Source: Chloroflexia bacterium (GTDB taxonomy: Bacteria; Chloroflexota; Chloroflexia; QHBQ01). From it: a stretch of 64,000 nt of DNA. Location: the NCBI GenBank assembly GCA_038229595.1, contig JBBROH010000001.1, positions 50,633 to 114,632 of the forward strand. The letters are read 5' to 3'. Below are positions 1 through 64,000 of the stretch, piece by piece. Position numbers and translations under genes: made by a program. A model generated the notes under the pieces. That model searched no databases. It saw only the letters and a program-made list of their open reading frames with translations, and was not told the origin of the DNA. How positions within the stretch are numbered: position 1 is the first letter of the stretch; each line of letters starts with the position of its first letter.

Positions 1-303
1 AGCTTCCAGTTTGCCGACCTGACGAAGGAGGAGACCGCCTTGCTGGAACTGATCGCCCGCTACCCCGACGAGTTGCAGCGCGCCGCCGAGCAGTACCGCC
101 CGATCAACATGACCAGCTATCTGTTCGAGTTGGCTGATGCCTTCTCTACCTTCTATGACAAATGTCCAATCCTCAAGTCGGCAGCGCAGGTACAGGCCGC
201 CCGCCTCGCCCTGACCCAGGCCACGCGCCAGACCATCGCCAACGCCCTCACCGACGTAGGTGTGGCGGCACCGCAGCAGATGTTAGCTGCCCCTACTGGG
301 TAG
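1..303 (+). CDS. argS: arginine--tRNA ligase, C-terminal fragment (5' end outside the window)
   Basis: Frame 1 is open from base 1. Anticodon-binding (DALR) C-terminus: ...YRPINMTSYLFELADAFSTFYDKCPIL...LTQATRQTIANAL. Ends close to the usual terminal M of ArgRS. Confidence 0.85.
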   Translation, partial: SFQFADLTKEETALLELIARYPDELQRAAEQYRPINMTSYLFELADAFSTFYDKCPILKSAAQVQAARLALTQATRQTIANALTDVGVAAPQQMLAAPTG

Positions 304-361
304 CAAAAAGGGACGTGACCCTCGCGGATCACGTCCCTCGTTGTTCTGGTCGCCAAATGGG

Positions 362-766
362 TTACTTAGGCAGGATTACGCTGTCGATCACGTGGATTAC
401 GCCATTGTCGCATACGATATCGGTCTGCACGACGTTGGCATTGTCTACCTTCACGCCGCCAGAACTCGCGTCAATGCTCACTTCGCTGCCCTCAACCGTC
501 TTGGCCGAGTGGAGCTTGACCACATCAGCGGCCATTACCTTGCCCGCAACGACGTGGTAGGTGAGAATCTTGGTCAACTGGGGGATGTTGCCGAGCAGGC
601 TCTCAACCGTGCCAGCTGGGAGCTTAGCGAAAGCCTCGTCGGTCGGGGCGAAGACGGTGAAGGGGCCAGCACTCTTGAGCGTGTCCACCAGGCCAGCAGC
701 CTGTACAGCGGCCACCAGGGTCTTGAACGAACCAGCCGCTACAGCGGTATCTACAATATCAGCCAC
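362..766 (-). CDS. fasciclin (FAS1) domain protein
   Basis: 134 aa. FAS1 motifs [40 protein letters not shown] start 9 nt downstream of AGGAG. Confidence 0.85.
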
Positions 767-834
767 GGTCGTGATCTCCTTATATGTGAGAACTGCTTGT
801 GCTACTCTGCGTTCGCACCCGCGAACCTATGGCA

Positions 835-864
835 ATGATACCAACCAACTCCATAACCTGTCAA
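835..864 (-). promoter_or_regulatory. candidate sigma70-type promoter for the fasciclin gene
   Basis: On the minus strand: TTGACA (859-864), 18 nt spacer, TATCAT (835-840). Confidence 0.4.
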
Positions 865-966
865 TGGTATGCACATGGTTTGCATATACTCTAACACATT
901 GTTAACACTGTTATGTCCGCGAAGTGCGAGTTCGCAAAACGGGATGAGGATTGGCACCAAAACCCC

Positions 967-995
967 TTGCGCTTTCGCATAAACTATGTTATAAT
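967..995 (+). promoter_or_regulatory. candidate sigma70-type promoter
   Basis: TTGCGC (967-972), 17 nt spacer, TATAAT (990-995). Confidence 0.5.
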
Positions 996-1001
996 CTTGA
1001 C

Positions 1002-1156
1002 TGTACGCAAGGCACAACGAACCCGGTCTCGTACACGACGGCATTCCACCACTTCCAGGTCGGCGTGTACCTGACCACCCTGCATCATACACATCTCTCC
1101 TCTCCGCCTCTCGCGTTACGATGGCCCTCGGCAGCAATGCCGGGGGTCATCGTTTT
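1002..1156 (+). ncRNA. candidate small RNA or attenuated leader upstream of the MMPL gene
   Basis: Bounded by the promoter at 967-995 and the hairpin plus T-run at 1125-1156. Internal hairpin 1031-1070. C/U-rich stretch CATCTCTCCTCTCCGCCTCTC (1091-1111). No convincing ORF. Confidence 0.3.
1125..1156 (+). terminator. intrinsic-terminator-like hairpin
   Basis: CCCTCGGCA / TGCCGGGGG, a 9 bp stem (one G-U pair) with a GCAA loop. CGTTTT follows 4 nt downstream. Confidence 0.45.
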
Positions 1157-1332
1157 GGCTCGCGATCCCTTGCCAGCCACAGCTATACTCCTACCTGCTC
1201 CGCTGGGCCAAGCCGCTGGCCGACTGCCTGAACCTGAACTCTCACCTCCTCCGCCCATTTCCATCTTGCGGCCAACTTAGTGTATAATGTAACAAACTAT
1301 GATGGGCTACGGGCGTGGATCAGGAGAAAACG

Positions 1333-3690
1333 ATGGCAGCAACGAATGGTGGCAGCAAGCAGTTGACGACCCGCTTGGCGATGTGGAGCGCGCGGCACGG
1401 TTGGCCGGTGATTGTGGTCTGGCTGGTGGTGGTCACCGCTCTGGTGGCGGGCGGTCTGCTTGGCTTGGGGACGCGTACCCGCGACCTGACCGATGCAGGT
1501 GAGGCGCGTACCGAGGCAGCACGCGGCAATATAGTCTTGCGGGCTGGTGGCATAGTGCAGCCCGAAACGCTGCTAGTCGTCGTCAGCCACCCAACCCTCA
1601 AGGTGACGGATGCCGAGTACAAGGCAACAGTGCTGGATGTAGCCGCCCGCCTGAGCCAGACCAGCTACAGTGCAGTGGGCAGCAAGCCACAACCGGCCTT
1701 CCCTGCAGTCTACAACTACTACGCCGTGCCTGACCCCCAGTTCGTCTCTGCCGACCAGAGTAGTACCCAGGTGGTTGCCCCGCTGAGTGGCGAGCAGGTG
1801 GCGGCGAAGGCACAGGCTTTGGCGGGGCGGGCAGCAGTAGCCGCGGCCCGCCAGGCGCACCCTGCCTACCAGATTTACAGCTACAGCGGGGTGTTGGCAG
1901 ACACAGAGTTCTCCGAGCTGCTGAACAGTGACCTGGAGAGTTCGCTCAAGTTCACCCTGCCCCTCACCATGATCATCCTGCTGATCGCCTTCGGGGCGGT
2001 GGTTGCCGCCCTGGTGCCTATCCTGATGGCGATGCTGACCCTGGCGACGACCTTCAGCGTAATGGCGATCTACAGCCACCTGGTCGCTAAGATCGACCTG
2101 ACAGTGGGCCACGTGGTGGTGATGATCGGGCTGGCGGTCGGCATTGACTACTCACTGTTCATCATCACGCGCTACCGCAGCGAGCGGCGTAGGCTGGGCG
2201 ACAAGTTCGCGGCCCTCGAAGTTGCCAGCGGTACAGCAGGCCGAGCGGTGTTCTTCAGCGGCCTGACAGTGATGATCTCTCTGGCGGGATTGCTGGCAGT
2301 GCCAAACCCCAGCTTCAGCACAATTGCGATTGGTGCGATCACCGTCGTTGCTGTCTCGATTCTCGCCAGCCTCACCTTTCTGCCTGCGCTACTCAGCGTG
2401 CTAGGGCGTAGCATTGATGGTGGGCGCATCCCCTACTTTGGCCGCGAACGCGAAGAAGGTAGTGGGCTGTGGGGCCAGATCGTGCGTAGCGTGGTAGCTC
2501 GCCCTATCTTCTTCGCCGTCAGCGTGACGGTGCTGCTGCTCGCTCTCAGCACTCCTCTGCTCCACATCCGCCTCGGTTCTGCCGACCAGAACGTGGAGGC
2601 TCTGCCGCCCAGCCTCGAAGTTCGCAAGGCCGCCGACATCTTGCAGGCCAAGTGGCCGCAGGGGACGACCCTCACCCTCGATCTTATAGTGCAGGCCAGT
2701 GACCCCCAGCGGGCGGATGTGCAGGCGGCCACCCGCAAGCTGGATGACGCAGTGGGGGCATTGCTGCGCGAAAAGGGGGTAGAGACTGCCGCCCCTGACG
2801 GCAAGGTGCGCTCGGTCAGCTACACCCTGCCTGGCGACTCGAACAGCCAGAGCAACTGGAATCTGGTGCGTCAGGTGCGCCGCGAGCTTGTGCCAGCCGC
2901 CTTCGTGGGCGTGCCGGGGGTAAACGTCTACGTGGCAGGCGAGGCGGCGGGTTCGCTCGACGCAACAGAGCAGTACACCAGCGTGCTGCCGCTGGTTTTT
3001 AGCTTCGTCCTCGGCCTCAGCTTCATCTTGTTGCTGGTGGCCTTCCGTTCGCTGGTGATCCCGATCAAGGCGATCCTACTCAATCTACTCTCCGCCGGGG
3101 CGACCTATGGGCTGATCATCCTTATCTTCCAGGACGGTTTGTTCAAGGAACAACTGGGGGTCACATCCACCGGGGTGATCGCTGGCTGGCTGCCGATCTT
3201 CCTGTTCGCTATCGTCTTCGGCCTCTCAATGGATTATCACCTCTTTGTGCTAACCCGCATCAAAGAGGAGCGGGATCGCGGCTACTCCTCTAACGAAGCG
3301 GTGGAGCGGGGCATCAGCGCAACCAGCGGTACGGTGACGAATGCGGCGGCGATCATGGTCGTTGTGTTCGCTGTGTTCGCCACCCTGCAACTGCTGGCGG
3401 TCAAGCAACTAGGTCTGGGGCTGGCGGTTGCCGTCTTCATCGACGCGACGATCATCCGCTCTGTGCTGCTGCCCGCCACCATGCGGCTGCTAGGCGACTG
3501 GAACTGGTGGCTACCGACATGGCTTGGCTGGCTGCCGCGCATCGCCATCGAAGGTGGCGGCGAAGCCAAACCGCTGCCGCCAGTAGGGGAGCCAGCGAAG
3601 AAGCTGGTGGAGGCGGAGGCTCACTTATGGGGCTGGAGGTGGCGGAAGCCGAGGCTTTGCAGGTCAACCTTGCCGTTGATCTGCCAGTAG
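1333..3690 (+). CDS. MMPL/RND-superfamily membrane transporter
   Basis: Two 6-TM bundles, each followed by a soluble loop. MMPL-type motifs GIDYSLFIITRYRSER and GLSMDYHLFVLTRIKEE. ATG 1333 lies 6 nt after AGGAG; the ORF-track GTG 1315 is less likely. Confidence 0.85.
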   Translation: MAATNGGSKQLTTRLAMWSARHGWPVIVVWLVVVTALVAGGLLGLGTRTRDLTDAGEARTEAARGNIVLRAGGIVQPETLLVVVSHPTLKVTDAEYKATVLDVAARLSQTSYSAVGSKPQPAFPAVYNYYAVPDPQFVSADQSSTQVVAPLSGEQVAAKAQALAGRAAVAAARQAHPAYQIYSYSGVLADTEFSELLNSDLESSLKFTLPLTMIILLIAFGAVVAALVPILMAMLTLATTFSVMAIYSHLVAKIDLTVGHVVVMIGLAVGIDYSLFIITRYRSERRRLGDKFAALEVASGTAGRAVFFSGLTVMISLAGLLAVPNPSFSTIAIGAITVVAVSILASLTFLPALLSVLGRSIDGGRIPYFGREREEGSGLWGQIVRSVVARPIFFAVSVTVLLLALSTPLLHIRLGSADQNVEALPPSLEVRKAADILQAKWPQGTTLTLDLIVQASDPQRADVQAATRKLDDAVGALLREKGVETAAPDGKVRSVSYTLPGDSNSQSNWNLVRQVRRELVPAAFVGVPGVNVYVAGEAAGSLDATEQYTSVLPLVFSFVLGLSFILLLVAFRSLVIPIKAILLNLLSAGATYGLIILIFQDGLFKEQLGVTSTGVIAGWLPIFLFAIVFGLSMDYHLFVLTRIKEERDRGYSSNEAVERGISATSGTVTNAAAIMVVVFAVFATLQLLAVKQLGLGLAVAVFIDATIIRSVLLPATMRLLGDWNWWLPTWLGWLPRIAIEGGGEAKPLPPVGEPAKKLVEAEAHLWGWRWRKPRLCRSTLPLICQ

Positions 3691-4136
3691 CCAACCTCAC
3701 GGAAGCCGTAGTCCAGCAGGGCGGGCAACTGCGCGGTTTGCTGCCAGGTGAGGCGGGCAATATTCGCCTTGCGGACGCGCGGCTGGCCCAGCCCGCCATT
3801 GAGTTCGGGGTGGTAGGCTGCCTCGATCTGCACCGTCAGCAAGCAATCCCGCACTGGTAGCCAGACCCACACCCCAACCGCCCGCACCAGGATGATCTGC
3901 TGGGTGTCGGGGCTGCTGTCCACCCAGCGCAACAGGCGCAGGAGGTTGTGGCCCGGCACGCTCTGCTCCATGGTGTAGCGGGCCAGGTCTAGCTGCCGTC
4001 CTGCGATCAGCCAGTCCAGTACCGGTTGCACCTGCTGCTCAAGCAACCGTTGCGCGGCCTCCTCTGCTTCCTCATCGCCAGGCACCAGGTGAAGCCGCTT
4101 GCTGCCACCCAGTCGGTTTGCATTACGCCAATTCAT
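3621..4136 (-). CDS. hypothetical protein
   Basis: Start placed at the internal ATG (MNWRNANRLGG...) preceded by GGGAG. No recognisable motif. Its 3' end overlaps the MMPL 3' end by 70 nt. Confidence 0.45.
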   Translation of the reverse strand: MNWRNANRLGGSKRLHLVPGDEEAEEAAQRLLEQQVQPVLDWLIAGRQLDLARYTMEQSVPGHNLLRLLRWVDSSPDTQQIILVRAVGVWVWLPVRDCLLTVQIEAAYHPELNGGLGQPRVRKANIARLTWQQTAQLPALLDYGFREVGYWQINGKVDLQSLGFRHLQPHK

Positions 4137-4313
4137 CTCCCGCTCCCCTCGCCAACAACGCGTTTTGCCGCCCCCTGTCGCTTGCTCTCCTACATGGATT
4201 ATAGCAGAAAAGCACAGGCTTATGGGCAAACAGTTCTACAATTAGAAAGTAGATACCCTGCTGCAATAGCCGCGCTGGTGGTCATAGAAGGTATGGTAAG
4301 GTGCTGGTAAGGA

Positions 4314-5474
4314 TCATTCGGGCGTGTGGCCTACTTTGGCTAGCAGCAGGCGGGCTGCCGCGTGGACGGCTGCCGGTTCGAGCGTAGTCAGGCACTCGCG
4401 GTCGGGGCAACCGTCGCGCAGGCCAACCACCCACTCGCGGTAAAGGCAAGGGCTGCAAGCCAGGCTCTGGCGGATCACTGCGTTGCCGCCGCTATACATA
4501 GCCCGCCAGTCTTCTGCCGTGCCAGTCAGTGCGTCGAACTCCACCGCCGCGCCGCTCCCATACGGCCCCCAAGCCCGTTCGTTGCTCGGCCCATAGATGC
4601 CCAGCACTGCTACCCCCGCCGTCACCGCCACGTGCAGCGGCCCACTGTCGCTGCCCACGTAGAGGTCGCAGTGGCGCAGCACCGCCGCCAACTCGCTGAC
4701 GGTTGTCTGCTCTACCAGGTTGAGCAGCCGACCGGCTCCGCTCGCAGCCATGGCAGCGACCAACTGCCCGGCAAACTCGCGCACGTCGGCCCCGCCAACG
4801 AGGATGATCGCCGCGCCCTCTGCTTGCAACCGCTGCGCCAGTTCGATGAAGGAGGCTAGCGGCCAGCGGCGGGCGGGCGCGTATGTCCCCGTGCCGAGGT
4901 GGATTGCCACCCTGGAGCGGTGGTCGGCCAGGGGCGCGAGCAGCAATGCCGCCTGTGCCTCGTCGGCTGCCGCAACCAACAGGCCGCTGGGGCGCGGACG
5001 CGGGTCGGCTCCAACCAGGGCAGCAACCGCCAGCCAGTAGTCAGCCTCGTGCTGCGCGCCGTAGCCGCGATTGCGAACCCGGCGATTGAGGAACCAGCCG
5101 CGCCCGTTGTCCAACCCTGCACGCACCTTCGCCCCTGCTGCGAGGATCAGCAGGGCGAACTTGGCCGCGCCGAACGTTGTGGTCATGTGCTGCATGATCA
5201 GCACCGCATCATAGTGGTTGCGGCGAAGTTGGCGGCTAAACCGCCACTGGGCCAGCCACTTGCCCGGCTGGAGCAGCTCGCGCGGGCGGTCGAAGGCAGC
5301 AATGGCGATCACCTCGTCCACCTGGGGGATGTGGCGGGCAACCTCCACCGAGCGCGGCGGCACCAGCAAATCCAGGCGGGCGGTAGGGTGCGCCTCGCGC
5401 AAGGCAGCCAGAGCGGGGCTGACCAGCAGCAAGTCACCCAGGTCGCCCAGCTTGACGATCAGGATGCGCTGCAA
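4314..5474 (-). CDS. glycosyltransferase family 9 (heptosyltransferase-like)
   Basis: N-terminus RILIVKLGDLGDLLLVSPALAALR and C-terminal VGSDSGPLHVA are GT9 signatures. TTG start abuts the tyrA stop codon. Confidence 0.85.
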   Translation of the reverse strand: MQRILIVKLGDLGDLLLVSPALAALREAHPTARLDLLVPPRSVEVARHIPQVDEVIAIAAFDRPRELLQPGKWLAQWRFSRQLRRNHYDAVLIMQHMTTTFGAAKFALLILAAGAKVRAGLDNGRGWFLNRRVRNRGYGAQHEADYWLAVAALVGADPRPRPSGLLVAAADEAQAALLLAPLADHRSRVAIHLGTGTYAPARRWPLASFIELAQRLQAEGAAIILVGGADVREFAGQLVAAMAASGAGRLLNLVEQTTVSELAAVLRHCDLYVGSDSGPLHVAVTAGVAVLGIYGPSNERAWGPYGSGAAVEFDALTGTAEDWRAMYSGGNAVIRQSLACSPCLYREWVVGLRDGCPDRECLTTLEPAAVHAAARLLLAKVGHTPE

Positions 5475-6485
5475 CTACTGCCCTCGCTTGCGCCCCAGGC
5501 CGCCGAGCAGCGACTGGCTGATCGTCCTGCCCAGCGTAATATTGCCCAGGTCGCTCTCCAATGCAGCCTGTGCGTCGCTGCGCCCGCTCTTGCGCCACTG
5601 GTCGAAGCGATCCCGCGTCTCGTTGAGGCTGGCGAGCAGTTCGCTGCTGGCCGGGTTATTGGGCTGGTCGGGGTCAGTCTTGGCGATAATTTCGCGCAAT
5701 TCGTAGAGGTCGTTGACGGCGCGATCCAGCCAGGTGAGGATCGCCTGCCGGTTGCTCACGCAAATGTCGCGGTACATGGTAGGGTCGCCCCCGGCCAGGC
5801 GGCTCATGTCGCGGTAGCCGCCCGCCGCCAATCGGCCCATCTCCCCCCAGCCGTCGCTGGCAGTAGTCACGCTGACCAGGCTGCTGGACATCAGGAAGGG
5901 CAGGTGGCTGACGGCGGCCACCGCTATGTCGTGTTCGGCTGGGTCAATGAACAGCGGCTTAGCCCCCAACATCCGAGCGAGGGTGGCAACCTGCTCAATC
6001 GCCTCCTCACTGGCCGAAAGCGTGGGGCAGAGGGGATAACTGGCTGCGTCGAATAGGTCAGCGCGGGCGGCCTCCAGGCTGCCGGTCGCCCCAGCCATCG
6101 GGTGGCCGCCAACGAAGTGGACGGTATTGGGCAACAGTTGATCGGCCCAGCGCAAGACCTGCTGCTTGGTGCTGCCAGTGTCGGTGACTACTGCGCCGCT
6201 GCCGAGGACTGGGCCGAGGGCAGCGAACACCTCGCGCATCGCCAGCACCGGGGTGGCGACGATCACCATGTCGGCGTTCCGCACCGCCGAGCCAAAGTCG
6301 CGGCTGATGCTGCCAACTGCGCCCAACTTGACTGCCAGTTGCGCCCGCTCCAGGTCAGTGTCGTAGCCGATGATCTCGAAGCTGGCCTTGCTCCTACGCC
6401 CTTCCTCCGAAGCCTGCCAGCGGCGCAAACCCAGCCCTATAGAACCGCCGATCAGCCCCAGCCCAATGATCGTAATCTTCGCCAT
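5475..6485 (-). CDS. tyrA: prephenate/arogenate dehydrogenase
   Basis: Rossmann motif KITIIGLGLIGGSIGLGL. Conserved FVGGHPMAG and ...HDIAVAAVSHLPF. Confidence 0.85.
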   Translation of the reverse strand: MAKITIIGLGLIGGSIGLGLRRWQASEEGRRSKASFEIIGYDTDLERAQLAVKLGAVGSISRDFGSAVRNADMVIVATPVLAMREVFAALGPVLGSGAVVTDTGSTKQQVLRWADQLLPNTVHFVGGHPMAGATGSLEAARADLFDAASYPLCPTLSASEEAIEQVATLARMLGAKPLFIDPAEHDIAVAAVSHLPFLMSSSLVSVTTASDGWGEMGRLAAGGYRDMSRLAGGDPTMYRDICVSNRQAILTWLDRAVNDLYELREIIAKTDPDQPNNPASSELLASLNETRDRFDQWRKSGRSDAQAALESDLGNITLGRTISQSLLGGLGRKRGQ

Positions 6486-6628
6486 CTTTTACCCTCGCAC
6501 TGTCGTGATAGAGATTGTAGCTTGCAGCCGCATAGTGGTTCGTACCACCGCTCTCCCATTATACCATGCCAGCCCCTGGCAGGTTCGTAGCAGCCACCCT
6601 TCCGCAGCGGCAAAGAAGATAAGGAGAT

Positions 6629-6657
6629 TTGACGTGGCCGTTCGCTTCCTTTATACT
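6629..6657 (+). promoter_or_regulatory. candidate sigma70-type promoter for the DUF218 gene
   Basis: TTGACG (6629-6634), 17 nt spacer, TATACT (6652-6657). The ORF-track start at 6629 is the -35 box itself. Confidence 0.5.
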
Positions 6658-6706
6658 GAGCCTGGCTGAAGTTTGTACTGGCGTGCGGAGGGGAGCGCAG
6701 GTGGGA

Positions 6707-7357
6707 ATGCGTGGAGCGATAGTACGAGAGCAGAGGGCGAATCTGCGGCGGGCGCAGCGTAGGCGTGGCCTTTCGTTTGTGCGCCTGCTGCTGCTGCTGC
6801 TACTGCTGGTCGCTGTGGGCTACGCGCTGATCGTCTGGCAGGTCTACCGGGTGGCCGCTGAGGAGAACGCGCAGGCGGCAGATGTGATCGTCGTTCTCGG
6901 TGCAGCCCAGTGGAACGGCCAGCCTTCACCCGTCTTGCAGGCGCGCCTCGACCACGCTCTTACCCTCTACAATGCAGGGCTGGCCCAGGCGATCATTACC
7001 ACTGGCGGTCTGGGCGACGGCGACCGCTACACCGAGGCCGATATTGCCGCCCGCTATCTAACCCACCGGGGCGTGCCGGTGGAGGAGATCGCCCGCGAGG
7101 AGGAGGGCCGCAATACCTGGCAGAGCCTCTCTGCTGTCAGCGGCATCATGCGCGAGCATGGCTGGCACAGCGCGATCCTGGTCAGTGACCCCTTCCATAT
7201 GATGCGCTCGGCCAAGATGGCAGGCGACCTGGGCATTACCGCCTACACCTCACCCACGCGCACCAGCCCGATCTCTGCCGACCAGGGCTGGGAGGCCCGT
7301 TACGCTCTGCGCGAAGCCGCTTCCTACATCGCATACCTTTTCTCAATTAAGAACTAG
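6707..7357 (+). CDS. YdcF/ElyC (DUF218) family protein
   Basis: N-terminal TM segment, then VIVVLGAAQ...ITTGG...RNTWQSL...ILVSDPFHMMR, typical of DUF218. The exact start is uncertain. Confidence 0.8.
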   Translation: MRGAIVREQRANLRRAQRRRGLSFVRLLLLLLLLVAVGYALIVWQVYRVAAEENAQAADVIVVLGAAQWNGQPSPVLQARLDHALTLYNAGLAQAIITTGGLGDGDRYTEADIAARYLTHRGVPVEEIAREEEGRNTWQSLSAVSGIMREHGWHSAILVSDPFHMMRSAKMAGDLGITAYTSPTRTSPISADQGWEARYALREAASYIAYLFSIKN

Positions 7358-7370
7358 CAGGAGTTTGCTT

Positions 7371-7898
7371 TTGAACGAGCAGTCCACCGAGCAGCGCGTT
7401 CCCTTCGAGCCGGAGCGTCGCCCCCTCAGCCGCCAACGCATGATCCCCGGCCTCTCGGCGATCACCTTCATTGGCCTGGCGACCATCGCAGTCTTCTTCT
7501 TTCTAGTGACGCAGGTTACGCCCCGCTGGGTAGACAACATCAGCCTGTCGATCAGCAACTTGAGCGCAACCGCTACCACGGTGCCGGTAGCACTGCTGGC
7601 GACTGCCACGCCCCTGCCGTTGGCAACTGACACCCCCGCTCCGCCAACTGCTACGCCAGCGGGTAGCAGCGAGTACGTCAAGGTTGCCAACACAGATGGT
7701 CAGGGGGTGCGGCTACGGGCGCGACCGCAGCAGTCGGCTCCCCGCGTTACCAGCCTGCCAGAGGGGACGATCCTCAAGGTGATCGGCCTTGACCAAACCA
7801 ACACGGACGCTACCTGGCGCAACGTGCGGACGACTGACGGCTCGAACGACGAGGGCTGGATTAACACCACCTACCTCGTGGCCTCGCCTGCACCCTGA
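7371..7898 (+). CDS. membrane-anchored bacterial SH3 domain protein
   Basis: TM segment, T/P-rich linker, and a C-terminal SH3b-like region (YVKVANTDGQGVRLRARP...GTILKVIG...WRNVRT.DG..GWI). TTG 7371 lies 7 nt after AGGAG. Confidence 0.7.
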   Translation: MNEQSTEQRVPFEPERRPLSRQRMIPGLSAITFIGLATIAVFFFLVTQVTPRWVDNISLSISNLSATATTVPVALLATATPLPLATDTPAPPTATPAGSSEYVKVANTDGQGVRLRARPQQSAPRVTSLPEGTILKVIGLDQTNTDATWRNVRTTDGSNDEGWINTTYLVASPAP

Positions 7899-7917
7899 GC
7901 AACGTTGGCGGCTGAGG

Positions 7918-7957
7918 GCAAAAAAGAGCGCATCCGCAATGGACGCGCCCTTTTTGT
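7918..7957. terminator. bidirectional intrinsic terminator between convergent genes
   Basis: GCGCATCC / GGACGCGC stem (one mismatch). Flanked by an A-run upstream and TTTTT downstream. Confidence 0.6.
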
Positions 7958-7976
7958 TGCTTGCGGCTTTAGTGGT

Positions 7977-8801
7977 CTAATACCGCTTGCTCATCCTGTT
8001 GTTCTGCTGCGCGATGCTCTTGGCCCAGAGGCCGCTGGCGATTGGAACGAGGGCAAGCACTGGTAGAGCCACGCAGACCCCGATGCCGAGGGTTAGCACA
8101 GTAAAGAGGAAGCCAGCCGAACCAACCACGAACCAGCCGAAGATCAGCATCAGGATACCGCCGACCACGTTACCAGCGTAGATATGCCCGATACCGAGGA
8201 AGCCGAGGTAGCCAATCAGTTCGAGCAGGAAGGCGATGTTGGGGTCTTTGGCTGGTAGTGGGCCGTAAGGTTGTGGCTGGAAGGGCATCTGCTGGTACTG
8301 TGGGTCTGGTACTGGGTAGCCAACATGGCCGCCTTGCTGATACTGCTGCATCCCCTGCTGGCTCTTGCTGAGGTCTACCAGTTGCGACTTGTTTTCCTGC
8401 CCCACATAACCCTGCGTCGGTGCATATGGCTGCTGTGGCTGCTGATACTGAGGCTGCTGGTATTGGGGCTGAGGCTGCTGGTACTGGGGCTGCTGGTATT
8501 GGGGCTGAGGCTGCTGATACTGGGGCTGCTGGTAGGGCTGGTTGTAGCTGGGGGGTGGTTGGGTGTAGCCCGCCGGTTGGTTGTAGCTGGGGGTGGTGGG
8601 GGTGAGGGGTTGCGGCGTTGGGCTGTAGGGCTGGGGTGGCGTGTAAGGCTGAGCCAGGTCTGCGAGGTTTGGTTGGGCGTGGGGCGGTAGGGGAGCCTGC
8701 TCTGGCAAGGCCTGGGTGGGTGGCTCCCGTCGCTCTGGCTGGGGCTGGCTTGGCGGCAAGTTGCTGCGGAACTGATCGTCACTGTTCTGGTTGTGGCTCA
8801 T
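7977..8801 (-). CDS. P/Q/Y-rich protein with C-terminal TM2-like membrane domain
   Basis: Start MSHNQNSDDQ, preceded by AAGGAG. Long low-complexity PQYQQPQ region. The C-terminus GFLGIGHIYAGNVVGGILMLIFGW resembles the TM2 domain. Confidence 0.65.
   Translation of the reverse strand: MSHNQNSDDQFRSNLPPSQPQPERREPPTQALPEQAPLPPHAQPNLADLAQPYTPPQPYSPTPQPLTPTTPSYNQPAGYTQPPPSYNQPYQQPQYQQPQPQYQQPQYQQPQPQYQQPQYQQPQQPYAPTQGYVGQENKSQLVDLSKSQQGMQQYQQGGHVGYPVPDPQYQQMPFQPQPYGPLPAKDPNIAFLLELIGYLGFLGIGHIYAGNVVGGILMLIFGWFVVGSAGFLFTVLTLGIGVCVALPVLALVPIASGLWAKSIAQQNNRMSKRY
8438..8533. repeat. 36-nt tandem coding repeat (about 2.5 copies)
   Basis: Units at 8454-8489 and 8490-8525 are near identical and encode the YQQPQPQYQQPQ repeats. 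Confidence 0.85.
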
Positions 8802-8870
8802 TAGCGAACTCCTTGTCCTGATCTCCATCTGCCAATTGAACAACCCTGGGCCAACAAATGTTTCAACCCT

Positions 8871-8904
8871 GCAAAACGAAGAACCGACCACGTAGCGTGA
8901 TCGG
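8871..8904 (-). terminator. intrinsic terminator after tRNA-Arg
   Basis: Minus strand: CCGATCAC / GTGGTCGG stem followed by TTCTTCGTTTTG. Confidence 0.55.
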
Positions 8905-8912
8905 CTGCTGAA

Positions 8913-8987
8913 TGGTACCCCCGAGGCGACTCGAACGCCTGCTTCAGGCTTCGGAGGCCTGCGCTCTATCCACTGAGCTACGGGGGC
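8913..8987 (-). tRNA. tRNA-Arg (anticodon CCG)
   Basis: The reverse complement GCCCCCGTAGCTCAGTGGATAGAGCGCAGGCCTCCGAAGCCTGAAGCAGGCGTTCGAGTCGCCTCGGGGGTACCA folds as a cloverleaf. Anticodon loop is CTCCGAA. CCA is encoded. Confidence 0.95.
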
Positions 8988-9002
8988 ATAGTGCTGAGTG
9001 CA

Positions 9003-9031
9003 ATTATACCCGAAAGCAGTAGTTTTAGCAA
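9003..9031 (-). promoter_or_regulatory. promoter of tRNA-Arg
   Basis: Minus strand: TTGCTA, 17 nt spacer, TATAAT, ending about 15 nt upstream of the tRNA 5' end. Confidence 0.6.
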
Positions 9032-9131
9032 CACTGTCGCGGTGGCGGGCTATGGCAGAGGCAGTCGTGCGTGGATGTAAGTACAGCCCCCGACCTGTTG
9101 ATCGGAGGCTGCTTTTACGGCTGGCAGCGAG

Positions 9132-10481
9132 CTATGACTTGAGGAAAGCGAGGTTTGGGTAGCCGTCGCCAACAACGAGGCTGGGGTCGGCTCCCAGCCA
9201 GTTACGTAGCACGGAGCCGTAGACCGCGCGGAAGTCTATGTTGAACTTGAGGTCGCCATTGTCGAGGTCGGTCAGGCTGGGGTGATTGCCGTATACCCCA
9301 CCACGAATGCCGCCGCTGATCAGGAACATAGGCAGGGCAGTGCCGTGGTCGGTACCCCCGCTGCCATTCTCCTTGACCCGCCGCCCGAACTCGCTGAAGG
9401 TCATCAGCAGCACGTCATCGGTGCGCCCGGCTGCTTCGAGGTCGATGAAGAAGGCGTTAACCGCATCGTCGAAGTTCTTCATCAGCAGGTCATGCACCGT
9501 CTTCTCGTTGGCATGGGTGTCGAAGCCGCCGCTGGTGATGTAGTAAATCTGCGTCTCTAGCCCGCTGCCGATCATCTGGGCCACCATCTTGAGGCCGTCG
9601 CTGAAGGGGTTCTTGGCCGCCGCCGTGCCATAATCGCCCTTGACCTGATAGTTGCTGACAATCTTCTTCAGCGTCGCGCTGCTGCCGAGGGCATCCAGGG
9701 CCGCCCGGCGGATGTAGTCCTCGTACTCACCATGTTGGCTGGCGGCATCGCAAATCTGCTCAATCACATCTAGCTGCGCGCTCTGATCCTTCGGGTAGCG
9801 GGTATCCGTCTGGAAGGCGTAGCTGTTGAGGCTGGCGATGGAGGGGACGAGCGTGGTGCTGTCCCAGAAGGTGCGTGGTAGCTGGCTGCCGATGTTGGCA
9901 GCGCGGAAGGCGGCATCACGGGCGGCCTGGTCGTCGGCGGCGGACGCATCAAGGTAGCGACCGAGCCAGCCACTGGCGGTGCCGCCTGCCTTCTCTGGCG
10001 CAGCGGTCTGCCAGATTTCCATGCTGCGAAAGTGCGAACGGTTGGGGTTGGGGTAGCCTACCCCCTGAATTACGGCCACGTTGCCGCCCTGGTAGAGCCG
10101 CTTGAGGTTACGCAGGCTGGGGCTGAGGCCCACCTTGCCATCGAGGTCGAGTACCTGCGTCTGTGGCACCGCCAGGGTCTGGCGAACCTGGTAGAAGGCG
10201 GGGTCGCTGTAGGGGATTACAGTATTGAGGCCGTCGTTGCCGCCAGTGAACTGCACGACAACGAGGATGCGCTTGCCGATGGCATGGTCGCTGACCGCTT
10301 GCTGGCCCGCGGCCTGGGCTGCTGCCGCGCCACTGTTGACGGCGGTGGCGGCGTGCGCGCTGGCGATTGCGTCACGCCCTTGCAGGGCAGCCGCACCCTT
10401 GACCAGGAAGGTCGGCGCGCCAATGCCGATAGCCGACATGATCGCGCCCCGTTTGAGGAAGTCACGTCTGGAGACTGTCAT
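9132..10481 (-). CDS. DUF1501 family protein with Tat signal
   Basis: Twin-arginine signal MTVSRRDFLKRGA. Sulfatase-like motifs FTGGNDGLNT and FSEFGRR..ENGSGGTDHG. Confidence 0.85.
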   Translation of the reverse strand: MTVSRRDFLKRGAIMSAIGIGAPTFLVKGAAALQGRDAIASAHAATAVNSGAAAAQAAGQQAVSDHAIGKRILVVVQFTGGNDGLNTVIPYSDPAFYQVRQTLAVPQTQVLDLDGKVGLSPSLRNLKRLYQGGNVAVIQGVGYPNPNRSHFRSMEIWQTAAPEKAGGTASGWLGRYLDASAADDQAARDAAFRAANIGSQLPRTFWDSTTLVPSIASLNSYAFQTDTRYPKDQSAQLDVIEQICDAASQHGEYEDYIRRAALDALGSSATLKKIVSNYQVKGDYGTAAAKNPFSDGLKMVAQMIGSGLETQIYYITSGGFDTHANEKTVHDLLMKNFDDAVNAFFIDLEAAGRTDDVLLMTFSEFGRRVKENGSGGTDHGTALPMFLISGGIRGGVYGNHPSLTDLDNGDLKFNIDFRAVYGSVLRNWLGADPSLVVGDGYPNLAFLKS

Positions 10482-10525
10482 CTTCTTACCCTCTCAAGGC
10501 GCAGGGTTTGCGCCCACATACTACT

Positions 10526-11845
10526 TCAGTTCAACTGGTAGGCTGGCGAGGCAACAACGAGGTGGGTCAGGCCACGCGCCTTACCATCCGCGTCGGCGTT
10601 GGTGTGGCTGAGGTCAACATTGCTGGCGTAATCGCGCAACTTCTGGCGCACGCCGTCGCTAACGTTGTTGTCGGTCAGCAGGCCAAGCAGGTAGTTGGTC
10701 GCATCGCCACCGTTGCTGGCATTGTTGTTGTGCAGCAGGCCGAGAATGTCGGTGTAGAGTGGCTTGCCCTTGTCGCGCTGGCTGAGAATACTATTGGCGA
10801 CGTTGGCGCGAGCGAAGTAGGTGTTGGTCGAGACCCAGTCTGTTCCCCAATCCCAGCCCTTCACGCTCGGTGGGTTATAGAGTTCCATACCCATTTGGCG
10901 CATTGCAATCGCCAGCATCTTGTTCGGGTTGCTAACCCCCAGCGACTTGACCATACCCACCAGGTAGTCGGCAGGTGACTTGACCTGCGCCCGATAGTTA
11001 GCTTCACTTTGGAACTCGTCGCTGCTGAGGATCGCCTGCACCATTGCGCGCACGCTGTACTGGCTGTCAAAATAAACCTTGCTGATGCTGCTGACGAAAC
11101 CCTCGCTGGGCTGGTCGGTGACAAAGAAGGTGATCAGCTTGTGAGCAAGGAAGCGACCAGCAGCGGGCTGGCGTAGGGCAATGTCGATCACGTCGTCGCC
11201 ATTGAGCGTCCCGCTCTGGCCCAGCACCGTCTTGTTGCCACCATCGTGTTGGGTCTTGTTAAAGTAGAAGGCACCCATGCGCTCGAACCAGCCAGTGAAG
11301 GCACGGGCCGACTCCTTAACATCTTGTTCGCTGTAGTTGCCAATGCCGAGGGTGAACAACTCGAACAATTCCCGCGCCCAGTTCTCGTTTGGTGAACCCT
11401 TGCGATTGGTGTTGCTGTCTAGCCAGCGCAGCATGGCCGGGTCGCGGGCAACAGCCTTGACCATTACATCGAAGTTGTCTAGCGCGTGTTGGCGAAAGAG
11501 GTTATTCTGTCGCTGCATCGCCACTGCGTCCTTCACCTTGTCGTAGCCGGTGGCGAAATGGTTGTGCCAAAAGAGGGTCATCTTCTCCTCTAGCGGGCGG
11601 TTGGTGTAGATCATCCGCAGCAACCAGTAATACTGTACGTCCTGTATCTTAGCCGGGTCGAGAGCCGTCCCCTCGCGGGCCAAGATCGCGTCCAACGCGC
11701 TGTTATCTGCGTCCTGGTAGTTCAGCAAGCGGTCAACCGCTGCGTTGTGGTCAAGAGCGGCGAAGTCTGCAAGCTCGCCTGGGTTGCCGCCGAAGCCAAC
11801 CCGCCGCAGCAGGTGCGCTGCTATCTGTTGCCTGGTCAATGCCAT
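10526..11845 (-). CDS. DUF1800 family protein
   Basis: HLLRRVGFGG N-terminal motif and WHNHFAT. Canonical partner located upstream of DUF1501. Confidence 0.85.
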   Translation of the reverse strand: MALTRQQIAAHLLRRVGFGGNPGELADFAALDHNAAVDRLLNYQDADNSALDAILAREGTALDPAKIQDVQYYWLLRMIYTNRPLEEKMTLFWHNHFATGYDKVKDAVAMQRQNNLFRQHALDNFDVMVKAVARDPAMLRWLDSNTNRKGSPNENWARELFELFTLGIGNYSEQDVKESARAFTGWFERMGAFYFNKTQHDGGNKTVLGQSGTLNGDDVIDIALRQPAAGRFLAHKLITFFVTDQPSEGFVSSISKVYFDSQYSVRAMVQAILSSDEFQSEANYRAQVKSPADYLVGMVKSLGVSNPNKMLAIAMRQMGMELYNPPSVKGWDWGTDWVSTNTYFARANVANSILSQRDKGKPLYTDILGLLHNNNASNGGDATNYLLGLLTDNNVSDGVRQKLRDYASNVDLSHTNADADGKARGLTHLVVASPAYQLN

Positions 11846-12073
11846 CTCAGTTCTACCTTTCCTGCGTGTCCAGCCTAACCTGCCTGGTTGCTACGTTACT
11901 CCCATATCATACTTGAGGGAGGTAAACGTGTGATTAGCGCAGCGTAAAATGCTTGTAAAACAGCAGGGTAGAGTGGAACAGGCACAGAGAAAGGAGTATT
12001 AGTTAGCAGGCAAGCAGCAATGCTGCGCCCCCTTTGTGCGGTTGGCTAGCCCGTCAGTTGCCGCCCCTACTGG

Positions 12074-13528
12074 CTAGTGGGCGGTCACCAGGCTAGTGCT
12101 GGGGCGGACAGCTTCGGTGGTCAATTCGTCCATCAAGCTGTTTAGCTGGCTGGCCGTACCTGCCAGTTGCTCGCTGAGGGTGGCGGTCTGGCTAGAAAGG
12201 TCGGCTACTCCCTCCATCGCGGCGACGATCAGGCGCGTAGCCTTGCCCTGCTGCTCGGTGGAACTAACAATCAGGTAACTCTCCCGCGTCACCTCGTCTA
12301 CTTGGCGGGCCAGTTCGCTGATCCTCTGCTCGGTAGTGCTGCTAGATTGCTGGCTCTGGTGTACCGAGGTGACGGCCTGGGTTGCGTCACGCAGCATAAC
12401 CTGCACAGTACCTTGCATTGCGGCTACCAGTTCGCTGATCTGGCCGACAGCCGTGTTCACTTTGCTTGCCAGCTTGCCCACTTCGCTTGCGACGACGGCA
12501 AAGCGTTTGCCCGCTGCCCCCGCCCCTGCCGCTTCGATGGTGGCGTTGAGGCTAAGGAGGTGGGTTTCGTCAGCGATCTCGGTGATCAAGGCCAGTACGT
12601 GGCTGACCTGGGCGACACGGCTCTCAACCTGGCGGGCAGCGGACTGCATTTGTTCGCCAGCGAGGGCGGCGCGGTTGAGTTGCTCACGGTCGCCAGCGAG
12701 GCTGCGGCTGGAGTCCTCGGCCTGGCGGGTGGTCTGCTCGCTGCTGTCGCGCACCCGCCGAGCCGAGTTAGCGATTTGCTCGGCGGTGGCAGAGAGTTCC
12801 GCCACCTGCGCTCTCACCTCCTGGAGCGAACTGGCCGCCCCCCGTGCTGCCCCCCGTTGCTGCTGGCTGCTGCTCATCAGGCCATCGGCCATGCCGCCAG
12901 CTCGCAGCTTCGCCAGTTGCTCTCGCTCAACCCCCGCTTCAATGGTCAACAGGGCTTGCTGGGCGCGGGCAGCATTCCGCTGGGCAGTACGCGCTGTTTG
13001 CTGCTGGGCATTAGCAAACAGGGTGAGTAGCACAGCAATGATCAGGTTGGCGATGAGAATGGTAACCACATCAACAACGTTCTGCCCCGCAGCCGAACCA
13101 AAAGAGACAGCTATCAGGTAGGCTACGGCGGCGAATGCGGCCACTGGTGGGATCGCCCGTCCCCCGATCAGCACCCCTGCCAGGGCAATGCTCACGGTGT
13201 AGCCAAAGACGCTGGTGCTGGAGGGGGATTGGGAGATTGCGATACTCGCCAGCAGGATCGGGGCAACTGCACTGAGATACTTTGCAACATCAAGCCGGAA
13301 GCGGGCGGCAACGATGATCGCCAGCCCGATGCCGAGTGCCATTATCTCAGCAATGATAGAAAGCTGGCTGCCATCAGAGAGGTCTCGCGACAGGCTGTAG
13401 ATGCCGACCCCAACAGTAGCCACGCCCATCAGATATAGTACCCAGCGAGTATTCCGTTCGCTACTGTCAACTTCTTGCATTGCGCTAACTTCCCCTCTTG
13501 CTGCCTCGGTTGCTACTGCCCACTCCAT
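12074..13528 (-). CDS. methyl-accepting chemotaxis protein (multi-TM N-terminus)
   Basis: MCP signalling-domain core ETHLLSLNATIEAAGAGAAGKRFAVVASEVGKLA. Polytopic N-terminal region. An alternative start at 13480 is possible. Confidence 0.85.
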   Translation of the reverse strand: MEWAVATEAARGEVSAMQEVDSSERNTRWVLYLMGVATVGVGIYSLSRDLSDGSQLSIIAEIMALGIGLAIIVAARFRLDVAKYLSAVAPILLASIAISQSPSSTSVFGYTVSIALAGVLIGGRAIPPVAAFAAVAYLIAVSFGSAAGQNVVDVVTILIANLIIAVLLTLFANAQQQTARTAQRNAARAQQALLTIEAGVEREQLAKLRAGGMADGLMSSSQQQRGAARGAASSLQEVRAQVAELSATAEQIANSARRVRDSSEQTTRQAEDSSRSLAGDREQLNRAALAGEQMQSAARQVESRVAQVSHVLALITEIADETHLLSLNATIEAAGAGAAGKRFAVVASEVGKLASKVNTAVGQISELVAAMQGTVQVMLRDATQAVTSVHQSQQSSSTTEQRISELARQVDEVTRESYLIVSSTEQQGKATRLIVAAMEGVADLSSQTATLSEQLAGTASQLNSLMDELTTEAVRPSTSLVTAH

Positions 13529-13665
13529 CCGCCGGTTAGGCCTTCATCGGCCAGCAGTGGGTAGCGGGGGTCATTATCCCGGTTCTACTGCTGTCTGTGT
13601 CACTTATTATAGCACCAATAGGAGGTTTGGTCAACATCAGCATAGCAGCCACTGGTAGCCGCTGA

Positions 13666-13689
13666 CCTTACCAAACGCCTTACCAAACG
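13666..13689. repeat. 12-nt direct repeat x2 in a divergent intergenic region
   Basis: CCTTACCAAACG occurs twice in tandem. Confidence 0.8.
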
Positions 13690-13807
13690 CCATACTTGCA
13701 GACTGGCATGTGCGTCCCTGCAACAACGCTGCTGGCACGCTGCGTGCTTGTTGATGCTGGCCTGCTCTGCCGTAAGAGAGTGAGCAACAAAGACAGGGGG
13801 TAGAGGA

Positions 13808-14947
13808 TTGGCTTCGGCTGAAAGATCGTCGTTCAACAGCTTCTTTATGGCTGGGTTCGAGTGTTCCACTCATGTTCTGCGCGATGGGCGGCGGCTGGAC
13901 CTGGTGGCCGCGACCGACCACCAGCGTTTCGCCGCCGCCGACTACGCGCGCATCCGCGAACAAGGGCTGCTGACCGCCCGTGAGGGCATCCGCTGGCACC
14001 TGATCGAGCTATCGCCCTACCGCTATGATTGGAGCAGCGTGCTGCCAATCTTGCGGGCGGCCCGCGCCAATGGGGTGCAGGTAATCTGGGACATCATCCA
14101 CTTTGGGTGGCCGCCCGACCTGGACATCTTCAGCCCTGAGTTCGTGCGTCGCTATGTCGCGCTTGCCCGCGCCTTTGCCCAACTGCTGGTTGCTGAAGGG
14201 GAGATGGTGCCGTTCATCGCCCCAGTCAACGAAATCTCCTTCTTCGCCTGGGCCGGGGCGAGCGTCGCTTACATCAACCCCTTCGTTGGTGGTCGTGGTG
14301 ACGAGTTGAAGGAGCAACTGGTGCGCTGCGTGATCGCGGGCATCGAAGCGATCCGTGAGGTTGCCCCCGCAGCCCGCTTTGTCCACCCCGACCCGACAAT
14401 CAATGTCGTCGCCAATCCCCGCCGCAAGGGGCAGCAGGGGGCGGCGCGTAGCGCAACCCAGGCGATGTTCGAGGGGTGGGACATGATCGCAGGGCGCAAG
14501 GCTCTGCACCTGGGTGGGCGGCCCGACTACCTGGACATCATCGGCATCAACTTCTACCCGCACAACCAGCGGCTACTTGACCCACCGACCACGATCCGCC
14601 GCGGCCACCCGCTGTTTCGCAACTTTCGCCACATCCTGACCGAAGTCCACAACCGCTACCACCGCCCGATCATCGTCTCCGAGACGGGGGCCGACGGTGA
14701 CGAGCGGGCGGACTGGCTGCGCTACATGGGCCGCGAGGTGCGCCTGGCCCAGTTGGCGGGGGCGGCAGTGGAGGGAGTCTGCCTCTATCCGATCCTCAAC
14801 TTCCCCTGGTGGGACGACGACCAGCATCTCTACAATGCGCTGTGGGATTATGCCGACGAGCAGGGAGAGCGCGAGATTTACGCGCCGCTGGCGGCAGAGT
14901 TGGCCGAGCAGCAGAGCTTGTTTGCCCAGCCAGCGGTGGCGGTGTAG
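13808..14947 (+). CDS. clan GH-A (TIM-barrel) glycoside-hydrolase-like protein
   Basis: Candidate acid/base motif VNEISFF and nucleophile motif IIVSETGA. N-terminus FFMAGFECSTH. TTG start; ATG 13847 is an alternative. Confidence 0.6.
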   Translation: MASAERSSFNSFFMAGFECSTHVLRDGRRLDLVAATDHQRFAAADYARIREQGLLTAREGIRWHLIELSPYRYDWSSVLPILRAARANGVQVIWDIIHFGWPPDLDIFSPEFVRRYVALARAFAQLLVAEGEMVPFIAPVNEISFFAWAGASVAYINPFVGGRGDELKEQLVRCVIAGIEAIREVAPAARFVHPDPTINVVANPRRKGQQGAARSATQAMFEGWDMIAGRKALHLGGRPDYLDIIGINFYPHNQRLLDPPTTIRRGHPLFRNFRHILTEVHNRYHRPIIVSETGADGDERADWLRYMGREVRLAQLAGAAVEGVCLYPILNFPWWDDDQHLYNALWDYADEQGEREIYAPLAAELAEQQSLFAQPAVAV

Positions 14948-14950
14948 CTG

Positions 14951-16132
14951 ATGAATGAGCGACTGAGCCAGCTAGCGATCCTGGTGACGCGGCCACCTCT
15001 CCCCAACCTCTGCCTGTTTACTGACAGCGAGGAGCCGAGCGGGGTAGGTGAACATATGCTGACCCTGGCTGCCGAGTTGCGCACCAGTTTCGCGATCACC
15101 TTCGTCTGTCCACCAAGCCCCGCAGGCCTGGTCTTCCTCAAACGCGCCGCCCGCCTCGGCCTGGGCATACTGCCCCTGGCTGCACCCTACCACGAGCGAG
15201 CAGCGGTGGCCGAACTGGAACGCTGGTTGGCTGCCAACCCCTGCGATATCTTCCATGTCCACGCGGGGATCGGTTGGGAGGGGTTTGGCGGGGTCGAGGC
15301 GGCGCGGGCAGCAGGTGTGCGGGCGATAGTGCGGACAGAACACCTACCCTACCTGCTCACCCACCCGGCCCAGCAGCTTGACCACCGCCGCATCGTGGGC
15401 AATGTGGATCGCCTGATCTGCGTCTCCGAGGCCGCCCGCCAGAGCTTTGCCGCCAGCGGACTACCAGCCAGCCGCCTGCGCGTCGTCCACAATGGCATTC
15501 CCACGCTGCCGCTTTATGGCGACCGTCAGGCGGTGCGTACTGAGCTTGCTCTGCCAGACGACGCGCCGTTGGTGCTAACTGTCGGGCGGCTGGTCGAGCA
15601 AAAGGGCCACCGCTACCTGCTAGCCGCGATCCCCTCTATTCTGGCGCAGGTGCCTGCTGCCCAGTTCCTCTGGGTGGGCGAAGGGCCGCTGCGGGGGATA
15701 TTGCAGGCAGAGTCTGCTGCCCGTGGTCTCAACGTCCAACTGCTGGGCCGCCGCGACGATGTGCCACGCCTGCTGGCTGCCGCCGACCTGTTCGTGCTAC
15801 CGTCCTTGTTCGAGGGCTTGCCGCTAGTGGTGCTAGAGGCGATGGCTGCTGGCCTGCCCGTGGTTGGTACTAACGTTTCTGGTACCAGTGAAGTAGTGCG
15901 CGATGGGGTGAGTGGGCGACTGGTGCCAGCCGCCGATGCGCCCGCCCTGGCTGCCGCGATCAGCAGCCTCCTGACCAACCCGGCCCTGGCCCGCCAGATG
16001 GGGGCCGCCGGGCGCGATTGGGGCCGCGCCCACTTTAGTGCGGCGCGCATGGCCGCAGAGACAGCCGCGATCTACCGCGAGTTGCTGACCTACAATACAC
16101 CCTACTATGTGACGAACGCAGCAGAGGTTTAA
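14951..16132 (+). CDS. glycosyltransferase family 4
   Basis: GT-B C-terminal motif LPSLFEGLPLVVLEAMAAGLPVVGT. Confidence 0.85.
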   Translation: MNERLSQLAILVTRPPLPNLCLFTDSEEPSGVGEHMLTLAAELRTSFAITFVCPPSPAGLVFLKRAARLGLGILPLAAPYHERAAVAELERWLAANPCDIFHVHAGIGWEGFGGVEAARAAGVRAIVRTEHLPYLLTHPAQQLDHRRIVGNVDRLICVSEAARQSFAASGLPASRLRVVHNGIPTLPLYGDRQAVRTELALPDDAPLVLTVGRLVEQKGHRYLLAAIPSILAQVPAAQFLWVGEGPLRGILQAESAARGLNVQLLGRRDDVPRLLAAADLFVLPSLFEGLPLVVLEAMAAGLPVVGTNVSGTSEVVRDGVSGRLVPAADAPALAAAISSLLTNPALARQMGAAGRDWGRAHFSAARMAAETAAIYRELLTYNTPYYVTNAAEV

Positions 16133-16159
16133 GCAAACAAAGGAGAGAAGGTAGCAAAG

Positions 16160-17122
16160 ATGATAAAGACACGAATCGGTTTTATCGGTGCGGGCGGCAT
16201 CGCCAGCCGCCACCTGGGTGACTTGCTTGGTTTTGAGGATGTGCAGGTGGTTGCTCTGGCTGACCCCGCGACCGAGCGGGCGCAGGAGCAGGCTGCCCGC
16301 TGCGGTGGCAAGGTCTACAGCGACTACCGCCAGATGTTGGACAGCGAGCAGCTAGACGCGCTCTATATCTGCGTGCCGCCCTTCGCGCACGGTGGGCCAG
16401 AGTTGGCAGCGGTCGAGCGTGGCCTACCCTTCTTCGTCGAGAAGCCGCTGGCCGTCACTGGCGAGGCCGCCCAGCAGATCGCCGACGCGCTAGCCGCAAA
16501 GGGGCTGGTGACGGCGGTTGGCTACCACTGGCGTTACTTGGATACGGTGGCCGAGGCCCAGGAGTTGCTGGCCCAGAATCCCGCACGCCTGGCCCTCGGC
16601 TACTGGCTGGACAGCACGCCCCCACCTGCCTGGTGGCGGCACCAGGCCGAGTCGGGCGGCCAAATGGTGGAGCAGACTACCCATATCTTCGATCTCGCCC
16701 GCCTGCTGATTGGTGACGTAGAGCAAGTCTACGCCAGCGGCGCGACCAAACAGCGCGCCCTGTTCCCCGACCTTGACCTGTTCGATGTAACGGCGGCCAC
16801 CCTCAACTTTGCGGGCGGGGCAATCGGCACGCTCGCCTCCACCTGCCTGCTCAATTGGCCGCACCGGGTGGGGCTGCACCTGTTCAGCGAAGGCATGGCG
16901 ATTGAGTTGACCGAGTTCGAGATCATGGTGGATGTGGGGCGGGGGCGGCCAACCCGCCGGGCTGAGGGCGACCCCTTCGTGCGCGAAGACCGCGACTTTG
17001 TAGACGCGGTGCAGGGCAAGCCCAATCGCATCCGTTCGCCCTACAGCGAAGCCCTCAAAACGCACTTGCTGACCACCGCCGCCGAACGCTCTGCCCGCGA
17101 GGGGCTGGCGATCAAGCTCTAA
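16160..17122 (+). CDS. Gfo/Idh/MocA family oxidoreductase
   Basis: N-terminal Rossmann motif RIGFIGAGGIASRH, followed by EKPLA. Confidence 0.85.
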   Translation: MIKTRIGFIGAGGIASRHLGDLLGFEDVQVVALADPATERAQEQAARCGGKVYSDYRQMLDSEQLDALYICVPPFAHGGPELAAVERGLPFFVEKPLAVTGEAAQQIADALAAKGLVTAVGYHWRYLDTVAEAQELLAQNPARLALGYWLDSTPPPAWWRHQAESGGQMVEQTTHIFDLARLLIGDVEQVYASGATKQRALFPDLDLFDVTAATLNFAGGAIGTLASTCLLNWPHRVGLHLFSEGMAIELTEFEIMVDVGRGRPTRRAEGDPFVREDRDFVDAVQGKPNRIRSPYSEALKTHLLTTAAERSAREGLAIKL

Positions 17123-17164
17123 CCCGCCTACCTTGCCGCTGGCAGGGGCGAAAGGAATAGCACC

Positions 17165-18094
17165 TTGACCAAACCACTGACTTTCGGCTGGATCATGCAG
17201 CCCGCCCTGTTCAACGACCCACCCGGCCTGTCCGCTAGCGACCCCAGCATCGCCCGCGCCAACATCGCGGCCAACGAGCAGCACGTGGAGATTGCCCGTG
17301 CTGCTGGGGTAGACACGATCTGGGTCGAAGACCACATGGGCTGGGGTGACAAGGCCCACCTTGAGTGCTTTACCAACATGGCCTGGCTGGCAGGACGGCA
17401 CCCCGGCCTGCGCTGGGGGACGATGGTCTGCGGACAAGCCTTCCGCAACCCCGCTTACCTGGCGAAGCTGGCCGCCAACATGCACCTGCTCACCGAGGGC
17501 CGCTTCATCCTCGGCATTGGCGCGGGCAACAACCCCGGCGAACACCACGAGTACGGCTACCAGTTCCTCCCCCCTGGCGAGCGTGTCGCCCAAACCGAGG
17601 AGGCGATCAAGGTGATCAAGGCTCTCTGGCAGGACAGCCCCGCCAGCTTCCAGGGCAAGTATTACCAGATCGACGGGGCCTTCAGTTCGCCGCGACCCGA
17701 CGGCCCCCTCCCCCTGATGATCGGCGGCATGGGCGAGAAGAAGCTGCTGCGCCTGGTAGCCGAGCAAGGCGACTGGTGGTGCAGCGACATCGCCCCGCTG
17801 GAGGTCTTCCGCCACAAAGTCGGCGTGCTACGCGACCACTGCGCGGCGGTGGGCCGTGACCCGCAGGCGATCACCAACGCCCAGGTGACCTGGATCAGCG
17901 TGGAGGACCACTCGGCGCAGGCTACCCGCTGGGATAATCTGCACATCGTGGCGGGCAACCCCGACGAGGTGGCGGCTGAGTTGCGCGCCTTTCATGAGGC
18001 AGGGGCTGACCACTTCCAGATGCGCTTTATGGACTACCCCAACCCGGCGGGCTTCGAGCGGTTCACTAGCAAGGTACTGCCCCAACTACGATGA
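17165..18094 (+). CDS. LLM-class (luciferase-like) flavin/F420-dependent oxidoreductase
   Basis: Luciferase-like pattern: ...VEDH...GRFILGIGAG...PPLMIGG.GEKK.LRLVA. Confidence 0.8.
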   Translation: MTKPLTFGWIMQPALFNDPPGLSASDPSIARANIAANEQHVEIARAAGVDTIWVEDHMGWGDKAHLECFTNMAWLAGRHPGLRWGTMVCGQAFRNPAYLAKLAANMHLLTEGRFILGIGAGNNPGEHHEYGYQFLPPGERVAQTEEAIKVIKALWQDSPASFQGKYYQIDGAFSSPRPDGPLPLMIGGMGEKKLLRLVAEQGDWWCSDIAPLEVFRHKVGVLRDHCAAVGRDPQAITNAQVTWISVEDHSAQATRWDNLHIVAGNPDEVAAELRAFHEAGADHFQMRFMDYPNPAGFERFTSKVLPQLR

Positions 18095-19263
18095 ACAACG
18101 AAAGCCAGCCCCTCTCGCTCCCTGCCAACGGGGGGCCGCCAGCCGCTAGACCGCGACGAGTGCTGTTCGTCTTTGCCTGGCTGGTGGTTGGGGGTGAGGA
18201 GACGGAGGTGCGGCTGCTGGCGAAGCACCTTGACCCCGCCCGCTACCAGCTTGAGGTGGTCGCTTGCTTCCGCCAGCCGAACATGGCCGAGCAGACCCAC
18301 CAGCAACTGGAAGCGATGGGCGTGCTGGTTGACCGCACACCCTACGACCTCTGCTACGAGGATACTGTCGCCTACTTGGCAGCCAAGTTCCCAGCCTACG
18401 ACCTGATCGTGGCCTGTCAGGCGGTGCCAGATGTCTACCCTGCCCTGGAGATGTTGAGCGCGAGGCCGCCACTGATCGAGCATGGCGGGTTGGTGGTAGA
18501 GGCTCTGCGTGGCCCGAAGCACCTCACTGCTCGCTACGTCGGCGTGTGCGCCACGATCCGCGACGCGGCGGCGGCCAGAATGCCAGGCCGCGAACAGCAC
18601 GCGCTAGAAATCCCCTCAATGGTTGACCTTGACGAGTTCGACCCGGCAGCACGGGCTGCAGTGCGGGCTGAGTGGGGGATCGCTGCTGACACACTGGTGG
18701 TCGGCTGGGTGGGGCGGCTGGATCGCAAGAAGCGGGTGGAGGACTTCATCCAGGCTGCTGCCCGCCTGCGCCGCCAGCACCCCCCCGCCCGCTTCGTGGT
18801 GATCGGCGGGCCGGATGCTTTCATGCCAGAGTACGGGGCCGAACTGCATCAGTTGGCGGCCCGGCTGGGGCTGGGTGGAGCGATCATCTTCACTGGCGAC
18901 CGCCCCGATGTGCCACGCTTGCTGGCGGGGCTGGACGTATTCTGCTGGCTAGCGCGGGGCGAGGGGATGCCGCACGTGATCGCCGAGGCCGGGGCCGCCC
19001 GCCTGCCCGTGGTCGCCACCCGCGATAATGGCACCGCCGAGCAGATCGAGGATGGGGTAAGCGGCCTGTTCGTGCCGCACGAGCGACCTGTCGCCCTGGC
19101 TGCCACCCTCAACGTGCTGCTGGACGACCTGGAGGTGCGCCAACTGCTGGGCGACAACCTGAGGGCGAAGGTGGAACAGGCGTACAGCGCGCGGGTAGTC
19201 ACCCGCCAGTGGGAGCGGCTGTTCGACGAGGTGATCGCTGAGGCGGCGGCTGGTGGGAGATAG
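18091..19263 (+). CDS. glycosyltransferase family 4
   Basis: ARGEGMPHVIAEAGAARLPVVAT motif. Start overlaps the upstream stop codon (ATGA). Confidence 0.85.
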   Translation: MNNESQPLSLPANGGPPAARPRRVLFVFAWLVVGGEETEVRLLAKHLDPARYQLEVVACFRQPNMAEQTHQQLEAMGVLVDRTPYDLCYEDTVAYLAAKFPAYDLIVACQAVPDVYPALEMLSARPPLIEHGGLVVEALRGPKHLTARYVGVCATIRDAAAARMPGREQHALEIPSMVDLDEFDPAARAAVRAEWGIAADTLVVGWVGRLDRKKRVEDFIQAAARLRRQHPPARFVVIGGPDAFMPEYGAELHQLAARLGLGGAIIFTGDRPDVPRLLAGLDVFCWLARGEGMPHVIAEAGAARLPVVATRDNGTAEQIEDGVSGLFVPHERPVALAATLNVLLDDLEVRQLLGDNLRAKVEQAYSARVVTRQWERLFDEVIAEAAAGGR

Positions 19264-19269
19264 CCGCCC

Positions 19270-19662
19270 TCAACCAGGCTGGCCGCCCAGTTCGCGCTCG
19301 CGGATCGACTTCATGCGGAGAGCGAGGCCGCGCCGATCAATCGGCATTGGCTCGTCGCCCGGCTCTGGCGCACCCAGGTTCTGGCGCGTCTCCGCCGTCT
19401 CGCCATACTGCTCGGCGATCTCGTAGGCCAGTAGAAAGAGGCGGTCGTATTCTTCGGGGCTGGTGTTCAGGCGGGCGATGTGCAACTCCTTGTACGCGCC
19501 CAGGTTGCCCGGCGGTCGGCTGAAGCTGAGACCGGTGATCTCGCTGATGTTCTGCATCATCTCCTCGGCCATGCCCCCTGCCATCGGCTCAAATGCCACC
19601 TCCAGCGTCATCAGCCTGCCCATTTGCACCTTCGTCACTCGGATCGGTGCGTTCATCGCCAT
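19270..19662 (-). CDS. hypothetical protein
   Basis: 130-aa ORF with coding-like composition. No recognisable motif. Confidence 0.5.
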   Translation of the reverse strand: MAMNAPIRVTKVQMGRLMTLEVAFEPMAGGMAEEMMQNISEITGLSFSRPPGNLGAYKELHIARLNTSPEEYDRLFLLAYEIAEQYGETAETRQNLGAPEPGDEPMPIDRRGLALRMKSIRERELGGQPG

Positions 19663-19753
19663 CGTTCGCTCCCCCTTTCGCCCTGTGTCGGCCTATTATA
19701 ACAACTTGGGGCTGCCTTCGGCAAAAAGGCGTAGGCGAAACTAGCGCAAGGGC

Positions 19754-19782
19754 TTGCAAAAGTGGGCATAGTTTGTTATAAT
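19754..19782 (+). promoter_or_regulatory. promoter of tRNA-Ala
   Basis: TTGCAA (19754-19759), 17 nt spacer, TATAAT (19777-19782). The tRNA starts 12 nt downstream. Confidence 0.7.
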
Positions 19783-19793
19783 GGCTCGGCAAC

Positions 19794-19869
19794 GGGGACT
19801 TAGCTCAGTTGGGAGAGCGCAACACTGGCAGTGTTGAGGTCAGGGGTTCGAGCCCCCTAGTCTCCACCA
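19794..19869 (+). tRNA. tRNA-Ala (anticodon GGC)
   Basis: GGGGACTTAGCTCAGTTGGGAGAGCGCAACACTGGCAGTGTTGAGGTCAGGGGTTCGAGCCCCCTAGTCTCCACCA. Has the G3:U70 identity pair. Anticodon loop is CTGGCAG. CCA is encoded. Confidence 0.95.
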
Positions 19870-19875
19870 TCTTTT

Positions 19876-19901
19876 ACGCATCCGCAGGGGTGCGTTTTCT
19901 T
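19876..19901 (+). terminator. intrinsic terminator after tRNA-Ala
   Basis: ACGCA..TGCGT stem followed by TTTTCTT. Confidence 0.6.
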
Positions 19902-19918
19902 CGATAGCAGGCATCGAA

Positions 19919-20195
19919 CAGGAGTAGTAGGCCGTTCCCCACCCAGAGAGTCGGCGGCTGGTGCAAGCTGACAGGGGGGCCGTGAGGTAGGCCGAACTCG
20001 CCTGGGAGCCGCAGCGGTGAGAGCAATCGTAGCCGCAGCCGAAGTTGCGCCCGTTAACGCGCCCTCAAGCGGACGTTTCGCCCGGCAACCGGCCAGGGCT
20101 GATGCGTCAACCAGGGTGGTACCGACGGAGAGCGCATAGCCCTTCGCCCCTGACTCCAGATGTGGAGTTGTGGGTGGAGGGCTGTTTGTTTTGGG
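19919..20195 (+). promoter_or_regulatory. T-box riboswitch leader, leucine specific (CUC specifier), with terminator/antiterminator
   Basis: Stem I: CAGG 19919-22 pairs with CCTG 20001-04, and GGCC 19930-33 with GGCC 19990-93. S-turn AGTAGTA sits opposite GAA-CTC-G (specifier CTC at 19997-19999). AG box AGAGA 19945-49. Distal hairpin with loop GGCTGGTGCAA. F-box CCGTTA 20051-56. T-box GGGTGGTACCG 20114-24 (TGGT can pair with ACCA). A 12-bp terminator stem, 20138-49 with 20172-83, is followed by GTTTGTTTTG. Confidence 0.75.
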
Positions 20196-20271
20196 CTGGC
20201 AAGGGTAGTGTAACCAGTGATTGTCTGTTTGCGTAGATGCAGTAGACCGCTTTGCAGGAGGATTGAGCGTG

Positions 20272-20412
20272 ATGAGCGACGAGGCAAAGGACGAGGCGAC
20301 GGCCATGCGTCCCCAGACGATGGCCCTGGTCTGCCCAGCTTGCCGCTACACGGAGTTGCGGACTTTGAACCCGGAGCGGCTGTATCTCTTAAGTAGCGAG
20401 GAAGCAAGATGA
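20272..20412 (+). CDS. zinc-ribbon array member 0: truncated, single-knuckle paralog
   Basis: AGGAGG lies 7-10 nt upstream. The 46-aa product ends ...LVCPACRYTELRTLNPERL. This aligns with the C-terminal knuckle of the paralogs (VCxxCGYxxLYAxxPxxL) with G replaced by R. No first CxxC. Stop overlaps the next start (ATGA). Confidence 0.45.
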   Translation: MSDEAKDEATAMRPQTMALVCPACRYTELRTLNPERLYLLSSEEAR

Positions 20413-20996
20413 GCAACCAGGATGAACAGGACGAGTACCGCCCTATCGAGGCACCGATGCCGCCGCTGCCACCCGAAGGTAGCAGGCAACAACCAACAGG
20501 CTACGCTGGCCCAGCCTTGCCGCCGTTGCCAGCCCAACCCGCTCGTCCACTCTCGGCTGAGGAAGCAGCGATTGTGGGTCGCTACCAGGCACAAGGAAAG
20601 AAGCTGCTGACGATAGAGGAACTTAGCCGCCAGGCCGCCATTGCTTCCGAGGAAGCCCGCCGGGAGTTGCGGGCAGCCGAGTCGTTCGTGCTGTCAGCCA
20701 CGCCGCCAGCAAGTACACTGCCCCCACCGCTCGCCCCAGTCGTCCCGCTACCCACTCCTGGACCAGCCCGCCGCAGCCAGCGCGACTGTTCGCAGTGTAG
20801 CGGCCCAACCAACCGCGCCAACCTCAACTATGGCAGCCGTACCGTTGGCTACGAAATGGAGTTGACCCCAGTAGACCAAAGCCTCTTTGACTCGCGGCTG
20901 GCGCGGGTGCAGGTTTACGTCTGCGAAGATTGCGGCTACGTTGACCTCTACGCTACCAGCCCAAAGAGCCTGCGGCCCAAGCCGAAGCGGAGGTAA
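20409..20996 (+). CDS. zinc-ribbon array member 1 (long P/A-rich N-terminal extension)
   Basis: N-terminal PMPPLPPE motif, about 135 aa of low-complexity sequence, then CSQC...YVCEDCGYVDLYATSPKSL. Confidence 0.7.
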   Translation: MSNQDEQDEYRPIEAPMPPLPPEGSRQQPTGYAGPALPPLPAQPARPLSAEEAAIVGRYQAQGKKLLTIEELSRQAAIASEEARRELRAAESFVLSATPPASTLPPPLAPVVPLPTPGPARRSQRDCSQCSGPTNRANLNYGSRTVGYEMELTPVDQSLFDSRLARVQVYVCEDCGYVDLYATSPKSLRPKPKRR

Positions 20997-21000
20997 AGTG

Positions 21001-21333
21001 ATGAGCGACAACCCGAAGTACGATCCCGACAACCCGCCGATGCCCGACCTGCCGCCAGAGGACGAGCTTGGTCAGCAGCAGGGTGGCAACTTCTACGAGC
21101 AGATGAACCGAAGGCTGGCAGAACACCGCCCCCGCACTCAACCGGGCGTGCGGCAAGGTGGCTGCTTCGAGTGTGGTGGCCGCATGGTAGAGGGCAAGAT
21201 GAGCAGCTACACTACAGTGCGGGTAGCGGATGGCAACCCCTTCTTCAGTCGTACTTCGGCGGTCAAGGCGTTGGTCTGCACCCGCTGCGGCTTCATCAAG
21301 CTGTACGCGACTGATCCCAGCGTGGTAGAGTGA
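21001..21333 (+). CDS. zinc-ribbon array member 2
   Basis: GGAGG lies 7 nt upstream. MSDNPKYDPDNPPMPDLPPE..., then CFECGG...LVCTRCGFIKLYATDP. Confidence 0.75.
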   Translation: MSDNPKYDPDNPPMPDLPPEDELGQQQGGNFYEQMNRRLAEHRPRTQPGVRQGGCFECGGRMVEGKMSSYTTVRVADGNPFFSRTSAVKALVCTRCGFIKLYATDPSVVE

Positions 21334-21355
21334 GTATCACAAGGAGGCAACCAGG

Positions 21356-21760
21356 ATGAGCAACCGCAACTTCGACCCGAACAACCCCTACTCTGCGCCA
21401 ATGCCGCCGCTGCCAGGCGAAGCGGGCTACAACCAGGCGGGGCCGGACTACAACAACGATGACCTGATCCGTCAGCTAACCCGCAGCAGCACTTCCCCCT
21501 ATGACGTGCAGTCGCAGCCAGCGCAACCCGCCTATGCCGCGCCGCAGCCAGTCCACACGGCAAGTGGCTGTCCAGAGTGCGGTGGCAATATGCTTATCGC
21601 TAACACCCACAGCAACAGTGAGTATCAATTCTACTTCACGCCGCCCGACAAAGGCTTCTTCGACTTCCGCCGCTCCGAGGTGCGGGTGCTGGTCTGCGAG
21701 AACTGTGGCTTTACCAAGTTCTATGCCCTCAGCCCCAGCGAGTTGCGCCCTAAGGAGTAG
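21356..21760 (+). CDS. zinc-ribbon array member 3
   Basis: AAGGAGG upstream. MSNRNFDPNNPYSAPMPPLPGE..., then CPECGG...LVCENCGFTKFYALSP. Confidence 0.75.
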   Translation: MSNRNFDPNNPYSAPMPPLPGEAGYNQAGPDYNNDDLIRQLTRSSTSPYDVQSQPAQPAYAAPQPVHTASGCPECGGNMLIANTHSNSEYQFYFTPPDKGFFDFRRSEVRVLVCENCGFTKFYALSPSELRPKE

Positions 21761-21763
21761 CGG

Positions 21764-22066
21764 ATGAATGATAACCCGAAGTTCGACCCCGACGACGCGG
21801 CCATGCCGCCGCTGCCACTGGAGCAGCCGAGCTTGCTGTCACGTTCGCGCCGCTGCCCTGATTGTAGTGGGGAGATGGTACCTACTCGGCTAGAGGCGGG
21901 AATCGCGGCTGACGGGGTTTACATCGTTCCTAGTGCAGTCGAGCCTTAGGCCAGGCTGGATCGCTACCAGAGTTCCAGCCACTCAACTACCTGCGTAAAC
22001 TGCGGCTACACCAAAGTTTACGCCCGCCGACCTGACCTGATCAAACAGTTCTTTGAAGAAAGGTAA
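21764..22066 (+). pseudogene. zinc-ribbon array member 4, interrupted by an in-frame TAG at 21947-21949
   Basis: MNDNPKFDPDDAAMPPLPLE...CPDCSG...SAVEP[TAG]ARLDRYQSSSHSTTCVNCGYTKVYARRPDLIKQFFEER. Both halves are in the same frame, and the second knuckle lies after the stop. Confidence 0.6.
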
Positions 22067-22071
22067 GTGTG

Positions 22072-22299
22072 ATGAACGAGCAACTGAAGCAAGAACCGAA
22101 GGCGATGGCCTGCCCCAAGTGCGCGGGCAATATGATCGAGCGCGGCTTTATTGACCCTAACAAGGCGGTCTTCAGTCCTGCGCCCGACAAGCTGCAATGG
22201 ACACAGGCACGCACTTCGCCCGCGAAAGCGATGGTTTGCGACCAGTGTGGCTACGCTGAAGTCTACGCCACCCAGCCGGAGAAGCTGCGCGAAAGCTGA
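22072..22299 (+). CDS. zinc-ribbon array member 5 (short form)
   Basis: MNEQLKQEPKAMACPKCAGNMIERGF...MVCDQCGYAEVYATQPEKL. Resembles the minimal DUF2082/Zn-ribbon_13-type proteins as I recall them. Confidence 0.75.
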   Translation: MNEQLKQEPKAMACPKCAGNMIERGFIDPNKAVFSPAPDKLQWTQARTSPAKAMVCDQCGYAEVYATQPEKLRES

Positions 22300-22344
22300 G
22301 CAGGATTGCCGCTGCCAGACCGGGCAGCAGGAAGGATCACCTTG

Positions 22345-23145
22345 ATGAATGCTGACCAGCCGAAACAAGAGGCAAAAGCCACCGCCTGCCCTAAGTGCGG
22401 GGGCGGTATGCTTGAGTGCGGGATCGAGACCAGCAATGCAGTGCAACTGGCTGGCAGCCTGGGGGTGACGCTGGTGCCGCTGGGCAGAGGCATCTTCAAC
22501 AGGCAGCGGTCTGGCATACTTGCGCTGATGTGCGAGCGATGTGGCTACGTTGAGTTGTATGGCGACCCCAGGCAGATCAAGCCGGGTTTAGCGATAGTGA
22601 GGAGCAGAGATGAGAGACAAATACATACCGCAAGATATCGAACCACAGTGGCAGGCGCGTTGGGCCGAACAGCGTATCTACAACGTACCCCAGCCAGCGG
22701 CGGGCGGCCAAGAGGAGCGGAAGTTCTATGTGGCCTCGATGCTGCCCTACCCCAGCGGCGACTTGCACATGGGCCATATGCGGAACTACACTATCGGCGA
22801 TGTAGTGGTCCGCTACCACAGGATGAAGGGGGAGCGGGTGCTGTCGCCGATGGGCTGGGACGCGTTCGGGCTGCCCGCCGAGAACGCTGCGATCAAGGAT
22901 GGCATCCACCCTGCCACCCGCACGCCGAACAACGTGGCCGCGATGAAGCAGCAGTTCGCCAAGATGGGCGCGATGTTCGACTGGGAGCGCGAGGTCAACA
23001 CCTCCAGCCCCGAATACTACCGTTGGACGCAGTGGCTCTTTCTCAAGCTGTATGCGATGGGGCTGGCCTATCGCGGCAAAGGGCTAGTCAACTGGTGTCC
23101 GAAAGACGCGACTGTGCTGGCAAACGAGCAGGTAGTGGAGGGTAA
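22345..23145 (+). CDS. zinc-ribbon array member 6 (short form) with no nearby stop; ORF runs out of frame into leuS
   Basis: [22 protein letters not shown]...[21 protein letters not shown]. Paralog homology ends near 22590. The frame then stays open to 23145 across the leuS start (22610). The functional end is uncertain. Confidence 0.5.
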
Positions 23146-25081
23146 GTGCGAACGCTGCGGCACCGTAGTGGTGCGCCGCAACCTGGAGCAGTGGTTCTTC
23201 AAAACGACAGCCTACGCCCAACGGATGCTCGACGACCTTGACGGTCTAGACGGCTGGCCGGAGCGTGTCCGCACCATGCAGCGCAACTGGATTGGTCGCA
23301 GCGAGGGTGCCGAGGTAGACTTTGCCATCGCTGGCAGTGAGGGCAAGTTCACCGTCTTCACCACCCGGCCCGACACGTTGTGGGGGGCAACCTTCATGGT
23401 GCTGGCCCCCGAACACGCCCTGGTAGAGACGATCACCGCCCCAGAGCGGCAGGCCGAGGTTGCCGCCTACAAGGAGCAGGCCAGCAAGCAGAGCGAGATT
23501 GAGCGGCTGGCGACTGACAAGGAGAAGACGGGGGTCTTTACTGGTGCCTACGCGATCAACCCGGTCAATGGCGCACAGGTGCCAATCTGGATCGCCGACT
23601 ACGTGCTGACCACCTACGGCACGGGCGCGATCATGGCCGTGCCTGCCCACGATGAGCGTGACTTCGAGTTTGCCCGCAAGTTCGGCCTGCCGATCAAGCT
23701 GGTCTACAACACCGAGCCGCCGCAAGATGCTACTACCATGCCCTCTGCTATCCTGCACACTGGCGTGGCGGTGGCGGCTGGCCCCTTCACCGGGCTGCCC
23801 GACGCAGCAGAGACAGTCAGCAAGGTGATCGCCTGGCTGGAAGCGCAGGGGTTCGGCAGGGGTAAGGTTAACTTCCGCCTGCGCGACTGGCTGATCAGCC
23901 GCCAACGCTACTGGGGTGCGCCAATCCCCATCGTCTACTGCGACCACTGTGGGATGCAGCCGCTGCCGCTCAACCAACTGCCGGTCGTGCTACCCCTGGA
24001 TGTGGCGTTCAAGCCGGGCGGCGAGTCGCCCCTCGCCCGCGTCGAGTCGTTCGTCAACACCACCTGCCCGGCCTGCGACGGCCCCGCCCGCCGCGAGACC
24101 GATACGATGGACACCTTCGTGGATAGCTCCTGGTACTTCATGCGCTACTGCGACCCGCAGAACATTGAACTGCCCTTTGACAAGGCGATGGTAGATTACT
24201 GGATGCCGCTGGATCAGTACATTGGTGGGGTCGAACACGCGATCCTGCACCTGATGTATGCCCGCTTCTTCACCAAAGCCCTCTACGACGCAGGTATGAT
24301 CAGCATTAGCGAGCCGTTCACTAAGCTCTTTACCCAGGGCATGGTCTACCTCAACGGGGCGAAGATGAGCAAGAGCAAGGGTAATGTGGTGCCGGTAGAT
24401 GACTTTGTGGCGCGCTTGGGGGCAGACGCGGGGCGCATCTACGTGCTGTTCATGGCCCCACCGACCGACGATAGTGAGTGGAGCGACGCGGGCGCAATCG
24501 GGGCTTCACGCTTCCTGGGTCGTGTCTGGCACCTGCTCGACGAGGGGATCGACCTGCACGCCGCCCGCCCAGCCGCTGCCGACCTGGACAAGGCCGCCCG
24601 CGAGATCGTCGGCCATGCCAACCGCCTGGTAGAACGAGTAGGCAGCGATATCGAACGCTTCCACCACAACACCATCATCAGCGCGTACATGGATTTTGTC
24701 AACAAACTGAGCGATTACCGCGAGCAGCAGGGGCAGACCGCCGCCTTCAACGAGGCCGCTCGCCTGTTCCTGCTGGTTCTCGCCCCCGCCGCCCCACATA
24801 TCGCTGAGGAAATCTGGCAGCGGTTGGGTGGCAAGGGCAGCATCCACCTGCAAGCCTGGCCCAGCGTCGACTCCGCCTTCCTGCAAGCCGAGGAGATGAC
24901 CATTGTGGTGCAGGTCAATGGCAAGCTACGCGACCGCCTGACCCTGCCTGCGGGCATGGACGAGGCAGCAGTAAAGGAAGCAGCCCTGGCCGCCGACAAA
25001 GTGGCCGCCACCCTCAACGGCAGGCAGCCCACCAGCGTCCTCTACGTCCCTGGTAGGCTGGTCAATGTGGTGGTCAAGTAG
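22610..25081 (+). CDS. leuS: leucine--tRNA ligase
   Basis: [15 protein letters not shown]-terminus. HMGH (HIGH-type) motif. CP1 zinc knuckles. KMSKS motif ([10 protein letters not shown]). 823 aa. GAGGAG RBS. Confidence 0.95.
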
Positions 25082-25095
25082 AGGAGGTGGGGAGG

Positions 25096-25890
25096 ATGGA
25101 GCTAGAGGGGCTGATCGTGCAGGTGCAGGAGAGTGGCAAGTACCGGGCGGTCAGCCCTGAGCTTGTGCGCCAGCTTGCCGCGCAGGAGGCGGCGAAAGGG
25201 CGCAGCGTGAAGGAGACGGTGAAGGCGATCCGCAACCGCCTGCATCAGGTGGGCGGTGCCTACCTCGAAGCGGGTACTGACTACGACCGCTGGCTGGCGA
25301 GCTTGCAGGCAGCAGAGGGGCGGGCCAGCTTGCTGGCAGCCTGCCGGGAGGTGCTGCGCCACCACGCCTCGACCCGCGAACGCCTGCCGATCCTCGACCA
25401 GTTCTACGCCACCGTGCTGGCTGGCCTACCGCCGCTACGCTCGGTGCTAGACGTGGCTTGCGGCCTCAACCCGCTGACGATCCCCTGGTTGCCGCTGGCT
25501 GCCGACGCACTCTACTACGCCTGCGACATCTACGCCGACATGGTGGCCTTCCTCAACGCTAGCTTCCCGCTGCTCGGCGTGCAGGGAGCCGCCAGCCAGT
25601 GCGACCTGACCCAGACGATCCCCACTACCGAAGCGGACATTGCCTTCATCCTCAAGACGATCCCCTGCCTTGAGCAGGTGGACAAGGCGGCGGGCCGCAG
25701 GCTGCTGGATGGCCTGCGCGCCCGCTGGCTGCTCGTCTCCTTCCCCACCCGCAGCCTGGGCGGGAGGAGCAAGGGCATGGGCGCGAGCTACGAGGCACAC
25801 TTCAACGCCCTGGTTGCTGGGCGCGGCTGGCAGGTCGCTCGCTTTGAGGTCCCCGGCGAACTCGCCTTCCTGGTAGACAAGCAGCCCTGA
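25096..25890 (+). CDS. 16S rRNA (guanine1405-N7) methyltransferase family protein (Rmt/ArmA/FmrO-like)
   Basis: Aligns by eye with the RmtB sequence as I recall it: GKYRAVSPELVR, HASTRERLP, LDVACGLNPL, ILKTIPCLE, VSFPTRSLGGRSKGM. Confidence 0.85.
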   Translation: MELEGLIVQVQESGKYRAVSPELVRQLAAQEAAKGRSVKETVKAIRNRLHQVGGAYLEAGTDYDRWLASLQAAEGRASLLAACREVLRHHASTRERLPILDQFYATVLAGLPPLRSVLDVACGLNPLTIPWLPLAADALYYACDIYADMVAFLNASFPLLGVQGAASQCDLTQTIPTTEADIAFILKTIPCLEQVDKAAGRRLLDGLRARWLLVSFPTRSLGGRSKGMGASYEAHFNALVAGRGWQVARFEVPGELAFLVDKQP

Positions 25891-25891
25891 G

Positions 25892-26596
25892 CTAGCTGCC
25901 GCAAGGTCGGTGGATAGTCAGGCCGGGGTACTCCTGTAGCAACTGCTCCTCGCTCTGGAACCAGCGCAGGTTGTCGGCCTTGATGCTGTGCCAGCCGGGG
26001 TCGTCGGCACAGTAGTAGTATTTGCGTGACTTGCTGCTAACCACGTAGCGACCAGGGGCCGCGGTCGGCACGGTGGTTTCGGTCGCCAGCGGTTTAGGCG
26101 TGCGGGTGGCGGTTGCGCTGCTGGTCGGCCTGGGTGTGCGGGTGGCGGTCGCGGTGCTGGTTGGCCTGGGTGTACGAGTGGCAGTCTCGGTGCTGGTCGG
26201 CCTGGGCGTGCGCGTAGGCTTGGCGGTGGCAGAGGGCTTTGGCGTAGAAGTGAGTTTAGCAGCGGGCGGCGGCCTGGTGGTACGGGTGGCCTTGGCCTGG
26301 GCTGGCTCGTTGCGGGCGGTCTGCTGCTCGCCGCTCTCCGTCGCTTCGTTGGTGGCGGCAGGCTGCTCTGCGCTGGTTGCCGTAGCAACGGCTGCTTCGT
26401 CCGTTGCTGGCCCAGGGTTGGGCGCAGTGGGGTTGTCTGGGGCAAAGGTGGGCAGCAGGAGGATCGGCTTGAGGTCGGGGCTGAGGGTGGGCGCAGCCGT
26501 CGCAGCGACCCCTGTTGGGCTGGGCATAACAGGCGCGGCCTGGTCGCAGGCAGTGAGCAACAAGAGGAGCATCAGGCAACCGAGGGTGCAGCGCAT
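25892..26596 (-). CDS. lipoprotein with T/P/R-rich repeats and a C-terminal Cys-containing domain
   Basis: Lipobox LLLLTAC. ATRTPRPTS repeats. C-terminus KYYYCADDPGW...NLRWFQSEEQ...PC. Confidence 0.7.
   Translation of the reverse strand: MRCTLGCLMLLLLLTACDQAAPVMPSPTGVAATAAPTLSPDLKPILLLPTFAPDNPTAPNPGPATDEAAVATATSAEQPAATNEATESGEQQTARNEPAQAKATRTTRPPPAAKLTSTPKPSATAKPTRTPRPTSTETATRTPRPTSTATATRTPRPTSSATATRTPKPLATETTVPTAAPGRYVVSSKSRKYYYCADDPGWHSIKADNLRWFQSEEQLLQEYPGLTIHRPCGS
26097..26204. repeat. 36-nt tandem coding repeat x3 (plus degenerate copies)
   Basis: Units at 26097-26132, 26133-26168 and 26169-26204 encode the TATRTPRPTS(T/S)A repeats. Confidence 0.85.
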
Positions 26597-26629
26597 TGTG
26601 GGCTAGTGACCTCCCGCTAGGATGGCCTG

Positions 26630-26659
26630 ATTGTACTACAAGTAGCGGTAAGGTGCAAG
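26630..26659 (-). promoter_or_regulatory. candidate promoter of the lipoprotein gene
   Basis: Minus strand: TTGCAC, 18 nt spacer, TACAAT. Confidence 0.45.
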
Positions 26660-26777
26660 CGGCTGGCATAGCAGGTTCAAGGCTGCGGCGGACGAAAGCA
26701 GTAAACGCCAGCGCGATCACCTGCTCGCAGTCGTGGTGCTGAAGCATGAAGCGCGCAAGTGGGTTTCGCAGCAAGAG

Positions 26778-26802
26778 GCCAGCATCCATGACGGATGCTG
26801 GC
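26778..26802 (-). terminator. perfect 10-bp hairpin downstream of the SLH gene
   Basis: GCCAGCATCC / GGATGCTGGC with a 5-nt loop. The U-tract is weak. Confidence 0.4.
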
Positions 26803-26821
26803 TCGCTCGCTGCTGCTAACT

Positions 26822-29599
26822 TCAGGGCTGGCTTTCGATGGCGCGGCGCACAACCTTGCTCAGTTCACCGCGCTTGATGTTGTCGTTCGGGCGGAAGCAG
26901 AGGCCGCTAGCCCCCACACAGCTTGCCCCGTTGATGATGCTGTGGCTAGCCAGCGTCTCGATGGCGGCGTAGCCGAAGCTGCTGGCTGGCACGTCGCTGA
27001 AGGTCGCTACGGTCGGGGTGAACAGGGCGTAAGCGCGCACCCTTTGGCTAATCACCGCCACCTGCGCCCGCGTCACGTTCTGGTTGGGGCGGAAGCTGCC
27101 GTCGTTGAAGCCAGTGATCGCCCCCGCGTGTGCTGCTGCTTCCACGTACTGGTAGAACACGCTGCTGCTGGCTACGTCGTTGAAGGTGGGCGTGGTCGGG
27201 GTAAAGGCGGTGATGCCGAAGCCGAGGGCGGCTATCTTGGCGAATTGACCGCGGGTGCTGTTGCTGTTGGGGGCGAACAGGCCGCCATTGCCGCTGACTA
27301 CCCCGCGACAGGCGAGGAACTGGATGTCGCCGTAGAAGATGCTGGTGGTCGGCACGTCGCTGAAGCTGATCGTGCAGGCAGCAGCGGTGGCGGTTGGCGT
27401 GCTAGCAGCGGCGGTATTGGTCGCAGTGCTGGCGGCTGGCGCAGTAGCAGTTGGCGTAGTGGTGCTAGCAGCGGCGGTGTTGGTTGCGGTGGCAGCGGGC
27501 GCAGTGGTGTTGGTTGGGGCAACTGGCACGCTGGTGGCAGTGCTGGCCGCTGGACTGGCGGTGCTGGTTGGCACAGGGGTGGGTAGGCTGTCGTCGTAGA
27601 AGTGCCGCAAGCCAGTGTCGCCCGCCGCCCAACCTTCGTTGGCGTTGAGGAAGCTGAGGCTAGTGAGAGGGCCAAGGGCTGAATAGACCACTTGCCAGCT
27701 AATGCCATCGTAGTGCGCGATTGTGGCTGGCTCGAAGCTAAAGCTCTCGGTCGTTGCCCAGCCGTTGTTAGCTGAGAGCATCTTGAGGCTATCAACCCCA
27801 TCGAACGGCACGCTGACACTCGTCCAGGTGCTACCATCCCAGTGTAGCATCCGCCGGTGTAGGCCGCCGATCCATACGTCGTTGTCGCTAGCCGCACTAA
27901 TGGCAAAAGGAACAAAGCCGTTCTGGTTGAGGTTGACGCGCTGCCAGCTTGTGCCGTCGAAGTGGTAAAGCAACGGCACACGGGCTGACGAGTTGTACAA
28001 TCCCACCGCCCAGCCGCTAGTCGGGCTGGTGAAGCTGAGCGAACCCAATCTTCCCTCCAGCCCTGGCTCTATTAGTTGGATTGTCCAGCTACCGGCCTGG
28101 TAGCGAGCGTAAATGGGCTGCGGGTGGAATACATCGGTGTAGTATTCGCCGACCGCCCAGCCACTGTCCGCCCCGGTCATCTGCATGGCTTGGAGATGGT
28201 ATTGGCTGTCGAAGCCCTGGAGGGTGTCCGTCCAGGTAATACCGTCGTAGTGGCTGAAGCGGCCCACTGGCAGCTCGTAAGAGGTGTACTTCCAGCCGTC
28301 ATTGTTGGCGAAGAAGTCCAGCGTATCCGCACCTACGCCTGCGTCTAGCCAGCCAACCCCGTTGTAGTGGTACATCCGTGAGTAGCCGTTGAGCCAACCG
28401 TCGTTCGGGGCTAGCATCTTGACCTCTGAGCCTTTCGCACCCCAGGTAACCAGGTTGATACTGCTGCCAGTCCAGTGGTAGAGTAGCCCATCCGTCCCCG
28501 CCGCCCAGATGTCGTTGGCCGCCTCCCCGGAGATACTCTTGAGGCTGGCAACCACGTTAAAGGAGTTGCTGTTGTGGCGGAAACCAAAGCTGGTGCCGCT
28601 AGTTGTGGCCGCGTAATAGTCGTTGCTGGCAAGGGCAAAGATGCTGGTAACATCGCTGTCACCGCTGCCTGCCACTGGCTGCCAGCTTGTGCCGTCATAG
28701 TGTAGCACACTGTCGCCGCCGCTGTCGCTGCTGTTAGCGAGGCCGATCCAGCCCTCGTTCGCGTTCAGCATGGAGATGCTCCGCACCTGCACGTTGCTGT
28801 TGCCAAGCCGCACCGCTGTCCAGTTGTAGTCTTGGAAGTGGAAGGCATAGGGGAAGGAATCAAAGATGGTACTGGTATTGTTACTGGTATTGGTATTGGT
28901 ATTGGTGTTGGTAATTACCTCGGCGACCACCCAGAAGTCGAGCTGGCTGGTCGCGCTCATCTGCCTGACTTCCACAAAACCAGTCATGATGGCGGGGGTG
29001 GGTAGCACCTGCCAGTTTGGGCCGAACTTGGTAAGGAACATGGGGCGGGATGCGTCCCGCTCATCAATAGTACTGCCGAGTATCCAGCCCTCCCCCAGCC
29101 TGGTCATGTCCACGTCGAGCAGCTCGGTGGGTTGCGGTTGATTGGGAGCGGCGACCTGCTGCCAGGGACCACCATCAGAATGGATGATAGTGCTTTGACC
29201 AATGTGATCGCCGACGGCCCAAATGTCGTTGGTAGCATGGCTATCCACCGCCCTGAGGTTGTCATTAACTGGACTGGCGACCTCTTGCCAGCCGCCACCG
29301 CTGTAGTGACGGATGATGCCTCCGTCACCGACGGCCCAGCCATCGGTTGCCGAGCGCATCTTGACTGCCGTATAGTTGGGGTAGGGCTGGTGCCAGGTAG
29401 GGCCAGTCAAGGGTTGACTGCTACCGTTGGCAAGGGCGGCAACTGGCTGGTGGCTGGCAGTGGGGAGTGGGCTGGCAGCCTCGGCGGCGGCCAAAGTAGC
29501 ACTGAGGATGAGGACAAGAGCGAGGGTAGTCGCCAACAGGCGGCGCAGGGTGAAGGGCATTGATAGCATAAGGGTACGTCCTTTCAGGGTCGCTCTCAT
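26822..29599 (-). CDS. SLH-domain surface protein with a multi-blade beta-propeller-like repeat region
   Basis: Signal peptide. More than 10 repeats of the [YLF]H[YW]DG.sW..V type. T/A/P linker. Three C-terminal SLH domains (FSDVP..., FNDVA...TRAQVAV, FSDVP...). The start (29599 or 29569) is uncertain. Confidence 0.8.
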   Translation of the reverse strand: MRATLKGRTLMLSMPFTLRRLLATTLALVLILSATLAAAEAASPLPTASHQPVAALANGSSQPLTGPTWHQPYPNYTAVKMRSATDGWAVGDGGIIRHYSGGGWQEVASPVNDNLRAVDSHATNDIWAVGDHIGQSTIIHSDGGPWQQVAAPNQPQPTELLDVDMTRLGEGWILGSTIDERDASRPMFLTKFGPNWQVLPTPAIMTGFVEVRQMSATSQLDFWVVAEVITNTNTNTNTSNNTSTIFDSFPYAFHFQDYNWTAVRLGNSNVQVRSISMLNANEGWIGLANSSDSGGDSVLHYDGTSWQPVAGSGDSDVTSIFALASNDYYAATTSGTSFGFRHNSNSFNVVASLKSISGEAANDIWAAGTDGLLYHWTGSSINLVTWGAKGSEVKMLAPNDGWLNGYSRMYHYNGVGWLDAGVGADTLDFFANNDGWKYTSYELPVGRFSHYDGITWTDTLQGFDSQYHLQAMQMTGADSGWAVGEYYTDVFHPQPIYARYQAGSWTIQLIEPGLEGRLGSLSFTSPTSGWAVGLYNSSARVPLLYHFDGTSWQRVNLNQNGFVPFAISAASDNDVWIGGLHRRMLHWDGSTWTSVSVPFDGVDSLKMLSANNGWATTESFSFEPATIAHYDGISWQVVYSALGPLTSLSFLNANEGWAAGDTGLRHFYDDSLPTPVPTSTASPAASTATSVPVAPTNTTAPAATATNTAAASTTTPTATAPAASTATNTAAASTPTATAAACTISFSDVPTTSIFYGDIQFLACRGVVSGNGGLFAPNSNSTRGQFAKIAALGFGITAFTPTTPTFNDVASSSVFYQYVEAAAHAGAITGFNDGSFRPNQNVTRAQVAVISQRVRAYALFTPTVATFSDVPASSFGYAAIETLASHSIINGASCVGASGLCFRPNDNIKRGELSKVVRRAIESQP

Positions 29600-29670
29600 G
29601 GTTAGTGGGTGGGTAGCGATCCAACCATAGTTGTGGCTACGCCCTAATCTTAGCACCTAGGGGGGTCAGT

Positions 29671-29690
29671 TTTTGTTGGATTTTGTTGGA
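29671..29690. repeat. 10-nt direct repeat x2 upstream of the SLH gene
   Basis: TTTTGTTGGA occurs twice in tandem. It lies just downstream (minus sense) of a TATAAA box at 29692-29697. Confidence 0.8.
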
Positions 29691-29836
29691 TTTATACCGC
29701 GATTGCGATCCTGGTTGGCATAATTCGGGCGGCTGTTAACCAGGTGTTAACCCCATCGCCTTCTGATCTGCCAACAGATTAGGTATAATGGGGGTGAGTC
29801 AGCGATGGGGCTGGCTGCCACTTAGCGACTACGGCA

Positions 29837-30979
29837 ATGCAGCTATCTACCACTACCATGCACAAGGATGTGCCACTGATTGGAGGATTTACAGTGACAA
29901 CATCTGGCCTGATCGAAGAACAGGTGCGGGTTGATTATGAGCGCGCCCGCCGCAAGTCCTTCCTCACCGATCTCGGCAAGCTGCTGGGCAAGCAAGGCAG
30001 CGAACTGCTCTCCTTCGAGCAAGTCGTCCAGAGTCTTGGTACTACCAACCAGACCTATCGGGGCGCACAAACAGTGGATGTCGATCAGATCGTGGGCAGC
30101 GTAGACCGCTATGCCGACTTTGACCGCCGCTTCCTGCCCAACAACGCCGCCACCCGCGACCGCTGGAAAAGTATAGACCGCGCCTACTACGAGGATGCGA
30201 TCTTGCCCTCAGTGATCCTCTACAAGGTGGGCGAGGTTTACTTCGTCAAAGACGGCAACCACCGCATTTCAGTGGCGAAGGCGCGGGGCATCCAGTTTGT
30301 GGACGCGGAAGTAACCGAGGTGCGGAGCCGCATCCCCCTGACCGCCGACACCGACCCCCGCGAGATGCTCGCCCTGGCCGAGTACGGTCGCTTCCTGGAA
30401 CAGACCGACCTCGACCACCTGCGCCCAGAGCAGAACGTGCGCTTCAGCAAACTGGGCCGCTACGACATCCTGCTCGACCACATCCGCGTCCACCGCTACT
30501 TCTACCAGATCGACACTGGTACTTCGCTGGGCTGGCCCGAAGCGGTCACATCCTGGTACGACAACCTCTACTGCCCGGTAGCCGAAGCGAGCCGCCGTGA
30601 CCACATCCTGGAGGACTTCCCTGGCGCGACCGAGGCCGACCTCTACCTTTGGGTGATGGACTACTCCTACTACCTGGCGCGCGACGAGGGTAAGAAGCTC
30701 TCGCCTGCGGAGGCTGCGGCAGACTACAGCGCAGCGTTTGGCAAGCACGACGGCATCCACGCCCTGCTCAACCTGCCAGCCCGGATCAGCAGGGGGGCGC
30801 AGCAGGTCTTTGCGATCACAGGGCGGCTGTTGGAGCGGGCAATCTCCTCGGCCCCTGCAACCTATGAGGAGGGTATGACCATGCAGCCGCTGCCTGTCTT
30901 CATGCCAGAGGACGAACTGGAAGCCAATGTTGAGCGCGCCCGCGAAGTCACCGAGCGACATTTGGCAGTGGAGGCTTGA
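29837..30979 (+). CDS. ParB/Srx-fold (ParB N-terminal-like) domain protein
   Basis: The motif YFVKDGNHRISVAKARG matches the ParB/sulfiredoxin DGxHR..A pattern. GTG 29894 (7 nt after GGAGG) is a plausible true start. Confidence 0.6.
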   Translation: MQLSTTTMHKDVPLIGGFTVTTSGLIEEQVRVDYERARRKSFLTDLGKLLGKQGSELLSFEQVVQSLGTTNQTYRGAQTVDVDQIVGSVDRYADFDRRFLPNNAATRDRWKSIDRAYYEDAILPSVILYKVGEVYFVKDGNHRISVAKARGIQFVDAEVTEVRSRIPLTADTDPREMLALAEYGRFLEQTDLDHLRPEQNVRFSKLGRYDILLDHIRVHRYFYQIDTGTSLGWPEAVTSWYDNLYCPVAEASRRDHILEDFPGATEADLYLWVMDYSYYLARDEGKKLSPAEAAADYSAAFGKHDGIHALLNLPARISRGAQQVFAITGRLLERAISSAPATYEEGMTMQPLPVFMPEDELEANVERAREVTERHLAVEA

Positions 30980-31058
30980 GCGCGAGCTAGCAGCCCATCT
31001 TATCTACCCCAACCAGCATCCCTGCCAACTACTGGCGGGGATACTGTATAATAGGGTT

Positions 31059-31436
31059 ATGCACGATGACCGCTCTACCAATCTCTCGCCACCACCCGCC
31101 CGCCCTCTGTTTGCTGGGGTAGAGGAGGATGTGCCGTTGCCCGCGAATGGCGAACTGCTTACCCGCTGGTCGCTGATCGGGCTGACCTGCACCCTGCTGG
31201 CTGGCCCGGCTAGCGTGCTGATGCTGCTGATCCCGCCGCTACTTTTTGCCGCTCCGCTGATCGTCATCTGGCTGCTGGCGGGCTGCGCCATCGCGGTGAT
31301 CACCCTCAACCGCAGCAACGAAGCTAGCCGCCCGCAGCAGGTGCGCCTGGTCAGCGGGGTGGCGGCAGTGATCAGCGGCCTGATCCTGGTGCTAATGCTA
31401 GGCCTACTGGTCTGGTCACTGCTCAGTGTGCAGTAG
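31059..31436 (+). CDS. small membrane protein (probably leaderless)
   Basis: Three predicted TM segments. The ATG lies exactly 7 nt downstream of TATAAT (31047-31052). No RBS. Confidence 0.5.
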   Translation: MHDDRSTNLSPPPARPLFAGVEEDVPLPANGELLTRWSLIGLTCTLLAGPASVLMLLIPPLLFAAPLIVIWLLAGCAIAVITLNRSNEASRPQQVRLVSGVAAVISGLILVLMLGLLVWSLLSVQ

Positions 31437-31554
31437 AAGCAGTCTGCCAGCGGATTGGCACAGTGGCTAGTGCGAATTGAGGAACATCCCGCCGGGTTAG
31501 CTAACCAACCAGATGATGAGCAACAACTAATCAGCAGAGAGGAAGGTTCTTGCC

Positions 31555-31620
31555 ATGAACGATGACCGCCGCCCACTTGCCCCCCTTCCGCCCCATGACT
31601 TAAAACTAGAAGAAAGCTAA
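31555..31620 (+). CDS. candidate 21-aa upstream ORF coupled to the helicase gene
   Basis: GAGGAAGG RBS about 9 nt upstream. Product MNDDRRPLAPLPPHDLKLEES. The TAA is followed 1 nt later by the helicase ATG. Confidence 0.25.
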   Translation: MNDDRRPLAPLPPHDLKLEES

Positions 31621-31621
31621 T

Positions 31622-34063
31622 ATGAACCTCCCCCAACTCCTGACCATGCTGCGCGAGTCGCCGCAGATGCGCCCCTACATCACCGCCTGGCACGAAGTCC
31701 CCGCCCAGCCCGCTCGCACTGCTCCCTTCCCTACCACCCTCCACCCGCGCCTGGCCGAGGTGCTGCGGGCGAAGGGGATTGTCAACCTCTATACCCACCA
31801 GGCCCAGGCGTTGCAGGCGGCGCAGGCGGGCCAGCACCTGGCAGTCGTCACCCCCACTGCCAGCGGCAAGACGCTCTGCTACAACCTACCCGTGCTTGAC
31901 CGCATCCTGCGCGACGACAGCACCCGCGCCCTCTACCTGTTCCCAACGAAGGCTCTGGCCCAGGATCAGCTAGCAGGGCTGTACGACCTGATCACCGCGC
32001 TTGACCGCGATATCAAGACCTACACCTACGACGGTGACACCCCGCCCGACGCACGCCGCCTGATCCGCTCCGCCGGTCACATCGTGATCACCAACCCCGA
32101 TATGCTGCACACTGGCGTTCTTCCCCACCACACCAAGTGGGTGCGCCTGTTCGAGAACCTCAAGTACGTGGTGGTGGACGAACTGCACACCTACCGCGGC
32201 GTGTTCGGCAGCCACGTCGCCAACGTGCTACGACGGCTAGAACGCATCTGCGCCTTCTACGGCGCGACCCCACAGTACATCTGTTGCAGCGCGACGATAG
32301 CCAACCCCCGTCAACTGGCCGCCAATCTGATCGGCGTGCCAGAGGAGCGCATCCAACTGGTGGACGACAATGGCGCACCACGGGCGGCAAAGAGCTTCAT
32401 CATGTACAACCCGCCGCTGATCAACAAGCAACTGGGCCTGCGCCGCAGTAGCACGCTGGCCGCCAGCGAGATCGCCACCCAGTTTCTCGCCAATGATGTG
32501 CAGACGATAGTCTTCGCCCGCGCCCGGACGACGGTCGAAATCCTGCTCACCTACCTGCGGAATGCCGCGCAGGGACGACGGCCCGCCAATGCCATTCGCG
32601 GCTATCGCGGTGGCTACCTGCCGTTGGAGCGGCGCGAGATCGAGAGGGGCTTGCGTGATGGTGAGGTGCGCCTGGTGGTCAGCACCAACGCCCTTGAGTT
32701 GGGTATAGATATTGGCACCCTGGAAGCCTGTGTGATGGCGGGCTATCCTGGCACTGTCGCCAGCACGTGGCAGCAGGCGGGCCGGGCTGGGCGGCAGGTG
32801 GGCAGCAGCGTGGCGGTGCTGGTTGCGGGCAGCAGCACTCTGGATCAGTACATCGTCAACCATCCCGCCTACTTCTTCGGCCAGACGGCAGAGAACGGGT
32901 TGGTCAACCCCGACAACCTGCTGATCCAGATGGGCCACCTCAAGTGCGCCGCCTTCGAGCTACCCTTCGCTGAGGGCGAGCGGTTCGGGCCGAGCGATGT
33001 CAGCGAACACCTTGCCTACCTGGAGCAAGAGGGTATCCTGCACTACTCTGGGGGAACATACCACTGGATGGCCGAGAACTTCCCCGCCCAGGCAGTCAGC
33101 CTGCGTACGGCCTCTAACGACAACTTCCTGATCGTAGACGTGAGCGACCCAAGCCGCCCACGCACCATCGGTGAGGTTGACCGCTTCGCCGCGCCCACCA
33201 CGATCCACGAGGAGGCGATCTACCTGCACAACGCCCAGCCTTACCACGTGGACAAACTAGACTGGGACGAGCAGAAAGCCTACGTGCGGGCGGTCGAGGT
33301 AGACTACTACACCGACGCAAACCTGGCCGTTAGCCTCAAGGTGCTGGATGTTCTCAGCGCGCCCGATCAAGTGCTGGGCCGCAAGGCCGCCGCCGCCCCC
33401 CAGTCGGTGGCCGAGGCTGGCTGGCCGCTGCTAGTAGCGCGGCAGGCAAGAGAAGGCTACCGACCAGAGTTGGGCGCACTGCAAGAGGAGACCGCCACCT
33501 TGCCTGCTGCTGCGATGGGCGCGGGGAAGGATGTTGACCCCACCCTGCACGCAGCCCGTAATCATGGGGAGGTGATGGTCACGGCAATGGCGACGATCTA
33601 CAAGAAGATAAAGCTGCTGACCCATGAGAACCTGGGCTGGGGGCGAATCACGCTGCCAGAGCAGGAGATGCACACTACCGCCTACTGGCTGACGGTGCCA
33701 CCAGAAGTAGCGGCGGGGCTGGCGAAGGACGAGTTGCAGGCGGGGCTGATCGGCCTCGGCAACGTGCTGGCCGGGCTTGCGCCGCTCTACTTGATGTGCG
33801 ACCCACGCGACATCGGCTCGACGGTGCAGGTGCGCTCCCCCTTCACCCGCCGCCCAACCATCTTCATCTACGATAGCTACCCAGGGGGGATCGGCTTCAG
33901 CCAGAAGCTCTACGACTCGCACGCCGCTTTGCTGCAAGCAGCTAGCGAACTGGTGCGTGCCTGTGGTTGCGAGAGCGGCTGCCCCAGTTGCGTCGGCCCA
34001 GCGGCAGAAACAGGCGCGGATGCAAAGGCGGCCACCCTGCGTCTGCTGGCCGCCCTGCATTAG
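31622..34063 (+). CDS. DEAD/DEAH-box helicase with C-terminal DUF1998 (MrfA/YprA-like)
   Basis: Walker A TASGKT, DELH box, SATI, helicase C motifs. C-terminal 4-Cys cluster CGCESGCPSC. Confidence 0.9.
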   Translation: MNLPQLLTMLRESPQMRPYITAWHEVPAQPARTAPFPTTLHPRLAEVLRAKGIVNLYTHQAQALQAAQAGQHLAVVTPTASGKTLCYNLPVLDRILRDDSTRALYLFPTKALAQDQLAGLYDLITALDRDIKTYTYDGDTPPDARRLIRSAGHIVITNPDMLHTGVLPHHTKWVRLFENLKYVVVDELHTYRGVFGSHVANVLRRLERICAFYGATPQYICCSATIANPRQLAANLIGVPEERIQLVDDNGAPRAAKSFIMYNPPLINKQLGLRRSSTLAASEIATQFLANDVQTIVFARARTTVEILLTYLRNAAQGRRPANAIRGYRGGYLPLERREIERGLRDGEVRLVVSTNALELGIDIGTLEACVMAGYPGTVASTWQQAGRAGRQVGSSVAVLVAGSSTLDQYIVNHPAYFFGQTAENGLVNPDNLLIQMGHLKCAAFELPFAEGERFGPSDVSEHLAYLEQEGILHYSGGTYHWMAENFPAQAVSLRTASNDNFLIVDVSDPSRPRTIGEVDRFAAPTTIHEEAIYLHNAQPYHVDKLDWDEQKAYVRAVEVDYYTDANLAVSLKVLDVLSAPDQVLGRKAAAAPQSVAEAGWPLLVARQAREGYRPELGALQEETATLPAAAMGAGKDVDPTLHAARNHGEVMVTAMATIYKKIKLLTHENLGWGRITLPEQEMHTTAYWLTVPPEVAAGLAKDELQAGLIGLGNVLAGLAPLYLMCDPRDIGSTVQVRSPFTRRPTIFIYDSYPGGIGFSQKLYDSHAALLQAASELVRACGCESGCPSCVGPAAETGADAKAATLRLLAALH

Positions 34064-34168
34064 GTGGTTTACAAAGCAGCCAGCTTGTGCTATACTCCGT
34101 TGCAGTCCACTGGTAAAACTTAGTGGTAGTCCCCCCACTTCCTTCAAGAAAAGGTTGAGTAAAGCAGT

Positions 34169-35668
34169 ATGAGACCGCTAACCCCCTCAACTCGTCCTCG
34201 TCTTTTTGCCGCCGAGCAGTACGAACCAGACCTGCTGGCCCGCCGTAAGCGGTTTGGCACCATCGTGCTGGGTTTCTCCATCTTTGTCAGTCTGATCTCC
34301 CTGTTTACTTCGCTCACCTTGTCCAAACCCAACCTGGTCCTCAGTGCTATGGCGGCTCTGGCCGTCGCTGTTGGTGTCATCCTCTTGGTTGCTTTGGGTC
34401 GTGGCTACGTCAATGTGGTGAACTCGATCACTACGGTCTTTGCCACCCTGACGTTGATCAGTAGCGCGCACTTTGCCGATGGCATCTACGGCTCTACGGC
34501 CTCCCTACTGCTGGTTACGCTGGCTTACACCCCCTTCCTTGTTCCTCGCCCAGTCTTTGTAGCCAACCTGATCTCTACCCTGGTTGGCACTACCATCGTC
34601 CTAACTTACGAGTTGAACGGCAACCCACCCGTGCTTGCCCTCGACCCGAAGTCGCTCTCTTTCTCCTACGCCCTATCAACCGTGATATTGGCAGCGATCA
34701 TGTACTACTTCAGTGCGGGTTTGAACAGTGCAGTACGGCGGCTAACGGCGCAGAGTGCCGACCTCAGCCGGGCGAACCAGGAGCTAACCCACCAGCAGCA
34801 GGTCCGCCAGCTTGCCGCCGAGCAGGTCTCTACCGCTGCAAACCATATGGCTGCCTTTACTGGTGAGCAGACAGTGCGGGTGCGCGATGCCGTTAGTGCC
34901 TTCAACCAGACGCAGGCCAGCGCAGAGGAGTTGAGTCGCATCTCCCAGCAGATCGCTGCGGTCGCCGCCCAGGTGCGTGGGGCTGCGGCTAGCACTTTGC
35001 AGCAGTCGCGCAGCACCCAGGAGCAGGTAGCCGACGGCATCGGCGAGATCGCCCTGGTACTCGGCCAGGTCAACGTGATTGCCAGCACCGTCAGCACCCT
35101 GGAGGAGAGTTCGCGGGGTATAGGGCTGGTGGTCACCTCGATCCAGGAGATCGCCGACGAAGTGCGCTTGCTAGCCCTCAACGCTGCCATCGAAGCAGCG
35201 GGGGCGGGCAGCTATGGCCGCCGCTTTGGGGTGATCGCCAATGAGGTCAGCAGCCTGTCCGACTCGGCAGAGCAGCAGACGCGGATAGTCAGCCAGCAGT
35301 TGCAGCAGTTGCAAGCAGCGATCCAGGCGGTGGCTGGGGCTAGCAAGCAGGGTATCGCGCTCGCGGGGCGCAGCGAACACTACCTGCGGAGCATAGGCCA
35401 GGCCGCCGCCCAGATCAACGACCTGAGCGACCAGACCGACCGCCTCGCCGACTCGATCTCGCAGACGACCGGCCAGCAGCGGCTAGCCAGCCAGGAGGTG
35501 GTTGAGCAGATGCGTACTCTCGTGCGGCTAGCCCAGTCGGAGGCAGATAGCGCGACGGTGGGCGCAGAAGCCGCCAGCAACCTGCGCCTGGTTGCCAGCG
35601 GCCTTGCAGACAGCCGGGACTACGCGGCTCCCTCGCTGGTTGGGCCGAAGGTGAGCAAGCCGTCGTAG
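34169..35668 (+). CDS. methyl-accepting chemotaxis protein (multi-TM N-terminus)
   Basis: Core motif EVRLLALNAAIEAAGAGSYGRRFGVIANEVSSLS. Same architecture as the gene at 12074-13528. Confidence 0.85.
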   Translation: MRPLTPSTRPRLFAAEQYEPDLLARRKRFGTIVLGFSIFVSLISLFTSLTLSKPNLVLSAMAALAVAVGVILLVALGRGYVNVVNSITTVFATLTLISSAHFADGIYGSTASLLLVTLAYTPFLVPRPVFVANLISTLVGTTIVLTYELNGNPPVLALDPKSLSFSYALSTVILAAIMYYFSAGLNSAVRRLTAQSADLSRANQELTHQQQVRQLAAEQVSTAANHMAAFTGEQTVRVRDAVSAFNQTQASAEELSRISQQIAAVAAQVRGAAASTLQQSRSTQEQVADGIGEIALVLGQVNVIASTVSTLEESSRGIGLVVTSIQEIADEVRLLALNAAIEAAGAGSYGRRFGVIANEVSSLSDSAEQQTRIVSQQLQQLQAAIQAVAGASKQGIALAGRSEHYLRSIGQAAAQINDLSDQTDRLADSISQTTGQQRLASQEVVEQMRTLVRLAQSEADSATVGAEAASNLRLVASGLADSRDYAAPSLVGPKVSKPS

Positions 35669-36771
35669 GGTGAAGGGTCTACCATCTTTAGCAAGAGCAG
35701 GCTCACTTCGCGGCCCTTCGCCAGCATAAAGAGGATGTTGCGCTCGTCTGCGCTCAAGCCCGTAGCGTTGACCAGCCTTGCATACTGCTTCATGTACTCG
35801 CGCTGGTCGCGCTCTCCCACCTCTGCGCCAGCCAGGGCGGCCAGGATCGCGGCATGGGCGGCGCGTAGCTTAGCATCACGCGCAGCCACCGCCGCTTCGA
35901 TAGCAGCCGCGACTACCTCGGTCTTGAGCCGAAACTCCTCTGGCAGCTTCTTGACCATCTCCATCAAGCTGCCGTCGGCCATCGCCTCGTGGATGCGCCT
36001 GCTGGTCAGGCCGCTAACCAGGCGGTGCAGTTCAAGGTACTCGCTGGTCTTGAGCTTGACCCGCAGGCCGTTGCTATAGCGTAGCACCCAGCCCTCCACC
36101 CCCCGTGAGGCGGCGGCCAATGCAACCAGCGACGGCACAGCCATGCTCTCCGCCTGCGCCACCAGCTTGAAGCCGTACTGCGCGGCGATCAGTTGCAAGC
36201 TAGCGTAATTGTGGTCGTAGCCATCGGCAATCTCTATCGCGCCGATCAGATAGAGGTTCTCCTCGCCCGCGTAATCTACCACGATGCGGTTTTGGGGGTA
36301 GATGATCTCGAATAGCAAGGTGGTGTGCAGCGGGAATTGCGCGCTGGCGAAGTTGCGGCGCACGAACGCGGTTGCCCACTGGGCCTGCGCTGAGTTGAAT
36401 GCACCCCGCGTGGCGATGCGGTAAACCCCCGCGTACCAGAAGCCAATGCCCAGTGAGCCGTCCAGCTTGATCGTCACCTCTGGCGGCTCTGGCGGCAGGT
36501 TGTTCAGCGTGGTCTGCGGCATCTCGCCCAGGTTGAAGAACTTACTGAAAGGACGAGCGGCTAGCTTCGCCGTCGGCCAGTGGAAGATCAGGCCACGGCA
36601 CATCTGCTCGATCTCCGTCCAGCCGTGATCGTAGACTGCCTGCTCGGTGTAGTTGAGGATCAGATACTCACCCTCGACCTGGGCGCGGATGTTGCCCAGG
36701 GCGCGGTAAGCCTCGCGGTTCGCTCCATGCTGGCGCACTGCTTCGGTGATCGTCTCCAATGCGTCAATCAT
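35620..36771 (-). CDS. T4 RnlA (Rnl1)-family RNA ligase
   Basis: Aligns by eye with T4 Rnl1: MCRGLIF, ARPFSKFFNLGE, adenylylation motif IKLDGSL, LFEIIYPQNRIVV, EGWVLRY.NGLRVKLKT.EY. Start at ATG 36771 (GAAGGG RBS), not the 538-aa ORF-track start. Confidence 0.8.
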   Translation of the reverse strand: MIDALETITEAVRQHGANREAYRALGNIRAQVEGEYLILNYTEQAVYDHGWTEIEQMCRGLIFHWPTAKLAARPFSKFFNLGEMPQTTLNNLPPEPPEVTIKLDGSLGIGFWYAGVYRIATRGAFNSAQAQWATAFVRRNFASAQFPLHTTLLFEIIYPQNRIVVDYAGEENLYLIGAIEIADGYDHNYASLQLIAAQYGFKLVAQAESMAVPSLVALAAASRGVEGWVLRYSNGLRVKLKTSEYLELHRLVSGLTSRRIHEAMADGSLMEMVKKLPEEFRLKTEVVAAAIEAAVAARDAKLRAAHAAILAALAGAEVGERDQREYMKQYARLVNATGLSADERNILFMLAKGREVSLLLLKMVDPSPYDGLLTFGPTSEGAA

Positions 36772-36797
36772 CGCTGACCCTTCATGTTTGCCAGAGC

Positions 36798-38546
36798 TTA
36801 GCGGTTCTCGCGCTGCACCGCCCAGCCGAGGCGGGCCGAGCGCAGGCGCAAGCCCAAGCGCGGAGCCACCTGCAACAAGCCGCCTTCGATCCGCCGTAGC
36901 CGCCGCCCACCGAGTAGGCGCGCGGCCTTGCGGTAGAGGCGCAGGCTGGCGGCAGCCCTGATCGCCGCCAGGTAGTCCAGCCCCCACAGCCCCATCCGCC
37001 TTGCCCCCAGCACGCCGAAGGCCAGCAGCAGGATGCGCGGGTAGACGCGCAGGGTGTGCAGCGTCACGCGGGTATAGTCGCCCAGCGAAGTCGTGTCCTG
37101 GAAGAAGCGGCGGCTGAGGTCGGGGCCGAGGTCGGCTAGCACGCGGCAAAAGATGTTCATGATCTGGTTCACCTCGTTCTGCTTGCCCTGGGCTAGCCCC
37201 ACCTGGGTCGGCGACATGAAACGGCTGAAGACCCACATCATGCCCAGGTTCTGCTGGTGCGCCCCGATCCGCCGCAGCGAACCAGCATCTAGCAGGTTGC
37301 GGCTGAGGGCGAGATCGAGCAAACTGGTGATGCGGCCAAGATTGCGAACGTGGCTGCCGAAGCCGCAGAAGGTGAGCGGCGATTGCTGGGCTGCCGCGTC
37401 GCCAATGCTGATGATCCGCTCTGTGGCCCCACTACCCGCCCGCACGCGCAGGCCGTCGCGGTGGCGAGCGGGGATGAAGCCGTAGACGGGCTTGCAGTGC
37501 TGGAAATCTTTGCCAATCCTCTTGTAAGTGGGTAGCAGGCGGAAGTAGTCCTCAAACAGGGCCAGCAGGTCGCACTCGCCACCCTCGTCCAGGTTGGCAT
37601 AGTAGAAGACGTAGGTAGTCATCTCATCTTCGCGGCCAGGGAAGCCCTCCCAGATCAACTGCCGCCCCCCCTGCGCGTCGGCCACACTCACCAGCACGTC
37701 ACCCACTCCCGGATCAACCTCATCTATCGCGTTGCCTTGCACAAAGCCTTGCGCCACCGTGCCAACCGTCGGGCAAACCGCACTGAAGGGCCGCCCGTCG
37801 TTGAGTGCCTGCGCCAGGGGAGAGGTGCTGCCCATGTCATCCACCAGCAGCGCAGCCCTGAAGCGACAAACCGTCGCGCTGTCATCCTCCACTTCCACCA
37901 CAACCCTGCCCACCTTGCCGCCCGCTTGCACGTAGGCGTGGCGGAAGCCATAGCCAGAGCGGATCAGGCTGCCAGTGCCAGACTGCTCGATCTTCTGCAC
38001 GCAGAGGGCCAGCAGTGCGCTGGCATCCAACGCGAGGTCTAGTACGCCAGTCAGCTTGAGGTCTGCCGCTGGCACCCTGATCGTATTGGGGGCGAAGCGG
38101 ATCACGCCCGTATGGTAGCGACGCTGGATGATCGGCTCAAGCTCGGCCCAGGTGAACAGGCCGAGGCCAACCAGCCTGCCCAGTTCAGCCGCGCTGATGT
38201 TCCACTCGCGGTGGGTGCTGCCGATCTCCTTGCGGTCGAAGACCAGCACTTTGCGGCGGTAGCGGGTTGCTAGCAATGCCGCATCCAGCAGACCCAACCC
38301 AGCCCCAGCGTAGATCACCTCAAACTCACCGTCGCTGGCTGGCAGCACGTCCACATAGCTGATCACCGGTGCAGGGTCGTGCTGCACGAAGTAGCGTTGC
38401 CAGGCCCGATTGAGGCCGTAGGCGTGGCCCAGCGCGTCCAGGCCGCCCGGCATGGCGGTGAAGGCAGCTACGGTTAGGGGATACTGGGCGCGTAGTTGCT
38501 CGGCCAGGGCTTCAGCGGTGCTGTGCAGGTTAGCGGTTGCGGTCAT
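36798..38546 (-). CDS. FAD-dependent oxidoreductase, CruA/CruP (lycopene cyclase-like) family
   Basis: Dinucleotide-binding VIYAGAGLGLLDAALLA...VLVFD. IGDAAAQQSPLTFCGFG resembles the CruA/CruP signature as I recall it. Confidence 0.6.
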   Translation of the reverse strand: MTATANLHSTAEALAEQLRAQYPLTVAAFTAMPGGLDALGHAYGLNRAWQRYFVQHDPAPVISYVDVLPASDGEFEVIYAGAGLGLLDAALLATRYRRKVLVFDRKEIGSTHREWNISAAELGRLVGLGLFTWAELEPIIQRRYHTGVIRFAPNTIRVPAADLKLTGVLDLALDASALLALCVQKIEQSGTGSLIRSGYGFRHAYVQAGGKVGRVVVEVEDDSATVCRFRAALLVDDMGSTSPLAQALNDGRPFSAVCPTVGTVAQGFVQGNAIDEVDPGVGDVLVSVADAQGGRQLIWEGFPGREDEMTTYVFYYANLDEGGECDLLALFEDYFRLLPTYKRIGKDFQHCKPVYGFIPARHRDGLRVRAGSGATERIISIGDAAAQQSPLTFCGFGSHVRNLGRITSLLDLALSRNLLDAGSLRRIGAHQQNLGMMWVFSRFMSPTQVGLAQGKQNEVNQIMNIFCRVLADLGPDLSRRFFQDTTSLGDYTRVTLHTLRVYPRILLLAFGVLGARRMGLWGLDYLAAIRAAASLRLYRKAARLLGGRRLRRIEGGLLQVAPRLGLRLRSARLGWAVQRENR

Positions 38547-38648
38547 TGGCTCGTCCTCTATGTGATGATCTGCTGATCTATTGTAACGGATCGGCTACCT
38601 GATAACCAGCCTCGCCGCTGCTTAGCCGCTCACGGCGCGGTCGATCTG

Positions 38649-39515
38649 CTACCGCCTGTGCAAGGTCAGCACTGCGATCTCTGGGCGGGAGCGCAGGCGG
38701 TGGGGGATGCCGCTCATGCCGATGCCGCGACTGACATAGAGCGGCAAGCCGTGATGATCGCAGTAGCCGCGCAACAACTCCTCGTGCTTGTGCGGCAGGT
38801 GTGGCGCGCCGAAGAAGGGCAGGATCACCTGGCCGCCATGCGTGTGGCCGCAGAGCATCAGGTCTACGCGCTGCCCAGCGGTGCGCTCCACGAAGTCGGG
38901 GTTGTGGGCCAGCAGCACGCGGCACTGATTGGCGGGCAGGCCGCGTAGGGCGGCAGCTAGGTCGTAGTTGTGCGAACGCAAATCCTCAACCCCAGCGAAG
39001 TGCAGCCGCTCTCCCCCACGCTCCAGGCTGGCATGCTGGTTGCGTAGCACCTGTGCGCCGCCGCTTTGCAGCCCGCGCACGTTGGCCTGCTCGTGGCCGA
39101 AGTAGTCGTGATTGCCGAGGACGGCGAAGATGCCCTCCCTTGCCACCAGACCAGCAAGCAGGGTCGGGAAGCGGTAGCCAGCCCTGCGCGTTACGTAGTC
39201 ACCGAGCAGGCAGATCACATCTGGCTGCTGGGCGTTGGTCATCTCTACCACGCGGTGCAACTGCCGTTCGCCGACCCGCCAGCCGTAATGTATGTCGCTG
39301 ATCACCGCCAGCCGCAGACCGTCGAAGCTGGGGGGCAGGCCAGGTAGGCGGATGGTAGTGTGGGTTACTTCCAGCCAGAAGGGTTCGATGAAGTAGCTGT
39401 AGCCCAACGTGCCGATACCCAACACTGCCGACCCCAGCACCTTCGCCAGCAGCCGCACCTTGCGCCGCCTGAACCGTTGCCGCCCCCAGCCCTCCCGCTC
39501 GTCCGCCACCGTCAC
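38649..39515 (-). CDS. membrane-anchored calcineurin-like metallophosphoesterase (YkuE-like)
   Basis: N-terminal TM segment. Motifs ISDIHYG, LGDYV, GNHD, GHTHGG. Its GTG start overlaps the upstream TGA (GTGA). Confidence 0.85.
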   Translation of the reverse strand: MTVADEREGWGRQRFRRRKVRLLAKVLGSAVLGIGTLGYSYFIEPFWLEVTHTTIRLPGLPPSFDGLRLAVISDIHYGWRVGERQLHRVVEMTNAQQPDVICLLGDYVTRRAGYRFPTLLAGLVAREGIFAVLGNHDYFGHEQANVRGLQSGGAQVLRNQHASLERGGERLHFAGVEDLRSHNYDLAAALRGLPANQCRVLLAHNPDFVERTAGQRVDLMLCGHTHGGQVILPFFGAPHLPHKHEELLRGYCDHHGLPLYVSRGIGMSGIPHRLRSRPEIAVLTLHRR

Positions 39516-41413
39516 CGGCTGCTGACCCCCGCCGCCTTCAATGTCGCCTGCTGAATGGCGAACAACTCTGCCAACCCCTTGTCGGCGAGGTTGAGTAGCT
39601 GATCGAGGGCGGCGCGGTCGAAGGGCTTGCCCTCCGCCGTCCCCTGCACTTCGATGTACTTGCCACTGCCGGTCTGCACCACGTTGAAGTCTACCTCGGC
39701 CCGCGAGTCCTCCTCGTAGGCGAGATCGAGGCGCGCTTCGCCCGCGACGATGCCGACGCTGATGGCGGCCAGCGGCTCAAGCAGGATGCGTTTGCTGCCG
39801 ACGCGGTGCGCCTGCCGCAGCTTGTCTACCGCCAGGGCAAGGGCAACATAGGAGCCAGTAATCGCGGCGGTGCGGGTGCCACCGTCGGCGTTGATCACGT
39901 CGCAGTCCACCGTCAACTGGATGTCGCCGAGGGCGGCCAGGTCGGTGATCCCGCGCAGGCTGCGCCCGATCAGCCGTTGAATCTCTTGGGTGCGCCCGCT
40001 GACCTTGCCTGTACTGGCTTCGCGGCGGTTGCGACCGGGGGTAGCCGAGGGCAACATACTGTACTCCGCCGTCACCCAGCCGCCCTTGCCGACGCGGTGC
40101 GGTGGCAGATCGGTCTCGGCAGTGACGGCGCAGATCACCTGGGTGCGACCAAACTCAACCAGCACCGAAGCGGTAGGGAAGACCTGATAGTTGGTGGTGA
40201 TCTTGATGGGGCGCAGGTCGGTGGCGGCGCGACCATCTGGGCGAGCATTGTTCGGCACGGTTAACTCCAGGGGCGACTGGATTTGCTGGAAGGCACGGCT
40301 CACCCTTGCGGCTGCGTGCAAGGTAAAGGCTACCATGCTGCTGCTGATCGGCGGCTGGTTGGGGTACTCCTCTGGGTAAAAGAGGCTCTCCAACAGCGTC
40401 TCGGCCAGCACAAAAGGCCAGGCAACGGTAAGGGCGGCGGCCAGCAGGTCGCGCTCTATTATACTCAATTTGCACTCGCTCTGATACTCGCTGAGAAAGA
40501 GGTCGAACAGCCTTGCGTTGGCCTGCCGTTCGGGGCGCAACTCTGGCTGACCGCCGCCGCTGAAGACCAGCACGCTGAAGTAGAGTAGAGCCTGGGCCAG
40601 TTCGAGCAGGCGGGGAGCGTAGCGCGAGCTATCCCAGCCCCGCACGGTGGTTACTTCGCCCCGTCGGTTGAAGGTGAGATTGTAGCCGTGATAGTTGCCG
40701 TGGATGTGTAGCAGGCGCAGGTGGGGGGCGGCAGCAGCGATGCGGCGGTCGGCCAGGCTGTGGGCATCCGCGATCTGGTCGAGGGCAGTATCCGCCCGCT
40801 GACGGTCGGCGGGGTCGCGCAGGGCAGCTACGTAGTGACTGAGGCGATTCAGCCGCGCTCGCCCCTGCCCCAGCATTGACCACTGCTCCGGCCAGTAGTT
40901 GGTCTCGCCTGCGTACTGTTCGCTGATGCGGTGTAGCTTGCCGAGGGTACGGGCTGCACTGGCTACCTGCGTTGGGCTGTCGTAGACGAAGTTCACCCCT
41001 TCCACCCACGCTTGCAGTTCGTAGCTCTGGCCCGCCACCGCCAGGGTGGTCGCGCCGTCGGGCATGGCAATCAGGTTGGGGACGGGCAGCCCGTAGCGAC
41101 AGACGTGCAGCATGATCGCTTGCTGGTGGCGATAATCCTGGGGGCTGGCGGCTGGGTCGTGGTGGTGCAACAGGTAGACGCGCCCCCACGCATCGCTGAG
41201 GCGCAGGGCTAGCCGCCCACCATGCAGATTCAGGTGGCGGTCGAGGCGCAGCCCAGGGAGGCCATAGCTGGCGGCGGTTGCCGCAACCAAGGGGGCAAAC
41301 CGCTGGCGCACCTCCCTGGCTTCGAGCGCGTGATTGCGCGGTGGCACGACGAGGGGTGGAGTGAGCGAGCGGTCTGCGTCCGGCGCAGCCACCTCATGCG
41401 GTTGTGAAAGCAT
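39512..41413 (-). CDS. rph: fusion protein: N-terminal APH/ChoK-like kinase-fold domain plus C-terminal ribonuclease PH
   Basis: C-terminal ~240 aa: RPDGRAATDLRPI...GWVTAEYSMLP..T..R...E...GKVSGRTQEIQRLIGRSLR...DCDVINADGGTRTAAITG, which is RNase PH. The N-terminal ~390 aa have a kinase-fold catalytic loop reading HGNYHGYN instead of HGDxxxxN. Confidence 0.85.
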   Translation of the reverse strand: MLSQPHEVAAPDADRSLTPPLVVPPRNHALEAREVRQRFAPLVAATAASYGLPGLRLDRHLNLHGGRLALRLSDAWGRVYLLHHHDPAASPQDYRHQQAIMLHVCRYGLPVPNLIAMPDGATTLAVAGQSYELQAWVEGVNFVYDSPTQVASAARTLGKLHRISEQYAGETNYWPEQWSMLGQGRARLNRLSHYVAALRDPADRQRADTALDQIADAHSLADRRIAAAAPHLRLLHIHGNYHGYNLTFNRRGEVTTVRGWDSSRYAPRLLELAQALLYFSVLVFSGGGQPELRPERQANARLFDLFLSEYQSECKLSIIERDLLAAALTVAWPFVLAETLLESLFYPEEYPNQPPISSSMVAFTLHAAARVSRAFQQIQSPLELTVPNNARPDGRAATDLRPIKITTNYQVFPTASVLVEFGRTQVICAVTAETDLPPHRVGKGGWVTAEYSMLPSATPGRNRREASTGKVSGRTQEIQRLIGRSLRGITDLAALGDIQLTVDCDVINADGGTRTAAITGSYVALALAVDKLRQAHRVGSKRILLEPLAAISVGIVAGEARLDLAYEEDSRAEVDFNVVQTGSGKYIEVQGTAEGKPFDRAALDQLLNLADKGLAELFAIQQATLKAAGVSSR

Positions 41414-41474
41414 CGCAGCGTCCTACTGCGAACCCCTGCCTGACGGCGCGACCCCTCACCAGAGGGCCGGGGGT

Positions 41475-42854
41475 TCAGGATGGCGCGTCTCCGCGCTCAC
41501 GCAGCTCTTCCAATCGCTGCTTTATCGCGGCTTCGCGCCCGCGATCTGTGGGGATGTAGTAGCGGCGGCCCTGCAAGGCAGCAGGCAATCCCTCTTGTTG
41601 TACGTAGCCACCTTCATAATCATGGGCATACTTGTAGCCCGCGCCATAGCCGAGCGACTTCATCAACCCGGTGGGAGCGTTCCGCAGGTGCAGCGGCACT
41701 GGATCGGCCCGCGTGTTCCGCACGTCGTCCTTGACCGCCTTGTAGCCCGCATAGAGCGCGTTGCTCTTGGGCGCGACGCTGCAATAAACTACAGCCTGGG
41801 CCAGGGCCAGTTCCGCTTCGGGCAGGCCAATAAACTGGATCGCCTGCTGCGCCGCCATGCAAACAACCAGGGCTTGCGGGTCGGCCATGCCGATATCCTC
41901 GCTGGCGAAGCGCACAATGCGGCGGATGATATACTGCGCGTCCTCCCCCGCCTCCAGCATCCGCCCCAACCAGTAGAGGGCTGCGTCGGGGTCGCTGCCG
42001 CGCATGGTCTTGTGCAAGGCAGAGATGATGTCGTAGTGCTGCTCCCCATCCTTGTCGTAGAGCAGGGCTTTATGCTGCATCGCGTCCTCGATGGTGGCGA
42101 CGGTGATCGTGCTGCGGCCAGTCTCGTCTGGCGGAGCAGCCAGGGCGGCCAGTTCCAGGGCGTTCAGGGCAGTACGAGCATCACCGTTAGCCAACGTCAC
42201 CAGCAGGCTGACAGCCCCCTCCTCCAGCACTACGTTCGTGGCTCCCAACCCCCGCTCGTTGTCGCTGAGGGCGCGCTGCACCAGGGCGCGGATGTAGTCG
42301 TCGTCCAGAGCCTGGAGGACGAAGACGCGGGCGCGCGAGAGCAGGGCAGAGTTGACCTCGAAACTGGGGTTCTCGGTGGTGGCCCCGATCAAGGTGATCG
42401 TGCCATCCTCGACATAGGGCAGGATCACATCCTGTTGAGCCTTGTTGAAGCGGTGGATTTCGTCGATAAAAAGAACAGTGCGCTGACTACTCTGCAAGCG
42501 GCGATCTTTGGCCTCTTGGATCAGGCGGCGCAGGTCAGCCACGCCCGCCGCCACTGCGCTGATCGGCACAAAGTGGCCGCTGACCGCCTCGGCGAGGAGG
42601 TGCGCGAGGGTAGTCTTGCCGCTACCGGGCGGCCCCCAAAGGACCAGCGAGTTGAGGTTGCCGCTCTCCACCGCCTTCCGCAGCACCCGCCCAGGGCCAA
42701 TTACCTGCTCCTGGCCCACGTACTCGCCGAGGCTGCGCGGGCGCATCCGGGCGGCGAGGGGGCTGTAGCCCTCCGCTTGCTCGGCTCGCTGCCCGTGCAG
42801 GTCGATCATCCCCAACTGGTGGTCGCCAGCCTGCCTGTCTTTCGCCTTCGCCAC
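41475..42854 (-). CDS. rarA: replication-associated recombination protein A (AAA+ ATPase)
   Basis: Walker A GPPGSGKTT, Walker B FIDEIHRFNK, and the MgsA C-terminal domain (SALHKTMRGSDPDAALYWL). Confidence 0.9.
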   Translation of the reverse strand: MAKAKDRQAGDHQLGMIDLHGQRAEQAEGYSPLAARMRPRSLGEYVGQEQVIGPGRVLRKAVESGNLNSLVLWGPPGSGKTTLAHLLAEAVSGHFVPISAVAAGVADLRRLIQEAKDRRLQSSQRTVLFIDEIHRFNKAQQDVILPYVEDGTITLIGATTENPSFEVNSALLSRARVFVLQALDDDYIRALVQRALSDNERGLGATNVVLEEGAVSLLVTLANGDARTALNALELAALAAPPDETGRSTITVATIEDAMQHKALLYDKDGEQHYDIISALHKTMRGSDPDAALYWLGRMLEAGEDAQYIIRRIVRFASEDIGMADPQALVVCMAAQQAIQFIGLPEAELALAQAVVYCSVAPKSNALYAGYKAVKDDVRNTRADPVPLHLRNAPTGLMKSLGYGAGYKYAHDYEGGYVQQEGLPAALQGRRYYIPTDRGREAAIKQRLEELRERGDAPS

Positions 42855-42917
42855 GCTCTATTCCTATCCGCAAGTACGCGCAAGATGGTAAGGCGAATTG
42901 TACACCGAACCGTGCTT

Positions 42918-43280
42918 TTACGCAAGCTGAGCTGGTGGTTGGCCTAAGCTGATCGTCTCACCAATCAGCTTCTCGGCCCACTCGCGGGTGAAGGGAAACC
43001 AGCCCAACTGGTGGAAGCAGTCGGGTTGGCGAACGAAGTTGACCAGCCCAAAGCGGCTCTGTGCTGCGCTCGGCTGATGTTCGATCCAGATGCAGTGGCG
43101 GGGCTGACCCGCGTGCTGCCAGACCGCCGCCGCTAGCTGGCAGACTGCCCCACCGCTAGCGGGTTGCGCGACCGGCTCGTAGAGGACGATGGTCAACTGA
43201 CCCTCTACCTGGTAGACCCGCACGTGATAGGCCGCCTGGCTCTCCTGCGCTCTATAGATGTAGTCGTTTACCTTTGCCAC
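42918..43280 (-). CDS. hypothetical protein
   Basis: 120-aa ORF with coding-like composition. No recognisable motif. Confidence 0.45.
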   Translation of the reverse strand: MAKVNDYIYRAQESQAAYHVRVYQVEGQLTIVLYEPVAQPASGGAVCQLAAAVWQHAGQPRHCIWIEHQPSAAQSRFGLVNFVRQPDCFHQLGWFPFTREWAEKLIGETISLGQPPAQLA

Positions 43281-43517
43281 TATTTCTCAACCTCAATGTT
43301 GTTAGCCTGCTACAGGCTTGCTGGTTCGCTCTCCCCTACGCCAGCCTGCTTCATTCTACCTGACAGGGCAAGGGCTGCCAATAACCCAGTAGTACCAAAG
43401 AGCAGAGTACGATAGTACTGCTACCCCAATCTACTTTGCTGGGGACTGTTTTGGATTGCGGGCGGGATAGATGAGCGGTTAACCCTTGTGTATCTTCTTT
43501 GCTGCTGATAGCAGGCG

Positions 43518-43546
43518 TTGACTTCCTGCCTGCTTCTCCGTATAAT
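43518..43546 (+). promoter_or_regulatory. promoter of the kinase operon
   Basis: TTGACT (43518-43523), 17 nt spacer, TATAAT (43541-43546). Confidence 0.65.
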
Positions 43547-43579
43547 GGGCGTGCTAGACAGCGACCGGGAGGGTGACGG

Positions 43580-45769
43580 ATGGCACACACGCTGACAACT
43601 GCCTCAACTTTGCAGAACGCACGCTACACCATCGCCGAAGTACTGGGCGAGGGCGGCTTTGGTGTTACCTACAAAGGGAACGACAATCGCCTGGGTCGCA
43701 CCGTGGCGATCAAGGAGTTGTTCCCTTTTGGCAGCAACCGCGAGGACGAGGGAGCAGTGACCGCCCCACTGACCTATACGCAGGGGCGGTGGGGCAAGGC
43801 GGTTGACGACTTCCTGCGCGAGGCTCGCACCATAGCTGGTCTCGACTACGCGGGTATCGTAGCCGTCTACGACTACTTTGAAGAAAACAATACTGCTTAC
43901 ATGGTGATGAAGTTTATTGATGGCACCCCGCTCGACCGCTATGTGTGGCAACAGGGTGGCAAGCTGGGTGACGAAGAAGCGGTGCGCTATACAGTGCAGG
44001 TTGGCAACGCCTTGAGTGTGCTGCACAGCCTCAACCTGCTGCACCGCGACGTGAAGCCAAACAATATTATGCTTACCCGTAGCGGGCCGGTGCTGATTGA
44101 CTTTGGGGCCGCCCGCGAGTTCCTGGTTGACCGCTCGGTACAGCAGACCGCCATTGGCACGCTGGGTTTCTCCGCCCCAGAGCAGTTCCACGTCTTTGGC
44201 CGCAAGGGGGCGTATACGGACGTGTACTCGCTGGCGGCTACTACTTACTATATGATCACTGGCAGTGCGCCAACTCCCCCCCTGGACGAGGCCGCCGCCG
44301 CCAGCCCGCTCTTGCCTGCCCTGGCCCACGCCCTGGCCTTTGAGCCGAAGGAGCGGCCTGCGACGATTGCTGCCTTCCTGGCCGAACTAACCGTTGGCAT
44401 GAGCAACGCCCCGACGATCCAGCCGCAGACGGTGGGTGGTTCACAGCCCTTCAACGAGCGGCCTTCCTCCAACCCGCTCCTGCCTCCCGCCGCGACTAGC
44501 CAGCCGCCCACACCGAGCGTGCCGTCGCTGACTTCTATCGTGCCGCCGCCCTTGACCGCTATTGTGCCACCCAGCCAGCCGCCTACACCGAGCGTGCCGT
44601 CGCTGACTTCTATCGTGCCGCCGCCCTTGACCGCTATTGCGCCACCCAGCCAGCCGCCTAGCCAGCCGATCAGCCAGCCTGTCGCTCCTTCGCTAGAGCA
44701 GGAGATGACTCGGCGGGGCTTGAGCATCTTGCCGGTAGTCTCTGGTCTGCTATTGCTGGCAGTGGCGGTGATCCTGCTGCTGGTCTTTAGCAACAGGCTG
44801 TCACCATCGCTGCCGTCCAACCCTGAGAATGCGGGTAAACCCTCCCCGGCGGTGCTGCTTGCTGATAGCACACTCACCCCCGCCGATGATGTGGCTGCTC
44901 TGCCCACTGAGCCATCATCAGTTGGGGCTAACCTACCCTCCACGCCAGAGGCTGACGGCACCCAACTGCCAGAGGCTGACAGCACCTCGCCACCAACCGA
45001 CACCGCGCCTGCTACTGATACGCCGCCTGCTACTGATACACCCGCTCCTCCTGATACGCCATTGGTGGTTGTCCCAGCAGCCAGCAACACGCCGTACATA
45101 ATTACTGCTACCCCACCACCCACCCCGCCTGCCACCGCTACGCCGCTGCCTAGCCTCACGCCAAAGTTGACGTTCACGCCGAAGCCGCCAACTACTACCC
45201 CCTTGCCACCGACTGCTACGCCGCTGCCGCCCACGCAGCTTGCGCCAAACCCGACCACAACCGCGGCAACCGCCCTCGGTGCAAACTGGGAGCGGCTCGG
45301 CTCTGCTGACTTTAATAGCTACTGCGCCACTGCTTTCGGTGGGGCGCAGGCCCGGCTCGACAAACTGCAAGATGCAGGTGTACTCGACTGGGCCTGCTAC
45401 GGCAACCCCGTGCGCGTCAGTGGCATGGTAATGAAGGATGCCTGTGTTGAGCAATACGGCGATGGGACCAGTGCCAACTTCACCAACGCCGATGATGCTT
45501 CTAGCTGGAACTGCTACCAGGGCTACAATTCGGTCGGTGCTGTGCCGATCAACGAATACTGCACCCGCCGCACGGTCTACGGCGAAGCTCGTCTAGACCC
45601 CAACCTGACCCCCGATGTGAAGCCTGCCTTCCGCTGGGCCTGCTTTGCGCCACCCGAAGTGGGGCGGGTGGATGGGGATGTGGCCTGCACGCGTCTCTAC
45701 CGTCGTTCCTTCGCCTATTGGCTGACCGCAGACGACCCCCATAGCTGGGCCTGCTACCGCCGCAAGTAG
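43580..45769 (+). CDS. Ser/Thr protein kinase with TM segment and Cys/Trp-rich extracellular C-terminal domain
   Basis: GEGGFGVTYKG, VAIKE, HRDVKPNN, DFG and APE motifs. P-rich linker, TM segment, duplicated Cys-rich module. Confidence 0.85.
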   Translation: MAHTLTTASTLQNARYTIAEVLGEGGFGVTYKGNDNRLGRTVAIKELFPFGSNREDEGAVTAPLTYTQGRWGKAVDDFLREARTIAGLDYAGIVAVYDYFEENNTAYMVMKFIDGTPLDRYVWQQGGKLGDEEAVRYTVQVGNALSVLHSLNLLHRDVKPNNIMLTRSGPVLIDFGAAREFLVDRSVQQTAIGTLGFSAPEQFHVFGRKGAYTDVYSLAATTYYMITGSAPTPPLDEAAAASPLLPALAHALAFEPKERPATIAAFLAELTVGMSNAPTIQPQTVGGSQPFNERPSSNPLLPPAATSQPPTPSVPSLTSIVPPPLTAIVPPSQPPTPSVPSLTSIVPPPLTAIAPPSQPPSQPISQPVAPSLEQEMTRRGLSILPVVSGLLLLAVAVILLLVFSNRLSPSLPSNPENAGKPSPAVLLADSTLTPADDVAALPTEPSSVGANLPSTPEADGTQLPEADSTSPPTDTAPATDTPPATDTPAPPDTPLVVVPAASNTPYIITATPPPTPPATATPLPSLTPKLTFTPKPPTTTPLPPTATPLPPTQLAPNPTTTAATALGANWERLGSADFNSYCATAFGGAQARLDKLQDAGVLDWACYGNPVRVSGMVMKDACVEQYGDGTSANFTNADDASSWNCYQGYNSVGAVPINEYCTRRTVYGEARLDPNLTPDVKPAFRWACFAPPEVGRVDGDVACTRLYRRSFAYWLTADDPHSWACYRRK
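44501..44650. repeat. 75-nt tandem duplication (2 copies, about 2 mismatches)
   Basis: 44501-44575 and 44576-44650 are near identical. They encode SQPPTPSVPSLTSIVPPPLTAI(V/A)PP twice. Confidence 0.9.
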
Positions 45770-45779
45770 AAAGCGAGCT

Positions 45780-47984
45780 ATGCGCGACCAACCACTACCC
45801 CCTGCTACCCTGCTCCAGAATGGCAAGTACCAGATCGTGCGCGTCCTCTCACAAGGCAGCCTCAGCTTCCTCTACGAGGGGGTTAGCACCCGCATCCGCC
45901 AGAGCGTGGTGATCAAGGAGTTGTTCCCCCGCCGCAGCGAGCGGCTGGCTAGCGGTGCGGTGCAGCCAACCAGCCAGTACGAGGAGCATGAGTGGGAGCA
46001 GGCGCGCCAGGCTTACGTGGATGAGGCCAGCCTGGTCGCGCAGTTCAGCACAGAGCCGCGCATCATGAACGTCCTCGATCAGTTCGACGAGAACAATACC
46101 GCCTACATGGTAACGCAACCGGCTGGTAGGCAGAACCTCTACGAGTACCTCGGCTCGCGGGGCGGCAAGCTGCCAGAGGTTGAGGCCAAGCGGATGACTG
46201 AGGAGATCGCCCGCGCCCTCAATGTGATGCACGCGCATGAGCCAGCCGTCTACCACCGCGACTTGCGCCCCAGCAACACGGTGATCAACGACGCGGGCGG
46301 GCCAGTGCTGATTGACTTCGGCGCAACCCGCTGGTACATGACCGAGATAGCGGGCGGCCTGAGCATGGTGGAGTATCGGCGCGGTTTCGCTGCCCCCGAA
46401 CTGCTAGACAACCCGGCCATCCCGCCCAGCCCCCAGCAAGATATTTACTCGCTGGGTGCGACCCTCTACGTGATGCTGATGGGCCGTGACCGCGTGCCTG
46501 TCCCCAGCGCAAAGCTGCCCGCCAACTTCGGTCGTGCTGTCCGCAAGGCAGTAGACAAGGCTCTGCAAGCCGACCCCGCCCGACGGCAGCGCGATGTGGG
46601 CGAGTTCATCCGCGACCTGCGCGGCGACGAGAACTTCTTTACCAGCCTGCCCAACTGGGTCAAGGCGGTAGGCAGCCTGGTCTTCAGCGGCATCGTCCTC
46701 GGCCTGCTAACTAACTATCTCTATAGCTGGCTCAATGCCCCCACGCCCACGCCCACGCCTACACCCGCCACACCGGTCGCAGTTGTCAGCCCACAGCGCA
46801 GCAGCACTGCCGTTGCGCCGACCACCAGCCCTGCTGGCCTTGCGCCCGCCCGCCCTGCCAACCCCACGCCGCTGCCATTGGTTGATCGTTGCACCGTGCC
46901 TGCCCTTAATGCCAGCCCAGTGACCGACCCTGGTGCGGTCTTTCAGGAGCGGGCAGGCGGTCGCACCTTGCTGAATGGGCGCGGGGCTACCTTCCCTGCT
47001 ATCTACTACCAGCTTGTCTTTCCAGAGTTTGACACCAGCTACAACGCCAGGGCTGGGTTGTACTACCGCTGTGACGGCTCTGGGGCTGGGATCAGTGCGA
47101 TCCTCAACAACCAGGTGGATTTTGCCGCTGCTGACTACCAGGACGATAGCATCAGCAAGGCGCAGGATGGGGCCTACCTGCAAATCCCTATCGTTCTTGG
47201 CGGGGTGGCGGTGCTGACCAGGCTACCAGGCAGTAGCGCGGGCAACCATCTCTACCTCAGCCCCACCACGATCAGCAAGATTTACAGGGGCGAGATTACT
47301 CGCTGGAACGACCCGGCTATTGCCGCTGACAACGCCAATAACCCCAGCAAACCAACCTTGCCCGACCAACAGATCGTCCCAGTCTACCGCAAGGAGTCGA
47401 GTGGCACCAGCCGGGCCTTCGCCAACTATCTCTATCGTGGCACTGGCGACCCAGCCTGGCAGAACAAGGATGTCTTCCCCAGGGCGGCGGGCGGTAGGGC
47501 AGTTGAGGGGAACAATGGTATGATCGGCGAACTGACCAGCAGCGAGTACACGATTGGCTACGTGGAGATTGCTTACCTGGATGCGGCTCTGCGCGGCAGC
47601 TTCCCGCAGGGTCTATCCTACGCTTACCCACAGAATAGCAGCGGCAAGTATGTGGAGCCGACCTGGGAGAGCGTCCGCGAGGCGGCCAGTGATGCTACCC
47701 TCTCGCCCAGCCTCAACCTCGGCTTCAGCGACGCGCAGGGTGGCTATCCAATCACCACTGCTAGCTACCTGATCGTGCGCCGCGACTACCAGGATACCCC
47801 CGACGAGCGGCGGCGGGCTATTGCCCTCAGCAATCTCCTGCGCTGGCTACTCAGCGAGGGCCAACGCTACGTCGAAAACCGCGAGGTACGCTCCTACGCC
47901 GCCTTGCCCAATCCCGTGCGCGACGTTGCTCTGCGCCAAGTCTGCACCATCACCGTCGGTGGGCTGGCCGACACTTGTAAGTGA
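45780..47984 (+). CDS. Ser/Thr protein kinase fused to a PstS-like phosphate-binding domain
   Basis: Kinase motifs VVIKE, HRDLRPSN, DFG, APE. TM segment. Extracellular GATFPAIYY...GSGAGI...VDFAAAD...SSGTSRAFANYL, resembling PstS. Confidence 0.85.
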   Translation: MRDQPLPPATLLQNGKYQIVRVLSQGSLSFLYEGVSTRIRQSVVIKELFPRRSERLASGAVQPTSQYEEHEWEQARQAYVDEASLVAQFSTEPRIMNVLDQFDENNTAYMVTQPAGRQNLYEYLGSRGGKLPEVEAKRMTEEIARALNVMHAHEPAVYHRDLRPSNTVINDAGGPVLIDFGATRWYMTEIAGGLSMVEYRRGFAAPELLDNPAIPPSPQQDIYSLGATLYVMLMGRDRVPVPSAKLPANFGRAVRKAVDKALQADPARRQRDVGEFIRDLRGDENFFTSLPNWVKAVGSLVFSGIVLGLLTNYLYSWLNAPTPTPTPTPATPVAVVSPQRSSTAVAPTTSPAGLAPARPANPTPLPLVDRCTVPALNASPVTDPGAVFQERAGGRTLLNGRGATFPAIYYQLVFPEFDTSYNARAGLYYRCDGSGAGISAILNNQVDFAAADYQDDSISKAQDGAYLQIPIVLGGVAVLTRLPGSSAGNHLYLSPTTISKIYRGEITRWNDPAIAADNANNPSKPTLPDQQIVPVYRKESSGTSRAFANYLYRGTGDPAWQNKDVFPRAAGGRAVEGNNGMIGELTSSEYTIGYVEIAYLDAALRGSFPQGLSYAYPQNSSGKYVEPTWESVREAASDATLSPSLNLGFSDAQGGYPITTASYLIVRRDYQDTPDERRRAIALSNLLRWLLSEGQRYVENREVRSYAALPNPVRDVALRQVCTITVGGLADTCK

Positions 47985-48005
47985 GCTAAGGCGATCATGG
48001 GCGGC

Positions 48006-48037
48006 AAGAAGAAGGGGGCGCACCGCAGTGCGCCCCC
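48006..48037 (-). terminator. intrinsic terminator between convergent genes
   Basis: Perfect 10-bp stem GGGGGCGCAC / GTGCGCCCCC. On the minus strand it is followed by TTCTTCTTG. Confidence 0.6.
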
Positions 48038-48053
48038 GCTCGTTGCCCCCAAG

Positions 48054-49190
48054 CTACTTGTTGATCGCATCGCGGATGAACCGCCAGGTGGTCGAGTCGA
48101 TCCAGGGGTTGCTGTTAACGGCGGCCATGAAGCTGTAGTAGGGTTCGCCGTCTGCGTCCTTGAACTTGGACTGGATCAGGGCTGGGCGGCCCTTGAGGTC
48201 GGGCAGCTTGCTGTCGTTGTTCGGCATATTGACCCAGTAGCCATTGTCGTCAAGTGGGTTGCCTACCTTGTTCTTGCTCGCGTCGTAGTCGTCTAGCAAG
48301 CCGTAGGTATGGCCCATCTCGTGGCCCGCCACCGCGATGTAGTTAAGGATCGCGCTCGTCACTGTCCCCTTGATCGAGGTGATCTCCAGGCCAGCGGTGG
48401 TCGGCGATTTCATGTGGTCGGCGAACCACTTGGGCGGCAGCACCCCGACCACTATGGTCGCGTCGGGCATCGTCTTGCCACTGTGGCCCACTGTATTGCG
48501 GCCCACCACCCCGACGCTGGCGTACATGGCGGTGATCGCTGTCCAGTTGATCTCCCCATTGTCGTCGGCTACCGTACTCTCGAAGGGGCGCAGGTTGTAG
48601 GGTGCATCCGCATAGTCGTACTCGAAGGCACTGCTGGGTAGCGGGTAGGTCGCCTTGATGAACTCGAAGTTCTCCTGCGCCATCTTCGGTATCTCGCGGT
48701 CGAAGTTGTAACGGCTGCGGTTAGAGTCGGTCCAGTCTACGGGCAGGAAGAAGATTTTGATCTTCGTCGCCTTCATCTGGATCGCCTTCTTCTCTGGCGT
48801 AGTTACTTGGGTATTGCTGCCCGTGTTGCTAGCCCCCTGCGTCTCGATCTTGACATTGGCAGTGTAGCTAGCCGCCCGACTGGGGCCGCCGGGGACGGTC
48901 ACGGCGATGTAGTTGTCGCTGCTGCTGACGTTCTTGGTTGCCTCATAGCTGCGGTTCTCAAAGATAGCGGTGGCCTTGAGCGACACTGGGGCGGTGTTGT
49001 TCAGGTTGAGGATGACGATCACCACCATGTCCTTACCGACGATCAAATCCTCGCTAGCCAACGTCTGGCTGAGGATTGCTTGCTTGATGCTGATTGCTGC
49101 CTGGGCGTGGGTTGGAGCGGTTTGACCCAGCAGTAGCAGAGCCAGCAGTAGCAGCGACCCAGCGGCCTTACTCATGGTTTGCTTCTTCAT
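48054..49190 (-). CDS. secreted zinc metalloprotease (HExxHxxGxxD motif)
   Basis: Signal peptide MKKQTMSKAAGSLLLLALLLL, with GGAGGA RBS. Active-site motif HEMGHTYGLLDDY. Confidence 0.7.
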   Translation of the reverse strand: MKKQTMSKAAGSLLLLALLLLGQTAPTHAQAAISIKQAILSQTLASEDLIVGKDMVVIVILNLNNTAPVSLKATAIFENRSYEATKNVSSSDNYIAVTVPGGPSRAASYTANVKIETQGASNTGSNTQVTTPEKKAIQMKATKIKIFFLPVDWTDSNRSRYNFDREIPKMAQENFEFIKATYPLPSSAFEYDYADAPYNLRPFESTVADDNGEINWTAITAMYASVGVVGRNTVGHSGKTMPDATIVVGVLPPKWFADHMKSPTTAGLEITSIKGTVTSAILNYIAVAGHEMGHTYGLLDDYDASKNKVGNPLDDNGYWVNMPNNDSKLPDLKGRPALIQSKFKDADGEPYYSFMAAVNSNPWIDSTTWRFIRDAINK

Positions 49191-49246
49191 AGTTACTTGT
49201 TCCTCCATTGGTGGGGGCGTGGCTTGTTGCCTGCCCCCGCTGCGCC

Positions 49247-50977
49247 TCACCTGCTGAGGTGTTCCTGATAGCTTAGCTTCACGGCCTGGCCCGCATTGCC
49301 GAGGGCAACCAGGATGTAGTTGCCGCTGGGCAGCTTGAGGCTAGCGAGTGTGCTGCTCTGGCTGCTATAGAGCGGCTTGGTCGGGTCGTTGACCGAGTAG
49401 ATACCCCAGAGGCCATCGCCAGAGAGCAGCTTGAAGTTGTCGGCGTAGCCACCGAGTGGCACCACGATGTTGTCGTCATAGACCTGGCGGCTGTTCCACC
49501 TCTCGTTGACGACGCGGCTCTCAATTGTGCGCTGCTGGGTGAAGCCCGCGCCACTATTACTGCTATTAAAGTTCTTGTCTACAAAATCCTTGTCGCCACT
49601 GACCGGTTCACCCGTCTTGCCGTCGATCACGGAGAGCAGGCTGACCGCCTTCCAGAGGTCGGCTTCACTCTTTTTGCCATCCAGCCACGCTTGCCAGTCG
49701 GAACGGCTGAGGCTGTAGACAATCACATAGAGCTTACCCTTCTGCGGGTAGAGGAGGGCGCAGAGGCCGCTCTTGAGGTTGGGGTAGGCAGTCATCAGCG
49801 TACCCCAACCGCTCAACATCTCGGCCCGTAGGTTCTGGTCGAAGCTCTTGCTCACCATGTCCATGTAGACTGCACCCTGGGCTACGTTGTCGCCGTGGAT
49901 GTCCTTCTGCTCGATGTAGTCCACCTGCTGCACGTTATAGCCTTGCAAGGCGAGGCCGTCGGCGATCTGCTGCTTGGTCGCTTCGGTGCTGCGGGCGGGC
50001 TTGTCCACCAACACTACTGCGCTGGCGGGGCTGTCGATCTGTACGTCGTTGCCCGCGTTGGCCTTCGCCTTGACCCTTAGCTCCTTGACCGCCTGGCCGA
50101 GCGTCAACTGGCCGCGGGCTGCGCCGTCGCCGCTGGTCGGCTCGTCGCCGAGAGCCTGCTCGTCATTGCCAGTAGTCTGGGCGGTAAAGACGATCTTCTG
50201 CTTGGGTGCGGGCCGGTAGTCCTTGTCGCTGACGGTAGCAACGAGCGTAAGCCTGGTACTATCGTCGGCTGGCACAAAGGCGGAGGAGGGTTGCAAGCGC
50301 AGGTAGCCATTGCCAGCACTGTGCTGGTCGCTCTGGGGGGGAGTATTGTCGGTCGGCAGGGTGGGGGTAGTGCCGCCACTCTTGTCGCCAAAATCCTTAC
50401 TGCCCGCACTGATCTTGGCAAACTCCTTCTCGCTCACCTCGGTACCACTGGTCTTGTCGAGGATAAAGAAGTTGCTGCTCACGCCCTTCCAGAGGTCGTC
50501 CCCGCTCAACTTGCCCTCAATGGCTCGCTGGAAGTCGCTGGCCTGGGCAGGGAAGACTAGCCAGTAGTTACCTATCTCTAGCGCACTAAAGAGGTTGGCC
50601 GACTTGGGGTAGTAGGTGTGCAAGGCGTAGAAGCCTTCAACCGCCTGCTGGATGTTGTTCTCATCCTCATAGGCGTGTTGGCTGGTTGGGTCGAAGGTGG
50701 GGGAGTAGAGGTCCATAATCACGCCAACGGTGCTGCGGTCTACGTTGCCCTTACTGTCGGTCACATAACCGACATCAACTATGCTGTAGCCCTTGCTGCT
50801 CAGGTAGCTAGAGACGCTGTTCCCGGCTGCGTCGCTGCTACCGCCTCCGACCGCGCTGCTACTCTGGGCGCGGGCAGTCTGGGGCGTAAGCAGGCTGATC
50901 GTCAACAGCAGCACAGCCAACCCTGCCAGCATTGCCATGCCCTGGCGCAGCAGTTTTATAGTAACACGATTCTCCAT
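49247..50977 (-). CDS. secreted protein with an internally duplicated domain
   Basis: Signal peptide. Two copies of a ~130-aa module (...GY.i..V.Y.......V..g.v.MD..S..FD...; ...DLWK.VS...). No known motif. Confidence 0.6.
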   Translation of the reverse strand: MENRVTIKLLRQGMAMLAGLAVLLLTISLLTPQTARAQSSSAVGGGSSDAAGNSVSSYLSSKGYSIVDVGYVTDSKGNVDRSTVGVIMDLYSPTFDPTSQHAYEDENNIQQAVEGFYALHTYYPKSANLFSALEIGNYWLVFPAQASDFQRAIEGKLSGDDLWKGVSSNFFILDKTSGTEVSEKEFAKISAGSKDFGDKSGGTTPTLPTDNTPPQSDQHSAGNGYLRLQPSSAFVPADDSTRLTLVATVSDKDYRPAPKQKIVFTAQTTGNDEQALGDEPTSGDGAARGQLTLGQAVKELRVKAKANAGNDVQIDSPASAVVLVDKPARSTEATKQQIADGLALQGYNVQQVDYIEQKDIHGDNVAQGAVYMDMVSKSFDQNLRAEMLSGWGTLMTAYPNLKSGLCALLYPQKGKLYVIVYSLSRSDWQAWLDGKKSEADLWKAVSLLSVIDGKTGEPVSGDKDFVDKNFNSSNSGAGFTQQRTIESRVVNERWNSRQVYDDNIVVPLGGYADNFKLLSGDGLWGIYSVNDPTKPLYSSQSSTLASLKLPSGNYILVALGNAGQAVKLSYQEHLSR

Positions 50978-51299
50978 CTTGAACACTCCTCTGGCTGGGT
51001 AGCCGGGGCTGTGGCCCACTTGCGAGCCACCTCACAATGCGGAAGTTGCCAGCCCATTATAGCATGAAACGAGCAAACGATCATCTAACTGCATAAAATG
51101 GACGCTGCTTTAGATTATACGCAGCCTCCACCTGTTTTGTTGCGGTCTGGGGCCAAAACTAACATCCTCCTCACCGATTGCTGTCCCGCAACCTGCCAGT
51201 GGGCGGCAGCTACCAGCCCCACCTGAGCAGGTGCGCTGGCTGCTATTTGCCGCCACCCGCTGCAACATGGTATAGTAGCAGCGCGGCGGCCTCCACCCT

Positions 51300-51779
51300 G
51301 TGAGGTTGCCCAACCCGGACATCATCTGCCAGCAGGTATGCGTGGCGGTAGCACTGGCTGACGGAGGTAACAACCTGGCCCCGAACGAACAACAGAGCCA
51401 CAACCAGCTAGCAGCGAGGCCACCGCTGCCAGTCGCCAGCCTCGGCCCGGAGCCACGCCAGCCTGAGCCGATCAGCTTCGTCGAGCAGTTGGTGGGGCCG
51501 ATCCGCTCGCTGCCCTATGTTGCCTACGCCTGTACTATGGCCGTCGCGCTGCTGGGCTTGCTCGGTTTGAGCGGCTGGGGAGTTCTGCTGGCTATTGTCA
51601 GCATCGCGCTTAGCAGCTATCTGCTACGCAAGAACTGGGAGATCAAAGACTCGCGGCTACCTCTCTCCCTGCTGCTGGGCAACGCACTGCTTGCCTGGCT
51701 GCTGTTCATGATCGAGATCATGCAGGTCTACCCCTGGCTGCGCGACCTGCCAACTATCCTCACTGGCAAGCCAGCCTAG
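51300..51779 (+). CDS. hypothetical membrane protein
   Basis: The C-terminal half has 2-3 TM segments. The GTG start is uncertain. Confidence 0.4.
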   Translation: MRLPNPDIICQQVCVAVALADGGNNLAPNEQQSHNQLAARPPLPVASLGPEPRQPEPISFVEQLVGPIRSLPYVAYACTMAVALLGLLGLSGWGVLLAIVSIALSSYLLRKNWEIKDSRLPLSLLLGNALLAWLLFMIEIMQVYPWLRDLPTILTGKPA

Positions 51780-51826
51780 TAGCGAATCAGCAAGCCACGC
51801 CGCTGAACCGCATGATGTGGGTCTCT

Positions 51827-54109
51827 CTACTTGCCTTCGGTAGCCACTGCGCCGAGGATCAGCTGGTTGACCACCTGCTCTAGCGGGGCGCGGTCGTCGG
51901 TGAAGGGGGCAGGGAAGCCGATGCGAGCGGGGGCAGTGCTGTCGGGTGGGCGGATGTTGCCCTGTTGCAGGGCGCGGGCAAACATGGTCTTGAGGTTGGG
52001 ATTGGTGCCAGCGGCGGCGGTTAGACGGGCGGCATTGGCCGCAAAATCGGCGGCCCTGGTCGGCTGGTTGGTGCCGATCACCATGCTGTTACCGCCGCCT
52101 GCCACGTCTACGATCCAGACGCTGGGATAAACCGCGCTCATCGTGTTCGCAATCGCCTCAACCAGGCGGAAGTCAGCCCCATAGCGACCAGCATTGACGA
52201 CCATCACCCCGCCTGGCGTGAGGCGGTCGCGCACCTCCTGGAAGAACTCGCGGGTGGTTAGCTGGAAGGGGATGTAGGGTTGGCGGTAAGCGTCCACGCC
52301 CACAATATCGTACGTTAGGCCACTGGTGCGGATGAAGTAGCGACCGTCGGCCACGTTGATCTTCACGTTCGGCTCGTTCATCGCAAAGTAGGTCTGGCCG
52401 ATTTTGACGATCTCCGGGTCGATCTCTACGTTGTCTACGCGGATTGGGCCGTAGATGCGCGTAATCTCCTTGCTGACCGTGCCAGCCGCCGAACCGACCA
52501 TGCAGAGGCTCTGCACAGCGGCGGGGTCATGGTTGGGGTTGAAGTAAGGGGCGATGCCAAAGTAGTCCCAGGGGCCACCAACTAGCACCTGGGCCGGGTC
52601 GGGGTTGTACTTGCTGTGGATAGCGTGGCCCTCGTTCAGGGCGAGCAGCATCTGCCCATCACGCTCCAAGACCTGGATGTAGCCATAGGAACTTTCGCGC
52701 TCGGCCACCAGCCTGCCGTAGGGCGCGGGCTTGACCAGGCTGGGTGGCACAAAGAGGATCAGGGCGATCAGCAGGAGCGGGGCAGCCACGGCGAACAAGC
52801 CCCTGCCAGGCTGGGTGATCAGCAACCCGGCGATGCTAAAGGCTAGCAGGATCAGCGATGCGGCCAGGATGGTGCGGAAGGTGCCAATGGTAGGGATCAG
52901 CAAGAACACTGGCCCAAAGGTGCCAATGATGCTACCCAACGTGCTGAGGGCATAGATGCGGCCAGCAGTGCGCCCGCCCCGCTCTACCTTGCCGAGAGCC
53001 AGGCGGATGGCGAACGGCGAGGTCATGCCGACCAGGGTTAGCGGCAGGGCGAACAGGATGATCACTGCGACGAAGGTGGCGGCGATGCTGTTAGGGATCG
53101 CCGCGATAGTGAAGTCCAGCACTGGAGTTGCTAGCAGGGTAGCGAGGGCGAACAGGCCAGCGCAGGCGAGGGTGAGGCTGAACAGGGTGCGCGGCTGGGG
53201 GGCGCGGTCGGCCACATTGCCGCCGAGATAGTAGCCGAGGCTGAGGAAGACCAGGGTCAGGCCGATCAGCACCCCCCAGGTGGTCAGCGAACTGCCGAAG
53301 TACGGCTCCACGAAGCGGCTGGCTGTCATCTGGATCGCCATGCCGCTGATGCCAGAGCAGAAGACGACCAGCAGCAGCGGCCCCCGCCTGCCCCCCCGTC
53401 CAGCCAGGAGCGCGAGCAGGCTGGCGGTGGCTAGCAAACCCGCCACCAGCAGCAAGCTGGCCCGCGCCCCGAAGCTGGGGATCAGCAAGAAGACTGGCAC
53501 GAACGTACCCACAATACTACCTACCGTGCTGAGCGCGTAGATGCTGCCAGCGATGCGCCCGCCCTTCTCTATCGTAGCTTGCTGGCCGCTGGCTGCTGGT
53601 TGGCTGCCTGCGCTGGGCTGCTCGTTGCCGAGGGCCAGGCGGATAGCGAAGGTCGTCACCGTGCCGAGGATCACCACTGGCACGGCAAAGAGGGCGACCA
53701 CCGCTAGCAGTGCGCCAACGAAGCCGCCCACGCTCTCCGACTTGAAGGCAGTTAGCGAGCCTTCGAGGATCGGCTGGGCAAGCCAGGGGACGAGGCCGAG
53801 GAACAACCCGGCCCCCACCGTCATCTGGTAGAGCAGGCTGGCGCGGGGTTGGCGGTCTGCCAGCCAGCCGCCAAGATAGTAGCCTGCGCTCAAGTAGATG
53901 AAGACCAGCCCGATCAGGATCGCCCAGATGTAGAGCGAACTGCCGAAGTAGGGCAGCAGCAGGCGGCTGGCACTCATCTCCGTCGCCATCGTGGTCATCC
54001 CTTCGACGAAGACGAGGCCGACTAGCACTGCCGTCTGTGGGCTGGGGCGGGCAGTAGCCCGGCTGTCAGGTAGGCTGCTGATTACGGTCGGTTCCTGGGT
54101 AGTCGCCAT
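51827..54109 (-). CDS. fused MFS-like membrane domain / spermidine synthase family protein
   Basis: Two repeats of a polytopic module (E/QM.ASR...PYFGSSL..W..LIGL...LS.GYYLGG..ADR). C-terminal aminopropyltransferase-like fold (...VEIDPEIV...DAY...). Confidence 0.8.
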   Translation of the reverse strand: MATTQEPTVISSLPDSRATARPSPQTAVLVGLVFVEGMTTMATEMSASRLLLPYFGSSLYIWAILIGLVFIYLSAGYYLGGWLADRQPRASLLYQMTVGAGLFLGLVPWLAQPILEGSLTAFKSESVGGFVGALLAVVALFAVPVVILGTVTTFAIRLALGNEQPSAGSQPAASGQQATIEKGGRIAGSIYALSTVGSIVGTFVPVFLLIPSFGARASLLLVAGLLATASLLALLAGRGGRRGPLLLVVFCSGISGMAIQMTASRFVEPYFGSSLTTWGVLIGLTLVFLSLGYYLGGNVADRAPQPRTLFSLTLACAGLFALATLLATPVLDFTIAAIPNSIAATFVAVIILFALPLTLVGMTSPFAIRLALGKVERGGRTAGRIYALSTLGSIIGTFGPVFLLIPTIGTFRTILAASLILLAFSIAGLLITQPGRGLFAVAAPLLLIALILFVPPSLVKPAPYGRLVAERESSYGYIQVLERDGQMLLALNEGHAIHSKYNPDPAQVLVGGPWDYFGIAPYFNPNHDPAAVQSLCMVGSAAGTVSKEITRIYGPIRVDNVEIDPEIVKIGQTYFAMNEPNVKINVADGRYFIRTSGLTYDIVGVDAYRQPYIPFQLTTREFFQEVRDRLTPGGVMVVNAGRYGADFRLVEAIANTMSAVYPSVWIVDVAGGGNSMVIGTNQPTRAADFAANAARLTAAAGTNPNLKTMFARALQQGNIRPPDSTAPARIGFPAPFTDDRAPLEQVVNQLILGAVATEGK

Positions 54110-54215
54110 CTATGCTCCAATTCGATCAGGTGATTGAGGTTTGCGCTCATTATACCATCTCTGGTACCATTTCGGCTTCTTTCTGCCCTCGTATGCTCCT
54201 GCCACCAGCCCGTTT

Positions 54216-54224
54216 TGGTATAAT
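54216..54224 (+). promoter_or_regulatory. extended -10 element (TGgTATAAT), probably giving a leaderless transcript
   Basis: TATAAT at 54219-54224 with TG at 54216-17. ATG 54231 lies exactly 7 nt downstream. No RBS. Confidence 0.45.
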
Positions 54225-54230
54225 CTCTGC

Positions 54231-55415
54231 ATGACAAAAGTAAATCTATTGGAAGCAAGCCTGGCGGAGGCGGATACGCTGTTGCTGGCTGAGATCGCGC
54301 TGGCTGCCGGGCAGCGGGTGCTGCTCTGGGGCGGTGGGGAGGGCGGGCTGGCGGTCGCGCTAGCCGAGATCGTCGGCGACCGCAACCTGCTGGTGGTGGA
54401 GAGTGACTATGTGGCCCAGCAAGCTGCCGCAGTGACATACCGCGCCAGCAAGCTGGAGATCGCCAGCGTGCCGCCCTCCTACTTCTACGACAGCCCTGCC
54501 CTGCCAGACGCGCCCGACGCAACCCACCGCCTGCGCGATGCTGCGGGTAGGCTACCCGACTTCGACCTGGCGATCCTGCATACTGCCAACCAGCCCAGCC
54601 ACAAAGCTCTTGCTGGCGAGATCGGCATTGCTGGCCGTTGGCTGGGCAACGGTGGCCGCCTCTACGTCGTGGGCGCACGCGACGAGGGGATCGAAGCGGC
54701 GGGCAGGCTGCTAGCCGAAATCTTCCAGAACAGCCGCCTGGTCGCCTACAAGCGCGGCCAACGCCTCTACTCTGCGCTCAAGGATGCTGGCCGCTACCAG
54801 TTTCAGCCCCCTATCTCGGACGCAGACCTGAGCGAGGGCAAGGCTGAGGTTGCGCGCCGAATGCACCCGCTGACGATCCGCGGGCAGGAGATCACGCTCT
54901 ACGAGGGTGAGGGTATCTTCAACCGTGGGCTGCTCGACCCGGCTAGCATCATGCTGGCGGAGACAATGCAGATAGCGGGGGGGGCCAGCGTGCTAGACCT
55001 CGGCTGCGGCGGTGGTGGGCTGGCAATCCTGGCGGCGAAGCTGGGGGCCGCCCGCCTCTACCTGGTAGACAGCAACGACTATGCGGTGAGCCGCGCCCGC
55101 TTCAACCTGAGCCAAAACGGGGTGGCCGAGGCGCAGTTGCACTGGGGCGACGGGGCGAACCAACCGTTGCCGAAGGGGGGCGGCTTCGACGTGGTGTTGA
55201 CCAACCCGCCCTTCCACCAGGGCCACGAGCAGACTACTGCCACGGGCCTCCGCTTCATCGCTACGGCAGCCCGGCTGCTCAAGCCAGCAGGTAGCCTCTA
55301 CCTGGTTGCTAGCCGCTTCATCAAGTACGAGCCGACCATGCGCCAGCACCTGGCTAGCGTTAGCGAGGTAGCGGGCGACGGTAAGTTCAAGGTACTATTG
55401 GGCCGCAAGGCATGA
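54231..55415 (+). CDS. RsmC/RlmG-like rRNA (guanine-N2) methyltransferase
   Basis: Two-domain layout. SAM motif VLDLGCGGGGL. Catalytic motif VLTNPPFHQG. Confidence 0.7.
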   Translation: MTKVNLLEASLAEADTLLLAEIALAAGQRVLLWGGGEGGLAVALAEIVGDRNLLVVESDYVAQQAAAVTYRASKLEIASVPPSYFYDSPALPDAPDATHRLRDAAGRLPDFDLAILHTANQPSHKALAGEIGIAGRWLGNGGRLYVVGARDEGIEAAGRLLAEIFQNSRLVAYKRGQRLYSALKDAGRYQFQPPISDADLSEGKAEVARRMHPLTIRGQEITLYEGEGIFNRGLLDPASIMLAETMQIAGGASVLDLGCGGGGLAILAAKLGAARLYLVDSNDYAVSRARFNLSQNGVAEAQLHWGDGANQPLPKGGGFDVVLTNPPFHQGHEQTTATGLRFIATAARLLKPAGSLYLVASRFIKYEPTMRQHLASVSEVAGDGKFKVLLGRKA

Positions 55416-55468
55416 GGCGGGTAGCCCTGCTGCACCGCCTACCTTATAGCCCTCAATGGAGGTGAAAT

Positions 55469-56227
55469 ATGGACCCGCTCTCGATGATCCGCACCACTGG
55501 CAAGCGCATCCTGGTAGCCGTCAGCCATCCGGGGGAGGAGGCGCGCGACTTTGGTGGGCTGATCGACCGCTACTCGAAGTACGCTGCCCTGGTCGGCCTG
55601 ATCGTGATGACGAAGGGTGAGGCTAGTGCGCTGCCGCCAACGACTCGTCAGGAGGAGAGCAGGCAGGCAATCAAGCTGATCGGGGTTAGCCAGAGCTACT
55701 TCTGGAGCTACAAGGCTGGCACACTGGCGGCTGGCGACCAGAACGAGATGACCCAGCGCGTAACCCAGATCATCCGCCTGCTGATCCCCCAGGTGGTCGT
55801 TACCTACGCGCCCGGCTCTGCGCCCGATGCCGACAACAATGCGCTGGCGAAGGTCGTTGCTGCCGCCGTGCCAGCCGCCGCCGATGATCGCCGCTATGTA
55901 GAGCAGCTAGAGAAGGGCTTGCCAATCCACCAGGCCGACAAGCTCTACTACCTGACTAGCCCCACCCCGCCCCCCGACCCTGAGCAGCAGGCAGACTGGT
56001 ACCCGCCGACAACAGTGCTGAATGTCGCCCGCAACCTTGAGGCGCAGCGGGCAGCCTGGCGCGCCCACCGCAGCCTGAGTGCAGGCACCGCAGCCTTCGA
56101 GCAACAGATCAGCACGCTAGAGGGCAAGGTCTACCTCCATCTAGCAGTCGGCAAGCCGGGCCGCCGCCCAGGGGAGCCGTTCGAGAGCGACCTCTTTGGC
56201 GGCCTCAACACCCTACCGCAGGGCTGA
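55469..56227 (+). CDS. LmbE/PIG-L-like protein with a degenerate metal motif
   Basis: ILVAVSHPGEEARDFGG occupies the position of the AHPDDE motif. Confidence 0.45.
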   Translation: MDPLSMIRTTGKRILVAVSHPGEEARDFGGLIDRYSKYAALVGLIVMTKGEASALPPTTRQEESRQAIKLIGVSQSYFWSYKAGTLAAGDQNEMTQRVTQIIRLLIPQVVVTYAPGSAPDADNNALAKVVAAAVPAAADDRRYVEQLEKGLPIHQADKLYYLTSPTPPPDPEQQADWYPPTTVLNVARNLEAQRAAWRAHRSLSAGTAAFEQQISTLEGKVYLHLAVGKPGRRPGEPFESDLFGGLNTLPQG

Positions 56228-56229
56228 TC

Positions 56230-59200
56230 CTAACTGGCTACGCGCAGGGCTGCATTCATGCGCTCAACTTCGCAGAGCAGACCGAGGCTGGTAAAGAGAG
56301 CGTAGGCTTGTTGCCACAACTCGCGCCCCCGCTGCGGATCGCCCGCCTGCAATTCGTACTCTGCCCAGCTACGCAAACTACGCGCTTCTTCCACCTGGAC
56401 ACCGCCCAGCCTGTAGATCAGGGCTACCTCGGCGTAGCAGTTGCTGGCGGTGTAGAGCCTGCCCTCTGCTTCCACGCCGTTGCAGGCAGCCGCAACCAGG
56501 GCGAGGGCTTCCCAGGCGGTGGCGATGTACTCCGGCCCTTCCGTCTCCTGCACGAAGCTGAGAGCCTGCTGTGCAGCCGAAGCTGCCTCCGCACACCGCT
56601 CCTGCCCCAGCAGAGCTTTGGTCAGCGACTTGTAGGTGGGAACAAGGAAGGGTAGGCGGTCATCGCCTGCTAGCAGCAGAGCCTGCCGCACAGCAGCCTC
56701 CGCCTCGGCATAGCGGCCCAGGCCGACCAACGCCTCACTGATCGTAACCAGGCTGGACAACTCGCCGCGTCGCTGCCCGATCTGCTGGGCAATGGCAACC
56801 GCTTCCGTGCTAAGGCGCAGCGCAGTCTCATAGTTGCCCATCGCCACCCATACCTCGGCCAGGTTGGCGAGAGCGATGGGCAAGATGCCCCGCACCCCCA
56901 TCTGCTGGCCCACTGTCACGTACTCCTCGAATTGCAGCACCCCCTGCTCATAGTCACCTTCGACCATTGCCACCGTGCCAAGTAGATTGAGGCAGTTGGC
57001 GACCAGGCGCAGGTCGCCGATCTCCCGGCTGAGGGATAGAGCCTCCTGCCCCAGCAGTTTCGCCTCGGTCAGCCTGCCTAGCAGATGCAGCACCCAGCCC
57101 CTGCCGTGCAGAGCGCGGGCGCGGGTCGCAGGCGAACCCCCTCGGCGGGCGACCTGTTCGGCCCTGGTCACGCTCTTGAGCGAGGCGTAGTGGTCGCCCA
57201 GTTCGTCTTGGAGGAAGGCAAGGCCGAGTAGAGCCTGTACCTGGCGGTCAGGGTCGGCAGCAGTGGCGGCGGTGCGGCGCATGGCAGCGTAGATCAGCAT
57301 CGCCTCCTCGAAGCGGGCCTGGTTCCGCAGCACCAGACCAAGAGCCTCGTAGATGCCCAACCGCTGACCAGCATAGAGCGACTCGTCGGGGATGAGAGCA
57401 AGGGCTTGCTGATAATGGCGGGCAGCTACGTCGGGTAGATAGCGCACCTCGGCCTGCCCCCCCGCCTGGGCATACCACTGCCCCGCGAGCAGGCGTTGGT
57501 TGCCCTGCTCGTAGTGTAGGCCGAGCAGGGCGGCGTATTCGCCAACCCGCGCGCCGCTCTGCTCTTGAATCCAGGCCGCCATAGCCGCGTGGTAGTTGCG
57601 CCGCACCTTCCGCAGCACCCCCTCGTAGGTCACATCGCGCAGGATCGCATGCTTGAAACTATACTCAATGCTGCCCTGGAAGTCGGAGTCGTTATGCTGG
57701 TAGATCAGCCCCTTGCCCATCAGCGATTGCAGCAAGGCGCGAGTTTCATTCTTGGGCTGATCGTTCGCCAGCCGCTGCACTGCGCTATCCCAGAAGATGC
57801 GCCCTACGACCGAGGCACGTTGGATCGTTGCCAGTTCCTCGCGGCTGAGGCTGTCCAGGCGAGCTTGCAGCACGCCAGTGAGGGTGGGCGGCACGCGCAG
57901 GCGGCCCGGCTGGGCATTAACCACCTGCCACTGCTCCTCGCCACGCAGGATCACTTCCTCCTCAATCAGCATCTTGATAATTTCTTCGATGTAGAAGGGG
58001 TTGCCCTCGGCTCCATCACTGATCAGGTCGAGCAGCGCACCTGGTACTTGGGGGACGGGCCGTAGGATGTCTCTAGCCAGGCTGCGGCTCTCCTCCTGCG
58101 AGAGGGGGGTGAGGTCAACCCGCTGGTAGCCCGCCAACCCAGCCCCCCACTGGGGCTGCTCCTCAAAGAGGATCGGCCTGCTTGCCGCGATGATCAGCAG
58201 TGATTCGCTTTGGCTCTGCTGGGCCAGGTAGGTGAGCAGGGCCAGCGAACCCGCGTCGGCCCAATGCAGGTCATCGAGCAGCAGCATCACCGGGAAGCGG
58301 GCAAGGGCGGCCTGCATCAGGCTGGCAAAGTAGCGCGAACCGTCATCGTGCAACTGGCGTTGGCTCTGCTTGCGCTCTTGCACGGCGGGGCTGTCGCTGA
58401 AGTCGAAGCCGAGCAGTTGGCCCAACACTTGGGCCTGCTCCGCGCTGTCCGGGCCGAGGAAGCTGGCTACCCCGCGCACAAACTTGTCGCAGACGATAGG
58501 GAGCGGATCGTTATCGAGGATATCGAAGCGCAGAGCCAGCATCTCACGCAGCAGCCCATAGGGAACGTTGCTCTGGTTCTGCTCGGCCTGGGCGCGGAAG
58601 TACCAAACGGTCGGGGTGGTGAGGTCAAACCAGATGTTGAACTCCTGGAGCAGGCGCGACTTGCCCATACCAGCCTCGGCTACTATCGTCAACAGTCGTA
58701 GGCTGTTCCCTTCCAGCACCTCCTGGTGGGCCTGTTTGAGCCGCGCCAACTGCCCGTCGCGGCCCACCATCGTGGTCACGACCCCCTCCACTCCGCGCTG
58801 GCTAACCCGCAGCGGGCGGGGCCGCTCGGCGCGAGCCAGGTACGCCTGCACTGCTTCGCTCTTGCCCTTCAAGGCCAGTGGCTCTAGCCGCCGCAGTTGG
58901 AAGCCACCGCGCACCTGACGGTAGACATCCTGCGAGATGACCACCCCGCCAGAGGGGGCAGTCTGTTGTAGGCGGGCCGCCAGGTTGACGCTATCGCCAA
59001 CCACCGTATACTCCCCCCGCGTGCCAATCGTGGTCAGTAGCACAGGGCCAGTATGCACCCCTACGCGCAGGCCCAGTTCGGGCAACAAGCGGCGGTTCAT
59101 CTCCGCAGGCAGGCTGAAGCTGGCAAAGGCGGTCTGCATCGCCAGGGCAGCCCGCACTGCCTGCTGGGGGTCATCCTCGTGGGAGACAGCCGCCCCAAAC

Positions 59201-59565
59201 AAGGCGAGCAGGCCGTCACCCAGGTGCTTGTCCACTACCCCGCCAAACTGATGCACGATAGCGTCCAGTTCGGCCCACAAAGCATCTAGCGCATCGGCCA
59301 CATCCTCTGCGTCAACTGCTTCAGACCAGGCGGTATAGTTGGCAATGTCGGCAAAAAGGATGGTCAGTTGCTTGCGCTGGGCCTGCTGGTTGCGCTCAAG
59401 CAGGGTTAGCTTCTCGCTTAGAGCGGCTACCGCTGCCTCAACCACAGCATCGCCAAGCTGGCTACGTTGGCCCGCCAGCTTGCTGATCGCTTCCTCAATT
59501 TGCTCGCGCTCGTTCACTGCTTCTCCCCCCACCAACTCGCTAGCTAACCTGGATAGTATTCTCAT
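56230..59565 (-). CDS. class III adenylate/guanylate cyclase domain, AAA/STAND ATPase and TPR-repeat protein
   Basis: N-terminal coiled coil. Cyclase core LTILFADIANYT...GDGLLALFG. P-loop AEAGMGKSRL. Long TPR-like C-terminal region. Confidence 0.85.
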   Translation of the reverse strand: MRILSRLASELVGGEAVNEREQIEEAISKLAGQRSQLGDAVVEAAVAALSEKLTLLERNQQAQRKQLTILFADIANYTAWSEAVDAEDVADALDALWAELDAIVHQFGGVVDKHLGDGLLALFGAAVSHEDDPQQAVRAALAMQTAFASFSLPAEMNRRLLPELGLRVGVHTGPVLLTTIGTRGEYTVVGDSVNLAARLQQTAPSGGVVISQDVYRQVRGGFQLRRLEPLALKGKSEAVQAYLARAERPRPLRVSQRGVEGVVTTMVGRDGQLARLKQAHQEVLEGNSLRLLTIVAEAGMGKSRLLQEFNIWFDLTTPTVWYFRAQAEQNQSNVPYGLLREMLALRFDILDNDPLPIVCDKFVRGVASFLGPDSAEQAQVLGQLLGFDFSDSPAVQERKQSQRQLHDDGSRYFASLMQAALARFPVMLLLDDLHWADAGSLALLTYLAQQSQSESLLIIAASRPILFEEQPQWGAGLAGYQRVDLTPLSQEESRSLARDILRPVPQVPGALLDLISDGAEGNPFYIEEIIKMLIEEEVILRGEEQWQVVNAQPGRLRVPPTLTGVLQARLDSLSREELATIQRASVVGRIFWDSAVQRLANDQPKNETRALLQSLMGKGLIYQHNDSDFQGSIEYSFKHAILRDVTYEGVLRKVRRNYHAAMAAWIQEQSGARVGEYAALLGLHYEQGNQRLLAGQWYAQAGGQAEVRYLPDVAARHYQQALALIPDESLYAGQRLGIYEALGLVLRNQARFEEAMLIYAAMRRTAATAADPDRQVQALLGLAFLQDELGDHYASLKSVTRAEQVARRGGSPATRARALHGRGWVLHLLGRLTEAKLLGQEALSLSREIGDLRLVANCLNLLGTVAMVEGDYEQGVLQFEEYVTVGQQMGVRGILPIALANLAEVWVAMGNYETALRLSTEAVAIAQQIGQRRGELSSLVTISEALVGLGRYAEAEAAVRQALLLAGDDRLPFLVPTYKSLTKALLGQERCAEAASAAQQALSFVQETEGPEYIATAWEALALVAAACNGVEAEGRLYTASNCYAEVALIYRLGGVQVEEARSLRSWAEYELQAGDPQRGRELWQQAYALFTSLGLLCEVERMNAALRVAS

Positions 59566-59853
59566 AATACTTACGCAGCAGGCAGCAGATCGGTTGTCTT
59601 CCTGGGGCGATTTTCAGCCCTTTGCTACGCACTGTGCTAGCCAACCCTTTAACTATAGCAAAAAGGTGGCCGCCACTGCTAGCCACAAATGCTAGCCGCC
59701 GCGCACGGTGCTTGCCACCCCCTATCGTAGCTTGCCCTGACCGTGCTATAATCAACAGGCATAGTAGTAAGGGTGCAACAAGCTGCGCCCTGGAGAGTGG
59801 GTGCCGACAGGTAGTTGGCCTCGCATAGTGGCCTTGCGGCCAGGAGGTTGATC

Positions 59854-60801
59854 ATGAGAAAGTCTATTGTGGTACGATTTTTGGCTCTTGCCCTGCTGCT
59901 AGCGGCGGTGCTGCTGCCTCTCAGTCAGGCAGCGGCAGCATATCCCGGTTATTACGCCTACGCCAATCCTGCCTTCTACAACTCGTGGTACAAGGTGGAC
60001 GGCGTGGTGTCGAACGGGGTGGTGCGGCGGTCACTCTATTGGGGGGCGGGGCCGGTCAGCGACAAGCTGGACAATAGCCCCAGCGATCCGGGTCGCATCG
60101 TCCAATACTTCGACAAGGGGCGGATGGAGATCACCGACGCGAACGCCGACAAGAGCGGCCCCTACTATGTCAGCAGCAGCCTGCTGGCGAAGGAACTGGT
60201 CAGCGGTCAGCGGGAGGTGCAGGAGCGGCTCAAGATCGCCCGCAGTTCTGCCCTGATCCCGATTGTCTCTGACATGGACGATGCGCGAGCCGTCACCTAT
60301 GCCAGCTTCAAGAGCCTGATCAACAGCCGGGCTGCCAACATCTCCGTGGGGGTGACTGGCAAGCAGAACCAGCCTATCGCCACCCTCGACTACCAGGGCA
60401 AGGTTGGTAGCGACGGCGGCAAGTTCAACGCTGGTAATACCGCCCTCAACTATGTATACTACGACAACATCATCGGCCACAATGTCCCGCTCGCCTTCTG
60501 GGACTTCCTCAACGCGAGCGGGCCAACCTACGATTGCAGTGCGGCTCGCTGCGTTGTCGGTGGCCCCACCGGGCGCAAGCTAGCCAGTCCCTGGTACCTC
60601 TACAGCGGCCTGCCGATTAGCGAACCGTACTGGATCAAGGCCAAAATAGGCAACCGCCCAAACATGGACGTGCTGGTACAGGTCTTCGAGCGGCGTGTCC
60701 TCTATTATATGCCCGACGGGGCAGCGGGGCAGAAGGTGCAGTTCGCCAATGTTGGGCGCGCCCACTACGTCTGGATTTATGGCATGGAGGGTCTCGGCTA
60801 A
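59854..60801 (+). CDS. secreted hypothetical protein
   Basis: AGGAGG RBS. Signal peptide MRKSIVVRFLALALLLAAVLLPLSQAAAA. No known motif. Confidence 0.6.
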   Translation: MRKSIVVRFLALALLLAAVLLPLSQAAAAYPGYYAYANPAFYNSWYKVDGVVSNGVVRRSLYWGAGPVSDKLDNSPSDPGRIVQYFDKGRMEITDANADKSGPYYVSSSLLAKELVSGQREVQERLKIARSSALIPIVSDMDDARAVTYASFKSLINSRAANISVGVTGKQNQPIATLDYQGKVGSDGGKFNAGNTALNYVYYDNIIGHNVPLAFWDFLNASGPTYDCSAARCVVGGPTGRKLASPWYLYSGLPISEPYWIKAKIGNRPNMDVLVQVFERRVLYYMPDGAAGQKVQFANVGRAHYVWIYGMEGLG

Positions 60802-60840
60802 AACCGCCGCTCTACACCTCCCCGCTTCCAGTAAACAGCA

Positions 60841-60873
60841 AGAGCGCACCGCAAAAGGGTGCGCTCTTTTGCT
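60841..60873 (+). terminator. intrinsic terminator
   Basis: AGAGCGCACC / GGTGCGCTCT 10-bp stem followed by TTTTG. Confidence 0.65.
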
Positions 60874-60891
60874 CTGCAATGGAGCAGGCGA

Positions 60892-61914
60892 TCAGCGTTC
60901 GATGTTACCAAAGGTGTCGCGGGTGGTACCGGCTGCGTCCTTGCTGCTAACCTGGTTGGGGTCGGCAGCGGCGCGGGCGGGCGCATTACTGTTGTCAATG
61001 TAGCCACCTGCCTGGTTCACCGCGTCGCCTACCGTGCTGGCTGCGTCGGGTTGGTCGGTGCGGAGGCTCTCGCTGGCGGTATAGCTGCTGGTTGCGGCGT
61101 ACTGCGAACCAGTGGTGGTCTTGGCGTAGTCTGCGCCACCTTCGGAGCCAGCCAGCCCAGCATTGCCCATCGCGGCATTGCTGGCGGCGGCATAGATCGC
61201 TTCCTGATCGCGCAGGGCGGGGTCGTGTGCATCGAAGTAGTTGGCGGCGGGGTTGTTGCCTGCCTCTATCTCGCTAGCCGGGTAGACCCCACCAGAGAGC
61301 GCATCGCTGGCGACCATCGTCGGGCTGACAGCAGTCATCCTGCCACTGGCGGTGCTACCAATCCCTGCATTGCCATCGGTCAATGCACGGCTGCTGCCCA
61401 CGCGGTTCTGCACATCCTCAGCCCCAGCATCAAGCAAGATGCGGCGGGTAGCAGCCTCGTCCTGACCCGCAGGGTCAACGGTGAGTAGGATACCACCCTC
61501 GCCTACTGCTGTCTGGTAGTATTGTGCCTCCTCGGATGGCACACCCGCATTGGTCAGGCTGCCCAGCAGCCCCCCTGCGACGGCCCCGGTTGCCGCGCCA
61601 ATGCCAGCCCCAGCAGCAGTCCAGGCCAGTGCGCTACCCGCAAGGGCGATTGGGCCGAGAATCGGCAGGGTGAGGATGGTGCCGGTGGCGATCAGAGCGG
61701 CCAGTGCGCCACCAACGACGGTGCCTTCGACGGCACCCGCCCCAGCGACAGCACCAGCGTCGGTCACATCGTTGTCAGCGGCCATTGCCTTGCTGGTGTT
61801 GCGGTTTTGGGCAACTACGCCAATCTTGCTCGCATCATAGCCAGCCGCCTTCAGCTCGCTGATTGCTTGCTCGGCGGCACTCTCAGTGCGGAACAAACCT
61901 ACTACAGTAGCCAT
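60892..61914 (-). CDS. YflT-like general stress protein with membrane-embedded G/A-rich core and disordered tail
   Basis: N-terminus MATVVGLFRTESAAEQAISELKAAGY. GVPSEEAQYYQTAVGEGGILLTV motif. GAGGAGG RBS at start 61914. Confidence 0.7.
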   Translation of the reverse strand: MATVVGLFRTESAAEQAISELKAAGYDASKIGVVAQNRNTSKAMAADNDVTDAGAVAGAGAVEGTVVGGALAALIATGTILTLPILGPIALAGSALAWTAAGAGIGAATGAVAGGLLGSLTNAGVPSEEAQYYQTAVGEGGILLTVDPAGQDEAATRRILLDAGAEDVQNRVGSSRALTDGNAGIGSTASGRMTAVSPTMVASDALSGGVYPASEIEAGNNPAANYFDAHDPALRDQEAIYAAASNAAMGNAGLAGSEGGADYAKTTTGSQYAATSSYTASESLRTDQPDAASTVGDAVNQAGGYIDNSNAPARAAADPNQVSSKDAAGTTRDTFGNIER

Positions 61915-61948
61915 TCTCGCTCCTCCTCTTGGCTGGCGAACTGGTCGC

Positions 61949-62014
61949 CAAACAAAGACGCTGCCCGCGTTGCCAACCACTGCGGTTCAGGGTTGTAGCT
62001 GCGGGCAGCGTCTG
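61949..62014 (-). terminator. long-stem terminator between the two stress-protein paralogs
   Basis: 13-bp perfect stem AGACGCTGCCCGC / GCGGGCAGCGTCT (61957-69 with 62002-14). On the minus strand it is followed by TTGTTTGG. Confidence 0.6.
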
Positions 62015-62039
62015 CTAGTGGTTAAGCTGGCGGTCAGCC

Positions 62040-62978
62040 TTAGCTGTGGTCGCCAAGCTCATTGCGAACGTCGCCCTCGGCGCGCTTCATCTTGCCCTCA
62101 ACCACATCGCTGGTGCCGCTGGCTTGCAGGTTGTCGTTGTTGAACACGTCACCAACGCCGCGCTTGACGTTGCCGAAGGTCTCCTGTGCTGCGCCGCCAA
62201 CCTGGTCGTGGTCGGGGAGGACCTTGCCAGTGTCGTGGGCTACGTTGCCAACCGCGTTGCCAGTGGCAGAAGCGGCGTTGCCGAGGGCGTTGCCGGTGTT
62301 GCTCGCCGCAGTGCCAATGGCATTGCCAGTGTTATCAAGTGCGCTGCCAGCAGCATAGCCAGCACTGCCCATTGCGCTGCCAGCGGTATAGCCAGCGTTG
62401 TCCATCGTGCTGCTAGTGCTGTCAGCATAGGTGCTGCTCATGCTACCAGTCCCCATGCTGCTGCCGCTGTCACCCTGGAAGCTGACGGCCCCAGCAGTGC
62501 TGAGGATTTGGCGGGTCTGGCTCTCGTTCTTGTTGCTGTTGACGGTGAGCAGGATACCACCCTGACCAACCTCGGTCTGGTAGAAGCGGGCCTCATCCTC
62601 TGGTACGCCAGAGTCGGTCAGGCTGCCGAGCAAACCACCAGCGATAGCCCCGGTTGCGGCACCGATACCGGCCCCAGCAGCAGTCCAGGCCAGTGCGCTA
62701 CCCGCAAGGGCGATGGGGCCGAGGATCGGCAGGGTGAGGATAGTACCAGTGGCGATCAAGGCAGCCAGTGCGCCACCAACGACCGTGCCTTCGACGGCAC
62801 CCGCCCCAGCGACAGTACCAGCGTCGGTCACATCGTTGTCAGCGGCCATTGCCTTGCTGGTGTCGCGGTTCTGGGCAACTACGCCGATCTCACTCGCCTC
62901 ATAACCAGCAGTCTTGAGGGCGTTGATTGCCTGCTCGGCATCGCTCTCATTGCGGAACAAACCTGCTACGGTAGCCAT
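62040..62978 (-). CDS. YflT-like general stress protein with a C-terminal CsbD-like domain
   Basis: Paralog of the gene at 60892-61914. Tail has GNAxGNAAS repeats and ends in a CsbD-like sequence: GNVKRGVGDVF..D.L...G....EGK.K.A.GDVR. Confidence 0.7.
   Translation of the reverse strand: MATVAGLFRNESDAEQAINALKTAGYEASEIGVVAQNRDTSKAMAADNDVTDAGTVAGAGAVEGTVVGGALAALIATGTILTLPILGPIALAGSALAWTAAGAGIGAATGAIAGGLLGSLTDSGVPEDEARFYQTEVGQGGILLTVNSNKNESQTRQILSTAGAVSFQGDSGSSMGTGSMSSTYADSTSSTMDNAGYTAGSAMGSAGYAAGSALDNTGNAIGTAASNTGNALGNAASATGNAVGNVAHDTGKVLPDHDQVGGAAQETFGNVKRGVGDVFNNDNLQASGTSDVVEGKMKRAEGDVRNELGDHS
62645..62862. repeat. near-identical segment shared by the two stress-protein genes (partner at about 61583-61800)
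   Basis: Offset of 1062 nt. Long runs are identical, for example GTCCAGGCCAGTGCGCTACCCGCAAGGGCGAT and CACATCGTTGTCAGCGGCCATTGCCTTGCTGGTGT. Confidence 0.85.
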
Positions 62979-63279
62979 GTTCTTCGTTCTCCTTTAGGGT
63001 TGTGTTGGCTAAGATCAGCCGCTTGGGATTCTTGTAAGTCGTGGGTGGCTGTTGTTGCGGCCACTATACTTCCTGCTCGCTCCTCTATAACGCGCCCAGC
63101 GCAACCCTGTTATGGGCGGCCCCATCGTCGTTCACCACTCTATGAGCAACCTGCGTGCCACTAGCTGCCCCAAAGTAGCAATTCGCCCTTAAAGTTGGTG
63201 ATCGACGGCTTGGCTGCTGCTGTGCGGCAGTGGTCAACTCCGATTCCGCAAATTGGCGGCTGGTTCTGGACAAAACCGC

Positions 63280-63309
63280 TTGACAACAGCCATCGTCCTG
63301 TGTTACAAT
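63280..63309 (+). promoter_or_regulatory. candidate sigma70-type promoter of a small transcript
   Basis: TTGACA (63280-85), 18 nt spacer, TACAAT (63304-09). Confidence 0.55.
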
Positions 63310-63387
63310 TCTTCCTACGAGGACAGCCTCTGCCGCCACTAGCAGTACGACGGCATCGGTAACGATAGGGAAAGGAGGCACACGCCA

Positions 63388-63444
63388 ATGTACCCTTTGA
63401 TCAATCCTCACCTCTTGCACATGAGGTTTCAGATTGACAGTTAG
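63388..63444 (+). CDS. candidate 18-aa small ORF
   Basis: AAGGAGG lies 8 nt upstream. Product MYPLINPHLLHMRFQIDS. Flanked by its own promoter and terminator. Confidence 0.3.
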   Translation: MYPLINPHLLHMRFQIDS

Positions 63445-63488
63445 GCCCTGAGTAGGGGCGTACCTGAGGACATCTGAAGAAAAGAGAC

Positions 63489-63527
63489 AACCCCATCGGC
63501 CAGATCGGTCAGTGGGGTTTCTTTTTG
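63489..63527 (+). terminator. intrinsic terminator
   Basis: AACCCCA / TGGGGTT stem followed by TCTTTTTGT. Confidence 0.6.
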
Positions 63528-63742
63528 TCCCCACCGCTAACCCCCGCTCCCCCTCCAGTGCGTGCAGCAGATCACAATCTTGCAGCACGAGTCTAGCATT
63601 TGGTATCATCCATTTAACCACTTAGAGCGATAGTGCCTGAGATGGTCATAGAGCGAAAAGATGCGGTTGTGCGTTCTGCGCCACCTGTCGTCCTGCTCCC
63701 TTGACCAGCCGCACACGCTAGTCTATGCGGGGAGGGCTGCGG

Positions 63743-64000
63743 ATGAGCGAGGATAGGGTAACAGGCTGGCTGGCTGACGACAGCCGCAATTGGCGGATTG
63801 GTTTCGTGGGGGCGGGGCGGGTTGGTAGCGCACTGGCGATCCTGCTGCGAAAGGCAGGCTATCGGGTCAGCGCGATCAGCAGCGAGTACCGTCGCAGTGC
63901 CGAGGCTCTAGCCCAGGTGTTGGGCGACAGCGGGCTGGTAGTCGTCGATGCGGTGGCGGTAGCCAAGCGCAGCGACCTGATTTTCATCACCACGCCAGAC
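63743..64000 (+). CDS. Rossmann-fold protein (ProC/DUF2520-like), N-terminal fragment; continues past the window
   Basis: WRIGFVGAGRVGSALAILLRKAGY dinucleotide-binding motif. GGGGAGGG RBS. Open to the window end. Confidence 0.6.
   Translation, partial: MSEDRVTGWLADDSRNWRIGFVGAGRVGSALAILLRKAGYRVSAISSEYRRSAEALAQVLGDSGLVVVDAVAVAKRSDLIFITTPD

Follow-up and report, generated by a model that had tools for sequence, protein, structure and literature searches.

A putative leucine T-box leader ahead of a zinc-ribbon gene array and leuS, downstream of a tRNA-Ala(GGC) gene in a Chloroflexia bacterium

The analysed DNA stretch of a Chloroflexia bacterium (64,000 nt, hereafter the window) contains at 19905-20195 of the plus strand a region whose assignment as a leucine (CUC) T-box leader of class I, transcription-terminator type, is supported by covariance-model alignment, motif content and comparison with relatives. 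The joint reading of the locus, in which this predicted attenuator governs one operon reaching through a FmrO-family methyltransferase gene, Zn-ribbon genes were inserted into the operon and amplified, and transcription enters from the promoter of a tRNA-Ala gene, is considered probable. The riboswitch itself is canonical and of the textbook kind; its operon context is unusual. The features of the locus are listed in Table 1.

Informative relatives were obtained by exact look-up of homologues and comprised L081-L084 (NCBI GCA_043754535.1 and three metagenomes, ~92% DNA identity to the window and fully syntenic), L085, L086, and L087. LeuS of L086 and L085 shared 65% and 67% identity with that of the window, respectively, and L087 was the next-best LeuS match by bit score. 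Outside its own genus, LeuS identity to the window protein did not exceed 67%, and the nearest named sequences belonged to 'Chloroflexia bacterium' MAGs (57-59%); the source organism is deeply branching. The baseline set consisted of loci L001-L080 with LeuS relatives at most 57% identical to the window protein, among the matches listed.

Table 1. Features of the leader, the zinc-ribbon array and the adjoining genes in the window
Feature	Position	Strand	Details
Sigma70-like promoter	19754..19782	+	TTGCAA-17-TG-TATAAT, TG-extended; same arrangement in L081
tRNA-Ala(GGC)	19794..19869	+	Encoded CCA, G3:U70 pair; ARAGORN; Rfam tRNA 64.8 bits; 100% identical in L081
8-bp hairpin (ACGCAUCC/GGGUGCGU) followed by UUUUCUUC	19876..19903	+	-12.7 kcal/mol, z = -3.25
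T-box leader, RF00230 span	19905..20154	+	Infernal alignment
Stem I	19911-20009	+	Approximate, Infernal
S-turn strand AGUAGUA	19924-19930	+	Opposite GAA-CUC-G
AG bulge AGAGAG	19945-19950	+	
Distal loop UGGUGCAA	19959-19966	+	Wider stretch GCUGGUGCAAGC, 19957-68
Specifier loop GAA-CUC-G	19994-20000	+	
Specifier codon CUC (Leu)	19997..19999	+	GAA before, purine after; CUC invariant in four lineages
Stem II	20012-20038	+	Approximate, Infernal
IIA/B with F-box	20039-20058	+	Approximate, Infernal
F-box CCGUUA	20051-20056	+	
AAGCG-Stem III-AA, AAGCG-[GAC...GUC]-AA	20067-20110	+	Approximate, Infernal
T-box sequence and antiterminator	20112-20152	+	Approximate, Infernal
T-box sequence GGGUGGUACCG	20114-20124	+	Longer form CAGGGUGGUACCG, 20112-24
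Intrinsic terminator	20137..20195	+	Hairpin 20137-20184, then U-run UGUUUGUUUUG
Copy A, decayed	20272..20412	+	C-terminal half motif LVCPACRYTEL only; frame not conserved in L081
Copy B, 195 aa	20409..20996	+	Long Pro-rich N-terminal extension; dN/dS 0.23
Copy C, 110 aa	21001..21333	+	dN/dS 0.34
Copy D, 134 aa	21356..21760	+	dN/dS 0.17
Copy E	21764..22067	+	In-frame TAG at 21947-21949; dN/dS 0.28
Copy F, 75 aa	22072..22299	+	Core only; dN/dS 0.17
Copy G	22345..22590	+	Stop lost, TGA>TTA at 22588-22590
leuS, leucyl-tRNA synthetase, 823 aa	22610..25081	+	Pfam
FmrO-family 16S rRNA methyltransferase	25087..25890	+	PF07091, E=1.3e-67; conserved in L081

The predicted T-box leader and its attenuator

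With permissive filters, Infernal aligned the full RF00230 model (positions 1-219) to 19905-20154 at 70.1 bits, with E = 4.2e-15 in a 701-nt search and 3.8e-13 in the whole 64 kb window. The Rfam gathering score of RF00230 is 93 bits, and gathering mode applied to the whole window reported two tRNAs and not the leader. A score below the gathering threshold had been put forward in the first-pass annotation, made from the sequence alone, as grounds for refuting the T-box. Formally this is the case (70.1 < 93), yet the match is full-length at E = 4e-13 and all diagnostic motifs are present. Since, in addition, homologous leaders precede leuS in relatives and low-GC homologues of the leader reach 119-133 bits, the gathering score is a poor refutation test here; the sub-threshold value is attributed to the high G+C content, a 37-nt Stem III, and length differences in Stem I.

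The T-box elements reported at first pass in canonical order were all recovered at or near the proposed positions. Stem I contains the S-turn specifier loop (AGUA / GAA) with the codon and a following purine, the AG bulge, and the distal loop, conserved in four lineages. Stem II, IIA/B with the F-box (CGUUA), and the RRRNG-Stem III-AA motif, as defined in PMC7778990, were located in the leader by Infernal, together with an antiterminator carrying the UGGN bulge, whose 3' strand is common to the terminator, and a U-run. The proposed leucine specificity also held, with the GAA-CUC-G specifier present and leuS in the same co-oriented gene string, so that specifier and regulated gene match; CUC is the known and usual Leu specifier of T-boxes (PMC2494555). 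ARAGORN found no tRNA-Leu(GAG) gene in the window.

The terminator hairpin is longer than the 12-bp stem initially described, comprising ~21 bp (13+8, with one internal mismatch; z = -6.6). The terminator 5' strand includes the 3' strand of the antiterminator, UUCGCCCCU (20143-20151). Competition between the two structures had been predicted from pairing of AGGG in the T-box sequence with CCCU at 20140-20143; its logic stands, but Infernal and RNAfold set a different register, with AGGG 20113-20116 paired to CCCU 20148-20151. Because both CCCU sites belong to the terminator 5' strand, the competition is unchanged. The antiterminator alone is weak, with a predicted energy of -14.3 kcal/mol against -36 kcal/mol for the terminator; such weakness would be expected if its formation requires tRNA.

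The absence of a plausible coding frame from the leader region was confirmed. A 149-aa minus-strand ORF covering the leader was rejected as a gene, its substitutions relative to L081 being distributed 8/17/17 over codon positions 1/2/3 and its frame being shifted by indels. No second T-box or other RNA family match was found in 20150-22750. Another exact occurrence of GGGTGGTACCG, at 60921, was dismissed as fortuitous: RF00230 gives no signal there, and the site lies beyond a terminator within a minus-strand ORF.

Full-length RF00230 matches were also detected in L081 (80.5 bits), L083 (80.9 bits), L086 (59.5 bits), and L087 (50.0 bits). Thus three lineages besides the window (L081/L083, L086, and L087), all with G+C-rich genomes, have a leader with the same CUC specifier before leuS. 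The alignment of the four leaders contains GAA-CUC-R, AGAGAG, CGUUA, CAGGGUGGUACCG, and CUUCGCCCCUG as invariant blocks; the purine after CUC varies (G in the window, A in L081) and CUC itself is fixed. Within 19857-20306 the window and L081 differ by 42 substitutions, none of them in the diagnostic motifs, and G.U -> G-C changes relative to L081 occur at 19969, 20169, and 20175, in Stem I and the terminator. Each of the four leaders has a terminator with a U-run, and the stem differences preserve the structure; the overlap of terminator and antiterminator is kept in L086 and L087 with structure-preserving changes. Few compensatory pairs were seen in the leaders, and the independent sequences are too few for covariation statistics.

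With 70.1 bits, short of the gathering score of 93, the leader could be taken for a decayed, non-functional T-box relic. Such a relic is very improbable, as every functional motif is intact and invariant in four lineages, the substitutions are limited to variable loops or preserve pairing, the terminator/antiterminator overlap persists in L086 and L087, and the low score is explained by the base composition and stem lengths named above, the low-GC homologues scoring far higher. From the sequence comparisons we conclude that the leader looks like a functional Leu T-box belonging to the transcriptional class.

The zinc-ribbon array between the leader and leuS

The position of leuS at 22610 agrees with the first-pass annotation, in which a T-box lying 2.4 kb upstream of leuS instead of directly in front of it was regarded as the peculiarity of the locus. 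This oddity dissolves, because the gap consists of co-oriented, packed Zn-ribbon genes of the same operon and the L087 leader stands directly before leuS. The interval holds seven genes, all on one strand, with gaps of -4 to 45 nt, and a consensus scan of 20200-22610 found neither promoter-like nor terminator-like sites on the plus strand. The FmrO-family gene begins 5 nt after leuS and is probably the last gene of the unit. The distance from the T-box core to leuS is 166 nt in L087, 424 nt in L086, 2,496 nt in the window, and 2,822 nt in L081; in eight unrelated loci that combine leuS with a T-box core motif it ranges from 79 to 285 nt. The interval contains no Zn-ribbon copy in L087, one in L086, at least one in L085, seven in the window, and eight in L081. 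According to the copy numbers 0, 1, 7, and 8 across the relatives, the T-box sits directly before its operon, as usual. The arrangement supports a predicted single operon from the leader through the FmrO gene, with Zn-ribbon copies A-G followed by leuS.

The array proteins appear to represent a divergent branch of the Pfam family Zn_ribbon_13 (DUF2082, PF09855). Against the PF09855 cutoff of 23 bits, copy G scored 24.2, F 21.4-22.0, D 18.2, and B 14.1, and no match was obtained for C and E; among the 48 closest homologues, 22 matched PF09855 at E<1e-3. An exhaustive profile search returned 685 representative homologues at E<=1e-3, mostly of 60-110 aa, across metagenomes, and a metagenome search with copy F gave matches from the L081 species only. 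The seven ORFs are mutually paralogous. Their core carries the knuckles CPxCGG ... CxxCG(Y/F)xx(L/V/F)Y, with two CxxC per protein and four Cys invariant across all full-length copies, which corresponds to a ribbon with two CxxC knuckles. A Pro-rich extension, M-S/N-D-N-P-K-x-D-P-x-x-P-x-M-P-P-L-P, is present in four copies (B-E). The AlphaFold model of the Zn-ribbon has three strands; its mean pLDDT is 74.6, and each of the two knuckles reaches 93. Within 90 loci and the window, the core HMM matched only the leader-leuS interval, with no hit elsewhere in the window or in the 80 baseline loci.

Comparison of copies B-F with L081 gave dN/dS values of 0.17-0.34 and a third-position excess, which identify them as real genes under purifying selection (controls: leuS 0.08, FmrO 0.15). 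Copy F is the best conserved, with 95% amino acid identity to L081, and conservation is lowest in the 45-nt spacer between F and G (80% identity). Three lesions were observed in the window: the decay of copy A, a TAC>TAG change in copy E, and the lost stop of copy G. At the TAG site of copy E, L081 has TAC (Tyr) in an intact 100-aa gene. Without its stop, the copy G ORF of the window overruns the leuS start in another frame and reaches 23145; other strains/contigs have an intact G of 81 aa (P0126), and a 1-nt deletion within G, causing a frameshift, is common to L081-L084. The L081 array includes one additional unit of 102 aa. The array is dynamic between species, and some copies are decaying at present.

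Copy A's decay, the lesions in E and G, the G frameshift common to L081-L084, and the variation of copy number between species would be compatible with junk duplications forming a long spacer and no functional genes. This is distinctly unlikely for the array as a whole, in view of the purifying selection and third-position excess in copies B-F, the invariance of all four ribbon Cys, the 685 representative homologues across metagenomes, and the retention of one copy in L086 and L085.

The nonsense codon in E and the lost stop in G may cause polarity or interfere with leuS initiation, and they fit awkwardly with leuS depending solely on the leader transcript. Both the stop in E and the overrun of the leuS start by G would be more easily tolerated if leuS were expressed from an internal promoter near 22300-22600, the T-box then controlling the Zn-ribbon array only, or nothing useful; the length of the array and the poorly conserved F-G spacer also agree with this. 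It is nevertheless unlikely, as 20200-22610 has no plus-strand sigma70-like site, the specifier matches leuS, the intergenic gaps are tiny, and the homologous leader stands directly before leuS in L087 and one small gene away from it in L086. The single operon under the leader is preferred.

Several functional links of the array proteins were considered and rejected. Foldseek against PDB retrieved generic ribbons (ribosomal proteins, RPB9/TFIIS, and Rpr2), with a best E of 0.32, and gave no fold-based function. Kinship to Anti-TRAP was discarded, the Pfam match having E=0.07 over 11 residues. A Leu-poor adaptation to starvation was not indicated: Leu makes up 3.9-11.0% of the array proteins, the background median being ~10%, and neither Leu content nor CUC use was consistently biased. 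A general link of the family to T-boxes was set aside, since neither a T-box nor leuS is found near the distant member P0128.

The tRNA-Ala(GGC) gene ahead of the leader

The only plus-strand promoter-like site in 19400-25400 is the one ahead of tRNA-Ala (19754-19782). The consensus scan bore out the earlier statement that the stretch from the tRNA-Ala terminator to Stem I lacks a sigma70-like promoter, and no promoter-like site was found in the tRNA-leader spacers of the window or L081 (35 nt) or of L087 (63 nt). The gap from tRNA-Ala(GGC) to Stem I is 36-67 nt in the window, L081, L086, and L087; in the window, the leader match starts only ~10 nt past the post-tRNA hairpin. This hairpin is a putative leaky terminator or processing site, is also found with its U-run in L081, and could stop most transcripts.

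Co-transcription of the window leader from the tRNA-Ala promoter, already suggested in the first-pass annotation, is the most economical reading of this arrangement, and we lean slightly towards it. It is favoured by the sole promoter-like site lying before the tRNA, by the conserved adjacency, and by the same tRNA being embedded in homologous leaders. The leader may instead be transcribed from a non-consensus promoter of its own, located at the tRNA-Ala 3' end or in the stretch right behind it (19870-19905), the adjacency then being inherited synteny without a common transcript. In L086, a consensus TTCAAA-18-TATAAT overlaps the tRNA 3' end, and an own promoter is possible in at least this lineage; the hairpin and U-run after the tRNA in the window and L081 point the same way. 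However, the matching -10 position in the window reads TCTTTT/CTTTTA, the spacers of the window, L081, and L087 hold nothing promoter-like, and in five other lineages the tRNA lies inside the leader and is necessarily co-transcribed. An own promoter in the window consequently appears somewhat improbable, and entry from the tRNA-Ala promoter is retained.

The linkage extends beyond the close relatives and crosses phyla. Within 3.2 kb upstream of leuS in L001-L080, 10 of the 11 plus-strand tRNAs are tRNA-Ala (9 GGC and 1 CGC). The tRNA-Ala(GGC) gene lies within the Stem III loop of a Leu T-box in L005 (a Thermosyntropha locus), L008, and L038 (all Syntrophomonadaceae) and in L025 and L066 (Chloroflexota), placed between GAGCG-GACAAA and UUUGUC-AA-T-box sequence. 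Rfam puts the tRNA inside the T-box match in L005, L008, L025, and L066; the alignments of L005 (133.2 bits) and L008 (119.3 bits) contain it as a 75-91-nt insertion in Stem III, and the embedded layout of L038 was recognised by sequence and nhmmer. In these five loci, the position in the Stem III loop means that the tRNA must be co-transcribed with the riboswitch, and tRNA would be made from every leader transcript, terminated or not. Overall, the independent leuS T-boxes include five without a tRNA, five with an embedded one, and four lineages with the tRNA just 5' of Stem I; four further loci have tRNA-Ala(GGC) upstream of leuS and no T-box. A 225-aa ORF is located between the Leu T-box and leuS in L066.

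No description of the tRNA-Ala(GGC)/Leu T-box linkage was found in the searchable literature. Tentatively, tRNA-Ala(GGC) and the Leu T-box of leuS could form an old composite unit. In the window clade, the tRNA would have moved to a place just ahead of Stem I and would provide the sole promoter, and the T-box would have captured a Zn_ribbon_13 gene that was amplified, its products being leucine-starvation effectors or LeuRS/tRNA accessory proteins and not passengers. This scenario as a whole is doubtful.

Proposed mechanism and comparison with known systems

The T-box mechanism is established for the family and is extended here to the window leader. The CUC specifier in Stem I would pair with the tRNA-Leu(GAG) anticodon, and the platform of the AG bulge and distal loop would stack on the tRNA elbow. 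The UGGU of the T-box bulge is predicted to pair with the uncharged ACCA end (A73), stabilising the weak antiterminator (20112-20152) against the far stronger terminator (20137-20184 and U-run). With charged tRNA-Leu, transcription would stop at ~20190; with uncharged tRNA-Leu, it would read through into Zn-ribbon copies A-G, leuS, and the FmrO methyltransferase gene. The 2.4 kb distance would be the result of the insertion of a small Zn_ribbon_13-like gene behind the leader, ahead of leuS, and of its subsequent tandem amplification. Transcription of the leader would most likely start at the tRNA-Ala(GGC) promoter and pass the leaky hairpin, giving a tRNA-leader-mRNA co-transcript.

Transcriptional T-boxes of RF00230, e.g., the Bacillus subtilis leuS and ilv-leu leaders with a CUC specifier, have the same element order, from the Stem I K-turn region through the overlapping terminator, and a cognate synthetase in the regulated operon, as in the window. 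In contrast to them, the window leader is sub-threshold and G+C-rich, with a 37-nt Stem III; it has no recognisable promoter of its own and follows the tRNA-Ala gene at ~36 nt; and leuS is the eighth ORF of the operon, not the first. For annotation, the value of the locus is that the Rfam gathering threshold misses this leader and its G+C-rich relatives.

In streptococci, T-box-controlled aminoacyl-tRNA synthetase genes share operons with an additional 'tRNA-ligase-related hypothetical' gene (Wels et al. 2008, PMC2494555). These operons resemble the window in having one or more small genes of unknown function on a T-box-controlled synthetase transcript, whereas the extra gene of the window is Zn_ribbon_13-like, forms a tandem array of 7-8 copies, precedes the synthetase gene, and occurs in a single deep-branching clade only. 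The array proteins have the 60-70 aa core and the CPxCGG ... CxxCG(Y/F)xE(L/F)Y pattern of PF09855, but most copies fall under the Pfam cutoff, four carry the Pro-rich extension (DPxxPxMPPLP), and the window clade is the only one in which tandem amplification under a T-box was observed. The predicted placement of a Zn_ribbon_13/DUF2082-like family under the control of tRNA-Leu charging would be its first testable functional lead, and the array under the T-box expands and decays between species.

The B. subtilis anti-TRAP gene rtpA encodes a small Cys4 zinc protein that is expressed on uncharged tRNA via a T-box. It is listed as a Trp T-box-controlled operon (PMC2494555). The Zn-ribbon proteins of the window differ from it in having no sequence relationship to anti-TRAP.

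In Escherichia coli, thrU-tyrU-glyT-thrT-tufB is a mixed tRNA-mRNA operon from which the tRNA is excised by processing. Similarly, the tRNA and the message of the window would have one promoter, but the window message begins with a riboswitch sensing a different tRNA (Leu). The novelty of the locus lies in its context: an amplified Zn_ribbon_13-like array under predicted T-box control, a leader without a recognisable promoter of its own behind a tRNA gene, and participation in a wider tRNA-Ala(GGC)/Leu T-box linkage that appears to be undescribed. Of these observations, the comparative one on tRNA-Ala most deserves to be pursued: should the embedded leaders prove functional, Stem III can accommodate an entire tRNA, and a riboswitch leader can at the same time serve to express a tRNA.

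tRNA-Ala(GGC) within Leu T-box leaders and beside leuS

At five leuS loci (L005, L008, L038, L025, and L066), found in Syntrophomonadaceae and Chloroflexota, a whole tRNA-Ala(GGC) gene sits in the Stem III loop of a Leu (CUC) T-box leader, flanked 5' by the F-box/GAGCG and 3' by the T-box sequence. The tRNA-embedded leaders of L005 (133 bits) and L008 (119 bits) exceeded the Rfam gathering score. No account of tRNA-Ala(GGC) embedded in T-box Stem III was found in the searchable literature. The Chloroflexi locus L025 also contains a second T-box (1187-1468, 86.7 bits), unrelated to leuS, whose specifier appears to be UGG (Trp).

The tRNA-Ala(GGC)-leuS synteny extends beyond the riboswitch-bearing loci, since at L030, L041, L052, and L056, which come from Solirubrobacterales and a Chloroflexi MAG, tRNA-Ala(GGC) precedes a co-oriented leuS by 117-2199 nt, and no T-box was detectable at these leuS loci.

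Coordinates of the tRNA-embedded leaders and of the genes downstream of leuS in the window
Feature	Locus	Position	Strand	Characteristics
tRNA-embedded Leu T-box leader	L005	9670-9953		
tRNA-embedded Leu T-box leader	L008	142-427		
tRNA-embedded Leu T-box leader	L038	~5955-6240		
tRNA-embedded Leu T-box leader	L025	6882-7251		
tRNA-embedded Leu T-box leader	L066	653-1134		
FmrO-family 16S rRNA methyltransferase gene	window	25087-25890	leuS strand	PF07091, E=1e-67
234-aa ORF	window	25892-26596	minus	tandem 'TATRTPRPTS(T/S)' repeats

In the window, two divergent promoter-like sites with a TG-extended TATAAT were observed at 19695-19782. The plus-strand site would drive tRNA-Ala, and the minus-strand site a 130-aa ORF (19270-19662). 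Another exact GGGTGGTACCG is present at 60921-60931, just past a bidirectional terminator-like hairpin (60840-60870) and within the 3'-terminal part of an ORF on the minus strand; as a candidate second T-box it was rejected as a chance match, the T-box signal being absent.

Lesions and copy number in the Zn-ribbon array

Two lineage-specific substitutions were found in the window array: TAC>TAG in copy E (21947-21949) and a changed stop, TGA>TTA, in copy G (22588-22590). Because of the latter stop loss, the copy G ORF overlaps leuS out of frame by ~540 nt. A further lineage-specific lesion, a 1-nt deletion within copy G, is common to the close relatives L081-L084 (L081 ~8671). The sister species L081 has one additional Zn-ribbon unit of 102 aa (6912-7220), missing in the window between 20996 and 21001; this difference in copy number apparently arose by recombination between repeated N-terminal coding segments. 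At the more distant locus L085, a ~23-bp inverted repeat (CGGCTAGCGGATTCGTAAAAGCG / CGCTTTCACGAATCCGCTAGCCG, 163-185 and 281-303) is located between the Zn-ribbon gene and leuS.

leuS and its downstream neighbors

The window leuS is followed after a 5 nt gap by the FmrO-family gene on the same strand, which is kept in L081 and not in L085 or L086. The FmrO family comprises aminoglycoside-resistance methylases, and Leu T-box control would reach this gene if it were co-transcribed. In the relative L087, the called 'LeuS' (6214-9381, 1055 aa) contains an internal direct duplication of ~230 aa, which is probably an assembly artefact. Within the repeat region of the 234-aa ORF, the alignment between the window and L081 is out of register.

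Follow-up and report, generated by a model that had tools for sequence, protein, structure and literature searches.

Zinc-ribbon genes lie between a predicted leucine T-box leader and leuS in a Chloroflexia bacterium

We analyzed a 64,000-nt stretch of a Chloroflexia genome (assembly GCA_038229595.1, contig JBBROH010000001.1, positions 50,633 to 114,632; hereafter the window), which contains a T-box leader followed by a gene relic (m0), an array of zinc-ribbon genes (m1–m6), leuS and a methyltransferase gene (Table 1). An earlier note on this DNA had described this gene order and the close packing of the genes, and our check of every distance gave the same values. The m0 and m1 reading frames share an ATGA overlap; gaps of 4, 22, 3, 5 and 45 nt separate m1 from m2, m2 from m3, m3 from m4, m4 from m5 and m5 from m6, respectively; m6 overlaps leuS; and 14 nt lie between leuS and the methyltransferase ATG at 25096. 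A Shine-Dalgarno site precedes every gene.

Table 1. Features of the leader, array and leuS region (window coordinates)
Feature	Position	Strand	Remarks
Promoter-like site TTGCAA-17-TATAAT (TG-extended)	19754..19782	+	Precedes tRNA-Ala
tRNA-Ala(GGC) gene	19794..19869	+	T-box begins 36 nt downstream
8-bp hairpin, then TTTCTTCG	19876..19895	+	3′ of tRNA-Ala gene
T-box leader, Stem I to antiterminator	19905..20154	+	RF00230 match
Intrinsic terminator of T-box, long stem then UGUUUGUUUU	20136..20192	+	Stem about 20136-20182
m0, decayed half-ribbon relic of family member	20272..20412	+	Second knuckle (single CxxC) alone survives
m1, 195 aa	20409..20996	+	PMPPLPPE tail, conserved two-helix segment, proline-rich linker, then zinc ribbon
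m2, 110-aa zinc-ribbon protein	21001..21333	+	PMPDLPPE tail
m3, 134-aa zinc-ribbon protein	21356..21760	+	PMPPLP tail
m4, 100 codons	21764..22066	+	Interrupted by in-frame TAG at 21947-21949
m5, 75-aa minimal zinc ribbon, ancestral type	22072..22299	+	
m6, ancestral-type zinc ribbon, 81 codons	22345..22590	+	TGA stop mutated to TTA
leuS, bacterial-type leucyl-tRNA synthetase, 823 aa	22610..25081	+	
Predicted FmrO/Sgm-type 16S rRNA (G1405-N7) methyltransferase, 264 aa	25096..25890	+	GGAGG Shine-Dalgarno site

The claim of a T-box(Leu) leader is borne out by a match to the Rfam model RF00230, a CUC specifier, a T-box core and a strong terminator. The match scores 70.1 bits, with E-values of 5e-15 in a local search and 3.8e-13 over the whole window. 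The Rfam gathering score is 93 bits, which neither the window T-box nor those of relatives (80–83 bits; 80.5–80.9 bits in the sister species) attain, and a default Rfam scan misses the window T-box because it falls below this cut-off; judged by the model match, the E-values of 1e-13 to 1e-16 for the window and its relatives are far beyond chance. Stem I carries the specifier loop GAA-CUC-G at 19994–20000, of the form GAA-codon-purine, and the context GAACUC(G/A)CC is identical in eight loci (the window, L083, L085, L118, L119, L121, L123 and L025). The T-box core GGGUGGUACC lies at 20114–20123, and AACCAGGGUGGUACCGACGG, at about 20108–20127, aligns to the antiterminator of the model and contains the conserved T-box sequence with its UGGN bulge. 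The competing terminator, a hairpin of −40.8 kcal/mol (z −6.6) followed by a U-run, shares sequence with the antiterminator's 3′ half; six lineages have such a hairpin plus U-run terminator (z −3.5 to −8.9). The locus shares with the T-box leuS genes of Firmicutes and Chloroflexota (RF00230, class I transcriptional) the GAA-CUC-purine specifier in Stem I, the conserved core with a UGGU bulge, the mutually exclusive antiterminator and terminator with U-run, and leuS as the putative regulated synthetase gene. It differs from them in the 2.4 kb of additional cistrons that separate leader from leuS (the ancestral form has a single one), the 16S rRNA methyltransferase gene at the 3′ end, the tRNA-Ala gene that abuts the leader and the score under the Rfam gathering cut-off.

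The only recognizable sigma-70-type promoter upstream of the operon is the TTGCAA-17-TATAAT site in front of tRNA-Ala, and a scan for sigma-70 consensus sites found no recognizable promoter from the tRNA-Ala hairpin up to the T-box. That 8-bp hairpin is kept in the sister species and may serve either as a signal for processing or as a leaky terminator; in other Chloroflexota, too, tRNA-Ala(GGC) accompanies the leuS T-box. Downstream, the same scan, limited to sigma-70 consensus sites, found no promoter-like site on the + strand from 20195 to 25890, and between 20196 and 25900 there is no strong hairpin followed by U residues and no run of five or more U. Apart from a weak 6-bp terminator-like match within leuS at 23020, the only one on the + strand after the leader, these scans agree with the earlier statement that no consensus promoter or terminator hairpin follows 20195. 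A weak or non-canonical internal promoter may be present in front of leuS. Given this architecture, it is highly probable that the locus forms one leucine-responsive transcription-attenuation operon, and we infer that it is expressed as a single transcript. The leuS product itself scores 1033.7 bits against TIGR00396 (equivalog cut-off 548) and has the complete set of catalytic, editing and anticodon-binding domains (PF00133, PF13603 and PF08264).

Of the array members numbered 0 to 6 in the earlier note, m1–m6 are zinc-ribbon paralogues as described; m0 is a relic, whose frame and lesions vary between lineages, and two of the seven, m4 and m6, are damaged. In m4 the nonsense mutation is TAC to TAG, and the sister species retains TAC (Tyr). 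The overlap of m6 with leuS results from loss of its stop codon (TGA to TTA): the ORF runs on to 23145, 535 nt into leuS and out of frame with it. In most sister-species contigs m6 is frameshifted, and the sister species has one extra array member of 102 aa. The lesions of m4 and m6 described above show that individual copies are dispensable. Purifying selection acts on the array genes, with dN/dS of 0.17–0.34 (0.08 for leuS); their GC3 is 0.66–0.78. Four cysteines are invariant (C14, C17, C56 and C59 in m5 numbering) and form two CxxC knuckles, as in the PF09855 ribbon. These cysteines, a CGY-x-E-x-YA knuckle and an N-terminal motif are conserved across lineages at the protein level, the motif being QPK[DE][DE] in leuS-linked copies. 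The AF2 model is a beta-rich zinc ribbon (pLDDT 76.5). The leucine content of the proteins is unremarkable, and their genes contain few leucine codons, without clustering.

Against PF09855, for which the Pfam gathering score is 23 bits, m6 scores above the cut-off (24.7 bits), m5, m3, m1 and m4 score below it (21.4, 18.2, 14.1 and 13.8 bits), and m2 does not match the profile. In the wider family, 18 of 29 members match at E ≤ 0.01, and most members score under the cut-off. PF09855 (Zn_ribbon_13; DUF2082/COG3478, "predicted nucleic-acid-binding Zn-ribbon protein"), itself without known function, has the same four-cysteine ribbon and knuckle spacing; the family described here differs from it in its lineage-specific N-terminal motifs (QPKDD, PMPPLPPE and PTQRLD), its tandem arrays and its two- to three-domain fusions. 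By these sequence measures, the array proteins are real, selected, roughly neutral four-cysteine predicted zinc ribbons that belong to a divergent branch of PF09855. Fold and sequence searches with the zinc-ribbon proteins gave no functional lead, the PADLOC anti-phage defence profiles gave no match and the PHROGs profiles gave two marginal matches only (E about 4e-3). Membership in the anti-TRAP family (PF15777) was considered and rejected, as the best match reached 13.6 bits (cut-off 32) and involved one knuckle only.

How old is the association with leuS? In L118, a promoter and a T-box (82.9 bits) are followed by one family gene and, after 14 nt, by leuS; in L119, tRNA-Ala(GGC) and a T-box (nhmmer E 4e-89) are followed by one family gene that overlaps leuS by 32 nt. 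The specifier is CUC in both, and since the zinc-ribbon gene lies between T-box and leuS, leuS transcription must cross it. In L120, too, a family gene immediately precedes leuS, across a spacer of 171 nt that includes a long inverted repeat; the contig begins within this gene, which leaves any T-box out of view. The LeuRS proteins of these three loci are 63–67% identical to that of the window, and the single-copy family proteins of relatives match m5/m6 best. As the order T-box, one zinc-ribbon gene, leuS recurs in lineages this distant, the link is ancestral; one m5/m6-type gene between T-box and leuS is, as read from these comparisons, the ancestral state of a Chloroflexota clade. This single gene would have been tandemly duplicated into an array in the window's genus, the new copies acquiring proline-rich tails with the PMPPLPPE motif. 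The earlier note had proposed to check whether the T-box directly adjoins leuS in relatives; it does in L123 and L025, where nothing occupies the slot, but one zinc-ribbon gene intervenes in L118 and L119. In L066 and L121/122 the slot holds an alpha/beta-hydrolase gene. Elsewhere, family members are solitary (L094–L097 and 16 metagenome loci) or, in L098/L099, form an array without T-box or leuS; membership in the family thus does not in itself imply linkage to leuS. At 80 distant leuS loci, no member was present.

We propose that the leader functions as a class I T-box, in which the CUC specifier would pair with the anticodon of tRNA-Leu(GAG) and the UGGU bulge with the NCCA end of uncharged tRNA-Leu. 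Binding of uncharged tRNA-Leu would allow the antiterminator to form and RNA polymerase to pass the terminator at about 20136–20192. Read-through would produce a polycistronic message containing the m0 relic, m1–m6, leuS and the FmrO-type methyltransferase gene, each gene being translated from its own Shine-Dalgarno site. Zinc-ribbon protein levels would then track tRNA-Leu charging together with LeuRS, and such co-induction of the array by uncharged tRNA-Leu is well supported by the architecture.

It is possible that the array is a hitch-hiker, a fast-duplicating, lineage-specific family unrelated to leucine that settled in a permissive, well-transcribed slot between leader and leuS, with T-box control incidental. 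Such a history would accommodate the solitary members, an 8–9-gene array beside a pheA-like gene without T-box or leuS, the slots that are empty or filled by the unrelated hydrolase gene, the variable copy number, the lesions in m0, m4 and m6 and the absence of the family from the distant leuS loci. It fits less well with the retention of a single copy in the exact position in at least three further lineages with LeuRS at the identities given above, with purifying selection on all copies or with the QPK[DE][DE] motif shared by leuS-linked copies.

Other explanations concern how leuS itself is expressed. Because the essential leuS gene lies 2.4 kb beyond the terminator, it and the methyltransferase gene could use their own promoter within or after the array, the T-box regulating only the zinc-ribbon genes or adding to a constitutive leuS level. 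The 45-nt gap before m6 and the inverted repeat in the L120 spacer are compatible with two such units, and our scan recognizes only sigma-70 consensus sites. We consider this unlikely, since the + strand lacks a promoter-like site from the leader to the end of the operon, the L118 and L119 junctions leave no room for a promoter before leuS and the T-box lies directly before leuS in L123 and L025, which argues that it is the leuS regulator in this group. It is also conceivable, but very unlikely, that the ORFs act in cis, their translation tuning leuS initiation through coupling or leucine-codon-dependent ribosome traffic, with the peptide secondary. Stop-to-start distances of 14–16 nt (L118, sister species), the 32-nt overlap in L119 and the m6 frame that now reads through the leuS start in the window could all serve such coupling, and the anti-TRAP operon includes a leader peptide with Trp codons that is said to regulate anti-TRAP synthesis. 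However, it is at the protein level that lineages share the four cysteines, the CGY-x-E-x-YA knuckle and the N-terminal motif, dN/dS is far under 1, the leucine codons are sparse and scattered and 171 nt intervene in L120.

If the array is part of one T-box-controlled operon, as we favor, what might its products do? We tentatively suggest that they could be small zinc-dependent binding adaptors that make contact through their short conserved N-terminal motif and work with, or upon, LeuRS, tRNA-Leu or the translation machinery. A more speculative and rather doubtful proposal is that the m5/m6-type protein is a dedicated trans-acting partner in a tRNA-Leu charging circuit, made only when tRNA-Leu is uncharged and using this motif to bind its target, which could be LeuRS, tRNA-Leu, the ribosome or a leucine-metabolism regulator, in parallel with anti-TRAP and tryptophan; the differing N-terminal tails of the array would diversify the output in the window's genus. 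Were this so, a PF09855 branch would gain its first function, and there would be a second case of a protein relaying the signal from a T-box.

In regulatory logic, the nearest precedent that such a partner would resemble is anti-TRAP of Bacillus subtilis. The two DnaJ-like CxxCxGxG knuckles of anti-TRAP lie close together, whereas those here are 34–42 residues apart and flank a beta-hairpin; the proteins are not homologous, and anti-TRAP, unlike the proteins here, is not co-cistronic with a synthetase. As is proposed for them, it is a small zinc-binding protein encoded under a T-box (rtpA/yczA; BSU02530 in PMC2494555), through which it is induced (PMC11255114), and because its operon is T-box-controlled, its amount reports the uncharged cognate tRNA. 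The novelty that the earlier note saw in Zn-ribbon genes within a T-box regulon was thus somewhat overstated, given anti-TRAP (PMC11255114) and the finding that about 8% of T-boxes stand before genes whose function is unrelated or unknown (PMC2494555).

The last gene of the operon encodes, as had been proposed, a predicted Rmt-like 16S rRNA methyltransferase. Its product matches Pfam FmrO over the full length (228 bits, cut-off 27), scores 225.2 bits against NCBIfam Rmt_gen (equivalog cut-off 250) and has Sgm as its closest solved relative in the PDB (E 1.6e-45). Although the FmrO and Sgm matches ally it with the Sgm/Rmt/FmrO aminoglycoside-resistance m7G1405 methyltransferases, it differs from them in its score under the Rmt_gen cut-off and in being chromosomal, in the leuS operon of an environmental Chloroflexota-like genome. 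The gene appears to have joined the 3′ end of the operon in the window's genus.

Sequence evidence shows that the leuS region of the window contains a complete attenuator specific for Leu, that its cistrons form an unbroken polycistronic arrangement, each with its own translation signals, that the encoded proteins are under selection and that synteny is conserved. In the leader, Stem I shows both AGAGA and GGUGCAA, the specifier loop reads GAA-CUC-G (19994-20000), and the T-box core AACCAGGGUGGUACCGACGG lies at about 20108-20127, with a UGGU bulge that would pair with the A73 discriminator of tRNA-Leu. A competing terminator at about 20136-20182 (-40.8 kcal/mol, z -6.6) is followed by UGUUUGUUUU. 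Because the specifier CUC is a leucine codon, the earlier note was right to label the element T-box(Leu). The match to the Rfam model (E = 5e-15 in a local Rfam search and 3.8e-13 over the whole 64-kb window) was found with a permissive threshold and lies below the curated cut-off of 93 bits, so that a default Rfam scan reports nothing here. Because simple regular-expression scans for T-boxes were unreliable, T-boxes were called with Rfam and with nhmmer on an alignment of four lineages; a second candidate T-box near 60921 was a motif match alone, without Rfam support, and was rejected.

Features of the leuS operon and its surroundings in the window
Feature	Position	Strand	Remark
Promoter match TTGCAA-17-TATAAT	19754-19782	+	sole good sigma-70-type match in the area, before tRNA-Ala
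tRNA-Ala(GGC) gene	19794-19869	+	36 nt 5' of the T-box
8-bp hairpin with U-rich tail	19876-19895	+	after tRNA-Ala
T-box leader	19905-20154	+	full-length match to the Rfam T-box model, 70.1 bits
m0	20272-20412	+	ATGA overlap with m1
m1	20409-20996	+	4 nt to m2
m2	21001-21333	+	22 nt to m3
m3	21356-21760	+	3 nt to m4
m4	21764-22066	+	5 nt to m5
m5	22072-22299	+	45 nt to m6
m6	from 22345	+	overlaps leuS
leuS	22610-25081	+	14 nt to the methyltransferase gene
FmrO/Sgm-type methyltransferase gene	25096-25890	+	last gene of the operon
Pro/Thr-rich protein gene	25892-26596	-	tandem TRTPRPTSTxTA repeats; convergent with the operon
944-aa protein gene	26822-29656	-	TNTNTN run; sister-species orthologue with SLH domain (Pfam PF00395)

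When gene coordinates were re-checked, every junction distance listed in the earlier note proved exact, and its statement that neither promoter nor terminator follows 20195 was borne out: a scan of the + strand from 20196 to 25900 turned up neither a promoter-like site nor a strong hairpin with U behind it nor five consecutive U, and its sole terminator-like match, at 23020 in leuS, is weak (6 bp). A GGAGG-like Shine-Dalgarno site lies 5-10 nt before the ATG of each gene. The leuS gene scores 1034 bits against TIGR00396. For the methyltransferase, the Pfam FmrO profile gives 228 bits, and the 225 bits from NCBIfam Rmt_gen fall short of that model's cut-off of 250; among solved structures, Sgm, a methylase for sisomicin-gentamicin resistance, is the closest relative (E = 1.6e-45). 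The family consists of 16S rRNA m7G1405 methyltransferases, which are aminoglycoside-resistance enzymes. Among the loci compared, an FmrO gene after leuS is confined to the window's genus. None lies next to leuS in four compared loci (L119, L120, L121 and L123), and 80 distant leuS loci (species-representative genomes with LeuRS of <=57% identity, among the matches listed) have neither an FmrO gene nor a zinc-ribbon family member within 6 kb. The operon abuts a convergent gene, with stop codons 2 nt apart.

The small ORFs of the array are real genes under selection. They form one paralogous family, with a core of C-x2-C-x-G-x-M, 34-42 residues and V-C-x2-C-G-[YF]-x-[EK]-x-[YF]-A-x2-P; their GC3 of 0.66-0.78 is typical for coding sequence of this genome, and dN/dS, calculated against the sister species, which has the same operon, ranges from 0.17 to 0.34 (leuS, 0.08; methyltransferase gene, 0.16). 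The pI values of the array proteins (5.0-8.4) show that they are not basic, and their leucine content, which we considered as a possible starvation signature, is mixed (4-10%). An AlphaFold2 model of m5, built from the family alignment, is a beta-rich zinc ribbon (pLDDT 76.5); the model of m1, with a pLDDT of 60, is poor. A PDB sequence search found no relative among solved structures, and Foldseek gave no significant neighbor for the m5 model, the best matches (E = 0.7) being generic ribbons of eL42, ZPR1, Rpr2 and RNA polymerase subunits.

Pfam yields only weak zinc-ribbon matches, of which the consistent one is PF09855 (Zn_ribbon_13/DUF2082): m6 scores above its threshold, and of 29 members of the wider family, 18 match at E <= 0.01; we found no literature on the function of PF09855. 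Searched exhaustively with HMMER, 1.84 billion cluster representatives yielded 735 relatives at E <= 1e-3, 29 of them at E <= 1e-10, compared with 9 family members per run for a word-index protein search. Most relatives are 60-110 aa long, and two or three domains per chain occur in 14 of the 148 best (e.g., P0011 and P0021). Their N-terminal tails are of three types: QPK[DE][DE], as in m5 and m6; PMPPLP, as in m1-m4; and PT[RQ]RL. Family-profile searches gave no support for a defense-system or phage origin. Candidate fusions of the zinc ribbon to LeuRS were also rejected, as the long LeuRS matches were traced to a probable assembly duplication or to editing-domain insertions. One "1055-aa LeuRS" on a 9535-bp NCBI contig (P0170) repeats a stretch of about 230 residues exactly within itself, most likely through misassembly rather than fusion, and LeuRS forms of about 930 aa have an insertion in the editing domain.

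Copy number and integrity vary within the array. The relic m0 keeps the second zinc knuckle alone, and frames and lesions of the corresponding region are different in both the sister species and a third array-bearing lineage (L091-L093), whose contigs end short of any leuS. In the window, the m4 codon at 21947-21949, TAC (Tyr) in the sister species, is an in-frame TAG, and m6 has lost its stop: the TGA that ends m6 of the sister species 16 nt before the leuS ATG is TTA in the window, so that the ORF runs 535 nt into leuS in another frame. With a GC3 of 0.43 and a GC1 of 0.79, this run-on (22588-23145) has no coding signature. Both lesions are specific to the window and could be real decay or assembly errors. 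The sister species has a 1-nt deletion in m6 (60 aa) in most contigs and the intact 81-aa form in one, and it has an extra 102-aa m4-like gene between m1 and m2.

How is the slot between leader and leuS filled in relatives? The LeuRS of the window is 96% identical to that of the sister species, 67% and 65% to the next two representatives (P0168 and P0169) and about 59% to a large group whose members, where named, are Chloroflexia or Chloroflexota. Samples of the sister species include GCA_043754535.1, JGI 3300009774 and ENA ERZ27245765. All T-boxes of this series share the specifier context GAACUC(G/A)CC. The earlier note had proposed looking in relatives for a T-box directly adjacent to leuS, and this arrangement was found in part: the two are adjacent in L123 and L025 (type A), whereas an alpha/beta-hydrolase gene intervenes in L066, L121 and L122 (type B) and a single m5/m6-type zinc-ribbon gene in L118, L119 and the partial locus L120 (type C). 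The window and the sister species, with tRNA-Ala, T-box, array, leuS and FmrO, make up type D. The hydrolase (PF20408 Abhydrolase_11, about 220 aa; L066 1103-1780, L121 6249-6908, L122 4188-4847) is conserved in the Chloroflexia group with about 59% LeuRS identity and is another cargo of the slot, unrelated to the zinc ribbon; the leader-to-leuS slot of Chloroflexota thus repeatedly gains extra genes.

In L118, a perfect TTGACA-17-TATAAT promoter and a T-box of 82.9 bits are followed by one family gene, a gap of 14 nt and leuS; in L119, tRNA-Ala(GGC) and the T-box precede one family gene, whose overlap with leuS is 32 nt. The L120 contig begins inside the family gene, and a 171-nt spacer separates this gene from leuS. 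The spacer (157-327) contains a long inverted repeat, GCGGCTAGCGGATTCGTAAAAGCG ... CGCTTTCACGAATCCGCTAGCCG. The single-copy proteins are closest to the leuS-proximal members m5 and m6 (43%-48% identity). The most economical history is that the common ancestor of these lineages fixed one zinc-ribbon gene in the slot from the Leu T-box to leuS and that, in the window's genus, this gene was tandemly duplicated, new copies gained tails rich in proline (PMPPLPPE) and the operon was extended by the methyltransferase gene.

If uncharged tRNA-Leu(GAG) stabilizes the antiterminator, and if the array, leuS and the methyltransferase gene form a single transcript, as we infer, the zinc-ribbon proteins would rise together with LeuRS as tRNA-Leu charging falls. 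A separate promoter for leuS, which in the window would be internal, is improbable: the zinc-ribbon gene of L118 and of L119 leaves too little space before leuS to hold one, making co-transcription of the two close to unavoidable at those loci. Even less probable, in our judgment, is that the zinc-ribbon frame serves purely in cis, as an upstream ORF before leuS.

What the proteins might do can be framed more tentatively. A zinc-ribbon protein is kept between the Leu T-box and leuS across lineages with LeuRS identities down to 63%-67%, which marks LeuRS and translation as a candidate functional neighborhood for the family. It is possible, if on the unlikely side, that the genes are incidental hitch-hikers in the operon. 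The role that we favor, although speculative and of rather low probability, is that of small zinc-dependent binding adaptors that would act near LeuRS, tRNA-Leu or translation and make contact through the conserved N-terminal motif. With loci that have no cargo, a single copy or an array, nature offers a graded series for experiments, and leucine starvation or uncharged tRNA-Leu gives a regulatory handle on a functionally uncharacterized domain family.

Few bacterial regulons are understood as well as T-box operons, which almost always carry a gene for a synthetase, a biosynthetic enzyme or a transporter, and T-box control of leuS is well known. The earlier note had considered zinc-ribbon cargo new. 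In a survey of T-box regulons, 62% of T-boxes preceded tRNA ligase genes, 18% biosynthesis genes, 12% transport genes and 8% genes with an unknown or unrelated function (PMC2494555), so unknown cargo as such has precedent. So does a zinc protein under T-box control: anti-TRAP is a small zinc-binding protein that is T-box-induced by uncharged tRNA-Trp (PMC11255114), and the regulatory logic would match, although the array proteins are not homologous to it. Three features appear to be new: a zinc-ribbon cistron conserved in the slot from Leu T-box to leuS, an array of seven or eight genes formed by its amplification, and an Sgm-type rRNA methyltransferase gene joined to the operon; we found no literature reports of any of the three.

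In Chloroflexota, tRNA-Ala(GGC) repeatedly accompanies the Leu T-box of leuS. The T-box follows it directly in the window (19754-19905), the sister species and L119 (3298-3480); in L025 (5465-5856) and L066 (564-1134), the tRNA gene is nested in the leader, within 158 nt inserted after the Stem III region and before the antiterminator; and it adjoins leuS in L052 (5803-5878). Where tRNA-Ala precedes the T-box, no consensus promoter of the leader's own is visible, whereas L118 and L123, which lack the tRNA gene, have perfect promoters directly before the T-box, a pattern that suggests co-transcription of tRNA-Ala with the leader.

Family members also occur away from leuS. Two genes are solitary (P0009 and P0035), and an array of 8-9 PTQRLD-type members (P0157; L098 235-3211, and L099), with neither T-box nor leuS, lies beside a convergent pheA-like (prephenate-dehydratase-like) gene; tandem amplification is thus a general habit of the family. 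A further 16 metagenome loci, found with a two-knuckle DNA pattern (an N-terminal-motif pattern gave no match), carry single distant members on contigs without T-box or leuS. The link to leuS is therefore a property of the QPKDD-type branch of one Chloroflexota clade and not of the whole family. Contigs with distant members also carry group II intron domains (L103 2079-2958) and an FMN riboswitch (L105 427-578).

Follow-up and report, generated by a model that had tools for sequence, protein, structure and literature searches.

What does a run of small zinc-ribbon genes do directly ahead of a leucyl-tRNA synthetase gene? The locus that raises this question lies in a 64-kb stretch of DNA, the whole of which we call the window, and consists of seven consecutive forward-strand ORFs (M1-M7, positions 20272-22600) coding for paralogous C4 zinc ribbons (Table 1). 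A sequence-only reading had described these ORFs, their gaps of -4 to 45 nucleotides and their similar start contexts, and all of them are recovered as described; the context 'gtgATGA' recurs, and a Shine-Dalgarno sequence is present for each array gene and for leuS. That reading had LeuRS solely as a possible partner of the encoded proteins and missed the T-box/leuS operon context in which the array is found.

Anatomy of the array

M2-M7 follow the pattern CxxC[GS]G, 30-45 residues, CxxCG[YF]..[YF][AG]..P, in which all four cysteines are invariant. The two-knuckle architecture attributed earlier to every member holds for these six, in the case of M5 by reading through an in-frame TAG, but not for M1, which lacks the first knuckle and has a degenerate second one (VCPACRY). 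A profile built almost wholly from proteins outside the window (A4) matches M2, M3, M4, M6 and M7 with E-values of 4e-16 to 3e-25, both halves of M5, and M1 only with the C-terminal half of the profile (E 4e-4), and finds nothing else across the 64 kb; these values place the shared pattern far beyond chance. Two subtypes had been proposed and both of their N-terminal motifs exist, but the membership is M2-M5 (D-P-x-N-P...PMPxLPxE) and M6-M7 (QPK[QD]E), rather than the first four members and the fifth and sixth. The P-M-P-x-L-P-x-E motif is invariant, yet predicted to be disordered. In M2 a PMPPLPPE motif is followed by a Pro-rich stretch and a seemingly helical region (judged by eye), with the zinc ribbon next and a basic tail at the end (ortholog P0008, 55% identity); M3 combines the motif DPDNPPMPDLPPE with the ribbon (ortholog identity 48%), and its AF2 model has a folded ribbon and low confidence over the first 50 N-terminal residues; M4 has a Q/P/A-rich spacer between motif and ribbon. 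M6, which begins with MNEQLKQEPKAMACPKCAG, is the best conserved member (ortholog identity 64%). Leucine depletion in the array proteins is modest (6.9% vs 10.4%).

M2, M3, M4 and M6 are intact in the window, and the decaying copies suspected earlier are indeed present in M1, M5 and M7. The remnant M1 has lost its start codon in a relative (ATG to ATA), and its homolog in a more distant relative (L010/L011) is apparently intact, with an N-terminus that lies beyond the contig end. The architecture of M5 is complete only if the TAG is read through, and its ortholog in a close relative (P0002) is an intact protein of 100 residues with TAC (Tyr) at this codon; the TAG marks either a recently formed pseudogene or an error of sequencing. 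The ancestral stop of M7 is TTA in the window and TGA in a close relative, so that the ORF extends into leuS in another frame, up to position 23145. The ortholog from another strain (P0014) is intact with 81 residues, and the M7 copy is frameshifted in L001-L008.

Table 1. Features of the locus, in positions of the window
Feature	Position	Strand	Description
Promoter-like site	19754..19782	+	TTGCAA, 17 nt spacer, TATAAT, TG extension; upstream of tRNA-Ala
tRNA-Ala(GGC)	19794..19869	+	ARAGORN; Rfam 64.8 bits; 35 nt upstream of T-box
T-box leader	19905..20154	+	Rfam RF00230, 70.1 bits, E 3.6e-15, full model 1-219
Intrinsic terminator of T-box	20135..20195	+	hairpin -49.6 kcal/mol, z -3.8, followed by U-run
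M1	20272-20412	+	46 aa; decayed remnant, C-terminal knuckle only
M2	20409-20996	+	195 aa; profile E 4e-16; dN/dS 0.24 vs close relative
M3	21001-21333	+	110 aa; profile E 3e-17; dN/dS 0.34
M4	21356-21760	+	134 aa; profile E 4e-22; dN/dS 0.17
M5	21764-22066	+	100 codons; in-frame TAG at 21947-21949; dN/dS 0.28
M6	22072-22299	+	75 aa; minimal type; profile E 3e-25; dN/dS 0.17
M7	22345-22590	+	minimal type; domain intact, stop codon lost
leuS	22610..25081	+	leucyl-tRNA synthetase, 823 aa; Pfam tRNA-synt_1 and Anticodon_1 on orthologs

Family and fold

The AF2 model of M6 is a four-strand C4 zinc ribbon with paired knuckles (pLDDT 82), and on this model the array domain is a zinc ribbon with predicted zinc binding. 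The DUF2082/Zn_ribbon_13-type fold that had been suggested from the sequence agrees with this model and with the nearest Pfam families, which are Zn_ribbon_13 (PF09855, DUF2082) and the overlapping DUF6487 (PF20097). Scores against PF09855 are 21.4 bits for M6, 20.9 for M7, 18.2 for M4 and 14.1 for M2, all below the gathering cut-off of 23, and M3 and M5 have no match to it in whole-protein hmmscan. With a profile made from the array alone (A3), 630 representatives are found at E <= 1e-3; of the top single-domain hits, 101 were aligned, and 68 of these match PF09855 (best E 1.8e-8). Three homologs carry precomputed PF09855 assignments (P0101, P0158 and P0168), the first of them being found by the array-only profile with E 2.9e-7 among 1.8 billion sequences. 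By these profile comparisons the array members are divergent, sub-threshold relatives of Zn_ribbon_13 (DUF2082), and such micro-proteins are widespread (630 representative clusters) and entirely uncharacterised; a literature search on Zn_ribbon_13/DUF2082 found no paper. Some homologs have two or three fused ribbons (P0011, P0012, P0015, P0021), which suggests that several ribbons may act together.

The absence of a known function that had been noted for the array also holds in searches of Pfam, NCBIfam, PADLOC, PHROGs, PDB and BFVD, none of which gave a characterised family: PADLOC had no matches, PHROGs only knuckle matches at E about 0.004, and the BFVD fold search nothing at E <= 0.001. 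The sole NCBIfam matches are weak and at the level of the knuckle (HVO_2142 and HVO_A0556; E 0.005-0.05).

A predicted leucine T-box ahead of the array

Upstream of the array is a T-box leader whose score is below the RF00230 gathering cut-off (93 bits), as it is in all six genomes that have this leader; the homologous matches upstream of leuS in five relatives score 50-80.5 bits. In the specifier loop stands GAA-CUC-G, which denotes Leu, and AACCAGGGUGGUACCG is the T-box sequence; the specifier GAACUC[G/A]CC and the T-box sequence are invariant in 6/6 leaders, and the UGGU bulge is compatible with an A73 discriminator. The terminator's 5' arm and the 3' strand of the antiterminator overlap; with CCCUUCGCCCC as a common strand, terminator and antiterminator would be mutually exclusive. 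The terminator arms covary among relatives, being CCCUUCGCCC and GGGUGGAGGG in the window and CCUUUCGUCC and GGACGGAAGG in the outgroup L108. Judged by these sequence features, the T-box upstream of the array is real and leucine-specific.

The only forward-strand promoter-like match ahead of leuS in a consensus scan is the one listed in Table 1; it is conserved in the relative L001 and is a putative promoter. The tRNA-Ala(GGC) gene is possibly co-transcribed with the T-box. A tRNA just upstream of the leuS T-box is also seen in L105 (one) and L107 (two), and these were read as tRNA-Ala from their anticodon loops by eye.

M1 starts 77 nucleotides past the T-box terminator, and leuS, with the Shine-Dalgarno sequence GAGGAG, starts 19 nucleotides past the ancestral stop of M7. 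As the leucine T-box and its terminator are directly upstream, the array sits inside the leuS leader or operon, and that it is under T-box control is well supported. Co-transcription of array and leuS is inferred from the spacing and from a crude scan that found no internal forward-strand terminator-like or promoter-like site within the array; an internal leuS promoter, for example inside M7, is possible. The distance from the T-box motif to leuS is 2495 nucleotides, against 79-285 nucleotides at leuS loci with a nearby motif. This makes for an unusual T-box operon, in which sensor and synthetase gene lie 2.4 kb apart, with six to eight extra cistrons in between.

Conservation, selection and copy loss

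A close relative (R, 92% DNA identity) keeps the gene order of the T-box/array/leuS region. It has an eighth member of 102 residues between M2 and M3, which is missing from the window, where this unit has been cleanly removed between 18-nucleotide direct repeats at the gene starts. Comparison with the close relative gives dN/dS of 0.17-0.34 for M2-M6, with many synonymous changes, the values for leuS and the neighbouring glycosyltransferase being 0.08 and 0.22 respectively, which implies that the array ORFs are real genes. Conservation of the ORFs under purifying selection in relatives, and no match to a family of known function, are what we find on the two points on which the sequence-only reading had staked its claim. 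A non-coding reading of the ORFs, with the region as one extended, structured leader RNA or as the relic of a mobile or defence island, is very improbable and already contradicted. The defects of M1, M5 and M7 in this genome and the tRNA gene just upstream, a common integration site, are what such a reading could draw on. Against it stand a dN/dS well under 1 with numerous synonymous substitutions, Cys codons without variation, a Shine-Dalgarno sequence ahead of each ORF and hundreds of homologs that occur as stand-alone proteins; neither a PADLOC match, nor a significant PHROG match, nor a G+C anomaly was seen, and the arrangement of tRNA followed by T-box also occurs in outgroups that have no array.

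Paralogs within the window are 26-44% identical, whereas a divergent third organism has one-to-one orthologs of M2, M3 and M6 (48-64% identity) and also of the 102-residue member that only relative R has kept (47%). Since orthologs (47-64%) are more alike than paralogs (26-44%), the expansion is old and the subtypes have been maintained. The rapid turnover proposed earlier is borne out for individual copies, which are being lost through point mutation and unequal recombination, but not for the expansion itself. Likewise, a seven-fold expansion is correct as a count of the loci in the window, but the number varies: there is one copy in L105, at least one in L106, eight in the close relative and at least eight in the third organism, whose contigs are too short to reach the T-box or leuS. 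As a natural case of birth-and-death evolution among micro-protein genes, driven by unequal recombination at conserved 5' ends, the locus is a clean one.

Beyond the window and R, the linkage of the zinc-ribbon gene to leuS is conserved in L105, where the T-box is seen as well, and in L106, which makes three lineages in all. In L105 (LeuRS 65% identical) the order is tRNA, T-box with CUC specifier, a single M6-type gene (E 1e-25) and leuS; in L106 (LeuRS 67%) an M6-type gene lies 175 nucleotides upstream of leuS. In Chloroflexia-like outgroups (LeuRS 58-59%) leuS is the gene under T-box control, and the T-box is directly before it in L107 and L110, or separated from it by a hydrolase-like gene in L108. 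At 80 other leuS loci, no family member was found within 10 kb. The distant family members P0101, P0063 and P0169 are singletons in unrelated neighbourhoods, which implies that a tie to leuS is not a general feature of the wider family.

These last observations bear on the idea that the array is a passenger, i.e. that a small zinc-ribbon gene entered the leuS leader by chance and was multiplied there through unequal crossing-over; its position would then mean nothing functionally, and its role would be minimal or have nothing to do with leucine or LeuRS. The unrelated contexts of the distant homologs are in keeping with this, as is the free loss of copies (deletion of the 102-residue unit, the nonsense codon of M5, the lost stop or frameshift of M7 and the decay of M1); the hydrolase-like gene in the slot of the array in L108 further indicates that this slot tolerates insertions. 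Nevertheless, we regard the passenger origin as unlikely, because the order T-box, zinc-ribbon gene, leuS still holds where LeuRS identity is as low as 65%, purifying selection acts on M2-M6 and the paralog subtypes are kept as 1:1 orthologs over a deep split; moreover, genes behind a T-box terminator would be T-box regulated whatever their job.

Proposed role of the array

We propose that the array is probably a lineage-specific tandem expansion of one zinc-ribbon gene, lodged between a leucine T-box and leuS in a Chloroflexota-like clade, and that its products are gated by the T-box. Uncharged tRNA-Leu(GAG) would pair with the leader at its CUC specifier and its UGGU bulge and thereby stabilise the antiterminator, allowing RNA polymerase to pass the terminator; the read-through transcript would comprise M1-M7 and then leuS. 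With a Shine-Dalgarno sequence for every gene and a spacing close enough to permit translational coupling, the zinc-ribbon proteins would be made alongside LeuRS when leucine charging is limiting, and the position of the array between T-box and leuS likewise suggests that they are probably made when charged leucine tRNA is scarce. Their likeliest role would be that of small binding modules induced by leucine limitation, the C4 ribbon and the disordered N-terminal peptide motif acting on a protein or RNA partner under these conditions. Hints of such a role come from the invariant yet disordered motif, the homologs with fused ribbons and pI values (5.1-8.3) that are not strongly basic. A bolder version, which we offer as a speculation with the odds against it, is that the M6-type ribbons and their paralogs constitute a new class of amino-acid-starvation effectors gated by uncharged tRNA-Leu, in which each paralog has its own target and PMPPLPPE docks a common partner; candidate targets are LeuRS, the tRNA-Leu isoacceptors, the ribosome and RNA polymerase.

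A narrower alternative, in which the ribbons are trans-acting accessory modules that bind LeuRS or tRNA-Leu directly and tune aminoacylation or editing, appears quite improbable. The linkage of the array genes with leuS fits it, the name of the Pfam family includes 'nucleic-acid-binding', both knuckles weakly resemble the ribosomal zinc ribbon S27ae/eS31 (E 0.003), and class Ia synthetases have built-in zinc knuckles of their own, which are visible in the LeuRS alignment. However, LeuRS of the ribbon-bearing clade keeps all its Cys motifs and has no matching deletion, the array proteins are neutral to acidic (pI 5.1-8.3, i.e. not strongly basic), which is unusual among small RNA binders, comparisons of sequence and of fold gave no significant match to a synthetase domain, and the copies adjoining leuS are those most often damaged.

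Under the proposed T-box gating, the T-box/leuS setting would be the first functional lead for the Zn_ribbon_13/DUF2082-like family, one branch of which appears wired between a leucine T-box and leuS in no fewer than two deep lineages (that of the window and R, and L105). It also supplies a concrete regulatory handle at the leuS locus, which makes the function directly testable.

Comparison with known systems

Members of PF09855 and PF20097 share with the array proteins a length of about 60-80 residues and a single C4 ribbon with the knuckles CPxCG and CxxCGY.E.Y. Unlike PF09855 proteins, M2-M5 have in addition long spacers of low complexity and, at the N-terminus, the conserved PMPPLPPE peptide; and while ordinary members occur singly in varied surroundings, the array is a tandem set within a T-box/leuS operon. 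The haloarchaeal C(P)XCG zinc-finger micro-proteins (such as Brz, HVO_2753 and HVO_0758) are described as tiny, two-knuckled, numerous in each genome, often regulatory and mostly uncharacterised; they differ from the array in being archaeal, and they are not known to be arrayed or linked to a T-box. The canonical T-box-leuS leader (RF00230; Bacillota, Chloroflexia) resembles that of the window in its architecture, CUC specifier and predicted terminator/antiterminator switch, but does not have several cistrons before the synthetase gene.

Two further kinds of genes have been listed behind T-boxes, namely anti-TRAP and the 'tRNA-ligase related hypothetical' genes (Wels et al. 2008, PMC2494555). 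The latter, from streptococci, are like the array uncharacterised and placed between a synthetase-type T-box and the synthetase gene (PMC2494555, Table 2); they are likened here by description only, with neither tandem expansion nor a zinc ribbon reported for them. Anti-TRAP of Bacillus subtilis (rtpA/yczA) is, like the proposed array products, a small zinc protein encoded directly behind a T-box and made on uncharged tRNA, but it is Trp-specific, a single gene, and has no synthetase gene after it. Homology to anti-TRAP (PF15777) was considered and rejected, the match being confined to an 11-residue knuckle (E 0.07, 13.6 bits against a cut-off of 32). The likeness is hence an analogy of regulatory logic, not family membership. 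Anti-TRAP works by binding another protein, and the array products would follow the same logic behind a leucine T-box; if the starvation-effector reading were true, they would represent a leucine counterpart of anti-TRAP that has diversified into a multi-member set.

Organization of the array and its flanks

The finding is best described as an uncharacterized zinc-ribbon family that is tandemly expanded inside a leucine T-box/leuS operon. The sequence-only reading had claimed a run of seven consecutive same-strand ORFs (M1-M7), which is borne out, on the forward strand, by both the ORF listing and direct reading, and its picture left out the context of this array, namely a leucine T-box, a tRNA-sensing leader RNA, upstream and the gene for leucyl-tRNA synthetase (LeuRS) downstream. 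Overall, its observation is confirmed and its interpretation is only partly supported. The specifier loop of the leader is GAA-CUC-G, in which the customary purine comes after a leucine codon; the T-box sequence is AACCAGGGUGGUACCG, and the 5' arm of the adjoining terminator hairpin is the 3' strand of the antiterminator. M1 starts 77 nt beyond the terminator and leuS starts 19 nt past the ancestral stop of M7. A simple scan of the forward strand within the array recovered no terminator-like or promoter-like site, and the sole promoter-like site found by such a scan ahead of leuS lies upstream of a tRNA-Ala(GGC) gene, which is situated between this site and the T-box, 35 nt upstream of the latter. 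The T-box and terminator upstream, the short distance to leuS and the empty scan together imply that the array lies within the Leu-T-box-controlled leader/operon of leuS.

The closeness of the tRNA-Ala gene suggests that the T-box may be transcribed as part of a tRNA-Ala/leader co-transcript. Within the 35-nt gap between them, a U-tract comes after a weak hairpin. tRNA genes also precede the leuS T-box in two more distant relatives (one gene in locus L105 and two in L107); read by eye, their anticodon loops point to tRNA-Ala. Divergent from the tRNA/T-box unit is a 130-aa ORF that is under very strong conservation against the close relative described below (dN/dS 0.05) and for which Pfam, NCBIfam and PADLOC gave no match. 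The FmrO-like gene, assigned via its ortholog, starts 5 nt past the leuS stop and may be part of the same operon; its family (PF07091) is that of aminoglycoside-resistance-type 16S rRNA methyltransferases.

Features of the zinc-ribbon array and its surroundings (window coordinates)
Feature	Position	Strand	Size	Remarks
Divergent ORF	19270-19662	-	130 aa	
Promoter-like site	19754-19782			upstream of tRNA-Ala
Weak hairpin, U-tract	19876-19895			tRNA-Ala/T-box gap
T-box leader	19905-20154	+		full-length; Rfam 70.1 bits, E 3.6e-15, under gathering score 93
Terminator hairpin	20135-20195	+		strong; -49.6 kcal/mol, z -3.8; UUUGUUUU directly 3'
M1	20272-20412	+	46 aa	remnant
M2	20409-20996	+	195 aa	intact
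M3	21001-21333	+	110 aa	intact
M4	21356-21760	+	134 aa	intact
M5	21764-22066	+	100 codons	in-frame TAG at 21947-21949
M6	22072-22299	+	75 aa	intact
M7	22345 onward	+	81 aa to ancestral stop	TTA at 22588-22590 in place of the stop codon
leuS	22610-25081	+		
FmrO-like gene	25087-25890			

Coding status, motifs and turnover of the array genes

The same locus occurs, with ~92% DNA identity, on contigs of the MAG GCA_043754535.1 and several metagenomes (hereafter the relative). Nei-Gojobori dN/dS values against the relative are 0.24 for M2, 0.34 for M3, 0.17 for M4, 0.28 for M5 and 0.17 for M6; for comparison, leuS gives 0.08, the glycosyltransferase upstream 0.22 and the FmrO-like gene downstream 0.16. 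All members have a Shine-Dalgarno sequence 6-10 nt ahead of the ATG. Judged by their sequences, the array ORFs are real genes. Leucine makes up 6.9% of the array proteins as against 10.4%, and CTC accounts for 6 of their 48 Leu codons against a background of 25%; we considered such leucine-poor composition and CUC avoidance as a starvation signature and found it suggestive but too weak to use.

The claim of a shared zinc-ribbon architecture holds in our alignment for M2-M7, in which the four cysteines are invariant (CxxC[GS]G, 30-45 aa, CxxCG[YF]..[YF][AG]..P), and fails for M1, in which nothing but a degenerate second knuckle is left. The N-terminal motif of M2-M5 is ...P-M-P-x-L-P-x-E, and M6 and M7 begin with M-N-x-x-[LQ]-[KP]-K-Q-E. 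A family profile composed almost exclusively of proteins from outside the window matches M2, M3, M4, M6 and M7 (E 4e-16 to 3e-25), with no other match anywhere in the 64 kb window. M2 additionally contains, between Pro-rich stretches, a segment (residues ~48-92; LSAEEAAIVGRYQAQGKKLLTIEELSRQAAIASEEARRELRAAE) that is conserved in its orthologs, looks helical by eye and bears a by-eye likeness to a helix-turn-helix; this segment has no match in Pfam or among PDB sequences.

A third, more distant organism, represented by short contigs (L009-L011), has at least 8 members. Among them is a homolog of M1, seemingly intact save for its N-terminus, which runs off the contig. Reciprocal best matches between its proteins and ours (M2/S_193 55%, M3/S_111 48%, M6/S_75 64%), together with that of the relative's extra member R_102 (R_102/S_99 47%), exceed the 26-44% identity of the window paralogs among themselves, which implies that the subtypes are older than that split and have been maintained since. 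Copy loss is apparently ongoing: the 102-aa member, located between M2 and M3 in the relative, is gone here, excised exactly between 18-nt repeats that are the conserved gene starts; in both close genomes only a decayed M1 is left; the TAC codon that M5 has in the relative is a nonsense codon here; and M7 is damaged, with TTA here versus TGA in the relative at the stop position and a frameshift in the relative, an intact 81-aa version (P0014) being found elsewhere. As a result of its stop loss the M7 ORF continues out of frame into leuS.

Affinities of the zinc-ribbon family

Pfam searches gave only sub-threshold matches, to Zn_ribbon_13/DUF2082 (at most 21.4 bits against a cut-off of 23) and DUF6487. 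An exhaustive profile search with an alignment of the array alone recovered 630 representative clusters at E <= 1e-3, mostly proteins of 60-100 aa, some with two or three fused ribbons. Among 101 aligned top single-domain homologs 68 match PF09855, which makes the array a divergent branch of the uncharacterized Zn_ribbon_13/DUF2082 superfamily. In another branch of this superfamily (P0015, P0021, P0030, P0040, P0053, P0057 and P0065) the conserved N-terminal peptide is M-D-H-P-T-R-R-L-D-P, repeated two- or threefold in some proteins, and several members are two- or three-ribbon fusions; hence, variable N-terminal motifs seem to be general in the family.

The AlphaFold2 model of M6 is a four-strand ribbon (pLDDT 82), and in that of full-length M3 the ribbon is folded and the N-terminal 50 residues are of low confidence. 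Foldseek searches returned nothing at E <= 0.001 against either BFVD or PDB, the weaker PDB matches being generic ribbons (L44e, Rpa12, Rpp21 and NrdR among them); the best match in a profile search of PDB sequences was S27ae/eS31 at an E-value of only 0.003, and M2 alone had no match there. We therefore rejected a structural identification by these means. A defense-island or phage origin was likewise rejected, as the array proteins had no hits at E <= 0.001 in PADLOC or PHROGs, the BFVD search was empty and the G+C content resembles that of the flanks. NCBIfam also gave no hit at this level. A metagenome scan with the family alignment found seven distant singletons only, no conserved neighborhood was found for distant family members, and a literature search on DUF2082 and this zinc-ribbon family found no paper.

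Conservation and history of the region upstream of leuS

Beyond the 90% cluster of the window's own LeuRS, the closest enzymes show 67% and 65% identity. At the locus of the latter (L105) a tRNA, a T-box(CUC) with terminator and one M6-type zinc-ribbon gene (E 1e-25) precede leuS, and the contig of the former (L106) starts within an M6-type gene 175 nt upstream of leuS. The next LeuRS proteins, which are also the nearest named ones, come from 'Chloroflexia bacterium' MAGs (about 58-59%): in L110 (58%) the T-box(CUC) is immediately upstream of leuS, as it is in L107 (LeuRS P0182), and in L108 (59%) a hydrolase-like gene lies between the two. The specifier GAACUC[G/A]CC is common to all six leaders, whose terminator arms show compensatory changes. 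As a negative control we used the other leuS loci among the matches listed (LeuRS at most 57% identical, diverse phyla); at none of these 80 does a family member lie 10 kb or less from leuS, and where they have a T-box motif nearby it lies 79-285 nt from leuS, versus 2495 nt here. The simplest history suggested by these sequences would be an ancestral T-box followed by leuS, insertion of one M6-type gene, and expansion and diversification in the window's lineage.

Several peculiarities of these loci deserve mention. In L108 (3856-5001), the slot that separates leuS from the terminator of the Leu T-box is occupied by the 219-aa hydrolase-like gene (weak match to Abhydrolase_11), so that a leuS leader has here captured a second gene, unrelated to the first. 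The zinc-ribbon gene of L105 (3837-4196) has, relative to L106, a 1-nt insertion seven codons ahead of the expected stop, which lengthens the ORF by about 50 codons and creates a 32-nt overlap with the leuS start. The leuS-adjoining copy is also altered in the window (stop lost) and in the relative's locus L001 (frameshift); these altered ends could be coincidental, could stem from errors of assembly or could reflect selection on coupling. The 175-nt spacer of L106 (153-328) contains a long inverted repeat with arms of ~22 nt (GGCTAGCGGATTCGTAAAAGCG, CGCTTTCACGAATCCGCTAGCC) ~100 nt apart; a regulatory hairpin is one possible explanation, a small mobile element another. P0182 (L107:6214-9381), called as 1055 aa, has an internal ~230-aa segment (...DFARKFGL) tandemly duplicated, probably an assembly artefact and possibly a real internal duplication.

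Potential regulatory and functional implications

Sensing of uncharged tRNA-Leu by a classical transcription-attenuation T-box would gate transcription into the array, a step that is well supported, and the spacing suggests that the same transcript would run on into leuS. More tentatively, the zinc-ribbon proteins might be small binding modules, as hinted at by the N-terminal peptide, which is conserved yet predicted to be disordered, and by the multi-ribbon fusions in other organisms; their near-neutral pI mildly favors protein over RNA targets. We rejected a 'split enzyme', in which the ribbons would complement in trans a LeuRS without its zinc module, as the LeuRS alignment shows every Cys motif kept and no clade-specific deletion. 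The location of the array inside this operon gives the uncharacterized family a first testable regulatory link, which we regard as of moderate interest. The position of the array behind a T-box has precedent in anti-TRAP and the 'tRNA-ligase related hypotheticals', which are non-synthetase genes located behind T-boxes (Wels et al. 2008, PMC2494555).
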